In this document: piece after piece, positions 1-64,000 of the stretch | Position numbering within the stretch: the stretch's first letter is position 1 | Layout of the letters: each line of letters begins with the position of its first letter | Source: Podarcis melisellensis | Lineage: Eukaryota | Length of the DNA: 64,000 nt | Reading direction: 5' to 3' (one strand) | NCBI GenBank assembly: GCA_964234715.1 | Contig: OZ174288.1 | Notes under the pieces: model-generated | The model's input: only the letters and a program-made list of their open reading frames with translations | What the model was told of the DNA's origin: nothing | Databases searched by the model: none | Position numbers and translations under genes: made by a program

Positions 1-1622
1 TAATAGCATTTAATTGAACAAGTGTTTTTTAAAAATAAAAATAGATGCATGATTGCAAAATTTAGAAAGTCATAGGCTACAGGGAATAATCATTCTAAAG
101 GCTAATTTTTCACCAATTGTGTGTGCAGACCACAATGAATTGATTTTTTTTTTAAAAAAATCATAACATGGCACTACTAACTGCAAAGTTTCCAACTCTT
201 AAAAATCCTTATTGGAGTCGTATTTCCCCTAACAGCTGATTCTACTGGATTCTGAGGTTTCATCTACTGACACCCACAGTTTTCAGTGATACTGAGCTGT
301 GGTCCTCCAGTATGGGCAAAAGTGAGGGATGGTGGGAGCTGGAGTCCACCAGGTAACCCACTTTCACTTATACCACCCTTTGAATTTAGTAAGCAATTTA
401 TTAATCCATATCTATGGACTGCAGCCCATCCCCAGGAATCAGTATGTACCCCTCCAACCAGAGCCCATTGCTTCATTCCACCAGGAAAGGGCAATATGAC
501 AACTTGTTAATGGCTTTCAGACCTCTGGGGAATCCTGAGAAGCTTATTAGAGTTCAATGAGAATCTATTTGACTGATTCATCTTCAGGTTCCCAAATCAT
601 CTTACAACAAATTACAACAGAACAAAATAAAACAAGAACATTACAACAAGATGATCATCAAACACAGACAAGATTAATCGAAAGACAGCCTGTCTACTAT
701 AACCTACCTTGCTCAGTCATTGTGTAGCCGCAGGTGAGTGATGGGTGCAATTCTGGAGCACCTATTTTCATTTGACTTGGCCAGCATTCTGCGCAAATTG
801 AGCGTGTACCTTAATATATGGTCTAGAATCTATGTCACGGTTTGTGGCAGGCAGGCAGGGTTCCTTAACAGACACACTGATGTGGAAAGTGTTCTCTCAA
901 GGCTTGAAAGCTTGACAGCCTCCAACAGAGATTATTATGGTTCATATTTTACACAGAGGAATGTGGAACTGTGATGCAGGCCATGCTACTGGCCTGCAAG
1001 AATGACCCCAGAGGCTTTCTTTTCACTCCTGTCTTCCCTAGTAATGCACAGATGCAGGAAAGTACTGCAAGGCCCAACAAGCCCGACCAGCAGCCCACAT
1101 GAATACTGCCCATGCTCTATAACAGTGTTATCCAACCTCGCACCCCCAGGTTATGTTGAACTCCAGCTCCCAAGAGCCAGCATGGTCAATGGTCAGGGAT
1201 GATGGGAGTTGTAGTCCAACGTGATCTGGGGAACACAGTCCTAGAATATGACCTCATAATCCTTTGGAGCGCCTCACTGTGAAAAATGCTGCTTGAATTA
1301 TAACATGTAAAAATCACAGGGCTCAAAAGATTTAAATGTGATTTAAACATGTCTGCATGTTGTCCCTGCTGAGGGGGAAAGCTCCTTTATTCTTACTGGG
1401 GAAAGGTGGTTGGTTTTTCAGATCTTTCTTGCATGCCACCAGGGGGCAGCCAACTTCTGTAGTCAGCAGAAAGAATGAAAGCTCTGAAAGTAGAAATGTA
1501 AAGGCCTTGGGGCGTCCTCCCACTCTGAGCTGGCTGCAAGTGCACCTGCCAGAATCTTGTGTCAGGATCTACCAAGTCCAGACCACACTCTCTGCTTGTG
1601 TACAATGGCCATTAGCAATGGG

Positions 1623-1692
1623 GTTCCCCCCTATCTAATTCCCTTAAAAGTCACAGTTCCCCCCTATCTAATTCCCCTTAAAAGTCACAGTT
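1623..1692. repeat. Tandem duplication, about 33-bp unit x2
   Basis: GTTCCCCCCTATCTAATTCCC(C)TTAAAAGTCACA occurs twice, about 25 nt into the intron after the 1718 donor. Confidence 0.9.
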
Positions 1693-1717
1693 GAACCCAA
1701 TTGCCCTCAATTCTTAC

Positions 1718-1926
1718 CAGCAATTTCCCAGGAGCCCTTGCAGGATGTCAGAGGGCCGAGGTGTCCGGAAAACAGACCACTTGACTGAACGGTCCTTGAA
1801 GATGCTGCAGTTGATTTCATGAGGCCTCAGCCACTGCTTCACTCGCTGCTGGACACTGTCCCCTTCGGGGAAGCCGACTGACTTGGGCCCTGGAGGGAAA
1901 CTGTCATCCACAAAGTTGACCTTGTT
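1718..1926 (-). CDS. CAPN15: Calpain-15 exon encoding the start of the CysPc catalytic domain, including the catalytic Cys
   Basis: [69 protein letters not shown](W). Acceptor ttttgtatctgcag|AAC at 1927/1926 is phase 0, matching the upstream donor. Donor TG|gtaag at 1718/1717. Length 209 nt; catalytic Cys codon at 1720-1722. Confidence 0.97.
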
Positions 1927-2051
1927 CTGCAGATACAAAATTTAAGAAGCCCAAGGGCATCCTTGTTACTGATATTCAGTTCCACATGAAAGCTGGGGCT
2001 GCTGCAGCAACTGTTGGACACATGCTGGCAGTCTTACTTTAGAGACACGCA

Positions 2052-2364
2052 GGTCCCACCTGCACCATAGACTCAGAGCAGTACTATACCACTTTAAACA
2101 GTCACAGCTTCCCCCAAAGAATTATGGGAACTGTAGTACAGGGTTGTTAGGAGATCCCCATTCCCCTCACAGCTACAATGCCCAGTTTCCTGAGAAGGAC
2201 TGACTGTCAAATCACTTTAGGAAATGAAGGTCTTTGAGTGGAAAAGGGGTCTCCTAACAACTCTTAGCACAGTAAAACTATAGTTCCCAGGATTCTTGGG
2301 GGGGGGAGTCATGACTGTTTAAAGTGGTACGATACTGCCTTAAATGTAAAGTGCAGATGGGAAT
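2052..2364. mobile_element. Long palindromic non-autonomous DNA transposon (foldback MITE)
   Basis: Arms TCCCACCTGCAC...CAGTACTATACCACTTTAAACAGTCA...GGGAACTGTAGT pair with ACTATAGTTCCC...TGACTGTTTAAAGTGGTACGATACTG...GTGCAGATGGGA. Confidence 0.8.
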
Positions 2365-2775
2365 TCAGTTCGTTCCAACTCTCTTTCCTGTGCATATGCT
2401 AGAACAAAAGGTGGCTAAACAACAGCTAAAGCTGCTCCCTATTCAACAAGCCCAGTACTGCTGAAGTCTGGCTCCCTCTAGGGTTACAGGTCAATGTCTT
2501 TCTCAGTTCCTGCTATCTGAGGACTAGCCTGCACATTGAGGCAGGCATACAGTGAGTCATACCTCTGCTCACTAAAGGGGATGAAACTGCCAACATCCTT
2601 TCCTTGATCAGCACCCATGGGGGCCTCAGCTGATGAAATACGAAGGTAAACAGGCAAGTGAGTTAAGCACCTGGGCATGCTCAGTAACAGGGCGAGTAGC
2701 CCAGTACAGTCAACCCCTTCTCCCCCTTAAATCTGTCAAAGCTCCACTTTACATGTAAGCAAAACCAAGGAACAA

Positions 2776-2955
2776 CTGCTATGAAGGCAGAATGCCCTGA
2801 GTATCAATTACTGGGGAGCAGCAGAGGGAGAGGGCTATCACCTTCATGCCCAGTTTGTGAACTTCCCACTGGCATCTGGTTGGCCACTGCGGGGAAGAGG
2901 AATCTGGAATAGAGGGGACATCGATCTGACCCAACGGCAGGGCTCTTCTTACGTT
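2776..2955 (+). mobile_element. CR1-type 3' UTR fragment
   Basis: GGCATCTGGTTGGCCACTG...GATCTGACCCAACGGCAGGGCTCTTCTTACGTT resembles the tail of the 51318 element in the opposite orientation. Confidence 0.6.
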
Positions 2956-4382
2956 AAACAGTGAGACTTAGACCTGGGGCAGTTCCAGGCAGGTGACTGA
3001 ATACTTGAATCCTCCAGTATAGCCCCGTTTTCATATTTTCAAGCTTAGCTCTGCAGTGATGCAGGCAAGACATTTTAGCTCAATATAACCCAGTTTTGTA
3101 CCAAGCAATGCAGGTAAGTGACTTGTGTACATTTGCTGTTATACAAAATATTCTGCTTTGCACAAGAATGGAGAAGGTGTCCTACAGAGCTATGAAATAT
3201 GGCTCGATTCCTGGGAAAGCCAAATTAGCAGCCTGTCTGGCTTCTTTGGTTTTACTAAGCATGGTTCATGCACTTGTCTCCAACAATAAGGGCTAGAAAC
3301 TTGATTTATTTATTAGAAGGTGTGGGGGTGGAGAATGAGATTCTTGGGATGCTGAGTTCTGCATTGCTTGTTCGGGTCACAGAATGCAAAAGTCCCTGAT
3401 CGTATCCCTATTCAGAAATAGTGATTGAAAAGAATGTCTCAGAGTCAGACAACCTGATCTGTTCCCCTTCAGCTGCTGTGAAGAGAACTGGAGATCAACA
3501 TCCATGATTCCTCGCTTTGCAGGCTTCCTGCAATACATTTCTTCCAGTTAGAGGAAAGGTCGTCATCCTACACACACTTATTTGGAAGGAAGTCATTTTG
3601 AATTCAGTGAGACTTGCCTTGAAATAAATGTGCAAAGGAGGACTGTACTGCACAGTTGGCTTCTCTCCCTTCCCCTCTGCGCTGCTGTGTCCAGGCAGCA
3701 GCCACTGAAGCTCCCTCAAGCTTCAAACCTCCCAGCAAATTTCTGCCCCAACAGCCTGTTCTCAGTGCTCGCTGTGCTACCATTGCCAAGGCATGCGCCG
3801 GGGTCAGATGCTCCCTTGAGGTCCCTGAATTACAATGTGATTAATGCTGAAGGTTCTCCCAAGAAGGAAGCAGAGATGAAGGGATGGCATTTCCCAAAGA
3901 AACATGGAAAGAACATTAGCAAGCTAGAGGAGAATTGAGACTAAGTCGGGGAGAAGTGTGGATCTATTGGGGGGGGGTGCGTGTCATGCAAATCCCTGGA
4001 AGCCAACAAACTCCTTTAGGGGACCAGCCATTGGGGCTTCTAGCACCAGAGTCTGGATACTGATGCTTCAAAAGAAATCTGTCCTCCACAGCAGAAGACA
4101 GGCAAACTCAGGACAAAGTACAGACTTGTCTACTGCCTCAGAGTGGGCTTTCTCATGTACATGTTTCCCACGGCACATGATTCTTGAACTCCTGGGTGCA
4201 TGCTACAGTGATAAGCTGCAAGCACAAGATGTGCCCTCTGAAGGGCTCATACTCATATCAGGCCTGAGGGCAGGTGGCTAAGACTGAGCTGAGAATCAGA
4301 AGCCTCCTGTTTGAACCTCACCTCTGCCATAAACTCGTTAGATGGCCTTTGGCAAAACATTCTCTTTCAGTCTCAAACCTGT

Positions 4383-4410
4383 CACACACACACACACACA
4401 CACACACACA
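4383..4410. repeat. (CA)n microsatellite
   Basis: CA dinucleotide run. Confidence 0.95.
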
Positions 4411-6342
4411 GCCCCAATCTGCAATATAAGGACAGCACCACAGACTTACCTGATAGAGCTGTTGTAAGGAAAGAGCTTGGAGTAAATGGCTTTGAAATTT
4501 TCTAGACAGAGTTTTCAGTTGCAGTAGCTTGTGTATGAAAACACTCTTCCGAAAGAAGCTTATCTGGCATCCATTGTTTTGTCTATCTGGTACCACCCCA
4601 ATACATTTTTATTTTCCCAGGTCTATGTGAAATAGCTTTATCTGCTATGCTTTTTTTAAAAAAAAATCATGCTGATATTCTCCATGCTGTTTTTTCCTTT
4701 TGTGTTTAAATAAATATATATAGAGAGACTGTATTTTAGCACTGCTGCTTGCAAGGAAGCAAGCAAGTGCACAGGAGCTGTGCCACAACTACCCTCACCC
4801 CAATAATACACAAAATTGGAACAAATCCCTCAAGCCACTTCAGCACGTGAAGATCTGTTCTTCTCAGCACTTACAAAGACCTTCCTCTTCCAACAAGTCT
4901 TTGAAGTAGGTATCTTTCGCAGCCTGCATCTGTACTGGAATTGTTCTTAGATGTTTTAATTACTGTATTGGTTGTATGTTTGCTGCCCTGAGCTCCTTCG
5001 GGAGGAAGGGTGGAATAGAAATTTAATTAAATAAATTAATAAAATCTGGGGGAAGAGAGAGAATAGATTTTGTGCTTCAGCAAGAATTGGGAGCTGGGGT
5101 GTGGGTGGGTGTGCGTGTCTGGGTTTGAGGGAATGCAATGAGGGAATATGAGAGGGGGGGGGAGAAGGCCTCCTCTATTCCTTGGCTGGAAATTTGGATG
5201 CCCTGCATGAAGGCCACCTGCTGTGCCTGTGCATTGCTCCCTCAGAAGTCTAACACGATTAAATTTCATTTCAGGCACCCGCTTGATGTGGCTTCAATCA
5301 CCACAGGCCGCTCAGAAATAAAACAGCACTTGATCATTAAAGCCACCGCACAATTAGTTATTAATGAGCGTGGCGAGTGGCCTTTTCCTGAGGCTGCCAA
5401 GCGGACCCAGAGGACACCTGTTCTTGCTAATTATACAGGGTGAAATCCCAAAGTTCTTCCTTGGGCTGAGCACCCTTTCACTGCATTCTTTAAAAGAGCA
5501 CCTCAGGGGTTGGGTCTTTGAGTGGACTGACTCAGGGCAGAAGGAGGGATATTCCTGGTATGAACATGGATCAGTTGCTAGATAGAACTTAAACCCAATT
5601 CTCCTAAAGTGCTTTGGTATTGCTGCTTATTTCAGGGCCAGAACATCACAAAGATGACTGATCATTGAAAGCCTGCGTGCCTGTTAATGAGAGTGTCTCA
5701 CTAGGGGCCCAGGTTCAAATCCCCACTCAGAATGGAGCCCATGATATGACCTTGATGCCGCTTTTGAGTTCCTTGGAGGAAAATGCAGAATATCAATGCA
5801 ATAAATAAATAGCTCATAAGTAGGAGCAAGGAGACAAAGAACTTCATGTGCTTCCTTTCCTCCTCCATCCAAGAGAGATTAAAAGCATGAGAAGATTTGT
5901 TAAAGACAACAAATGCAGTCTGTAAATATGAAACGTGCAACTGAAAGCTAAATAACAATAACAGATACTAATAAAAAACAATGAGTGTTAGTTGATGGAG
6001 CTCAAGTATTAAAAAATGGCAAATGCAGTAGGTAGTAAGCAAGACCAGACAGGGCTGCTACACCAACTCTCAAAGCATCTTCAAACACTCTCCTTGGTCT
6101 ACCAGAAAACACGAAAATATGGAAAACATGGAGATCACACACTGAAAAGTCAAGAGTTTCGCCCAGTCCTCCTCTGCACCAACTTCTAAGATTTCAAAGA
6201 GCACTGCCTATGTCTTTTCCTGCCTATCTACTGAGCAACCAGGTCTGGAAACTTACTTTGTATAAATAAAAAGGACTTCTCTTTTGGATAAAAACTTTTG
6301 CATGGTGTAATGACAGGCAAGAGGACACTAAGAGAAACTCAC

Positions 6343-7782
6343 CTCTTGACAGAAGGAGACAATGTTTTCCCAGAGGGCTTTGGCCTCCCCTTCATCTGTC
6401 TGCCGCCGCTTCTCCACATGCATACTCTCCCGGCGCCTGAGTGGCTTGGCGCCCTTGCGCTGCAACAGGTACCCCTGGGGAGTGTGGCAGGCGACACAGT
6501 GCTTGGCCTTGAACTCATTGAGCAGCGTGCAAGCCGGGCAAGGCCACTGGCTGGGCCTTTCTGGGGTGACAGGTGGCTGCGAGGGGAAGAGGCGGGCCAC
6601 TTTGCGGGCCGAGGGGGCCTTAGAGCTGCAGGATGGGCAGCTGCCTTTGTCTGAGCCACACTCAGGGCATTTGAGAGCCAACTCTCCCTGTGCGCCGTGT
6701 TCCTGGAAGCCATGCAGCTTGGAGGAGCCGCAGGCCTTGCACTTCTGAGAGGCTGTGGGGTTCTTCAACGTGCACTTAGAACAGGACCAGGTGGTGAAGT
6801 CGGGGCTGGATGGACCGCAGGGAGTGAAGCGCACAGAATCGCCAGTCAAGTCAATGGTGTCACTTCCCTTCTGGGAGCTACAGGCCTCGCAGGCGCCAGC
6901 TCCCGAGGTGTTGAGGAGGGAGCAGGTGCTGCACTTCCAGGGCGATGGGCTCACCTCCATTTCTTCTTCCAGCACGCTCAGCCGCTTTGTCGCCATCAGC
7001 TCCTGGAAGCGAATGGCCTTCTGCACAGGTGCTGGTGGGGAGGCCGGCTGGGAGGTCTCAGGCACCGGTGGCTGCAGCTGGGGGGGCACCTCTCGGCGGC
7101 TGCGGGGAACGGGGTTGTTTTGGAGGCCGGGGGAGAAAAGGCTAAAGCTTGGCATCTTCTGGCTCTCTTGCTCAATGGTGGCTGCACCTGGGTTGGCAAT
7201 GGGATGGCTCTCGGGGTTGTCCGTAGCAACGCTGGGCTGAGGGGTGGTGGGTGCTATGTGGAAACCGGCAGGAGCAATGACTTCAGGGACGACCAGCGCC
7301 TCTGGGGGAATCTTGGGCAGAGAGAGCTTGCGGGGGCCTCCACAGGCCGAGCACGAGTTGGCCATTGGGGTGTTGTGAAGAGTGCAGCGCTGGCAGGCCC
7401 AGCCATCCTCCAGCCCCACTTCCTCCGGGCTCTTCTCCCCAGAGTCCTCAGCAGGGCTCTCGGCCTTGGGAAGTTCCTCCTTGCAGGTGCCCTTGGGCTC
7501 CACCAAGGTGGTGGGCTTTGGCAGGACTCCGTTGATGATGGGTAGCGGGGAGCCCCCGGGCCCAGGCTCAGGGGTGAAGCCACACACCTCGCAGGCCTCT
7601 TTGCCCAAGAAGTTCCGGAAGGTGCAGCGGGCGCAGGCCCATTTCTGCTCTTCTACACTGAGGCGCAGGATTTGGTTGAGGTCGGGCTTCTGGCGTGGGG
7701 CCTCGCAGATGGAGCATTGGCGCTGTCCTACGGGGTTCAGGAACGTGCAGCGGGTGCAGGACCATTCCCGCACAGCGGCCAT
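6343..7782 (-). CDS. CAPN15: Calpain-15 (SOLH) main N-terminal coding exon: RanBP2-type zinc-finger region, 480 codons
   Basis: Translation MAAVREWSCTRCTFLNPVGQRQCSICEAPRQKPDLNQILRLSVEEQKWACARCTFRN...RRRESMHVEKRRQTDEGEAKALWENIVSFCQE matches vertebrate calpain-15. Acceptor ttgcctttctttcttgtctgttgcag| gives an exon start at 7804, 22 nt before the ATG at 7782. Donor GAG|gtgagt at 6343/6342 is phase 0. GC/CpG-rich relative to the introns. Confidence 0.97.
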
Positions 7783-9604
7783 AGAACCAGAAGAGTGGGT
7801 GTGGCTGCAACAGACAAGAAAGAAAGGCAACCATTACTTGACATCGTAAGACGGGAGCAGAGGGAAGTGTGCTTCCTGCTACTTACAGCATGGGGTCACC
7901 CACAGCGCGCCCATGGGGGCAAGGGTGCCCCTGAGTTCTTCTCCTAATGCCACCAATATCTCTGAAACCGCCCCTCCCCACAACAGCCCCTTGGATCATG
8001 AGGTGGGGAAGGATACTTATGGTCTTCCCTTGGAAAAAATACCAGCACTTTCTCACTTCCTCTTTCAGTTCTATGTACTTTCTAAGGCTCTGATTAATTG
8101 TACTGAAGCGTCCAGAGGGGGTGGCGATCACAGCATTCATCCCAAAATCCACATATGCCCACAGCCCTAGGAAAGTCGGCAACTCCCAACTTATAGAATG
8201 GGATCCAGACTAGATGTTCCTTTCATATCAGGTGGCCTTCTGCATGCAAAGCATGTACTCTAACGCCAGGCCCTTGTTTCAGGGCAATTCCTGCACAGCT
8301 CTTTGCACTCATGGAACACACAGGAGCTTGCCAGGTCAAGGAGGGACAAACTGGAAGCATCTGCCCTTCCTTGCCCTGCAAAGAAGCAGTAAACACAATC
8401 TCCCTTACACAAATTGCAAAATCTGCCCTGGTTAAGTCTGTACTTCTGCCTTGCCAATTCAGGGGACAAAGCAAGAGAAACCAACTACACTTTCAAGTTA
8501 TCAGCTGCTCAGCTTACATGGTAAGCAGGCTGCTACCTTACCCAACAGTAGCAGTTTTTCTTGTATGCTAACTTTTACCAGTGATGCACTTCTAGGGGCA
8601 TACTTGTAATGGGCAAGTAAACAAGTGCTGCCCTGCTTTGTTTTACCCCCATTCTGAGAAGGAAATAGGGTAGCTACAGTTGAAGAGTACTTAAAATGCC
8701 TAGCAGCCAGCATCAAATTGTTAAAAGCCAGCCCAGCAGAAATCTGAGCACACACCAGAGCATCAAAGTACAAATTTATAAATATCTGGGCTTGTTGGAT
8801 CCCAAATTCAATAATACTTCACATTTTCTTGCTAAAAAGAAGAGGGGAAGTTGCCTTGGGCAGACTATCCATTGCAAACTATTTATATCCAAGACAAGGG
8901 CTTGGATAGTGAAAGAGTTAATCCTTGGCTCAGAACTGTCCACTCACTTTACTGTTTCTTTTGGAAAAGGGTGTAGTTCAGGGGTAGAGCACTTGTTCTG
9001 CATGTTGAAAGAAGTTTCCAGGTTCAATTCCCAGTATTTCCTGGAGGAAGTGGGAATGATCTTCATCTGAAAACCTGAAGAGTCTCTGCCAGTCAACATA
9101 ACGTAGACAATGCTAAATCGAACCAGCTGTCTCACTAGAAGGCAGCTTTCAACATTTCTATATACCACCAAGAAAATCTGCACTTATATTTGCACAGTAT
9201 GTCTCTAGAAATCAGTTTATGGGGATCAAAAAGTGACAATTGGCCCCTTAAGACGAGCCACTTGGCCATTAATTTGCCAACCCCCTTCCCTCTATGGAAA
9301 CAGCTGAAGGAGGCAAGAGGGCACAGGAAAGAGTATCTTTTTCTTCCTTGATTCTATCTCCTTGCCTCCACCTCCCCCCTCCCCTTAAGGGCTCTCGGCC
9401 AGCAAAAGTAATCATAGAATGACATTTCATAGGTTTTTAGCCCCGCTTCTTCAGCGTGAGCATTAGCAGAGGGGTGATTTTGGGGAGCAGCTCTCTAGGG
9501 TTTCAAGGCCTGAGTCTTTCCCAGCCTACCAGGTGATGCTAGGAATCAACACTGGGTGCTTCTGTATACTGAGGAAGGTCTATGACTGGGGAAGGTCTAT
9601 GACT

Positions 9605-9935
9605 CTGTAGGTCCCAGGTTCGATACCCTGTATCTCCAAATAGGACTGGAGAAAGTCCCTGTCTGAAATCCTGGAGACCTGCTGTCAGTCAGCCTAAACC
9701 ACTGGTCAGGACTCCCTAATGGGTTCACGACCTGATCCAAGGAGGGCCACAAACTACAAATGCATGTTTGAATTAAAAGTGGGTCCTGGGTCTGAAAAGG
9801 TAGAAGATACCCGACTTAGACAATACAGAGCTAGATGAGTCAGTGGTCTGACTTGGTATAAGGCAGGGGGTTGAACTCGATGGCCCTTGTGGTCTCTTCA
9901 AACTCTATGATTCTATGAAGGCAGGTTCCTATGTT
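9605..9935 (+). mobile_element. SINE with two nested insertions (hAT-like MITE 9700-9813; CR1 tail 9868-9917)
   Basis: The SINE body is interrupted twice. The CR1 tail is flanked by an AAGGCAGG duplication at 9860-9867 and 9918-9925. Confidence 0.72.
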
Positions 9936-11159
9936 CTTGTGAGAAAGCCACAAGATGCTGCAAGATGCATAAGGTCGCCTTGAACTTAAAACTTCAGTGC
10001 TTTGTCAAACTAACAGCCTCAGCAGTGGAAATTGTGTTCCCAGAACAACAGTCAGTGATCTGTTTGGAGGGGGCGGCGGTGAAGGGGTGAACCAGTTGTG
10101 CGCTTGGCATCAGGTTATGCAGTCTCCCACTCTTCCATTCATTTCATCCTTCTTGTTGTCATTGCCCTTCTCCTCACTCTGCTGCTTCCACAGGACTCCT
10201 CTCCCTCCCCTCTTGTCTCCAGCTGGCCAATTATTTTTCAAGCCCTGGGTTGCTGCTGTCCTAGTTACAAGGACATCGCTGCCTGCCATGCGCACCCTGC
10301 CTGATGTCTGACTAGCAGCAAGGAAGGAATGGCAAGGGGAAGTCCTGAGATGCACACTCCACTCTGCCTTGGTTATGCTAGGACACAGTCTCAGTTTGCT
10401 TTCCTCCATCAGGGCCTAAGCCGAAGTGTGGCTAAAACATCCAGCTAACTGCAGAAGACTCAAGGACCATCAGATGAGCCCACTGAATCAGCCTCTCTCA
10501 ACTTGATCCATTGCTTTGGCCGGGTTCACATGGACAGCAGCAAAACAGGATCCCCTGCTTCTCTAGAGTTATTTCTGCTTGATGTCAATCATAGCTGGCA
10601 GGGTACAGCAGGCATCAAATGCTCCTGGGATTCAAATCTAACATTTTAGGTCAACCTTCCCCAATCCGGGGCCCTTCCACCAGTCTCAACCAGTAAGGCT
10701 GAGGAAGTCTGTTTTACACCATTACAAACAGAAGTATTGGTGGCAGCTTGGGGTGTGTGTGTGTGTGTCCCTCCAAGGGTCAGTGCTTTGGACAAGGCCA
10801 GGAGTTATGACCCAAACAAGCTGCCCTTCCTTAATTTTGCAAAAGTCCAGATTCTAATTCTGGCTTGCATCCAAGATTAGTCATACTCAGAGTAAAGCCA
10901 TTGAAATTAACGGGCATGCCGAACTTGTGCCCCTGTCTTTCCCGTATTAAATTCATTAACGGTTAGCTAAAATATTAGAGTGAGAAGGCCATACAGAGTG
11001 CTAGTGGTAGCAATGCGGCTAAGGGACTGAGCTATAAATCAAGAAGTCCCTGGTTTGAATCCTGCCTATGTCATACGACTCACTGGGTGGCCTGAGGCAA
11101 GCCATTCTCAAGCCTCTCCTTCCATCTGCAATGCAGGGAATCATGGACTTACCTTACAG

Positions 11160-11343
11160 CAGTGGTTCTTAACCTTTTTGTGCCAAAGACCCCTTCAAGA
11201 ATCTGATTAAAGCTATGAAATCCCCCCCTGCCCCATCCGCAAAGCCAATTGTCAAAGTAACAGGAAGAAAATAGTATTTGTGAACTCGGGGGGGGGGGGG
11301 GGAATCTTCTAAGTGAACGTGGACCTAAAGTTAAGAACCCCTG
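11160..11343. mobile_element. hAT-type MITE inserted into an older tRNA-derived SINE (about 11005-11430)
   Basis: TIRs CAGTGGTTCTTAAC / GTTAAGAACCCCTG. The flanks form a SINE with a B-box-like GGTTTGAATCC and a MIR-like core. Confidence 0.7.
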
Positions 11344-13359
11344 CCACACATGATCACTGGAATAATCACAACTAGATAGTACCCGTGAAGCACCTCATAC
11401 ACTTAAACATAGTATGGAAATATTAAGCAATACAAAGCAATATAATAATGTACGGTGCAGACCCCATTTTTCTCCTGCTGCAGCTTCTGAAGTTTACATT
11501 GTTGAAAGCCACCCTGAATAAGGCATAGGCCTAGTAGAGCAGGACATATATTTTAAAACATTAAATAAATAAATACCGCCTTAAGCTCCCTAGCAAATGT
11601 CAATACTAGAAATCACAGCCATGAAAAACATTTCTGATCTATAAACAAGCCAACCTACAGGAACGTAACAGGGAAACAGGTATATTCACAGAACAAAAAC
11701 AGGAGCAATAGAATATGTTATCCTCTTTCTTCATACAAACAAAAAGGAACTGGATTTCAGATGAGGTGTCCAGTTTGAGTTTCGATTCCCTCCCTCTATC
11801 CCCCACCTCAGTGCTAGGCCTGCTAGGCAACCCTCTCAAGAACCAAAAATTATAGCTTGCAGTTTAATGCCATGTAGCAACCGCAGGTGCCTTTATAATC
11901 CAGATTATCTGACTTTTTTTAAAAAAAAGTGTTCTGTTATTCTGGATTCATCCTGCAACTGTCCTACCAAAGTAATAACAAAGGTGAGAATTCAAAGTTA
12001 ACACCACTACTACTTTACATATTTCCCAAATCAGCCATGTTAGCTTGGTAGCAGACCTAAAAGCAAATTGGAATTTGCAATTTCCCAGTGAAAGGAAGAA
12101 GTGTCATGATCTCACTCTCATGTTACACCGCTGCTACTAGCAGTTCATGTTTAGCTCAAGTTGGCTGATGATTAGAACTGGCCCCACAGATACAACATAG
12201 GAAGCAACAGTCAAAACAAGCCGACTCAAATTAGGTAGAGACAGCTACTTACAAACCCTTTATACTTCCAGACATTTGTTAAGATTCTCAGGAAGCCAAA
12301 TTTCACAGGAGGTCATGAAGATACTGAGCACTGTCCAGTTACTATGGCACAGGTTTTCCTCTTTGTGCCAGAAGCATGTGGAAAAAGGGAGAGCATCTCT
12401 GAGTATGTGCAGAAAGCTCTCGCCTCACCCTTCACAATCAGCTCACATGCATCTGGGATTAAAGCAGGTCTTTCAGATGAGATTGGATGGTCCACTCCCT
12501 GCCTCCAGCAACTTGTTTTAGAAGTAAAACGTTGCCTTCCTGTGACCACCCTGTTACACTTCCTTGCACAGGAACTCAGAAAACCAAAGACTAAAAATAT
12601 TCAACACCAAAGGGCATCCAGAGGTTCAGCTGAGAACTTCTGAAGGTGGCACTGTTTCTTGGAGGAAGGGTGGTTCTTCCAAACTTTGGTCTTTTGTTCT
12701 TTCTAGCGATTATTCTGTGAAATTGAAAGCCAACCTTAAAAGACAAGAAGAAGGGTAAAGATTGTTCCCAAATTCAAACAACAGGCTAGGAAATGTACAG
12801 GAACAGAAAAAGGTAATGTAGTGGGGGGGGGGGGAGTCTGCAGAATGTCAAAATGAGTCTTGCTTTTTGCAGTAATATATGTACCATAAGAGGACAGCAA
12901 ATTAATTGCTGAGATGATTCCTAGAAATTTAGTAGGTTGGTGTTAATTTGGCACTGTCAGCTATGTCAGAAAACATGTCACCAGGCAGCAACCACAACTA
13001 ATCTGCATATTTCAGATGCATGTAATTAATGTAATTTGCATACTATCTTCAATGGCATGGCAGGCATCATAAACAATTGGTGGGCGTTACATTTATTCTA
13101 TAGCATTTATATTCAAGAAGGCTCGTCTGCCACTAACGTGAAAAATATGAGTCAGTCATTGACAAATGGAGACCAACTGAATTTCAGCTTATTTGTAATT
13201 GCTTCCTTGTATTGTCACCATATTTTAAAAACTTGTTTCCACAAGAATGAGAGCTAGAGACTTGTGTTTTAATCTGACTGTAAGACAGAAAAGAAATGAT
13301 TCCAAGTAGGGCACCATACAGATATTGTTACTCACCCTAGTCTATTTGAATTAGGGTAC

Positions 13360-13900
13360 ACAGTTTATTTGGTTTTTATCTCCAATTATTTCTATCTTGC
13401 TATCTAAGAGGTAATCAAAACAGCTAACATGAATTTATAAAAACACAAATAAAGACACGTAAAATTAAAAAGAAAACTGGGTTATTGCAAGGATCAAATG
13501 GGGGCAGATCATGTATAGGAAAGATGTGATAGAAATGAAATGAAATAATAAATAGTTTAAAAATCTGAAGACAATTCAGCACATTAAAATACAAAGTTTG
13601 AAATGACTATAAAAAGGCTTTCATATCCTGCTGAAAGGGCAAGTGAACTTCCCTCAGGGGGACATTCCATAGCTTTGGTGCCACAACTGAGAAGACCCTG
13701 TCCATCATGCTCACCAGCCACACCTCTGAAAGCAAGGGGAGACAGAGTAGGGTCTCCAGTGATTGTTTAATTATTCAGGTAGGTTCTGATAGAAGAAGCT
13801 ACTTTTTGAGATATCCTGGACCCAGAGCATTTAAGGATTTATAGATCAAAACCAGAATTTTTAACTGAGCCCAGAAACAAACTGGAAGCCAATTCCACTG
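13360..13900 (-). mobile_element. L2 LINE 3' fragment abutting the assembly gap
   Basis: Reverse complement AGGGTCTTCTCAGTTGTGGCACCAAAGCTATGGAATGTCCCC (R.FSVVAPKLWN-like). Confidence 0.65.
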
Positions 13901-13906
13901 TTCGCT

Positions 13907-14106
13907 NNNNNNNNNNNNNNNNNNNNNNNNNNNNNNNNNNNNNNNNNNNNNNNNNNNNNNNNNNNNNNNNNNNNNNNNNNNNNNNNNNNNNNNNNNNNNN
14001 NNNNNNNNNNNNNNNNNNNNNNNNNNNNNNNNNNNNNNNNNNNNNNNNNNNNNNNNNNNNNNNNNNNNNNNNNNNNNNNNNNNNNNNNNNNNNNNNNNNN
14101 NNNNNN
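13907..14106. other. Assembly gap (200 N)
   Basis: Run of exactly 200 N; true size unknown. Confidence 0.99.
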
Positions 14107-15103
14107 GGAAGGGGTGGAGCCTTCACTTCTATGTAAGTTCCCAGACTAAGCTGCTGTGGTCTATGAGAGGGAAGAGGATGAATGTCAACACACCACACAC
14201 TTTCAGTCCTCCATACCATGCTTTGGATAATTTCTAACATGCTGCCTGAACTGAGTAAACAAGTTCAGGAGACTCACATCTCTGACATGCATTTATATGC
14301 TTCTTCCAAAGCCCTTTTTCTCTTTGGCATCAACCCAAATCCTGTCACTGAACTACTGTGCAGGAGAAGAACCTAGGAGATCCCTCAGCCCCAAGCTGTG
14401 GTTTAATCTCTCACTCTCCCACATCCAGAAACATTTCCCATCAATTATCCAATATCAAAGAACAGATAACAAGCAGAAAAGGGAGCCCAATGTAGGCCAT
14501 GCCTGTAAGACAAGAAAAACACTTGGCAAGACAGATCAAGGAGCAAAAGCCACATGCTACAGTGAAGGGTGAAAAATTGCCAAGATATACCTGCTTATCT
14601 GGCCAGAGTGGAGAGGAAATGTGGGAAAGTTCAACAGAAGAATTTATAGTCACGGAGTATAAAAGACAAATTCAACAGTGCAACTCCAGCAAAGAAAAAT
14701 CCTTTCAAATGAGCTCAAATAGGGGATGAAATCACAAGGGTGCCCTTTACATCCTGAACCCTTGCTTAAGTGCCTTCCTGACTTTTATGACAGTAGAGGC
14801 TGAGTTATGGAGTGATCACTGGCACAGGGGGGAAGCATGTTTATGTTCAGAATTGCCCATCTAAACGGCAACTGTTTGTGAATGAGATGGAACACGAAGA
14901 TGGTATCAAAAGCAGAGTTCCATATGGTGGTATCAGCCTTTTGCCAAGGATGCAATATCTTTTTACCGGTTAATTAAAAGCTGTATTTTTCATGCAATTT
15001 TCAGTTGACAACCAACATTCAGATTGTTCTTTCACAGCTTTCCGAGGCTAGTTTCTTTAAAGCCTAATGCTGCAGCAAGAGCCTACCAGCTTGGTCTCTC
15101 AAG

Positions 15104-15245
15104 CATAGAATCATAAAGTTGGAAAGAACCCTGAGGAGCATCTAGTCCAACCCCTGCAGTGTAGGAATAAGCAGCCGACCCATATGGGGCTCAAACCTGC
15201 AACCCTGGCTTTATCAGCATGACGCTCTAACCAACTGAGTTATCT
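15104..15245 (-). mobile_element. tRNA-Ile-derived SINE with CR1 3' tail
   Basis: Reverse complement ATAACTCAGTTGGTTAGAGCGTCATGCTGATAAAGCCAGGGTTGCAGGTTTGAGCCCC resembles tRNA-Ile; tail TTCCAACTTTATGATTCTATG. Confidence 0.8.
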
Positions 15246-18200
15246 CTGATCCAAGTCCATACTTTAAAGCTGTCTCTTGTTACCATTGCCTCACCCTCGT
15301 TTTCACCCATGCTTTCCTATCCAGAAGGGCCTCCTATCAATTCCTGGGGTGCTCATCATGCCCTTAATTTTTGAGTCCCCACCTCCCCACAAAATGATAA
15401 ATTTGAATAAGATGTTTGATCTTTGCTTACCTGCCCCAAGCTTTTGGGATGGCAGGGATTGATAAAAAGAGTGTTTATCATCCACACAGTGCATTTAAAG
15501 TGTTCAAAGTGCTTCACATTTGCTATCTCACTCATCCTTACCACAAACTGTAGAGAACATGCTTGGCATGCAAAGGGGCCACTGATTCAGTCCCTGACAA
15601 CTCCAGATAACATTGGGAAAGATCCCTCTGAGAGGCCATGGAAAACTGCTGTCAGCCAGTAGGCCTGGGCGATAGATCAATATGTTGCCCAGGACTGGTA
15701 TGAGGGGCAGACTGCAATGGTGGTTTCATTCAGCGGTATATTGCTACTGAAACTGCCACCAATCCAGAGTCCCTCCAGCACCCAGCACAGCAACGGAGAA
15801 ACAAGTTGCAGCCAGCTGCTGGATGCAGAGCAACTCAGAGCCACAGCAATATACTGTACTGCTGAGTGTAACCACCATTGCAGTCTGCCCCTCAGGCCAG
15901 CATAGAGTGAGAATCAAGCTGCATTGGCCAGGGCAGACGCAGTTTGTTCCTCCCTCCTTTTCTTTCAACTGCTTGGCTGAGGAGCGCGTGGCTGCCCTCG
16001 CCTCAGCCAAGCAGTTTTACAGAGCCTCCAACTCTCCTGCTTGCCACTGCACACGAGCAGGAGAAGGATCTGGGCTCCCTCAGCTGGGGAGCAGGAGGCT
16101 TTGCTAGGTATCCCAACAGTCTGACTTGGTATAAGACAGCTTCCTATGTATCAACATCCTCATATTGCAGATGGGAGTGTGCAAGAGAATAGCACCTTGC
16201 CTAAGGCCTTCTAGTGAGTCTGTGATCACTAAGCTCTGCACAACCCCCTGACCATATGGAGAGGGTGATGACAGAGGCTAGATCTGAATCATGGCCTTCC
16301 AGGTTGACTGCTCATACCTGCATCCACCATGCTCAAGGAGTTCTCAGCAATAAACTGAATGAATAAGTATATAAAGAAATCTGCAATGGTGCATGGTCCT
16401 GCTATGCATGCGCAGTGAAGCTTCTGCTTCTCCGCAACCCTCACTGGCATCTGGCCGGGTCCAAAGTGGTCTTCAGCACATGCGCAATACACGGCTGTGA
16501 TCTTTGCTGGGAGACTGCCCAGCATCTTGCTGTCAGCAGCCTGCTGGGCCATCCTAACCAGAACATCTGCTGTTGTTTATACCAGCAAAATTAGTGGACT
16601 GCCTACTGGTACCTGTTCATCTTTAGATCAAGTTTAGGAGGGAACAAATCCCGGTCCAAAAGTGCAGGAAGTAAACAGTTTGCAAGCAGGGACCTAAAGT
16701 ACAAGGTTTTGTCTCCCGCCGCATTCACGTAACATGACAAGGTTTCTGGATCGCAATACCCCAGTGCTTTAGTGATGACAGAAAATTGGTGTGCTATGCT
16801 GAAAAGAGTGGGCAAGTGGTAGCCTATGCCATTAACAAACACTGTCATTTTAGAGATCACAGCATGAAAGGTGAGTTCTGAAGAGGAGCTTGATTACTGT
16901 TGCCCCGGTGCAAAGTAAAAACTGGCAAAAGACCAAACAACTGAGCAGATTCACAAAATACTTCACAAAATGTCTACTTTTAAGCAAAGACAAAGTGCTT
17001 CAGAGCCAAGGATGACAGCTTTGCAGAGTTGCCATTGAAGTCTTTGCAGCATTTCAGCAAGTGCCCACCTTGGCTGATTTGCTGCCAAATTGCTGCACAA
17101 AGTGAGTCACCCTGGCTGCAGTCTGGGGTGGGCAGAGAATGAGATGGGGAGAAGCACTGCTGGAAATGTGATTCCAAGCCACAGATGCATCCTGCATCAG
17201 TGGGAAAAGCCATTGCTCAGAAGTAAAGCTCCTGCTTTGCATTCAGAAGGTCCGTGGTTCTATCCCTGGCATCTCCAATGAAAATGATCTTGGGTATTTG
17301 AGCTGGGAAAGGCCTAAGACCTGACGGAGAGCTGGCAGCCAGAAGAGTCTCATAAATTTCATAGTAACAAGGTCCCATGTTCAACTCAGCTCTCATTTTA
17401 GGAGGAAATTTTGCTTCTATTCTCAGTTCCCTCACTACAGCTATATGGAGAGCTTCAGGCTTTGCTGGCCCTAAAGTTGACAGATCTATACATTCCTGGC
17501 AGCTCCTGACACCAGCAGAAGCAGAATAAAATAGCAAAAATGCCAAATTATGCCAAATAAGAAATTGTGCTTATTTGTAAATTAGCGTAATATATCAAAG
17601 TAAAAGAATTTAAATTTTCTGGGTGCATAAGGTGAGCAAGGCATAGAAAAAGATGGGATGGGAAGAATTCACATATAATGCACAAATAGAACATGAAGAA
17701 AGCAAACCTAAGGGATTCCCTAGCATTAACCTCATTCCTTGCTTCAATGACAATCAAAATACTGTCCATAATTTAAGAGCATTTTTTTTAATCTGCTCAA
17801 TTCTAGAGACAGAAATTCACAGCCCCTGTCTGCCTTTGAGGCACATTAAAAAAAAAGAAAGGCACATACAGTAACTGAGGGAATAGAACAGCATCAGATG
17901 ATCTTCAATAACAGAATCCTGCTGGGCGCAGCTACCCTACAGGCCATCACAAAGCTTTATCACACCCAAGGCAGAGGAAATGCTAATTAACTTCTCACTT
18001 TTTACTTGATTCCATATGGGCTTAACTTTAAAAGGAGGGCCACCCACCTGCTTCCATTTGCCGATTTTCTATCTCTGTCTGGCACGCCAGCTCTAGACAA
18101 ATATAAGCTCTCACAAGCTCACAGGTTCAGAACAAGCAAGGTTTTTAAACAGTGGTTTAAGAACCTGGTTTGTTCCAGCCCTGGTAACCAGTTTCCTTGT

Positions 18201-21200
18201 TGATGCCATCGGAAACTGTGGTCAATTAATCCAGGAAGTGTTGAATTGCCTTACTCTGAGAAGGGAGGGGGAAGAGGCGGTGTGAGGACACAGCATGTGG
18301 GCACAAGGCTCATGGCTATATTGTCTAAGCTGAGAAATGTATGCCCAAACCAGTTTGGAGAAGTCCTCCACTTCTGGGCAGAGGAGAAGAATAGGCTCTT
18401 AGCAATACAGCAGATTATGAGGTACTCCTTAGATCAGAGTTGCTTGTTACTCCAGGCAAGAGGCAGTCTCTACAGCTTTATTTGTACTGAGAGACTCCCT
18501 TTGCCTCTGCCTTGCTCTTCCCGTACTGGGCAGGGGACAGGCTGACAACTATTTGAATGGTACACAGAAGACACCCCCCTCCACTAGAGCATGTGTGTCA
18601 CCAGGCATAGATAAAAGCCTTATTACATAGGACTTGAGCTGCTTAGGTTTTAATAGAAGCAACAGGGCAATACCATTATAAGAACCAATGAAAAGGTTGC
18701 AATGAACTTCACAAGCTTTCATATGCTTTAAAACTATTCAGTTGGGCAGGATAGTAAGCAAAAACAAGTTAAAACCTCAAGCATTGCCTAACATAGCTAA
18801 TGCAATAGCTCTATCATTCCATTTAAAGATTATTACAAACTATGTTTTCAGATAGCCCACAAGATATTTTACTTTCTCCGCCCGTGCTTTTTGTTTCCAG
18901 TATAACATCCAACCTGATGAATTCTGTGGAACTTGAAAGTTTTCTCACATATCTGCTGCATGCAGATATTAATCTAGAGTCACTTTTGGATTATTATTAT
19001 TTTTTAATGGGACAAGAGGGCTACTTGCAAAATGTTATTTTATAGTTCAGTTTTCATTATGGCTGTGCAAGGGTTATTTTATCGGCAGTAGAAACACAGT
19101 CCAAAAAATACAAATCATTGCAACCCTTTAAAAATGCCATCAACTGAAGGTATCTCAAAACTTTTTGAGTGTGTTATTTGCACTGCCTAGGGAGGTTCTG
19201 GCATTGCATTTCTCAAACAGCTGTCCTTTGATGCAGCACAGCAAATCTCTTCTTGAAACAGAAGAGAGATTCAAGAGTGATTTTGTGATATGGCGCCCGA
19301 GTCTGCTGTTCAAAGCAAGTGAAAGTTCAGATTCCACAATAGCTGCTTAGATCCTGGCCTTCGATAGCATCCTGGCTTCTTCTCTTTGCTACAGCAAACA
19401 AAAATGCCCAGTCTAATGCCACAGTACACAATAAGATTTGGTCCCTTGTTATATCCTACACCATTTGTCAGAGGACACCACCAAAACCAGAGCACCATCA
19501 GTCTTCCAAGGACAAGCATGAATTGTGTGTCAGGGGAGAGAATAACTGAAACAGCTGTCTGGTTTTCTAGACTCTGGAAAAGCTCAGAGGGGAGTTGACT
19601 ATTTGGAGTGTTCTCCATTAACCTCATAGTCTCCCCTTCCCCACCTCCTCCCTTTCCCCCTCCTGCTCCTGAAAGTATCTTAGGGCAAATGCAAGCAAGT
19701 GCAAAATTAGCTGCTTCAACAGCAGGAGTGCAGAGTGCAGCCTGTTGCCATGCTTAAAACCAGCTGACAGCCTCTGCCTTGCCTGTGGGAGGGAGGTGGG
19801 ATGAAGGGACATGCAGCTGTTACAGACACTGCAGAAATGAAAGATCATTCCTCCACCACCAGGCAGTGGGAAAGTTATTCTCTACGGCAAATGGCTAAAT
19901 CTGACGGCAATTGCATCCCTCTCTAGAGGGAAAAATTGCTAAGGCTAGTTTAGAGCTAGCTGTAACAGGCAACTTGCAAAGGAGTGCGCCACTATTTCTC
20001 GGCAGGCAAGAAGGAAACCAAACCTATTTTAATGATTCTCTCCTTTCAGTTACTTCACAGAGCTATTTAGTAAATGTCTGCCCTCCAAAGGGACAATTTG
20101 GAAGAACAAGCCACAGTTGGCACTGGGATCTGAGATGAGAGAGAAGGCCAAATGAGGTTGTTCCTAGGAAGCATTTACTGCCCAAGGATCAACACGGAGG
20201 AAACCGGATTTTGCCATTCAAAGGTTTCAGGCCCACAGTGTATAACTATACGGGGATTTTAAAACTGTCTACCCCATTTTTCTAGCATACTGGGTCCTCA
20301 CCTAACTTCATAAGGCAGGCAGATCTGAGCAGAAGGCAAGTACTTATGGGAGATCCATGTAGAATGTGTAGCCTTCAAAGAGGTGAACAGGGAACAACAT
20401 GCAACGCCCTGCAAAATGCAGTATCCTCTCTCCAGTTATTGCATTATATACTTACACTGAACACGACATAGCATGTGAATAATCCTGAATATAAAGGCAG
20501 GGAAGAGGGCTCATATATTCCTTACGTAACTGAACTTTGATATCACTTTTTTTTTAAAGTACACTGCATGTTTGTCAATCCAGTCCTGAAAAGGTTAAAT
20601 TATATGATCACTTTGGTCCTAAGATTGTCAAAAGCTCATATTTAAAATCCCAGGCTCACATACATAAAGACATTAGGCCAAGATAAGAAACCTGTGGCCC
20701 TTCAAATAACAACTCCCATCATCTGTGACCACTGGCCATGCTGGCTGGGGCTGATGGCAGCTGTAGTCTGCAATATCTGGGAGACTACAGGCTCCCCATT
20801 CCTGCCCATATTTCAGATGCCGTCAGATTCATATTTTAGACCTCAGACTCGGATTATATTCCTGAACCTTAGAACTAAAAAGCTGTGAAAGCTAAACAAG
20901 AACAAAGTATGGTTTGATATGGCTTGACCTTGCACACTGAGAAGCTTCCGTGCAGCAACAAAGGTTGTTTGGGTTAAGGACTCTGGCACCTGCTGATAAG
21001 ACAACTGAAGTACAGGACTTGGATACTAATGAGAAGTATGGCCTTGACAAAGAGTCCCATGAATGGCACCTGCATTAATAATAGGGGAGGGGAGGTCCTA
21101 ATTTGACAGTGCCACATCTGAAGAACCAACAACAATGCTACGAGCCTGGTGCAACTCACCTCGTGTTCTAAGAACGACAAGAAGGTGGCACAGGTGACTA

Positions 21201-21523
21201 GAAGTCCAAAAAAGATGTACCCATAAAGAACCTACCCACTAAATAACGGAGCCAGATGCTGGACATGTCGGAGCAGCCTCAAAGAAACAAGTTTAAACAT
21301 CCCCAAAGCAAAATATGAAAATAAACAGGGCATATGGAAATCTCACCACTGTTCAGTGAATGGTCAGTCTCACCCACCAGAGTATTATGTTTAGAGAGCT
21401 CCAATTCAATTACCCCTTTAAGTGTTGTAAGGGTTTAAGTGTTAAGTTCAGGCTTTTAGTTTCTGGTGCCAAGGACTTTTTCTTAAAGGACATATTACTA
21501 CGCTTGTTTACCTCATATACATA

Positions 21524-21749
21524 CAGTGGTACCTCAGGTTACAGGCGCTTCAGGTTACAGACTCCGCTAACCCAGAAATAGTACCTCCGATTAAGAACTT
21601 TGCTTTAGGATGAGAACAGAAATTGCACGGAGGCGGCGCAGTGGCAGCGGGAGGCCCCATTAGCTAAAGTGGTACCTCAGGTTAAGAATAGTTTCAGGTT
21701 AAGAACGGACCTCCGGAATGAATTAAGTTCTTAACCCGAGGTACCGCTG
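21524..21749 (+). mobile_element. Tc1/mariner(pogo)-type MITE, copy 1
   Basis: TIR CAGTGGTACCTC...GAGGTACCGCTG with TA on both sides; closely similar to the copies at 39239, 50990 and 61053. Confidence 0.88.
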
Positions 21750-22837
21750 TATTTAATAATTTAACTGCCATATTTAACCTCCCAGAGAAGCTTCACAATG
21801 CTTTAACCTTGGTTTAAAACAAAACAAAAAACAAGCAATGTGCAGAGAAGTGGATTTAGCATGTTGAGTCTTCGGCATTTAGAATCAAGAGGCATACAGG
21901 GAGGCGCTGAGGGGAAGTCAGGTCATTTAACCACCAACTATGTCAGCAGCACAACTAGTTACTTTGCTCACCGCTTCTGTAGTGCAAGCTTTCTTAACAG
22001 CATGTCTTTTGTTTTAGCTCAGGTTTCTTTTACATTTCATCTCACTGCTACCAAATCATTCAAAGAAATAATGCAAAGCAATTAATTCCATACTAGTTGC
22101 AGATCTGTACCGTTTGCATGGTGGCTACAGGAACTCATACTTTTAATGACAAACTATTGCCTTTTCTATGCCTTTTAAAATGTGATTTGTTAGACTGAGT
22201 CTGGCGTGCTGTTTTTGTCCCTCTTTGGACCTGGGCTTTGCTACCCTCTGGGGCATTTCAGACCCAAATGAAGTCCAGATTCTGTAAATTATAATTGGGG
22301 TGATCACAATTTCCGCACCTTGAATCAAGACAATTTATGTGCTGCTGGCTAATATGAATGTGAACCAGGCTTCTAACGCTGCCCACTGTAAACACACACA
22401 CACACACAGACGTGCATCTAAATATTTTTGGAAAATTGTGAAAAAAGGCTGAAGGCCAATTTTAATTTCTCATGCTAATTTTAGAAGCTCATCCCAACAG
22501 AAAGTATCCAACTGAACAGTTTCTATTTCTTTTCTTTTTTATTAAGCTATGCAACACATATTGGTAAAAAACACCTCTTCCCTATCTCCTTGCCAAGCTT
22601 CTTGTGGTTCTTTTCTCTCTGCCTTTATATGGTATGATACAATGCTCAGGGGCAGCAGCAATGGCAAAGGGTAATATCTCCTGGGTCCAGCAGCATCTCA
22701 TTGGCTCTTCTTGATGAGATAAGAGGACAATGTTGGCCAAAACAGATTTCACTGCTGATGCCAAAATTTGCACATTTTCAATGAATGACTGAGCTTCTCC
22801 AGGGCCAACTCTTCTGATACCAGGGGGGGAGTCTCTT

Positions 22838-23034
22838 GGGAAAGAGTCATGGCTCAGTGGTACAACATCTGCCATATCCGCAGAAGGTCCGAATTTCAAT
22901 CTCCTGCATCTCCAGGCAGGGCTGAGAGAAACCCCTGGGTCAGAAACTCTGGAGAGCTGCTGCCATGTTGAGTAGACAACACTGAGCTAGATGGACCAAT
23001 GCTCGGACTCAGTATATGGTAGCTTCCTAGGTTC
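22838..23034 (+). mobile_element. tRNA-derived squamate SINE (family with tail GAGCTAGATGGACCAATG...GCTTCCTATG)
   Basis: A/B-box-like head GGCTCAGTGGTA...TTCAATC. The body is shared with copies at about 8963-9160, 9605-9935, 15550-15700, 17201-17350, 23575-23660(-), 29110-29293(-), 52778-52910 and 54456-54640. Confidence 0.78.
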
Positions 23035-23973
23035 ATATCCTGTGTTCCTAGCATGAGCACAGAGGCATCAGAGACCTTCACACACTTCAGAACAGCTCCA
23101 GGTAGAAGAGCAGAAGTCTGAAATCCATAATTCACAAAGAATGCTTTAAATTTGCTCCCCCACTGCCCCCCAACTCCTCTGATAGCTCATTTTTCCACAG
23201 GCAGTGAAGTTTCCTAGCCTCCTAAGCAGCCTCTCTCTTATTTATTTATTTTTAAAGCAACCCTGACATATGGTTTATTAGTGCAATTAAGGGAAGAGAG
23301 TTCTCAAAGAGCAGAACACTGAACTGCTTCAGTGCCTCCATGTGTTCAATGGGCTAGAATCAACCTCCAAGCATATTTTAGCACTGCGGACGGTGGCTTT
23401 GAGCCAAGGGGCTTTGATTTGCAAATGTCCCACTGGAAGTTTTGGATATATTCCAACCTTCCCTATGAAAACTCAAGCCACAATAAGCTAGCCAGCTTTT
23501 TGCAGCACCCAAAGTTTGTAAGCAATAGTAGCACAATACTTTTATGCCAACCAAATAGCTTGCCCTTCCCCTGCACAGAATCAGACCACTGATCCGTTTA
23601 GCTCAGTACTGTCCACACTAACTGACAAGCTGTTCGGGACCAGGGTCTTTCCTAGGCATGGAAACAGTTAAGAGTGACAGCTTGAAAGCTCATCGGAGCT
23701 TCTATACAGGCACAAAGTGGAGCCATTCCAAATCTCAGCATCTGTGTAGTGAAAATCCAACCTGTTTTGCAGCAAAAGCTAGTGCGGAAAACCAGTTCAA
23801 TTTAAGACAGGAAGTACAAATAAGGACTTGAGTGATATGTCACTCTAGGTTTTCCAGTTTCAGACCAAATGCAATTACACTTCAGGAACTCCTATATTTC
23901 TGATTAATATGGCAAAAAGTAGCTAATTATCTTTGCTCTGCCCCACTTCAACACCTAGGGGCAATTAGTCACT

Positions 23974-24046
23974 AAGGGAGAGATAGGATAGCCTGAGCAG
24001 ATGGAGAAAAGGGAGAGATAGGATAGCCTGAGCAGATGGAGAAAAG
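23974..24046. repeat. Perfect tandem duplication, 35-bp unit x2
   Basis: AAGGGAGAGATAGGATAGCCTGAGCAGATGGAGAA occurs twice. Confidence 0.92.
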
Positions 24047-25346
24047 CAATCAATGGCTCTATGGTCCTCTTTGCTTACATCTGGGATAACACAGAATCCT
24101 CAGCTTTCAGATCCTGGCTTACATGTGGCTACTTTCCACATGAAGAGTACAGTATAACATATAAACCAGGCTCAAATGTGCATATGAAGAAGGCTTCTGG
24201 GGAAAGAGTCTAGAATTCTGGGTGAAATGGAGCTAGTTCAGGCAAGACCTTTCCCAAGTTGAAGCACCCACAAAACAGGCAGCCGGTACAGATGTCTGGT
24301 TCCCTGAAGAATCTAGTTATCCATTTGCCAAACCCAGAGTGGTAAGCCCTGGCTTGTAAAGGATGAAGGGGTTTTTTTGCCAGCGCCTGGCTGCCTAGAT
24401 TGTTATTCAGCTGGGGTCTACACTGCAATCTGTAGCACTAGTAAATAAAGTCAAGAGGAAGAGCAGAGGGGGAAATGGGTCAGCAGAGCTGTCTGCTTGG
24501 ATCACTCACACCTCCGCTACATACATCTCAAGAGTACAGCCAACCGCTGCACTTCAGCCTCCAAAGCTCAGCACACACTTGTCTCTCACTTTGGAAGCTG
24601 CCTTGCCTCTGCCATGGCAAAGAGGCTGGGCATATTCATGTCTGGGGAGTGTCATGACCAGGGCACACAGAGGAGGAGGAATCAGCAGGCCAGCAGCAGA
24701 AGCCACGGTGGTGCTGAACCCAGACTCTGGCTCCAACACCAGCCTGAGCCAGTGTCTGTCAGCCAGGAGCTACTTGAACTAGAGGCCCCTGAACTAAGAT
24801 CACTCTCCCCCCACCCCCGGCCCATTCCAAGCCAGCACTAGGATCATCAATTTATGATCTACAGGCATCAATATCATGACAGAGTGAAAGCTGTATGTGG
24901 CAGATAGGCCCACCCACCCAAGATCACACAATTTTGCCAGTGGCTTTTAAAATGCAGAGTAACTACAACAATCACAACCCTCTGATTTTCCCACCTATAA
25001 TGAGAAATGTCCATTCAAATCTACATTACAAATGGTTGTGGAATGAAGGGGGAGGAGGTAAAGGAATATATATTTTTATTATTTATTACATTTATATCCT
25101 GCCTTTCTTCCAAAGAGCTTAAGGTAGTCTCCCACTCTCCCCCATCCCTGGTTGCTCCCTAAGTCCCATAACTGACTGGGGATTTGAACCAAGGCCTCCC
25201 CACTTTAGTCTAACCACTACATTGCATTTGCTGTCTTTCATGTTAACCATCCTGACTGAGGAAGAGATGTGCATATTGGATCACGGGAGTAATCTGTTTA
25301 AAATACTCTCAAATACACAACACGTGAACAGAAAGTTGTAACATCA

Positions 25347-25371
25347 GTGCTCGCTTCGGCAGCACATATAC
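25347..25371 (+). pseudogene. 3'-truncated U6 snRNA retrocopy (first 25 nt of U6)
   Basis: GTGCTCGCTTCGGCAGCACATATAC is the exact U6 5' end. It is flanked by the 18-bp direct repeat CAGAAAGTTGTAACA(T/C)CA at 25329-25346 and 25372-25389. Confidence 0.93.
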
Positions 25372-27239
25372 CAGAAAGTTGTAACACCATTTCCACCCAC
25401 CGTGCTACTTTTGTTCAGATTTGTGAACACCCATCATGAACTGTTGTCCTAACAAGTAAGTGATAGGTTTACACACTTTGATTGACTCTGGAGCAAATCA
25501 ACAGCCAGGATGTTCCAGGAAAGTCCTGCAATGGGGGCCTTTTTAGACTAGTGAGCACATTTTGAATTTTGAGAGTGTGCTGGGGGCATCAGTCACAAGA
25601 TGGCTGCCTTGGAATGGGCATAGCATAACACAAAATGATTGTCCTGGGAAGTGTAGGAGAACACAAAATTAAGAGAGGCAACCACCCCTGACAATCTTAC
25701 CATGGGAAGTCACCTCGGTCCTGTTGGTACTGGTTGTAGAGATAAGACACCACATCCCTCTCCTATACACACACAAACACAGAGAGGCTGTGGCTGTCTA
25801 ATAACAGAGTATTCCTCAGTACTAGGAAAACCCCACTGATTTCAAATAAATTGCTTAGAACGTATCTGCACATTTTGTCCCATAACATTCTTTTGAAGAG
25901 GGCTAAAGAATTACTTTTAATAAGAAAGAAAAGAAAGAAAATGCTCAGAGTCTAGGGCACCTGGATGGCGATCCGTGCCCTACAAGGCTAGTACAATTTT
26001 ATTCAGAGTGGCACTCTTTATTGCTCTCTTCATGGGGTTTTCTTCTCTCCAGTTTGAACACTATGTAAGGCAAAATTATTTTGTTTACCTTCCTCCTGCC
26101 TACCTTCATTTCTTAGAGAGGCTTATGTATAGCCTCTGAGTAGCAGCTTATGCCCTCCCCAGTGCCAGCAAAATGTCCCTTCGCAGCAGCTCCAGGAATA
26201 GCACCGTTATCAGATACTTTAAGAGCCAGCACAAGAGTGTAAAAAAACACTGCCTAGGTTAAGGGATGCTCAAACTGCGAGCTGAGCAAAGAGAAAAGGA
26301 AATTCAGCTCAGAATTGCAAATGCTGCTCTGGCCAAGCTGTGTGGACAGTTTGAGGTGCAGGTGAGTCAATTCCCCCCACTGCTCACAAATCTCCAAAAG
26401 GTTCTCCCCCCAAATAATGCAGCATTATAGACACAAACCATCCACCTGCTGCCCATTATCCAGACAGCTGGCATTCTACACTGAGAAGCATGATGATTCT
26501 GGCAATAGGTGAACCCCTTGATAACAGACAAGTAGACCCCCTTTCTTATCAACTCCCTTCACACTTTATATGCCCTTCCTCAGACAGCTGCATCTCCAGC
26601 CATCAGCTGGGAGAACTGTTCTGCAGCTGTTTATGAATTCTCCAACAAATGTGCTTTGGAGAATGCCTAGACCACTCACAACTTTCTCTAATTCTTCCCC
26701 CACTCCAGCCATTAAGCACATAATTAACCTTTCCCCATGTGCGGAACACAGACAAGGTCAGCAATACAGTAGTGGTAAGGATTAAATGCAGGCTACAACT
26801 CTGGTTGCAGGCACAGCCTCTTGCAAACAAATCTTTTGTAATCTTGGCACAAGCCAGTACATGTGCTTGGAACGGGGGGCGGGGGAGACCAAGTGATGAG
26901 ATGCTGTAGGCCTACAGGTCACAGATGGAGAGCCAACAAAAGACTTAAAGCTTTGCTAGACAGATGGGTGCTGTCATCTACTGTGACCTTGCTACTCTAC
27001 CATGGAAAGTGCCAGCCTATGGGTGAACACAGCATACAGGGAAGCAGGAAGGACAAGCATCACAATATCTAGGAACTTAAAACCCCCCCCTACCCCAAGG
27101 TACCTTAGTCTATGCTGCTACTTTAAAATGGGCTATCCTATAGATGAGCCATTCTTGACTTGCTATTTGCCCATCCACACTTTCAAAACTTCAGCATAAA
27201 CAAAATCCATAAATCCTTAAGAAGAGCCTTCTCCTACAT

Positions 27240-27600
27240 GAAGCTATCTATCAATTAAAACCTTAATTTGAGGTCCTTCTCCAGGTACCTCCCTCATGAG
27301 GTGGAACAAGTTGCAGGAGCAGCAGAGAGGGCTTTTTCTGCTATGGCACCCCAGTTGTGGAATTCCCTCCCTAGGAAATTTCTCCTAGGACTGACATTGC
27401 CATCATTCAGACACCAGGATAGGTCCATGCAGTTTGCCCATGTTTTTAATAGCATTTGCAATTCCTGGTTGCTGGTGCTTCTCATTTGCATTTTTATTGC
27501 CTGTTTTAATTAATTCTATTTTATTTGTTTTTATTGCTCTTATAAGCCACCTTGAGGGCTTGTTAAAGCTGAAGAGTGGGAAAGAAATCCCTTCAATAAC
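27240..27600 (+). mobile_element. L2 LINE 3' fragment
   Basis: Encodes ERAFSAMAPQLWNSLP (L2 ORF2 C-terminus), followed by a T-rich UTR and a TAAGCCACCTTGAG tail. Confidence 0.75.
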
Positions 27601-27854
27601 AGGATGAATAAACAGGCGGTTCTTTTTATATTTGGAAAGGCTTCCCTAATGTTTAACTTAAAATCTACAGGTCTACAATTTAAATCCAGCGTTGCTATTC
27701 TAGTAGATATGGGTAAATAATGGCTCTCTCACGTCTTACCTTTTAAAAACAAAATGTGAAAATCAACACCCTTCTGTATTTTTGTGTGTGCTAAAAGTAG
27801 TATACTTTGCTTGGTATGGGTGACTTTTAGACTGTGCTACAGTACTATCTTTGT

Positions 27855-28119
27855 TTCGAATCCCCGTGATGGAGTGAGCTCCCATTGCTCAGTCCCAGCT
27901 CCTGCCAACCTTGCAGTTCGAAAGCACGTCAAAGTGCAAGTAGATAAACAGGTACCGCTCCGGCAGAAAGGTAAACGGCGTTTCCGTGTGCTGCTCTGAT
28001 TCGCCAGAAGCGGCTTAGTCATGCTGTACGCCGGCTCCCTCGGCCAGTAAAGCGTGATGAGCGCTGCAACCCCAGAGTCGACCACGACTGGACCTAATGG
28101 TCAGGGGTCCCTTTACCTT
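27855..28119 (+). mobile_element. Sauria SINE, 5'-truncated
   Basis: Characteristic body (GCAGTTCGAAAGCACGTCAAAGTGCAAGTAGATAA...GGTCAGGGGTCCCTTTACCTTT) with an (ACCTTT)-type tail. 12-bp TSD TACTATCTTTGT at 27843-27854 and 28120-28131. CpGs are retained. Confidence 0.9.
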
Positions 28120-29109
28120 TACTATCTTTGTACCTTTCATTTGCTTCAAAGCTTCCAATATCCCTATTCAATGCTGGTGCCCCCAAATGTGAAGGTGGTG
28201 GGAGCTTTACTCCAAATGAGATCTTACTAGCACCTTACCAATGCAATCCAAGAAGCATTATTAATGCAATCTTTTAAAATACAGATATTACCTCTGGCAA
28301 GGTATCATGTCATTGATTTACAGTCTTTCAAGCCTGCTCTTCTCACTACTACAGCCCTAAAGTCCATCTGAACAGAACTATGCCTAAGAATGTCAGCAAT
28401 ACAAAATTTTACATTTGTACTCATATTTATTTTATTACTATTCAATAAATCAATAGCAGTGGAGCAGGTTTCTGCAGTTTTTGATAATTTGCTCAAGTAC
28501 TGTAATATATACTACACTGCATCTAGCTGCCAGAGCTAAACAGAGGGGGGTCCTTAGTATATGTGTGTGTGAAAGAAAATGCTCTGCTTGTGCAGCGATT
28601 CCCAAATGCATTCCCAGAAACTCAAGTTTCAGGGTTGAGGGAATCATTTTGTTTCCCCCATGCAAAGGAGTCCTTGCCTCTTGACAGTCCCAAGGCAAAC
28701 AGATTTCAAGGCAAGGCAGACATTTGGCTACACAAGAAATGCACCCACTCCCATGGGAAGTAAACCATGACTTCAGTATCAAAAATTATGGCCACACAAT
28801 GAAAATTAAGGCTAAACTATGCAAATTGTGTGCTAGTTCTTTTGCCCACATTTTTATAAAGCCGAAGAGAGTATATAAATTATGGAGAGCTTGTTATTAA
28901 AGTAAAATTGGGCCCTTGGGTATGAAGAGCAGTAAAATGAAGATTATACAAGACAGATTTGATTCACTGTTCCAAGAAGCTCTATATACAGGCCTGTATG
29001 TTTCACATGTACTTCACCAGCATACAGATGTGCTTATTCTAAACTCATGATTGGTGTTGATTTTTTTTAATCGTTACCAGGTATGGTGAAGTAGCAGCAG
29101 CAGCAGCAG

Positions 29110-29293
29110 CATAGGAAGCTGCCTCATAAGCAAGTCAGATCACTGGTCCCTCTAGCTTAGTACAGTCTATACCAACTGACAGTGACTCTCTAGTGTCTCA
29201 GACAAGAGTCTTTCCCAGCTCTACATGAAGATGCCAGGGACTGAACCTGGGATCTTCTGCATTTGCTCTACCAATGAGTTACAGCCCTTCCCC
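29110..29293 (-). mobile_element. tRNA-derived SINE of the same family
   Basis: Reverse complement GGGGAAGGGCTGTAACTCATTGGTAGAGC...CCCAGGTTCAGTCCCTGGCATC...GGCAGCTTCCTATG. Confidence 0.75.
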
Positions 29294-32200
29294 CAGGAGA
29301 GGAAAATAGCAACAGGAGCTATGTGGGAGGGTGGAACAACTTCCACCCACACAAAACTTCCTCTCCTCCCACACCCAGCCCCCCAATCTGTTCCAGAAGT
29401 TTGCATAACCCTCAGAGGAGTTTTTTTTTTGGGGGGGGGGGAGGCACAAAGAAAGGAGAGAGGGGCAAAGTTATGTTGAGCAAGTAGAAGTGTTTCAGCT
29501 CAGGAAATGAATTGTGGGTTGCAACCAAAAAGTTCCTCACTCTGAACATGGGGCCTTTGACAAGTAAACCCTACATGTTTCACAAATATCACCATAACCA
29601 CTAAGCCTGTGTTTATATATTTGCCTTTAATATTTGTTATTTTTATTAGAAAAGGCTGGGTGTGTCTGGGTTCTTTGTCAGCAGTCAGATTATGCCTCGT
29701 TTTGCATACAGGGAGACCAGTAATGGCTAAACCACCACCCTTTTCACTCAATTTCAAACCAGCTCAGAATTATTTATGAGCTTTTTCAGATGACTCTTTT
29801 GAAAAAGGCCACCTTTCTCTGAGAGTTCTCTCGCAGCTCATAACGTTTGCTGCACATTATTGTATTGTCTTATCATTTTCAACCACCCGTCAAAATGACA
29901 TCAATTCTTTTTGTCAACGTCTTGGGCACTAATCGCAGCTCAGGCAGACCTGTGCAAACAACCCACTTTCAATTTCTGCGCAATTTGCTTAGCTGTTGAA
30001 TGAAAGATTCTCTCACACTGAACACACTTTTGCACATGCACCTCCTACAAAGCAGCCTGCTCAGACTGAAAGCTGACTGGGCATTTGGAGCATCATATTT
30101 TGACATTCAGAGCTAGAGAAAAGCTTCTTGGGGGGAAGACTTTGATCTGTAGTGCCTCTAAACATTACAAGCTGTGTACATGACCATTCTGAACCAGATA
30201 TTCATGGACTTTGCCAACATTAAGGGAAACATGGAAAACTATCTTCTTTGACCATAGTTCCACAGTGCCAAGACAGCTCCCTTAAGCCTTATAACAATCA
30301 AGTCTTATATGTCCCAGGGCTGCTTTATACCCCTTCATATCAAAAACACTATTTGCTTCAAACCAATGTACTTTCAGTCCTGACTATCCCTACAGACAAT
30401 TACAAAAACCAGTTATTAGTGCAGTTTTGCATCTTGCAGAGAGCTATTAACTGGGGGGGGGGGGGGAGCTCCACAAGTCCAAGAGAAATTCCCAATCAAT
30501 GCACAGTGACAAGTTGCATTGCCTATTTTGTTAGCCACAGGTTATGACTGTTTTGCGAGCAGATGTTGTGTTTGTTTGTACTGAATTATTGCAGCTTGCA
30601 CAATCTGGTGGCAACTAATAAGGAGGTTTAGCTAGTGGGAGCTACAGAGGTCTCAGCATGGCCAGACAGCCGCAGTACTGCAGCTGAGAAGCTGTACCAT
30701 ACATCAGTACAGAAGAGCAGCTGCTTCTCTGCTTGGGATCAGGCAGGTGTTTGGGATCCAGGTAAACTGTCAGCTTGTTCTCTGCTCTACAAAGAGCAAA
30801 GACTTCAATAGGGCCCTAAGCATGGATGCAGAGGCTATCTGGATGTGTGTTATGTTCACTTAGAACACTAAAGGCCTGTGATGCAAATGAAAGAGGCTTA
30901 TTTTTCCAGAGTAGTTAATAAGGACTTCTCTTTAGTTGCTTGATCCAGTGCCAGCTAAATGAGAAGCATTTATTTTGCTGGCAGAGGGACTGCAGCATAC
31001 AAGTCAGGCACTGAAGCTGGCCTAGTTCTACCAGCTACACAAGTTACATATGGCTGTGTATAGAAAACACAGATGGGATATTGCCAATATTTTAAAGGGG
31101 GGGTGCTCCTCTGGGGCACCTCTCCATAAGGCAATTTTATACTTGAAAGCCAGGGAGCGGGAATTGTAGGGTCTACGCAAAGGAGGAAAGGATGGGAAAA
31201 TCCCAGGCACCCACGGCCAAGAAACATGATGCTGCCCCCCTCCACTCACCCAGCCAAATGGGCTGCTGGCACCTAGGAATGCAAAATACATTTTCTAGCC
31301 CACGGGAAACTGATGGAAATTGAATATAAAAATCTAAAGAGGCTAACAGTAAGCAGCATTATAGTGTCATCATTGCCTGCATTTTTCACTTCCTTCTCTT
31401 ATTCCCTTCAGAGAGCATGAGGATTCAGAAAGCTTTTGCGAATGAGGAGCTCTCTAATTTGTCTCCACTAACCCCCAGGCCACATTGCATGGAAAGCGCA
31501 CCCTCAGGCAAGACTGAAGACGATCTCCATGGAGCCCATCAACCTCTCACTAAAAGAAGGCAGGAAGAGCATCGCTGCCTGTGGGTTTGGCTTGACAACA
31601 ACTTGCTTTCTCTGTTCATCAGGAGCATATGAATTAGCACCAGGGAAGGGGGCATGAGGCTACTTGCCCATTAAAATCTAACTGAAGTTAATCAGAATTC
31701 AGATGGTGTCAAGCATCCAATGTAAGAAGGGATGGCTACTATCCCTTATTCTAAAAAAGAGTTTGCTTACACAAAGTAAAGGGGAGACATGCCCTCAAAG
31801 TACATAGCAGACACACACTAAGAAAGCACTAGGGGATGGGCACCAGGGGATCAAAACATTTTTGTAATCTGGCCAGTCAAATAATCATGAAGCATTTCTA
31901 AATCATCACATGGAAGACCCCCCCTTCCCTCCTCATTTTGCAGCAACAATCCCCCATTGCTGCTTTCGCTTCCCCATCTCTACCAATCCACTTCTGTGGC
32001 CTCCCAAACTGTAGCCACTTTCTTTCTTCCTTACCTTCTCACTCTGTAGTCTTAGCAGAGAGATGCTGAGCACCTGAGCCTGTCACAACCTCCCCACTTC
32101 CCAGAGCCTTTCATTGCTAGGCCATGCCCAGCATACTTAGCCACTGCTGCCTAACGCCCCACTCTGATTAGCCCAAGCAGGAAGGGATGGGAGAATGACG

Positions 32201-34016
32201 ACAGAGGGCAGCTCACATGCTGAGAGCACTTCTTGGCACATATGGGTTGGGTGGGAACAGATTGTAGTGACCAATCATGCTTACTAGAAGGAAAGGAACT
32301 CTTGCTACAACAACTGGTATTCGGAAGCATACTGTGTCAAACAACGTAGGCAGAACAAAGCTATTAGAGTTAGTAGCCACTGTTACCCTTATCCTACATG
32401 AATTTAGGTAATCCTCTTTTAAAGCCCTCCCAAGTTGGGGGCCATCGCTGCCTCTTTTGGTAGCAAAGGGAATGCATTGTGTGAAAAAGTACTTCCTTTT
32501 GACTATGCTCACAAGTTCAGCTCCCCCAATCCTCCACGTGTGTTAAGTCTGTGAACCAGCCCCCAGGTGCTACATACAGGATCAGTTATCCTGCAGTAAC
32601 TGTTTCCTGAAGTTGGAGTTGGGGAGAATCAGACATCCTTGGCAAGAGTAAAAACCTGGAGCCCTCCTCATCCTCCCTGGACATGGCAGGTGCAAGGAAC
32701 CTTTGGTTGAAACACAACTCTCATCATCCCTGGCCATGCTTGCTGGGGCCGATGGGAGTTGCAGTTTAGCAACATCTGGGGTGGGTGATTGTTCCCTACA
32801 CTTGGGATAAGGGGTCATGAAAACAGCAGCAGGATCATCTCTACTGGATGGGATTCAAAACTCCACAGAGAAATTACAGCTACCTGCAGATAATTTGAGA
32901 AAAGTCAGCAAGCATAAGCATTTTGGGACCTGAGAAAACACTCTCTGAATCTCATTTGTGTATATGAGCCTGCAGCCTAACCAACAGGGTTGTTGCAAGA
33001 ATAAAATTATACAAGTGAAGCTTTTGGATTAGGGTACAGAGATAATTATGTAAACCAACTGGGACATTGCTTCTCCTTAGCACACGAGGTGCAAAAGAGA
33101 TAAAAGATGGAATCTTTCACTGGGCCAAATTAGGGTGCTTGCAATCCAATTAACTACCTTGGTCAGAGACCTCCTTGAGTCTCAGAGCAATCAGGCCACC
33201 CAAGCCTGTATGACTTAAGAACAGAAAATTAATTTTACTTTAATCCTGTGGTAAATGGTCATGCCCAAAGAACTTGGTGTGGTCTGAATGCTTGCAGAAA
33301 CAGTTTGAACAGGCAGAGCCAGTTCTATAACAGATGCCCCTTTTACTTAGGCTTTCATTACTGACTAAGTCAGTTATGCATCTTGCATACCATGCAGAAT
33401 TTCACAGATGTAATGCACTATATAAGCTGAGGCTGCTGGTGCTGTTTAAAAAAACCAACAAAAAGAGTCCTTGGAAAAAGCTATAATGAGAATTTGGCAC
33501 AGAATCCTTGACCTTCATGTATATCTTAGTCCCTTTTGGCCTTCAGCATTAAAGATGCACAAGCTCTGAGGCCTGTAAAAAGACACACAGAGCAACAATG
33601 AAACACATATCACTACTCGCAAAGAGAAAGAAAAAGCAAAGAAAGCTAAGGCGCTTCTTCAAATACAGGACAACCTGCACTGTCTCCAAGGATGCTCAAA
33701 ACAACTGCTGCCTCCTTCTAACACTACCTAAATCATATTCTAATAAAAGTACTGCTGCTGAAATTGTGAAGTCTACTGCGGCTAAAGCACTTAAATTGGA
33801 AGCCATATAGTATGCAGATATGGCAGCTTCTCATAATCCCGGCACAGTGCTGTGGAATACATAACAAGGAACATAGAAAATGTCCTAGGAAGAGGTCTTT
33901 TTTGTTGTATACCTCCCATGAAAGTGGGCTATGGCTGCATTATGGGATATATGGGGTAGTATAGGCCCAGAGTAGTTGACCCCATTTCACCTGAAGAGCT
34001 ACCGGTGTCCTTAAAG

Positions 34017-34144
34017 CACAGATGGGGAATCTGAGGCCCTCCAGACATTGCTAGACTACAACTTCCATCATCCTTGGCCATGCTAACTGGGTTTGATGGG
34101 AGCTGGAGCCCCAAATATCAGGGGCCACAGGTTCCCCATCCCTG
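34017..34144. mobile_element. Palindromic hAT-type MITE (older copy)
   Basis: Core GACTACAACTTCCATCATCC...GATGGGAGCTGGAG is shared with the 43443 element. Degenerate 8-bp TSD CCTTAAAG/TCTTTAAG. Related degraded copies lie at about 1123-1240, 20680-20805, 32700-32800 and 35670-35800. Confidence 0.7.
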
Positions 34145-36198
34145 TCTTTAAGTACTGTTGCCTTGCTCTGCACCTGTTGAGTCTTATGGCATGGGGATGA
34201 AGAGAGCTACCCCAGAGTGGATCTTCTGTATCTGAGGAGCCAAAAATAGCCATGACATCTGACATGGGAGAACCAGTAGGGGAATGAAGTCTCCTGGTCC
34301 AGGTCATCCTCTGTGCATCAAAGGGGATGGACCAAGAAAAAAAGAAGCTGGGGGGGGATTAGTTTCAGGGTTCAAAGCTTATAATGAATCTGAAGACTGA
34401 TAGCCACCCACCTACCCAGCAGTGACGAAATAAAGAAACTATAGGGAAGCCAGTCAGTTTAGTCACTTATAAAAGTTCAAGGTCACTCTGGATCACTGGC
34501 CTGAGCAAAAAGGGTGTCTTGCTCTGTCTGACTTCAGACTAGTCTTATTTCCCTCAAGACAACTTGATATGAGATAGCTCTGGCAACTAAAATCTCACCC
34601 CAACCCCTAGGCAAGCACTATGATTTTGCTTCAACCCAGGAACATAGTGTGCAGATGCTCTAGCTCTCCCCTCTAATAAGCAGAGTGCAAAGTACTAACC
34701 TTTTCTCTTACTCAGCAGTTTGTAAACATGCATACATCAGAGAAGCAATCAAGGAAACACACAGAAAGGCCTGAATTATATTAGATATGCAAAGTAGGTG
34801 GAAAATTCAAATGCACTGGAGCAGTACCTCTAAATAAAAGCTGTGTAAACATGCTCAGTGCCAATTCAGAAGGTATCAGTTCCTACAATATTCTCCTATC
34901 AGTGGACAGAACTGCAATTTTCTGTTTTCCAAGACTATCAAGCCTACATCAGTCACTAACACATGTTACCTCTATCCATGTGAGCCTTATCATTAGCACT
35001 TTCTCTTCAGGAAACTTCCCCAGCTTTATGTTAAAAATAGCCACATTCTCAAGAACTGGAAACTTTTAAAGCCAATGATTAAAATTAAGCAGAAGCGCAT
35101 CACTCATTGGCTTCAGACACCCACATCTTGCATACTGGATGGCCAAACTGCTCTCTCTCAAATACTGGGTTTCCACATGTGCCTGGTTCACTTTCCAGCT
35201 CTCTGAGCAACAGAGTACCCATGGCAACAAGAAACACGTTGTCAAATGTCCATTTAAGCTGAAAATTAGCCGCATTTACCAAAGTTGACAGCAAGGAACA
35301 ATGTGATAAGCTCAAATGTCAAATATAGTTATGCAATACACTTGCAAGTGATTCCAGTCCTACCAGACCTTTTTGGAGGGTTCTGCTTAGTTCTAGTATC
35401 TCCCTCTGACCCTGACTCCCAGATTGCTCTATGGTGCTACTTCCTGGAATGCTTTTTCTGTTCCTGATTGCTCATGGACTTGTACTCAGCTGCCTCATGG
35501 CCCCAGGTTCCTAGGCCACCTCAGACTGCTGCCCCAACAAAGCCTCAGGAAGGATGAAGATCATTGTATTTTTGACCTTCTTCTAAGGAGCTCAAGACAG
35601 CATAAATAGTTCTCATCATCCCATCTCCTCTACATTATCAACATAGTAACCCTGTGGGGTAGCTGAGACTAGATTTCTCCAACCCGATGCCCTCCAGATA
35701 CTGATAGAATACAACACCCTGCCCCATTTGCCATTCTGGCTGAGGTTGATGGGAGCTGTAGTTTAAAGTCACCAGGAGAGCACCAAGGTGTAGAAGACTG
35801 GCTTGAGACCAAGAGGCATTTACTGACCCCAGTGAGCTTCACAGCTCTGCCAGGATTTGTACCTGGAACTTTCTTGGTCATAGTGTGGCATTCCAGCCTC
35901 TACATTACACCACACTGGTACCCACTCTTAATCTCATTTTCCACACTTTTAGATACCTATTTCAGAAGATTACTGAGAGATAAGAACAGTTTATTGTGTA
36001 GGAACTCTGTGAAGCCTCAAAGTCTCAGGTTTGTTCAAGTATTGAGGGCCACCACCAAGTTTTATCAATTTCAAAGAAACTTGACAGCTTTAAAGAGTAA
36101 AGATTGCTGATCAAGAGGCCAACCAACCATGTAATTGACACTGCTGTGATTCACAGATGAAAGCAATGGTTTGTTGACTATTATTATTATTATTATTA

Positions 36199-36509
36199 CA
36201 ATTGTACTTTAGTTTTCGAACAGCTTAGTTCTTGAACGTTTTGGCTCCTGAATGCCGCAAACCTGGAAGCGAGCGTTCTGGTTTGTGAACTATTTTTGGA
36301 AGCCGAACATCTGATGGGGCTTCATAGAATCATAGAGTGGGAAGAGACCACAAGGGCCATCGGGTCCAACCCCCTGCCAATCAGGAAACCTCTGCAGCTT
36401 CCGATTGGATGCAGGAGCTTCCTGCAGCAAATCAGAAGCCGCACTTTGGTTTTCGAACGTTTTGGAAGTTGAACGGACTGGATTCCGTTCAGTTTCCAAG
36501 GTACAACTG
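36199..36509. mobile_element. Degenerate pogo-type MITE of a related family, carrying a nested CR1-tail fragment (about 36323-36388, minus strand)
   Basis: Ends CAATTGTACTTTAGTTTTCGAAC / CCAAGGTACAACTG. Internal CATAGAATCATAGAGTGGGAAGAGACCACAAGGGCCATC is the reverse complement of the tail seen at 9868-9917. Confidence 0.7.
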
Positions 36510-38284
36510 TCTTATTCTCCATTGAAATGCATGCTGGAATTTCTTAGAAGCTTTCCAAGACTCCTTGTTGAGGAGGACAATAACAGCAGAAATACTTTCC
36601 TAACAAATAGTTTGCCTATCTTCTCCTACAATGTACAGATAAAGGTTACACTGTTAGGGCGTGACACATTACACTACATGTTCATGGTGGGCTAAAGTGA
36701 GACTTTCTAGACCTGTTCAGTGCTCCATGTGATCTTAGTGCTAGATCCTAAGACTTGTTTTGTTTTTTCATTTGGAGCATCAAAAATTGCAGGATTACTC
36801 AGCACAGCCTGGGTACATACTATGTCAAATTTGATTCAAATCACTCTCTGTCCCCCGGGTTCATCCAGTTCTTTGCAGGGAGATGCAGAAGCCATTTGGC
36901 AATTACAGCACATCCCAATGGATTTGCAAAATCCCCCTGCGCATGCTTACATCTTGCCTGGCATTGCCCATATGCAGACAGATTCACTTGAGTACTCCAA
37001 AGTTTTTAGGGGAAGGGAAGGAAACACATACTCCTGATGGGTTCCACAAGGGCCCTACCTGACTTAGAGCACGTACCTGGATTCATGCTATTTAAAATAA
37101 ACAGATTGGAAGTCAGACGAAGGTGCAAAACAATTTGCTCAGAGAGAATTAAGATATAGGCAAAGCACCTTTATAGAAGCCAGATATTTAGCCATGCATG
37201 AAGAGTACCAGAGCTAAGGTGGCTGAAATGAAAAACATGGAAATAGTCCCTCTCACCAACAGAAGAGCTTTTTAAAATAGGGCAGAGCAGAATGAGAACG
37301 ACCATTTTTTTAAAAAACAGTTTATGGCTCTTATAGCTCCAGACGTTTTAAGACTAAGGCCACTAAAGGTTAAAAAACTGGGAGGACACAATAGGTGACC
37401 AAGTTCATTGCATTGTTTGACTCTGGTGATGATTTATTTTACATCTATTTAATGAGATTTTTCAGTAGGCAATTCAAGTATTTCATGTGTGAACATATCA
37501 GTTTCAGAATGGGAGTACAAGAAAGGCACGACTTCTGACTCAACAGGAAGACTATTCTACTTAATTTGATACCAGGTGCTTGGTTCTTTCTGAATTAAAA
37601 CTGGAGGCATATCTTACTCCAAAAAGGAAAAGAAAAGAAAAGAAAAGAAGTATTGTGGAAGCAGAGTGTCTATCTTCTTTGATCATTCTGCAGACCAATG
37701 GGCAGGAATCTTCCTTGCAATAGCAGAATAGCTTGGCTAATAATACTTGCTCTCTTGGCATGCTGCCCTCTCCCCTTGTCCTGTCTGTCAGGTTCAGCAC
37801 GGCACCATGCTTTCCAGGCAACACTGATTCATCTGGGATGCTCACATGCCCATGAGCTGCAGCACAGGCTGCATCAGGGAAACCAGTGCTGCACAGAGGC
37901 TCCTCACCTTGAGGGGCCCAGTGGTGGCTGCATCCAACATGATGTCTTATTTTGTTCCATGTGCTCTTCAGTCTTCTCATGGCATACCAATGAACTTTGG
38001 CATACAATGTGGGAATCACTGCCCCACACCAAGAGATGTCGGAACACTAAAGAGATTCCACTTCTCCAATGTTTACATTTAACATTCATAATGGTATCAA
38101 AGCAAACAGCCAAGAAAATATTTGAAGAGTCTTGCAAATGTGGAGACATGAAGACTCCACTAGCCAACAGAGACAGCCAAAAGCAACCTGGTGTCATAGC
38201 AGGAGTACTACAGCTCACAGGAACCAGTGGCAAATCATCACTTAAGACCACCACAACCCCTCAGTATGGGCATCCTCTCATTTT

Positions 38285-38451
38285 CATAGAATCGTAGAAT
38301 TGTAGAGTCGGAAAGAATTCCAAGGGTCATCCAGTCCAACGCCCTGCAATGCAGGAATCTCAACTAAAGCATCCATGACAGATGGCCTGCCAACCTCTGC
38401 TTAAAAACCTCCAATGAAGGAGAGTCCACAGCCTACTGAGAGAGTCTGTTC
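38285..38451 (-). mobile_element. CR1 LINE 3' end fragment
   Basis: Reverse complement reads ...TTCCTGCATTGCAGGGCGTTGGACTGGATGACCCTTGG...CTCTACAATTCTACGATTCTATG, the CR1 (ATTCTRTG)n tail. Confidence 0.82.
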
Positions 38452-39238
38452 TTGAGATAGGGGATTAAATATACACCCACATATTTCAAGACATTCTTTT
38501 CTGAAAGAGACCTCTTTTTGCCTGCATGCAGAATTTCAAACAAAACCATTTAAAGGTGGAGCTTGGGCATTTCCACCTAAGTCTAAAAGGGGAGAGATAT
38601 AACACCACATATGCTGCTCAGAGTGCCTCAGACTAGTGACAGGAAAACCCCGCAATGAATAAGAGGCATCTTCTACCATAGACTAAGTTAAATAGACAGT
38701 GTTCTGTCTACAGGAAAACATCTTTTAGCAAGCACTTCTAGTCTCAGTCCATGTTTTGGATGAGCCGTATCAGCTGAGCAACACAGTGCCCCAACACAGG
38801 GGCCAAGGATAATGCCACATCCATGCAAATGATGTAGCAATAAGTATGCAAATTAGCTATTGCCCCCTGGCTCATGATTGGCTTCCAGTGCAGTCTCTGT
38901 GCTGAAGCAAGGTGCCTCCCAACTGTTTAAAGGCCATCTGCATTATCCTAGTCAAACACAAAATGGAGAATATCTTCTCCCTTATCAAGCTCTGCCTGGA
39001 AATCACTGCACAACACTGGTCTAATGAATCCTTGGAAAAACAATGATTAGAAACGTCTTTTTTAGACTTGCAGAATAACTCCTGGGGGTGCCCTGAATCA
39101 TAAGAGATTCACAGGAATAGCCAAGTATATCTTCGACTTCAGACTGTCTGCACAGTAGTAATTCAAAAGCCAGGTTAACAAAAGTTGAAAGGAAAACTGC
39201 TTCTGCTTGGTTTTTAAAAACTTGAGTCATTGTTTATA

Positions 39239-39469
39239 CAGTGGTACCTCGGATTACATACACTTCAGGTTACATACACTTCAGGTTACAGACTCCGCTA
39301 ACCCATAAATATTACCTTGGGTTAAGAACTTTGCTTCAGGATGAGAACAGAAATCGTGCGGTGGCAGTGGGAGGCCTCATTAGCTAAATTGGTGCTTCAG
39401 GTTAAGAACAGTTTCAGGTTAAGAATGGACCTCCGGAACGAATTAAGTATGTAACCAGAGGTACCACTG
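39239..39469 (+). mobile_element. Tc1/mariner(pogo)-type MITE, copy 2
   Basis: TA|CAGTGGTACCTCGG...GAGGTACCACTG|TA, with an internal duplication of TTACATACACTTCAGG. Confidence 0.88.
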
Positions 39470-42055
39470 TAGATCTTGATCAAGCCATAAAGAAGTACTC
39501 CATACCACCATCTCAGCTGCCTTGAAATGCAAACTGAACTCACCCAATTATTTATCATTTTTATTTAAAACATATACACCATCAATTGAAAAATGATATT
39601 CTACCACCTGAATATGGAACTTAACTTTGGAAGATGAGTACTTAACTTCGAACTACAAGCTAATATTGCCCAAACTGACTTCTAATGTCTCCGCACCTAT
39701 TGCCCCCTAAAACTGATCTCCAGCCTTGCAAATATAAAGCCTATTGCTTTTCTCCTTACTTCGGTTTTCTGCCTCACAAGGAATTTGTGTAGTCCAACTA
39801 GTACTAAAGACAAGGAACAAATAGATGTCATATTTTCAAACAATGAGGAGAGAAACCATTCCCCCCCCCCATGACTTATTGATTTTCTCAGCTACAGTAT
39901 GAAGTAGGTTCAGACATGGACTATTCCAGATTCACACAGGGAGCTTTATGGCAGAGTTGGTAACTAAACCTGGGTTTCCATGTTCTTATATTGACACTCA
40001 AGCCACACCATCACACTGGCTCTCTATGAAAACAGTACTGTATACTGTGTCCACCATGATACTGAACTCCTTCAAAGAAGGGCAAGATCAAATCATAATA
40101 AATGAACAAGCAAGCCACCATGAAGGCTAAGAATCAATTAAACCTCCCTGTGATCGTTGGCCTTAACTTGTGCAGGTAAGATGCATGCAAAGTTCATGTT
40201 ACATCAATAGTTCTGCTTTGATACAATACTCAGACAAAGCAGCTTTTTCTCTCCCCAGCAGTTGTGCTAAACACCTCACCCACAAGTAAACTAGTCTTAG
40301 ATGCATTTATAGGCAGCTTTCACCAACTGTCAAAGCCAAGCAGGTAGCAGTTTTAAATCAAAACTGAAGTGTCCCACAATGCCCTACGTCAGCACAAAGG
40401 TTTTTAAGCACGCAAAACTCGGTATTTGGAATTGCTAGCAGAAGCAACTCATGGAATCTGAAGTGGTTGTAAAAACAGAGGACAAAACTCCTGGATTCTT
40501 GCTAAAACTTATTGCTGTTTGCTACCCTGTTGGCTATAACCTATAATCCATGCTTTCCCCATCTCAGTTCTCAGTATTCAAAAGTGTATTTCTGTAGGAC
40601 TTGTCACTTCATCTGTGTCCTGCTTCTTCCTCTTCATCACAGGAAGTTTTAAAAGCTCAGTCAAAAGGGAAAGCAATACAAAAGGCACATAATAGGGAAC
40701 TAGCAGCAGTTATACAAAACTTCCTCTTAATATTACCAACATGCTGGTTACATGACACAAAGCATGCCAGAGTTGCAACCACTGAAACACTGGCAGGAAA
40801 TTCAAGACCAAGCTGTAAAGTGCAAAACTGTGGGATTACCGGTAATTTGCCACAGACACTCCTCCAAGCCTGTTCTAGAGAAGATGCAAGCAGCAAAACT
40901 CTTGGAGTTTGCACCAACAGGCAAGAGGCCACAAGCAACAGGCATGAGGCACACAGCACAAAGCAAATGTTTTTCAACCCAAGCAACTCAGGGACAGAAG
41001 CAAACTGCTGTTTTTAAACAGATGGCAGTCTCCATACAGGCTAAGGAAGGCACACAGTCATTCAACAGGCAGGAAGAAAAGCTATAAAAAGCAAGCATTA
41101 ATCAGAGGCTCCAATATTCTTAGCACACACAACACGGCAGCTTTCAACAGCCAAGGCTCCCAGGGCAGCACACTGTTAGATGCTTTCGACATACCTCTCA
41201 ACCTAAAAAAAAAAGGCCCTAACCATGAAGGCAAACCTTCCTTGGAGGGAGTGATGAGGGGAACAAGCATTTTTTAATTATTATTAGCCAGCCGTTTGAT
41301 TAGTAGGTTTCACAAGGGGTAAAATCTTGAGAGACTCCACAGTTCTGCCTTCTCAGGGGCATTTGTCATGAAAACAACACTTCTAGATATTAATGGTTTA
41401 TGGGGACCTTCTAAGTGTATCCTTTCCAATTTGAAGATAAATTCTGTTAGCCTTGGCTATGACAGGTGGCATTATCCAAATCTAGACCTGGAGAAGATGT
41501 TCTCCAACACAGGGTCTCTCAGGTCAGTGGCTGTAGTCTGGGGTGTTTGCCTTAGAAAATGGGGATCTGAAACCTAGGAGGCAAGAATTAGTTCCCTGGC
41601 CATGAACTGAAAAATTGACTTGATTGATGTGGATAAATTCCCCTTCAGGCTGGGCTTAACTAAGATTTCAGCTAATGACTACTTCAGTACTGGAGGGTAG
41701 GCGTCAAAACGCTCCACACAACTTGCAGTTTTTGTGTCTGTGAAAGCAGCAAGTTGAGGATGTGACATTATTAATTCAGTTGCCCCACTGTCTCAATGTT
41801 AAAAGGAATTATTTATTTTTGCTTTGGGGGGTGAATGACGTCATGGATATTGGTCAATGAACAAAAGATAGGTTTTGCTTCTTGTTGATACAACTATGGC
41901 AATTATTGAAAGCTAGCTAAGATGAAGTTAGTGGAAATTTTGGTGTGGCTTCAACTGGACCATGGCTAGAGCCTACAAGACCCCAAAGTATACAATCCTA
42001 GGTTTCAAACCGATCTGAGAGGTATGAGATCAAGCTCTTTCCCTTGCTTTCTTAC

Positions 42056-42231
42056 CTTCGTGCCCGGTGATTCACGTGCTGATGCTGACGTGTTATAAGG
42101 GCACTTTCCCATACAGGGCCACTGTGGCTACTCCTATACCAACTTGCAGCCAGATGCCCTGGGTAGGTTGGGCCAGTGAAACCATGGTCCGACTCCGTCT
42201 CGGCGGCCAGCGATGAGGCTGAGCTGCCCAT
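42056..42231 (-). CDS. CAPN15: Putative upstream coding segment of CAPN15 (N-terminal extension starting MGSSASS), inside predicted exon 42349..42056
   Basis: Acceptor ctttcctttctccag|TG at 42350/42349 follows a long pyrimidine tract. ATG at 42231 is in a strong Kozak context (gctATGG). 58 codons + AG precede donor AAG|gtaag. AG plus the first C of exon 7804 makes AGC, then HTHSSGS-M in frame with the main ORF. Locally CpG-rich. Confidence 0.65.
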
Positions 42232-42682
42232 AGCTCCCCTCAACCCTGGCTGGGCCAAGATTTATAGGTTAGGTCCAAGCCAGAGGCATGAGCAGTCGGC
42301 CCGCAAGGGTGAGGAGTTGCAGCATGGACTGGCGTAAAAGTTCCCAACACTGGAGAAAGGAAAGCTGGTGCTGATTGAAAAAAGAAAAAGAAGAACACAA
42401 AACAAGAGGAAAGGGAGAGGAGAGAGAGAGAAAGAAAGAAGTAAGGTATGAATTAAACCAATGAAGTGACATTTCTAAAAGCCTGTTAATAACAGAGGTG
42501 GTACCCTAGCCTACCAACAGGGCACACCTGATTCAAAGAAAGCCAGCCTATAGAAACTTAAATGTGTGAGGGGTCAGAAGAAGAGAATGGAAGATGCTAC
42601 TGTGGCTACATAATATAAAGGGCCTATTCCCAAATTCTGTTGGCCAATTTAACCATTCTTTCTTCCGTTTGCATGTGGAAAC

Positions 42683-42997
42683 CAGAGGTTTTCAAACTGT
42701 TTTCTGAGGAAACCTGAGATTTCTTAGATGTATATTGGAGAAACTCAGTGGGAAGGTCAGTAACAGCAGACAAACCTTCCTGTAAAGCAGCACAGTAGCA
42801 AGGAAATGGTGGGAAAACTCACATGGCCCTTAGCAAGCCTAGCCAGTGTGAATGGAAAACACTTCCTAAAAGAAACAAAAATCCACCCCACTCCCAGAAT
42901 CCTCTGAAACACTCAGGGGTAAATGTACTGTGGTTCCTCAGCAGACCAAAACAATTTGGAAAATGTTTCCTGAAAGAAAAAAGTTTGAAAACCACTG
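42683..42997. mobile_element. hAT-type non-autonomous element
   Basis: TIRs CAGAGGTTTTCAAACT / AGTTTGAAAACCACTG; TSD not clear. Confidence 0.6.
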
Positions 42998-43194
42998 GGG
43001 TAGCCAATGCAAATATAAGGAGGTCTGGTGCTCTTGTATTAAGTAATATGGGGAACCAAATGCAAATTTTCTGGTAGCATTTATAAAAATATTGCAATCA
43101 GTAAAGGGCCTGCACTTAGAACTAACAAAATGTCTCACATATGATGGATAATGAGTAGAATGGTCTTTCTCCAACATCTTGTGATCATGCATAT

Positions 43195-43347
43195 GCCCTG
43201 AGGGATAGCTAAGTTGGTAGAGCATGAGACTCTTAATCTCAGAGCCATGGGTTCAAGTCCCAAGCTGAGCGAAAGATTCCTGCATTGCAGGGGGTTGGAC
43301 TAGATAATCCTTGTGGACCTTCCAACTCTATGATTCTGTGATTCTAT
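43195..43347 (+). mobile_element. tRNA-Lys(CTT)-derived SINE with CR1 3' tail
   Basis: Head TAGCTAAGTTGGTAGAGCATGAGACTCTTAATCTCAG...GGGTTCAAGTCC resembles tRNA-Lys(CTT); tail TTCCTGCATTGCAGGGGGTTGGACTAGAT...CTCTATGATTCTGTGATTCTAT. Confidence 0.85.
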
Positions 43348-43442
43348 ATAGCTGTAAAATGCACATGCATATAGCAAGACTCAATCTCATTAATTCATGC
43401 CTGCTACACCACTCATCCTATGCAGCACATATTCCCCTAAAG

Positions 43443-43580
43443 CAGGGGTTCTCAACCTGTGGGTCCCCAGATGTTGTTGGACTACAAGTCCCATCATCCC
43501 TGAGCTCTGGCCTTGCTAGCTAGGGGTGATGGGAGTTGTAGTTCAACAACATCTGGGGACCCACAGGTTGAGAAAGGCTG
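43443..43580. mobile_element. Palindromic hAT-type MITE
   Basis: Near-perfect 138-bp palindrome (CAGGGGTTCTCAACCTGTGGGTCCCCAGATGTTG...CAACATCTGGGGACCCACAGGTTGAGAAAGGCTG) with a perfect 8-bp TSD CCCTAAAG at 43435-43442 and 43581-43588. Confidence 0.9.
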
Positions 43581-43760
43581 CCCTAAAGGCAGGATGAGCT
43601 TGTTGCTCATGAGTAGACCCAAATGGAAGCTGAAGCTTGACCACGCTGAAAAAAATAATGGTTTGACCTGTCCTTTCCCCACCATGGATGGATGCATGGA
43701 AGGAAGGAAGCACAACAGCATCATGGAAGAGAGTGCACTCCATCTGCTGCTTCCTTCCTT

Positions 43761-43782
43761 CCCTAACCCTAACCCTAACCCT
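43761..43782. repeat. Short (CCCTAA)n telomere-like tract
   Basis: CCCTAACCCTAACCCTAACCCT. Confidence 0.7.
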
Positions 43783-44391
43783 TCCTTCCCTTGAGTTGTA
43801 TGGACCAGTTCAGCTGGATCATGGCTATCAGGCAGGACAAAAACATCTGGATTCACTTTAACCATCTCAAATTTGCAAATGTATTTAAGAGTCAGGCTGG
43901 AAGCTGAAAGGAGTTGGAAAAGTGCAGAAAACCTTCAGCAGATTCAATGGCTTCTCAAACCTCTAGCAGCCACCACTGAAGTTCAGTGTTACTACTCCTC
44001 CATGGCCACTTGGAAATTTGGTGGCATCAACATATACACTACTTGCTCTGCTGCTGCTGCTGCAGCAGCAGCCCAAATTCCTGTACCCAGGTTTGCCACC
44101 AACCAGTGTTAGAAACTCAAGATATATAAGCTAATCGCCAAATGGCACCTTAAAATGAGGTTATGGTTGCTGCAACAGAAATGTGTGGGCATCTTTTTCC
44201 AGTGAAATTTGTGGCTGTTGTTAATTTCTATGCTGCTTTATATTTTAAAGGAAAAATCTCAAAGTGGTTTACAACACATTAAATTACCAAATAAAACAAT
44301 CCAGAAGAAAACAAATTCAAGCTTCAAGGAAAATATTTCAGACCCTTCTCTAAGTGACATTTTGCTTCCCTCATATTTATTTACCTACTTA

Positions 44392-44651
44392 CTGTATTTT
44401 TTGCTCTATAAGACTTACTTTTTCCCTCCCAAAAAGTAAGGGGAAATATGTGTGTGTCTCATGGAGCGAATGCAGGCTGTGCAGCTATCACAGAAGCCAG
44501 AACAGCAAGAGGGATTTGCTGCTTTCACTGCGCAGCGATCCCTCTTGCTATTCTGGCTTCTGAGATTCAGAATATTTTTTTTCTTGTTCTCCTCCAACAA
44601 AAACTAGGTGCGTCTTGTGGTCTAGTGCATCTTATAGAGCGAAAAATACGG
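44392..44651. mobile_element. TA-flanked pogo/Tigger-like MITE with a strong internal hairpin
   Basis: TIRs CTGTATTTTTTGCTCTATAAGA / TCTTATAGAGCGAAAAATACGG with TA on both sides; internal inverted repeat at 44488-44565. Confidence 0.82.
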
Positions 44652-44691
44652 TAATCTATAGAGCTGCCCCACAGCAGAAGTACTCTATGAA

Positions 44692-44905
44692 GCCAGCATG
44701 GTGTAGTGGTTAGTGTGTCAGACTAGGACCTGGGAGATCAGGGTTCAAACACCTATTGAGTCACGAAGCTCACTGGGTGACCTTGGGTCAGTCACAGCCT
44801 CTTAACCTACCTCACAGGGTCGTTGTAGGGATTTACTGAGGAATGGGGTGAACCATGTACTCCTTGGAGGAAAAAGGTTGGAGATACAGTAAATGCAATA
44901 AATAA
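44692..44905 (+). mobile_element. tRNA-derived MIR/L2-tail-like SINE
   Basis: GGTGTAGTGGTTAG (A box), GGGTTCAAA (B box), CTGGGTGACCTTGGG core and an AATAAATAA tail. Related fragments lie at about 5685-5810, 25080-25230(-), 48410-48610(-) and 57040-57200. Confidence 0.75.
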
Positions 44906-47680
44906 GCTCTCCTGATTATCTGCTTAAGAAAGCTGGAGAGGCCTTCCAGATGGAGATGTCAGTCGCCAACCAGGCATCCTGAGCTTTCCACATGTTCACA
45001 ATTGGACCCGCACCAGTAGCAAAACATGCCTGGTGCCTGGCTAATGTCTAACACTGCCACCAAGCATCTAGCTTAGCCACATAAGTAAGCATTTCAAGCA
45101 GGCCCACATTGCTTCCATTTTCCTGACTCACACCTTAGTGAGTCAAACTTTCTGAAAATAAGGGCAGCATCAGGGATTAAATAGGTATGTGAGAAAAGGC
45201 AGGTGCCTTTTCTTATGTGGGGGCGGGGGAGAAAACCTTTAGTGTCAAGATTTGTGTTGGAAGCGAAAAGAGCAAGCCAACAATTAGTACAGTAAAAATA
45301 AAGAAATGAGGAAGAGAAGAAAAAATGCCACTGTTGAGCTTATTCAGTTACCCACCAGGATTTGGAGAGAGAGGCAGAAATGAGCTGTGGTAAGAAATGA
45401 GCTATAAATAAGAGAAATGTTCAAGCAATAGAGATTCTTTGCAATGAAAGGGGTTGATACAAAGCTGCTCACATGGAAGATTTTCAACGCCAAGGCTGTT
45501 CCCAAAGGGAACTTGGTATATAGTAATTCTCACTCTTCAGTCCATATAACAAGTGCCAGTCCGATAGATGGCTGACACCACAATTGTGTGCATTAAATGG
45601 GCTTCATTTAAAAACAAGTTGTTTTTCTTTACTGTTCACAACAGCTTATAATACGATGAGGCTGCCAGAAATCTTTACCCTCCAGGCTACTTCCCTCCCA
45701 GCATGCACATGGCAAAATTTGCTCCTTCCACTTCTACTGCCAGCAGATGGAGCTCATGGGCAAATATGGGCCTGGGAAATGAGTCCCAACATCTTCCCAC
45801 CAGGGCACTGGATCTAATACCTGCGTACCCACAGGCAAAGCTATAGCTCTCTCAACCTCTATTCTCCCAACTTATTTCATCACTATATTTTTTACTAGTG
45901 GCTACCACCCCTGCCTACCCCTTTGCGCTTCCCCCACACTTGACCAAATCTCCTCCCCTTAAAACTCACCCACCCTCTTGACTGTCCTTCCACAGCATGC
46001 TCCAAGTCCATCCCCTGGTAAAGGAAGTAAGAGGTGCAAAGGGCCTTCCCTGCTACTTTAAACCTTGCCACAGGCGTGTTCAATGGAGGCAGGAGGTACT
46101 CCATACAGTAGCTTGATAAACCATTGGTGTGAAGCGCCTCCCCTCTCTCCATTAAACCTCACTGCAAGCAGGTTTAATAGAGGAGGAGCTTCACAGCCTG
46201 TCGGCTGTTTCTCATGCTGCAGCTGGCAACCACACAAACTGCAGAGCATGACAACACTTCCAACATTTCCATGTGTGTAAGCAATATATGGCTTGGGTGG
46301 GGTTGTTTTTCAAAATTAAAAGCAACTTAAAATTTTAATTAATAAATAAATAAATCTAAAGAGAGGCTAACAGTAACCAGGAATGTTGTGAGGAAAAACA
46401 GGATAAAATGGGGCAAGGAAGAAGAACCTTGAGTTTCTTAGAGGAAAGGCTAAATATAAGCATAGTAAGCAAACAAGGCACACAAAGTGTGAGAGCACGA
46501 CTCTCTTTTCCTTTTCCTGTTGCACAGGAAAGGACGTATTCTACACATTTCATTACAAAAAGGAAGAGAGCAATGAGCTTGGGTTTTTTGTTATTCCATA
46601 CACTGGATAAGAATTATTAGCCCTTTTTTGTGAATGAGCACTTGGAAGCTACAGCACTCCCTTAGACTCCTGTTACCACATGGAGGAAAAAGAGTTCTCC
46701 CACAAAGGCACTACTGATAATGAATTGATGTTTCAAAATTATTACTTTTTGTCCCATTGCACTAAAAGATGAAGACAGTGCCAACCCAAGACATTTGCTT
46801 CCTGAAGAGAGGTCCAAATGGCACTTCTAGTCATGGACTGCTGGATGCAGTGCAGAGGAGAAGAGGGAGGCACCAGCTGATGGTGATGAGTGGTCAGAGG
46901 GACAAGAGGTTTAGTGAGCAGAAAGAGGCTGTGGCAGAGAGCAGTCCAGACTCTTGAGGCTGAAGAGAAAGCTGGAGAGGAGGGGGGAAAGAGGCAGTTG
47001 GGGTGGGCTGCTGAAGAGTCCAGGTAGTCTCTCCCTCCTGCTGCGACCAACTCCTCCCCCTAACCAGGTCTCCTAGAACAAGCAAGAAAATTGAAAAGAG
47101 CAGGGACTGGTTGTGTGCAGATGCAGTTTACAACTGCTCAGGGAAGACTCTGGAGGAGGAGGAGCCTTATAGAGTGTTAGGAAGGTGGGGAACTTCAGTC
47201 CTCACAACCACCTCATTGGAGCAAGACCTGCAGGGAAGAATTGCTAGGATCACTAGTCCTGTTTTGTTTCAGTTTCTTGGGGGGGGGGAGTTAATTGCAC
47301 TGACAGAGTATTGTCTATTTCTGACCTATGCTTGACTCTGACTTCCGACACCTCCCCTGATAGGGTCAACACTTTAAGAAGTCATGATACACCAGTTTGC
47401 CTTCACATATTCTACTCTACCACCACTATGGAATCCCATTAAGAAATCTATGTACCCTACTGGATGGCAGAGCAACCATGGACAAAGATCCCCCAGGGAC
47501 CAAAATGAGTTTTTCCTCCTGACTCTCAAAATAATAAAAAGGATATAGTGTGTGGAAACCCAACTTCCACCAACAACAAGCAAGAGGTGGTGGCTCAAAC
47601 AATGGTTAAGCCTTTCTAGTGCTATACCATACAAAAATAGTTCAAAACCAACACTTTCACAAATCCCTCAGCACTCTTAC

Positions 47681-47877
47681 CTGAGCTAGAAAGACCAAGA
47701 AATGCACCCATCTTGCTGTACATAAAAGATAAGCACCCACTGAAGCGCTGCAGATTTGGCTAACTGAGAAATACACTGCCTGCCAGACCAGCAACTATGC
47801 AAGCAACAAAATGCATTGCTGCGGATTTCTTTCCCTTAAAAAGGAAGTATGAATCCATTGCTGAGCATGTGAGTGTA
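47681..47877 (-). other. Candidate 5'-UTR exon of CAPN15 (197 nt) containing uORFs
   Basis: Acceptor cttcttgttccccttctgtcctgcag| at 47878/47877 and donor CAG|gtaaga at 47681/47680. Unique-looking sequence on the same strand as CAPN15. Confidence 0.5.
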
Positions 47878-50800
47878 CTGCAGGACAGAAGGGGAACAAG
47901 AAGCCTGCTTTAACATTGCTGAGAAAAGCTCTGCAAAGAGATGAGAGCTGGGTTCAGGAAGAACAGATCTATAAATAGGTACAGGATAACCCAGCTAAGC
48001 TGCAAGTCTCAAATACCGTTCAGTAATACAGGACTACTTTCCAGGCCATGTGCTCCAGGAAATTTGCTTCATCTAGTCAAAAGCATAATGCACAGAAATT
48101 CCAGGTGTGAGAGTTACACTGTCCAGAGGTTTCCCAAACTTTGTTATAATAGACCACTAAGTCTGCAAAAGTGTTGGAGATGATTAAATAAAAAATACAG
48201 TCTCACTGGAGGAATCTCACTCTTGCCTCCAAGGGCAAGAAACAGAGGTCAAAAGACCTTAACATTTCTAAGGTCTACTTTGACTCACAACATGGTTTTA
48301 CAGGTCCCAGAGAGAGACTAGAGAAGAAAAAGTAGTGGTGGTGGGAGAAACCACTTGCCTGCAGAACTGATACTGAAACACTATGCTTTTCTGGCTCATT
48401 GATTTCTTCCCACATTTATATCCTGACCTTTCCCCAAGGACCTCAGAGTGGCAAAACCACAGATTTGCCCCCATTGATCCTCACAACCACACTGCAAGTT
48501 TGGCTAGGCTGAGAGACAGGGCCAAGATTACACAGCAAGTTTAAAAACTGAAGAAGTAGTATCTGAGCCCAGTTCAAAACCAACAGTTAACCCACTGCTC
48601 CACACTGACTCTGGATGTTGTGTAAAGTGTCAAAGCAAACAGGGAAACAATTAAATGTTTGCTCAATCAAAACATATACCCAAGGTCATTTCACACATTA
48701 AGCTAGAGAAAACCAAGATTTGCCATGGAACGTGAAGTCACAGCTAACCTAATTTCCCTAGAAGTGTACTATAGGACATGTTTGCCATAGTCACACTTTA
48801 CACTTTTAAGGATGTGTGTAGACACACAAAGACTCGTATAATTCACCTGGGAGGTAAACTTCATATTTTAAACTTTAAACATTGCTTGCCTAACCCAGGA
48901 CTAGAGCGGAATATGCCAGCCTTAATAATGGTAATTTATTACTGGGTTTTCCTTCTAACTCATAAATCTTGTTCATTAAGATTGTCATACTTCTTCCATA
49001 CTTTCAAACACACCTATACAGTGGACTGTATTGAGATTGCCCATAACTGATTCAATTGGTTAAGGCAAACAACCCTATTTACAATGTTTAGCTAGCAAAA
49101 GAAGAGTGACTGAATGCACCATTTACTGCCTTTAACTAAAAATGGTCTGGGCAGAAGACCAGAACCACACTAAGTGAAAATTAGTGTGGCTCCTGTGTTG
49201 GGCTCAGGAAAAAAACAGGTCAAGCTCAGTCACGGGCCCACAGAGGTGGCCTTTCACAAGTCACAGAGCTGGTGAAGACCCTCAGTAGAATCTGCCCTTT
49301 ACATGCTCCCTCTCATAGGAAAGATCTCACCAATCTTAACCATGGTTAAAGATTGGCAGCTTTATTACCAGCTTTATAATCAGTGCTAACTGATATTTAT
49401 ACTTAATCAACATATAAAACCAGGTTTTGAAGCTGGTTAAAAATTCCAGTAACAGCAAACCACAATCAGTGCTAGCTATTACTAAAAACAAGTTTTCTGG
49501 AAATTTTAACCATTGTGAAGGTTGAGAGAGGAGGCAGGGGGGGGGAAAGGGTACATGCAACCCCACAGCCCAAGACCTTAGCCATGTATAAGAAAAAGCC
49601 ACATTATGTCTACACACCAACTCATTCTTTCAGCTCCCATTCCTCATCAATAAATTGGGAACAAGTCAACTTCCTATTGAACAGAATACACACACAGATA
49701 AGAACTATAAAGTTCCTTGCACACTAAAGCAGCAATAATAATTGGCTTCCCCCATCGTTTCTGAAGTATAAAGAACCTGTACCTGCTTGAGAACAAAAGC
49801 CTAGGGCTGTGTGTGCATGCTGGTGATGTTTTAATCGCAATCTACCCTCTGCCAAAAGAAAACCAACAGGTTAAGTAATATAGGTTCTAAGTAATTATAT
49901 GCCTGTCTCACTGCAGTTTGTGTGTTGATTTATTGTTTGCACAGGGCTGTGAAGATGAAAAACACCTAGAACAGTGCTGAGCATTATTCAAAGTATTGGG
50001 TTCAATGGCTTGCAAAATTCATGGGGACCAGAGGGGAGGCCACACAAAGACATGAAGTGGCAAAAATAAGATTTGCTAAGTATTTAACAAGCAATAATGG
50101 GAACTGCAGAAAACAGACACATAAACACATCTAAAGAATATCTCTGCATTAGGGTGTGGGGAGGACCAACCCATCCCATATAACTAAATACATCACTGCT
50201 TGAGTTAATCTAATTTGGGAGACCCAATGCTGCAACAACAATGGTAAAAGACAAATGGGGGATTTAACTAATAGAAACAAATAGTTAAGCACCTATTTTG
50301 CTTCCTTTTGTGGTTTTAACGCATAATTACTACGTTTCAAGTGTTAAAGTTAATTATGCCTGCAAGAGCATTTCTAGAACAAATAAACCGATCTATTATG
50401 AAGCAATTTACTCCTTCCTATTCTCTGAACCATTTCCTCCCTCCTTTCCTTCCCCCACACAAGCACTTACAACAGATTAGGAGAAAGGAGACAGATAGGG
50501 AAGCTCTCCAGTCCCATCCATGCAAGGGGCTCTTCTTATTTCCTAGACCCAAAAGAGCATCCACAAGAGGAACACACTTGATTGCTGCCACTGAAGTCCC
50601 CTCTTCAGACCAAGGCGGAAGCAGCAGCCAGCCCTCTGGTCTCTGTTACCACACACTCATCACTGATTACGAATCAAAGCGGTAACAAGCAGGCAGTACG
50701 GCAGGTCTTATTCGACTCTTCTCTACACCAGGACTGATTAAGAGCACCTGTGAGGTAAATAGATCACAGAGTTTGCTTATCCTGTATCCTCCAAGACGAG

Positions 50801-50989
50801 ATGTTCCCAAGTAGAGAGAGAGATGAGTGTGCCTTTCACAATGCATGCCAAGGGGGTGGGGCATCCCACTGGTCTAAAGCAGCTGCGTCCAGCCCCTAAA
50901 CCCAATCATCCAGCTTTGTCCAGGGCAGTTGTTAGCCAAAGCTGGGAGTCTGTATTTGCAGAGGCAAAACCAGTAGGATGAGCCAAGTA

Positions 50990-51206
50990 CAGTGGTACCT
51001 CGGGTTAAGTACTTAATTCGTTCCGGAGGTCCGTACATAACCTGAAACTGTTCTTAACCTGAAGCACCACTTTAGCTAATGGGGCCTCCTCCTGCTGCTG
51101 CGCCGCCGGAGCACGATTTCTGTTCTCATCCTGAAGCAAAGTTCTTAACCTGAAGCACTATTTCTGGGTCTGTAACCTGAAGCATATGTAACCCAAGGTA
51201 CCACTG
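50990..51206 (-). mobile_element. Tc1/mariner(pogo)-type MITE, copy 3 (opposite orientation)
   Basis: TA|CAGTGGTACCTCGGG...AAGGTACCACTG|TA; the interior is the reverse complement of copies 1 and 2. Confidence 0.88.
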
Positions 51207-51317
51207 TAAATATTTTGCCCAATCCCTTACTGTCCAAGGGTACCCATCTTTTCTACCTTAGGGACCAGGCACCACAAGGGCTTGCCCTGAGTGTGCCCTT
51301 TCGGTACCACAGCCAAT

Positions 51318-51845
51318 CAAGAACATAAGAGAATGAGAAAAACGTTGCTGGATCAGACCAGTGGCCACCCTGAAGCCTATGGGAAGCCTGCAAATAGAAT
51401 CTGAGTAAAACAGCACTCTCCCCTCCTGCAATTTCCAGCATCTGGTACTCGGAAGCATACTTCCTTGACACTGGAGGTAGAACATAGGCTTATCCTCTTT
51501 TAAAGCCATCCAAGTTACTGGCCATGACTGCATCTTGTGGGAACAAATTCAACCCTTTAATTAAGAAATACTTTCTTTTGTCCATACTGAATCTTCCAAC
51601 ATTCTTTTTTATTGGATGTCCACAAATATTAGAGTCATGAGAGAGGGAGAAAAATTTCCCTCTATCCAAGTTCTCCATGTCATACACAATTCTATACAGC
51701 TTTATAATGTCATATTTTACTCACCTTATCTCTAAAATAAAAAGCCACAAATGCTGTAACCTTTCCTCACAGGGGAGATGCTCTACCCCCTTGATCATTT
51801 TGGCTCCCCTTTTCTGAATTTTTTCCAATTCTACAATGTCCTTTA
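51318..51845 (-). mobile_element. CR1 LINE 3' fragment (ORF2 C-terminus plus 3' UTR)
   Basis: Minus-strand remnants KDIVELEKIQKRGAKMIKGVEHLPCEERLQHL and FFSLSH...GHP...GRFSMDKRKYF...PQDAVMASNLDGFKRG are typical of the CR1 ORF2 end; tail TTCTCTTATGTTCTT. Confidence 0.88.
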
Positions 51846-51922
51846 CAATATATACTACACAATGTTCCAAGTGCAGTCGATTCACTGTTCCAATTCCTGG
51901 AACAAATGTTAATTTTCCGTTT

Positions 51923-52699
51923 GGGGCATTCCACATCAAATCAATGCAAAAAACAAGGGTTTCGCCATCGTCTCGGATTTTGATGAAACTTGGTGTCCCC
52001 CCTGTATCTCAAATGGTTTTAATTTTATAGCACTTCAAAGTTAGGTGAAATCTGTGTTTCTGTCCCTCTTGTGATCCTTGGTCTTGTGTGCATTTTAATT
52101 TTTTTCTCCATAACCAATGATCAGATCTTTTTGAAATTTTACACAGAGCTCAATAACATGATGAGGATTTCAGGGAAAAATACAGCAGTACTCAAAAGAT
52201 TTTATAAATGCCTGAAAAAATGTATAAATGTAGTTTTTTTGGTGGAAAAATGAGGTTTAGAAAACCTAAATTTTCAGCATAAGGGCACGATGGAATCAAA
52301 AGTTTTTGATGGTGAAAATTATTGCAAAGACGTGCTCTTTCTCAACAAAGAATAAAATTCATGGGTCTCTTATGTCTTTTTTAAAAAAATTAAGTTTTTG
52401 GGACATATTGGGGGGGGGAATGGCTACTGGGTGCAACTTCCCTACAATCCATAGCTGTAATAGAAAAAATTAATGAAGTTGTTCATCTTAAAATCTAAAA
52501 TAATATTGGTTATTACAGGTTGTTGTTGTTCTCAAAAGTGCAGGCTTGTTTTTCAGTTTGAGGGTATTTAAAACTATGAAAATTGGCTATATCATGAGCT
52601 CTGTGTAAAATTTATTTCAACCATAAGGGAAGGGTGTACACCAAGTTTCATCAAAATCCAAGATGGTGGGTGGCACGTTGAACTGACGTGGAATGACCC
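51923..52699. mobile_element. Non-autonomous DNA transposon with GGG...CCC termini and a 4-bp TSD (Sola2-like)
   Basis: Left end GGGGCATTCCACATCA versus reverse-complemented right end GGGTCATTCCACGTCA. Subterminal inverted blocks GGATTTTGATGAAACTTGGTGT and AATTTTACACAGAGCTCA. GTTT is duplicated at 51919-51922 and 52700-52703. AT-rich interior with no transposase ORF. Confidence 0.75.
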
Positions 52700-53129
52700 G
52701 TTTGCATGCACAGAATGCCTTTCCTTCACTACTGACTGAGCAACAGCAGTCTGCCTCCACATATTTCAGAGAATTCAGAGAAGGACCAAATCTCAGTGGT
52801 AGAGCACCTGCTTTACACGCAGAAGGTCCCAAGTTCAATCTTCCAGGCATCTCTAGTTGGAAAAATCAGGTAGCAGATGCTTTCAGTGGAGAGTCATGTC
52901 CAGTCAAATGCAGAATTAATCTGACAGTTCCCAATATTCCCAAGGAACATGATTCCCAGAGCAAATGGCCTAGTTCCTTGGGTTTAATTTCCAGAACACG
53001 CCAACAAACATTTTCACTAAGGCAGCCCATGAAAAGGCCCACTGCAATAGTCAGGTTTCAAGAGGAGGTGATGGTTGCTCTGTTCAAGCAAGCAAGAAAA
53101 GTTTGCAACATTTACCAAGGGACAGAAAT

Positions 53130-53660
53130 ACCCTGAAATCATATGGACACAGTCATCCATGCTCTGATAACATCCAGGTTAAGTTACTACAATGCCCTTT
53201 ATGAGGACAAAATTCATAAATGCTGGTTCCAGTTTAAAAATCCCAAAACTGAAGGCCCACCTGCTCCTGGATAAGTCTGTTGTTGAAACCTCTGTGGAAT
53301 GCCCCGCCTTCTGAGATTAGGTGGGTGCTTACCAGGGATAGGGCCTTTTTGGTGGTGTCACCTCATCAATGGAACTCCCTCCTGAAATCCATTCAACTAC
53401 TGCCGACTTAATGGCTTTTATGAGCTAGGTGAAAACATTTATGTTTGCCCAGACACGTAATGGCTTCTAACCTGATTTACTGACTATTTTAGCTGCACTG
53501 CTGTTTTTAAGTCTGTTTGTATTTACTGTTAATAATGTTCAGTTTTTACATGATAGTTTTATTTGTAATATATTGCCGATTACAACATTATTAAAACAAT
53601 ATAATAATGTTGTAAACCACACAGTGATCCATGGTGAATGGTAGGGAGCATATTTTTTAG
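53130..53660 (+). mobile_element. L2 LINE 3' fragment
   Basis: ACAGTCATCCATGCTCTGATAACATCCAGGTTA encodes TVIHALITSRL (an L2 ORF2 motif); later ...GGGCCTTTTTGGTGGTG...TGGAACTCCCTCC. Confidence 0.72.
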
Positions 53661-54455
53661 AAGATAAAGTTAACCGCAATTGCAATAAGAATTTTTAGGT
53701 GATAGCTTGAAAGACCAGAGAGGAAGCTGAACTGGAGAACTTCAAAGCACACACACCCTTAGATGCCCTGCCAATTGCTAGTAGCACTTAAGGATTCTCT
53801 GAGGAACTGGATACTATATTCTCAAGAGGGGCGGGATTGTCAAAACTGCATTAACAACACTTACATTTCACAAACATTCTGGAGGAGTGGCAATCATCTT
53901 CAACACAGACAGAATCACAAAAGTGAAGTGTTTTGTATTCAAAAGCTGATCACCACCAAGGTCAGTTGAGTTAAAACTTTTGTTTAAACATAAAAAACAG
54001 CAAGCTCTCAAGCACAGAGGAGGTAAATAAAAGGCTCCTGAAACTTCTACAAGCACCAACTCACCAGCCACAGGTTTAACTAGAACTGTTACAAGTGACT
54101 GCAAAGAGACACTGCAGAAATAATTCCAGGGCAGTGTCCAAAGCAGATTGGATCATGGACGTACAGAACATATGAAAATAAGAAAACACACTCAGTTTCC
54201 TTGCTTGGAATGAGAACCACATGATTGATGAATCCTGCCTTCTATTTAGAAAGTAGAGCAGGAGGTCTTAGCTATCGCCTTGTTATTCAACCTAGAGGTC
54301 TGATGAAGTCTTATGAATCCTGTATCCTGTACTTTGAGCTAATGCTGAGAACTTGTGATGATTTCTTGAATAAAGCTTTCAGATTTCCTCAAGCTAAGAG
54401 CCTGAGGACTGCATCTGATACTAAGCAGGACTGTTCCTGCTTATGTTGTGTTTCT

Positions 54456-54665
54456 GAGGAAGGACCATAGCTCAATGGTAGAGAATCTGCCTTGAGTGCA
54501 GGAAATCCCAGGTTCAGTCCGTGATGACTAAGGAGAGGGTTGGGAGAAACTCCTGCATAAAAACCCTGCTGCCAGTCAGAGTAGGTAATACTGAGCTCAG
54601 TGAACCAATGGTCTGACTGGTATACAGTGGCTTCCTATATTTCTATTCTATTCTATTTCTATTCT
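54456..54665 (+). mobile_element. tRNA-derived SINE of the same family with an (ATTCT)n tail
   Basis: CATAGCTCAATGGTAGAG...GGTTCAGTCC...GGTCTGACTGGTATACAGTGGCTTCCTATAT followed by TTCTA repeats. Confidence 0.75.
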
Positions 54666-57600
54666 GAACCAACTTGCAATAAAACAAAAAAGGAAATTCT
54701 TATTAACACCTATAGAAAAACACTTTTGCTACCAATTTAGAAGCTGGAAGTTCATTATGAGAGCTAAGCAAGCCGCCAGTGATTAAACAGAATCCAATAC
54801 ATAATTTCAACAACAAAATAAATAAATACTGTAGAAGCCTGTGCTCTACTAAGCCAATTAACATTATTCCAATGAGGGACATCAGGGCACCTCATATTTT
54901 CCAGTTTATTAGCCAACTGTGCAGGGATTTTCTTATTTTAGTGTGCTGTTAACGAAAGTGTGTGTGGGCTGGCATAGTTTGGCTCATTAGCTACCCGGCA
55001 ACAATTTAAGCAGCTCCCACACATGCACACACACATGCACAAAGAGGAGGAGGAGGAAATAAAACCACCCATGGCCATGCTATTTAGCAGGGGTTCCCCC
55101 CTGCAGCTCAAGGATTACATTCAGCCCTTGGCCTAATTTCATGCAGGTGGAGGAAGCCTGGAGGAGAGAAGCAAGGGAGTAAAATAGAGGGAAGAGCCAA
55201 AACGGACGGACTGATGGTGGGGAAGAAGCTCTCTGCAAGTGACCAAAAAACTGGCAAGAATGGGGGGAAATGGTGGGGAGGAAAAGCCCTCAGCAAGTGA
55301 TCAGTTCAGATCTCTGACAAGAGTGAACTGTCCCTTGAAAAGAGAGGTAGAGAGAAAAGAAGGCGTTAGAAAGGAAAAGTGGCAGCCTGCACACTTTTAG
55401 CTCTGGTGTGACTATCTGCCAGAATACAGCCTGCATTAGAAAATTGGTTCCCTACCCTACACCGTCTCTACAGGGATTTCATAAGCTAGAAATCTCAACT
55501 TCTGGAGTTTTTTGCTCCTGTCCCTTATGACACACCTTCACTGTTTCACCTGGTCGCAGAAGAAGCAGCCATTAAATCATCTCCATAGCTACAAATGTTT
55601 CTTAAGTTGTTGAAACCAGATGCATTATATGATTGAAAGCTTTAATCTATGCAGTGGGGGTGTGCTATTAAATGCTACCAAGGCTTGACAGGAGAAGTCT
55701 TGTTAGGAGAAATCTTTGTACAAAAGAAAGCAACTAGGCCCTGCGTACTATGCTACTGCAGTCTTTAAGATCCATCTCAGGCTGTAACCCTATACATACC
55801 TGCAAAGATGTTGGTCCCACTGAAATGAACAGACATATACAGGATGGCACCATCGAAGTCCTACTTTGACCATATAACTCACATAGGTTCATGAGTTCAT
55901 CAAAACCATAAATTAAATTACATGACACCTAATGCCCAGGTGGCTTCCACTTCCACTGAACCACGATCGAACCCTGCATTCAAATGCAGCAATGATCTGT
56001 GATCAAGCCAGCAACTTTGAACCACAAACCATGTTTGAAATAGGCTAGCAAGCCAGTATTTATGTGAGGTATGGTTGAATGTATAGTTTTATACAATATC
56101 TGGACTGAAAATAGTTATGGCAGCTACTCCACTTTGTTCATTTCTTCATATTGTTGTCAAACCGATAACCCTGAAGACAGGCAAGCCTACTCAGTTCCTT
56201 GATGCAGTTCGGTCTTGGTGCACTTCTCCTGCAATAACAGCACAGCTCTCATCTGCTACAACTGGGTGCTGATTGGGTAAGCTACAGACCTCCCCATCTG
56301 AGGCTGTGCCAGTCTGTTCAGAGCAGCATTGTTGCTATTGCACATTCACAGCCAAGAGATAAACATGACTAAGAGCCAGGCACAGTCTCCCTACAATATC
56401 TGCTGCACTGAGTTGCCCATGATTCAGCATTCAGGAACTCTGTACCCTGCCAAGAGCAGCCAGGGCAAAAACACAAGTAACAAGCCAACAAACAATGAAG
56501 CCAAGTATCAGTGAATCTGACTCCAGATTTGGCCTTGTAATGTTAAGGGATATCTATGACTACTACACCTTTTATTTATTTTTTACACAAGATACTGCAG
56601 TAGGAAATCAGTTTTCCTCACTGTAGTTATTTTACTTCTTTTGTTTGTTTTATTACTTTTTAGCACATTGTTTTATTCTGGACTGTAATACAATTTGTTT
56701 TTTTAATAAAATAAAAAGTACGAATGAAAGGCAAACCTTCACTTGCAGCAAATACAGCTTCTCTCTAAAGAAGGCAAGTTAGAGTTTCCACTTTTCACTG
56801 AGGTAGTAACACTCTCTCTGGGCTACACCGTTTCAGACTGAATATCCTCTGTACTGTACACAGAAAGCTAGCATGCTATGGAGAAAGATTTGGCATGCTG
56901 GCTTTCTATTTGCAGGAGTATTTATGAATGCTGGAGCAGTCAGTCATGCGACAACACACACCCCGTCCAGTCTAAAGTGATCCAGCCCAGACGCAAGGTT
57001 ACTATCTCAGTGAGAACTATGCCTCAAATACAGACTAGACTAGAGAGACAGACCAGGGTCTAAATTCCAACTAGACCAGGAAACTAAGTAGCCTTGGGCT
57101 GGCATCTGTTTCTCAAGATAGCCTACCTCAAGCAGTTGTTTGTGAGGTTAAAATGGAAACTTCGGCTGCTTGAAAAAAGGGTGGACCAAAATGTGATAAA
57201 TCATAAAAGTGATACTTTGGACCATGACCCCAAGCTAGGGAAGGACAAAGTATTGTACAAAACTAGGGAAATATTTCATTGCTGAGGAGCTACAGATGAA
57301 ACAGACATGCAGAAATTCAAATCTGTTGTTTTTCCCCTTTCTCACTTAAATTCACCCACAAGAGTAAAAGTAAATTAAATCTAACTTGCTAAATTCAGTA
57401 ATGCTATGCTTTTTCCAAGTCTCCAGAATGCAATATGATCTATCATCAGAAATGGTTCATCTCAGGTGCACTCGTGATCAGCATTCATAGTGCTGAAGTT
57501 TAGAGGGCAACATGACCATACATTATTAAGGAAGATAAGGAAAGCCAACATAGCAGTAAAAGGTGTGTCTTGTTCTAAAGCAGCACGGTGTTGCCAAAAA

Positions 57601-58117
57601 GTCTGTTTATGAAGTTATGTATGAGGAAATAGCTTGGGGCACCAGCTATACAAACAGGCAGTCTAAGAAGAAACAAACAGGCTTCTCATTCGCAACACGA
57701 GCCAGTTTATGGAAGAGTAATACACCAAATTCTCTTGGGAAGGGTGAACAAGGAACAGATACTAGTCTAGATGTAAAGCAGCAGTGGCTGCATCAACACA
57801 TGCAGCAGAATGAGGCGAGACTGAGGCAGCAGAATGGGCAGCACCAATTCTGACTGAAAGTTTCTTTAATGCTGGCCTGTGTTCGTTTTGTTAAAAATCT
57901 TTGCAAGTATGAAGCTAACACAGCAGGGAGAAAGATTCTAACCACCCCTTTGCACACTTTACTTGTTTTCTAGGCACAGGGTGTTTGTAATGTAGGAAAA
58001 CATTCAGACAAGTCATTCCCTTAATTGCAGTCTTAAGTGGCACAGCCCATCCTTCCACTTTATCCTGCTGCATGTCTACATGGGAATTTGTCATCATCTC
58101 TTTATACTTCCAACAAT

Positions 58118-58144
58118 CACACACACACACACACACACACACAC
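58118..58144. repeat. (CA)n microsatellite
   Basis: CA dinucleotide run. Confidence 0.95.
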
Positions 58145-61052
58145 CAACTGCAATTTAAATATCACATGCGGATATTTATTGCACATATGTGCTGCTCTTC
58201 TTTGAGGACAGACGTGGCACATAGAAAGGTATTTCGTATCCCACAACCATGGAACACTCACTCTTTAGAAATTCATTGAGCCCAATTAGCTTTCAGAACC
58301 AGCTCAAGATATATTTTGGGGGAAATGTAAATGAATGAAATACATGGAAGGCAAATATATTTTCCCCCAAAGGAATCCTTCACATTCCTAGGGTTAGGCT
58401 ACACATACACACACCCAGCCTCACAGAGCCAAAATCTCCAGTCTCCATTAAAATCCTCACACAGCAGATGATCTCATAAGATCAGGCATTATTCTTCCTC
58501 AGAATTTGTTATCAAAGGGTCTTTGGAGAACTCAAAACTACAAATCTGACAGTAGTTTGTTTTGTCTATTTGCAAGGAAAATGCCAAGATTCATATGAGC
58601 CATGCTGCCCATCATAATTATTGTAAAACTCCTCTACATCCTTTAAAAAGCACATATGCGTTACTTTTGCCTCAACGTACGTATGAAGTAGGAAATGAAT
58701 ATCCCAATTTTACATACATAGTAGTGAGACTGAGAATAACTGATCCGGAATTGAACCCACTTCTTTCAGGATTACTTACTGGACCACACTGGTTCACAGC
58801 TCTGTTTATGTCCATATGTTGTTTACAAAGCTATACTCTGTTCAAGACAGAAGGATGCCACCAACAACGACTTGTTTTACAATACACTTTATGAGGTAGT
58901 TAATATAATAAAAAAACCTCGTTTCTGATACCAGTGTTTCAATATTGCTGTCATCTCCCAACTCAAATCGTTCACTATGTTATAATTTCCACCTTGCTGT
59001 CCTAGATTTCAGACGGTTGATATCTCTGAGAGGGCCGGTCTCAAGCTGGCACAGAGGTAAGGTTAACTTTAGACAGAGGAAGGTGACAATTTAATTAAGA
59101 ACTACCATATGCATACAAAATGGAACAGAAGGCTCCACCTACCACAAGCATACCATCTCTCACAAAAGCAAGAGAAGGCTTTTCATATTGGTAATCTCTC
59201 TCACACATAGACAGAGAGAAATCCTAAGTACTATGGGCTGAATACAAAATAGAGGACTGTTACTTCATTAAAACTCAAACAGTGTATTACAAAAATAAAG
59301 ACAATAGCGTAAAAAAAAAATCCCAAATACATCTCCCAAAACAACCAAATGCAACTGAAACCACACCTCCTTCCAGGATAAGGGTCATATTCAAAGCAGG
59401 ATCGTATAAGGGCTCTAGGAAGGTACCGGTAATTACAACTCATAAGGGTCATAGATAGGGAGCCACAGGTTCTTCTTGGCAAAGCAAGTTACTTTCCAAC
59501 AAGTCACAACATGAAAACAGGATTGATAGTATGTAGAAGCCCAATCAGTGATACCAACAACAGAGACTGGTTAGTGAGCAAACTGTTACCACCACCAATT
59601 AGTAGCAGTGCTGGGTGTGAGCAGAAGAGAAAGTGAACACCTGTGAGAGGGAAGAACATCACCAGGAGGCAAACTAGTCAGTTCCATGGGAATTCATTTA
59701 GCAGTAGTACAGGCTTTGCAACCATGGGCCCAGCAACCAACTTCTCCCTTTCTATACTAGATTTTCACACATCTTCATCCAAGACTAGATGGCAAGTTCC
59801 TACAGAAAACCACTTCCCCACAGGCATCAAACAAATAAAACCAGTTAGTGCCCAGCATACTCGATTAGTTCCTGGTTCACTTGTGAATCGGATTCAGAAA
59901 GCTCTGGAAGACTCTGCTTGCTTCTGTGATAGCCAAGATGAGCAGATTACAGGTGGATGGTTGCAAAATGAAGGACAAAGAGCCCTAGATTCCAACTAGT
60001 GACTGGTGGCATGAAAACTCACTTCAATGGAAGACAAACCTCATCCTAGCAAAACAACACTTACTACTCTGCGAAGCAAAGGAAGAAGAAAATCCAAATT
60101 GTCCAGAACAGTACAAGATCAAAGTGAATGAGGTCTCTACAGCTCAAGCCACTGGGGTTTGTTAGGGGTGGGGTGGGGCAAAGGGGTCAACCCATTATGC
60201 TGTGGAAGAACCAAATTTGACTCTCAGTGGCATAAACCACATCAGTCTATATCCAATTAGTCCCTCTGCTACTCTTCTTTGTATCAGACTACCCCTAAGT
60301 ATTCCTCCCACATGCTGGCAGGTAAAGCAGCAAATGGAACCTCAGATTCCTCCCTTTTATGGCCAGCCACTTAAAACTTATCCAATTCAATGATGCTTGC
60401 CTGAGCTGGTTGACCCAAGGTCTTATATGCTCCCATAGCAACACTCTGGTGCACAGCTAAGGTCACCTAACAGCAAATTGTGGTGAAAGGCAAGCAGAAC
60501 ACAGCACACATATACAGGAGGTAGATATCGGAGAAAGTGAGAAATAATTCCACAAAACCACCCATTCTTTGCACTGTAATGACACGTCTAATACAAATGG
60601 GCTTTGAATTCTGGCTGACTTTGATATTCTTTGGGGCAATGAAGTCTGGTCTTAACTAGAAAGTAGTAAAGGACATCCCGATTATATTTTATAATAATAT
60701 TAATTTATTACTTATACCCTGCACATCTGGCTGGGTTCCCCCAGCCACTCTGAAAAGCTTTGGCTAATGCTGCTTACAGCAGGCTTGCCTTTAGTCATCA
60801 GCCTTATCCAAACTTCTGTATCTACTATGCAGTTCCTCCCACTACATCATCTACATATTTTCAATTAACCCAAGCTTGTTTTATTATGCCATCATTTTAA
60901 AATGGTTCAATAAAAAGCATCCTCTTATCTTTTTTGCATGTCTCACTCTAGGTATACCAACAACCACAACCAAATTAGAGATCTGCTGCTTGAGATACCC
61001 TAAATATGAACTTTTTGTCTTCTTGGATCTCTTTTTCAAAAGTCATCATGTA

Positions 61053-61267
61053 CAGTGGTACCTCGGGTTAAGTACTTAATTCATTCCGGAGGTCTGTTCT
61101 TAACCTGAAACTGTTCTTAACCTGAAGCACCACTTCAGCTAATGGGGCCTTCTGCTGCCAGAGCACAATTTCTGTTCTCATCCTGAAGCAACGTTCTTAA
61201 CCCGAGGCACTATTTCTGAGTTAGTGGAATCTGTAACCTGAAGCGTATGTAACCCGAGGTACCACTG
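61053..61267 (-). mobile_element. Tc1/mariner(pogo)-type MITE, copy 4 (opposite orientation)
   Basis: TA|CAGTGGTACCTCGGG...CCCGAGGTACCACTG|TA. Confidence 0.88.
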
Positions 61268-62409
61268 TATATAAAATATGGGTGCAGAGTTGTGTAACCA
61301 ATGCAATTAATGGCAAACATCAGATTATATGCCATGAGACTCAGAAAGGTTCATGCAAAACACAGTTATGTCTAAACCTTGATCTAGATATTATTCGTGG
61401 AGTCCAAAGAGAAGAAAAGTACTGGAAATTCAAGGTGATACAAAACAGGCCTTTCTCTCATCCCAAATTCATTATTCAGATTCATTTTTTTAAACAATTG
61501 CGACCAACCCTCACCCAGAAGGTCTTAGTAGGTACAGCCATTTTACAAGGAGCATAATCTCAAAGTAGCCCCATGCTAACACAACTCCGAACAATCATCC
61601 ACATCGCGAAACATATGTTTCCCTACAAGCAACTGCTTCATTTGAAAAGTTCATTAGTAACAATGAATGGATGCCAACTGCAAAATAGAAAGTTTGACCA
61701 TTTCAAAATGTTTAGTTTTGTTTACTAAACAAATATTTCCAAGCAATTTGGATGTTTGGATGTTTTCATGAATGTGTGCACTGTTATGTAAACTTTCACC
61801 TAATGTATGCAGTATCTAGTTGAGACACCTGTACTGCAGGGCCCTCAGGGGTCCCTTCCAACTCTACTATTCTATGACTCTGTGCTAAACTAGATCACTC
61901 TACAGGGTGTCACAAAAATGTTCAATGTAAATTGATTTTTTTGGGATGCAAATTACCGAAATTTCCACAGGGTTCCCCCACCCGAAAACCCACATTCCTG
62001 GCAGCTTCCTACAGAATGACAACGATGTGTGGGTGTGGGTGCATTTGTGAGAGAAAGTGCCAAGGCCAGCAGGAAGAACAGCTGGCTCCTTCATCAATGA
62101 GCCACAGGGCTGCTAGTTCTTAGAACCGCCACTATGGCAGAATACTTCATTTCATCTGGAGCATGCCTTCTGTCCCTTCCCAAGAGTTCAGGAGGACAAT
62201 ATATAGCAGGTGTGGGTTTTCCTTGTCACCGCCACATTGTTCACTTTTCATAAATGTCTTCTCAAAGATTGAAAAAGAACAGAACTACAGTCCTAAAATT
62301 CAGCAACTCCCAGTAATTGAAGGCTTGATATCAAGTGAGTGAGTTAGTGAGTGGTGAATGTGTAAATCCATTTTAGAAGAAAACCACATTTGTGGCTTTT
62401 TGAAGAATA

Positions 62410-62518
62410 ATAGAACTGTAGAGTCAGAAGGGACTCTGAGAGTCATTTAGTCAAATTCCTTGCAATGCAGGAATCTTCTGCCCAACGTGGGGCTCAAACC
62501 CATGACCCTGAGATTAAG
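62410..62518 (-). mobile_element. tRNA-Lys-derived SINE with CR1 tail, 5'-truncated
   Basis: Reverse complement CTTAATCTCAGGGTCATGGGTTTGAGCCCCACGTTGGGCAGAAGATTCCTGCATTGCA. Confidence 0.8.
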
Positions 62519-63854
62519 CAGTCATGTCACAGTTAGTCCTCAGTTTCTGATGCACTGAGTTACAAATCAATAAATAAGAAGGGGAGTGACAATTTAGACT
62601 AGATACAAGAGTTTAATTTTAATTTTAATTTCCCAAACACTCTGTGTACAAGGTAGCCAATGCTACCTTGTTCTTCTGGTGTGTACTCCTGTTATGATAC
62701 AGAATTTCATTCTGTATTTCTAATCTGTTTAAAAGTGCTTCCCAGAGGAAAGCAGTAAGCATTTTAAAGTCCAGTCACACGCAGCTGTAACAAAGCTACA
62801 CCCCTCCAAAATAGTAGAATTAGCTTGCCTCTGCTTGCCAGAAACAAGTGTTTCCTTTATGGAAAGACTGCTACCCCATCTCCACTGCAAACAGCAAAGT
62901 CCCCTCTCTGGACTCAGCAAGCTGCATCTAGCTACAAGGTCTGTACTGTACTTGCTATCTGCTAGGACTAAAGTGTTTTTTCAACCTGTATTTGCAAGTT
63001 GCAAAAGACACAAATGGACAAGAACTCAAAAGCCAGATTTGTATCAATGTTTGTTCAACTATTGCTTTAAAGATGGGAGACCAGAGAAATAGAAGAGTGC
63101 AAGGGAACAAGTTACTCTCCCTTCCCCATGCCCTCTCTTGTCTTCTTTCAAATGAATAATACTTAGCACACTTACATAGGGACTGATATCTTAAAAGTGC
63201 TGTACTTACAGATCAGCTAGTTAATGTGTCACTTGGCAGAGTATTTATAAAGATTTACCTTCCTTGTAAACCTTATTTAATGGGGGCGGACAGATTTTTC
63301 AGCAGCAAGAGAATAGGGTGGAGAAGCCTGTTATCTTTTGGAGAGATAAGGCCTAGGCTAGCCTGGTAATTAGATGGGAGACTACAATAAGTCTGAGGCT
63401 TTAGCTGGAATGCTGCTCTCTGGACAAGGTGAGCCTTCAGGAAATGTGTTGTCTGAAAACTAGTATGGTGTATAAGTGTCTCAATTCACATTTCAGATAT
63501 CAGATCAGCCCCAGGCAGTAGTCCCAAGTAAGCCACAATCTCTTAAACTTCAGTTCTCCTTCTCCAATACTGTACAATGTCACAGGGTTATTGTAAAGCT
63601 TATTAGACTAAGAATAATTTGAAAGATCCTGTAAAAAAACAAACAAATGAAAATGCAGAAAGAAGAACACAAACCCCTGAAAATGCCTGGATGTCCATTG
63701 GAAGGAACCCATGAAACAGTCTGAAGGCAAATGATACGGCTGCTTGGTGAAACTAAGCAAGCATGTCTGGTTTGTGACTGGAAAGCTCATTTTTTAAAAC
63801 TTAATTGTTCTAAGGTTTTATTGCTGTAAACTGCCCCCCCTCCCCGTGTGTGTC

Positions 63855-63881
<27 letters not shown>
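63855..63881. repeat. (AG)n microsatellite
   Basis: AG dinucleotide run. Confidence 0.95.
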
Positions 63882-63886
<5 letters not shown>

Positions 63887-64000
63887 ACATACAGATATTC
63901 AAACAAACAAACAAAATATTCAATAAAATAGATATTCAAACAAAAGATATAATGAACTGAATAAAACAATAATGAAGTTAGGGGTCCTGGGTAATTTATT

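Follow-up and report, generated by a model that had tools for sequence, protein, structure and literature searches.

The minus-strand segment 42349..42056 is very probably the conserved first coding exon of a long isoform of calpain-15 (CAPN15), an exon that would be spliced directly to position 7804 and would supply the protein with a disordered, myristoylatable N-terminal arm. CAPN15, the vertebrate SOL calpain, is a calpain of calcium-independent appearance, and the domain scheme used in the field starts at its zinc fingers. The window (the whole stretch of Podarcis melisellensis DNA that was analysed, 64,000 nt) contains the zinc-finger exon and the protease core of the described protein, as well as the canonical Met, which in this lizard opens the sequence MAAVREW. 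The long isoform differs from the described CAPN15, which begins at the first zinc finger, by 66 additional residues and an MG...S start. An ATG at 42231 would add these residues ahead of the textbook start, 58 of them encoded by the exon and the other eight forming a linker that would be read from the split codon and from 22 nt that are usually treated as 5′ UTR. With its invariant Met, Gly2 and Ser6, the extended N terminus would be a substrate for Met removal and co-translational N-myristoylation, and the choice of 5′ exon would decide whether this polyubiquitin-binding protease carries the tail.

In a 2025 paper on CAPN15, zinc fingers at the N terminus are what marks out the family, and loss of CAPN15 leads to developmental defects of the eye and brain in mice and people (PMC12002525). 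A literature search found no article linking CAPN15 or SOLH with myristoylation or lipidation, or with an N-terminal extension. A gnathostome-wide N-terminal arm that is under purifying selection and has an invariant start of the myristoylation type offers a cheap, testable handle on the localisation and activation of CAPN15, and the principal product of the gene may escape constructs or antibodies that are based on the short form. As a discovery the exon is modest, since the isoform is already among the pipeline models of dozens of species. The functional idea is not of a new kind.

The extension exon and its place in the gene

The features of the gene in the window are collected in Table 1. 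A pyrimidine tract of about 90 nt that ends in ...tttctccag lies immediately upstream of the extension exon, and gtaaga follows its 3′ end, so that the donor reads AAG/GTAAG. The ATG at 42231 lies within GGAGCTATGG, with G at both −3 and +4, and is preceded by an in-frame TAA ten codons on the 5′ side; it begins a frame of 58 codons with 2 nt left over, and the exon thus ends in phase 2. The zinc-finger exon starts at 7804, where it is preceded by ...tgtctgttgcag, and the 22 nt at its start supply the rest of the split codon and run without a stop, as S-HTHSSGS, into the ATG at 7782 (MAAVREW). The long isoform uses this segment as coding sequence; for the short one it is 5′ UTR. The sequence-only reading had described this 294-nt exon with its acceptor, donor, start codon and phase, and had placed the 22 nt in frame ahead of the canonical Met; both descriptions hold on rereading the sequence.

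Table 1. Positions of CAPN15 features in the window
Feature	Position	Strand	Basis
CAPN15 extension exon, 294 nt (118 nt of 5′ leader, 58 codons and 2 nt)	42056..42349	−	sequence reading
Coding part, 58 whole codons; MGSSASS-type start, then a variable disordered stretch	42058..42231	−	identity to Elgaria
Pyrimidine tract and CAG acceptor upstream of the extension exon	42350..42440	−	sequence, cross-species comparison
Donor GTAAGA of the extension exon	42050..42055	−	sequence, cross-species comparison
First 22 nt of the zinc-finger exon; linker S-HTHSSGS	7783..7804	−	sequence, Takifugu comparison
Large exon with RanBP2-type zinc fingers, canonical Met (MAAVREW) onward	6343..7782	−	ORF, homology, Pfam PF00641 on matches
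Following CAPN15 exon, where the protease core region begins	1717..1929	−	tblastn with Elgaria residues 547-617, 97% identity
Short upstream ORF in the exon leader, 18 codons, weak start context	42269..42325	−	sequence comparison

The two exons are separated by an intron of 34,251 nt, which includes the sole N gap of the window (13907-14106). When the RefSeq calpain-15 of Elgaria was aligned with the window by tblastn, its residues 1-58 corresponded to 42231-42058 with 100% identity, residues 59-547 to 7806-6343 and residues 547-617 to 1929-1717; the linker of Elgaria differs from that of the window by one residue. By homology, no exon would lie between the extension exon and the zinc-finger exon, and the N gap would conceal nothing that is required. 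A direct join with no obligatory intervening exon, as the sequence-only reading had assumed, is supported by this mapping, by other RefSeq models and by a songbird RNA contig described below. The zinc-finger exon of the window is 87% identical to the CAPN15 of Elgaria and to that of Python. No CpG island was found anywhere in the 64,000 nt of the window, so that the promoter, and a non-coding first exon if there is one, probably lie beyond it; a search of the same 64,000 nt for tRNA genes also found none.

Conservation of the extension and its linker

The 58-residue peptide encoded by the exon was searched alone. A word-indexed search gave four matches and an exhaustive search of 1.84 billion protein representatives gave 16, with 11 at E = 1e-10 or better; orthologous peptides were matched at E = 2e-29 to 4e-10, so that the peptide is not a product of chance. 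Six teleosts, the pigeon (at 84% identity) and the skink Lerista (at 95%) provided the matches, and most are annotated as separate short "hypothetical proteins." In the first 18 residues the lizard sequence is the same as that of Ameca, and other teleosts have one to three differences. A 231-residue protein of Takifugu bimaculatus (TNN03953.1) runs from the peptide through the linker SHSHSPGS and MAAAV...EWSC... into RanBP2-type zinc fingers. The peptide is orthologous to annotated N termini of CAPN15. In the GenBank annotations of Lerista, the pigeon and the six teleosts, the first coding exon of CAPN15 is detached from the gene as a "hypothetical protein" with an unrelated tail. The capn15 gene of T. 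bimaculatus (CP034975.1) is divided into two gene models of 231 and 719+ residues, and the second of these contains Peptidase_C2 and CalpD_C.

Full-length CAPN15 models were retrieved by a search with a 785-residue fragment of gecko CAPN15. The start MGSSASS is found in 81 of the 119 models listed besides the query, although many database models are made by pipelines that may borrow each other's evidence. They include Elgaria, Python, four turtles, birds, marsupials, many placental orders, primates among them, and the salamander Ambystoma. Three rays begin MGTSASSIAADTE... (MGTSASS) and continue with a different tail. Where there is a single RefSeq model, as in Elgaria, Carettochelys, Cavia and others, it is the long one, and the gene model of the fin whale joins the extension exon to the zinc-finger exon in the same way. 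For dozens of species, RefSeq and unreviewed entries of UniProt thus already list the long isoform and its annotation is not new, which answers a question that the sequence-only reading had left open. Models named "calpain-15 isoform X1" or its equivalent, for example in Elgaria multicarinata webbii (P0133, 1151 residues), Python bivittatus (X1, P0134) and Chrysemys picta (X1, P0137), represent the same gene, exon and junction; compared with such RefSeq and UniProt X1 models the window shows no substantive difference and simply adds another squamate. Teleosts have a second, divergent group of "calpain-15-like" paralogues, in which the first finger reads QWACGCCTFLN and the models begin MP... 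and lack the MG motif.

Exon borders were compared among the loci of Ameca, Takifugu, Lerista, the pigeon and a GC-rich, mammal-like source, for which contig L002 provided the data in the exon, codon and start-context comparisons. The peptides of the GC-rich contigs L002-L004 have the forms ...DHGF and ...QPLRPRAR, as in bats and a ferret; they were not taken to be human, since all four of the retrieved primate models have the form ...DHSF instead. L003 and L004 served only as subjects of local BLAST comparisons. An exon end of ...CG[N]AG/GTAAG in phase 2 is common to the lizard, the bird, the two teleosts and the mammal-like contig. The exon lies in a block that is conserved with the pigeon (42015-42456 of the window, 76% identity) and with Lerista (84%). 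The tract and its end ...cctttctccag are kept in the pigeon, in a songbird and, more weakly, in the mammal-like contig; in Lerista the pyrimidine tract is present, but its end reads ...cctttccttcgg and has no AG. From teleosts to mammals, orthologous exons retain the ATG, Gly2, Ser6 and phase 2, the features on which the proposed isoform depends. Several other blocks around the exon are conserved between lizard and pigeon at 70-88% identity and in the same order (56266-56378, 54808-54994, 45270-45395, 47958-47998 and 40984-41204). Signals of an exon are missing from the block at 56266-56378, which resembles a conserved non-coding element and may be an enhancer.

The distance from the extension exon to the zinc-finger exon downstream is 8 kb in Takifugu, and there the segment ahead of the ATG of the latter has the same length as in the window, 22 nt, and encodes the same linker with synonymous differences. 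In fishes, sauropsids and mammals alike, genomic ORFs and gene models have the linker SH[ST]HS[PS]G[SP] ahead of the canonical Met, and because it is kept across these groups the supposed 5′ UTR of 22 nt is constrained at the level of protein.

The alignment of the extension took in 52 distinct sequences, and the invariance of residues was taken from an alignment of 38. M1, G2, S4, A5, S6, S7 and W41 are invariant in the 38 orthologues, and S3, L8, A9, T12-S14, H16-F18, R48 and Q49 are nearly so. In codon alignments of seven sequences, dN/dS was 0.08-0.28 in the 19 computable pairs out of 21, the remaining two being saturated in dS; over the first 18 codons, the comparisons with the window gave 3-9 synonymous changes and zero or one non-synonymous change. 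These ratios, which the sequence-only reading had proposed to obtain, show purifying selection on the coding part of the extension at the protein level.

The same data bear on two readings in which the exon would contribute nothing to CAPN15. In the first, the segment would be a pseudo-exon that arose by chance, or else a 5′ UTR exon without coding function whose conservation concerns RNA or DNA only, as might be suggested by the lack of a CpG island or promoter signal nearby. The peptide search, with E values down to 2e-29, the 81 of 119 models, a dN/dS well under 1 and the almost exclusively synonymous changes in the first 18 codons refute it, as does the maintenance of frame and phase over roughly 400 million years or more, and we consider its probability negligible. 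The second reading, in which the unspliced exon would yield a stand-alone microprotein of 59-61 residues or serve as a regulatory upstream ORF, draws on the presence of genomic ORFs of 59-61 codons ending in RR-stop in lizard, bird, teleost and mammal-like contigs and on the several GenBank annotations that give the exon as a separate "hypothetical protein." However, the RR-stop, which closes the unspliced frame in every species, is simply the TAA inside the consensus donor AG/GTAAG when it is read in phase 2. The tails of the separate "hypothetical proteins" are unrelated and not conserved. Conservation of the eight-residue linker is at the level of protein, lizard and fugu showing synonymous changes in it, and a transcript contig and dozens of models connect the exon to the zinc fingers. 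A microprotein is therefore very unlikely and was rejected, on the conserved linker, the junction in that contig (L008) and the origin of the stop in the donor.

Transcripts and the choice of 5′ exon

The extension exon and the zinc-finger exon were searched for separately, and RNA contigs were found in Logan. Contig L008 (997 nt), which is from a songbird as judged by its sequence, reads ...CGAAG/CCACTCCC...ATG across the exact splice junction, and its ORF runs from the MGSSASS start through ...HRLR/SHSHSPGS/MAAVREW into the zinc fingers. It represents spliced RNA, because 997 nt is too short to accommodate the intron. The junction to the zinc-finger exon that had been proposed from the sequence is thus seen in the RNA of a relative, and by homology the exon is presumably spliced likewise in P. 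melisellensis. At its 5′ end L008 continues 22 nt past the equivalent of the acceptor AG; the 5′ boundary of the extension exon (acceptor 42349/42350) is for this reason a prediction from the conserved tract. Genome-sized sequencing sets contained 76-100% of the words sampled from the exon, and a fraction of 0.72-0.24 was contained in fourteen small sets of contigs from related organisms, which are putatively RNA but may be DNA.

A squamate RNA contig, L009, has a complete ORF of 1107 residues and a different 5′ exon joined to the acceptor of the zinc-finger exon. This 5′ exon has an in-frame TAG four codons ahead of the junction, and the transcript therefore makes the short protein only. It had no match in the window by BLAST (43151-43299 was left out of the queries), so that a first exon of this type probably lies beyond position 64000. 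The sequence-only reading had suggested that isoforms are selected by inclusion of the exon, and a short-isoform contig with another 5′ exon fits this suggestion. In models of the caecilian, beaver, platypus and elephant, other, unrelated coding 5′ exons are joined in frame to the acceptor of the zinc-finger exon, and the linker is translated in these models as well; they may be real isoforms or pipeline artefacts.

Each of the seven species compared has a purine at −3 and G at +4 around the ATG of the long form, whereas the canonical ATG (MAAVREW) has T at −3. Because the upstream context is strong and the canonical one has this T, translation of transcripts with the exon should begin for the most part at the upstream ATG, and the isoform should be determined mainly by the choice of 5′ exon. 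The leader of the extension exon contains a short upstream ORF; lizards and birds share its ATG but not its peptide or frame. Its stop is 37 nt ahead of the main ATG in the window and 31-40 nt ahead of it in lizards and birds, and the ORF may act as a translational brake on the long isoform. Taken with the gene models, the songbird junction and the dN/dS values, the short-isoform contig supports the claim of the sequence-only reading that calpain-15 has an alternative long isoform.

The N-terminal motif and possible myristoylation

The start M-G-S-S-A-S-S fits PROSITE PS00008, with Gly2, Ser6 and no Pro7, and the pattern is found at residue 2 in 85 of the 87 long models with an MG start. All of the retrieved sequences have Gly2 and Ser6 without variation, including the rays, despite the different tail of the latter. 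No Pfam domain was found in the 66-residue extension. Structure was predicted with AlphaFold2 from the 38 orthologous N termini, with the Elgaria protein standing in for the spliced product; pLDDT was below 50 for residues 1-3, 7-11 and 13-57, the means by decade were below 50 through residue 60, and the two zinc fingers had values of 80-90. Since pLDDT is low and no Pfam domain is present, the extension is predicted to be a disordered arm with short conserved motifs.

Proteins in which N-myristoylation is set by the first coding exon or the start codon form a general class. The long isoform of CAPN15 resembles the isoform-specific members in that an alternative 5′ exon gives Met-Gly-x-x-x-Ser, and its other isoform begins Met-Ala and cannot be myristoylated. 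Many members that are stably bound to membranes have a second signal, in contrast to CAPN15, whose lipidation is predicted from the motif. A second membrane signal, either a palmitoylatable Cys or a polybasic patch, was sought and is absent from the extension: residues 3-30 contain no Cys, Lys or Arg. Residues 10-15 are acidic. Under the two-signal rule the extension would not be expected to provide stable membrane anchoring, and since no Cys or basic patch is nearby and residues 10-15 are acidic, myristate alone would give weak, reversible binding to a membrane or a partner.

On the pattern at its N terminus, we slightly favour N-myristoylation of the long isoform at Gly2. If this is true, the choice of 5′ exon would switch CAPN15 between a lipidated form tethered to membranes or partners and a soluble form, which would bear on the mechanism of activation and localisation of a disease-linked protease. 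A tenable but less than probable alternative is that the extension is translated and not myristoylated, its N terminus serving as a motif for a binding partner, as a glycine degron for turnover or as a regulatory arm for the fingers or the core. The conservation does exceed the needs of NMT, with residues 8-18 nearly invariant and W41 and R48-Q49 conserved, and the region past the motif is acidic, with no Cys or basic cluster for stability at a membrane. However, an invariant Gly2 and Ser6, even in rays, is the typical pattern of an NMT substrate, and the SOL calpain of a tick also starts MGSNAS.

In this model of the SOL calpain of the tick Haemaphysalis longicornis (P0131), MGSNAS stands directly ahead of the first zinc finger, which hints that the MG...S motif may be older than vertebrates. 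With MG...S starts in rays, in bony vertebrates and in at least one arthropod model, N-terminal myristoylation could be an ancestral and conserved property of SOL-type calpains, perhaps overlooked since the proteins in the literature start at an internal Met, although we would put the chance of this somewhat below even. We know of no separate exon for the MGSNAS motif in the tick. The tick protein, a single automated model, resembles the long form of CAPN15 in having both Gly2 and Ser6 and differs from it in that the first finger follows the motif with no disordered spacer of 60 residues.
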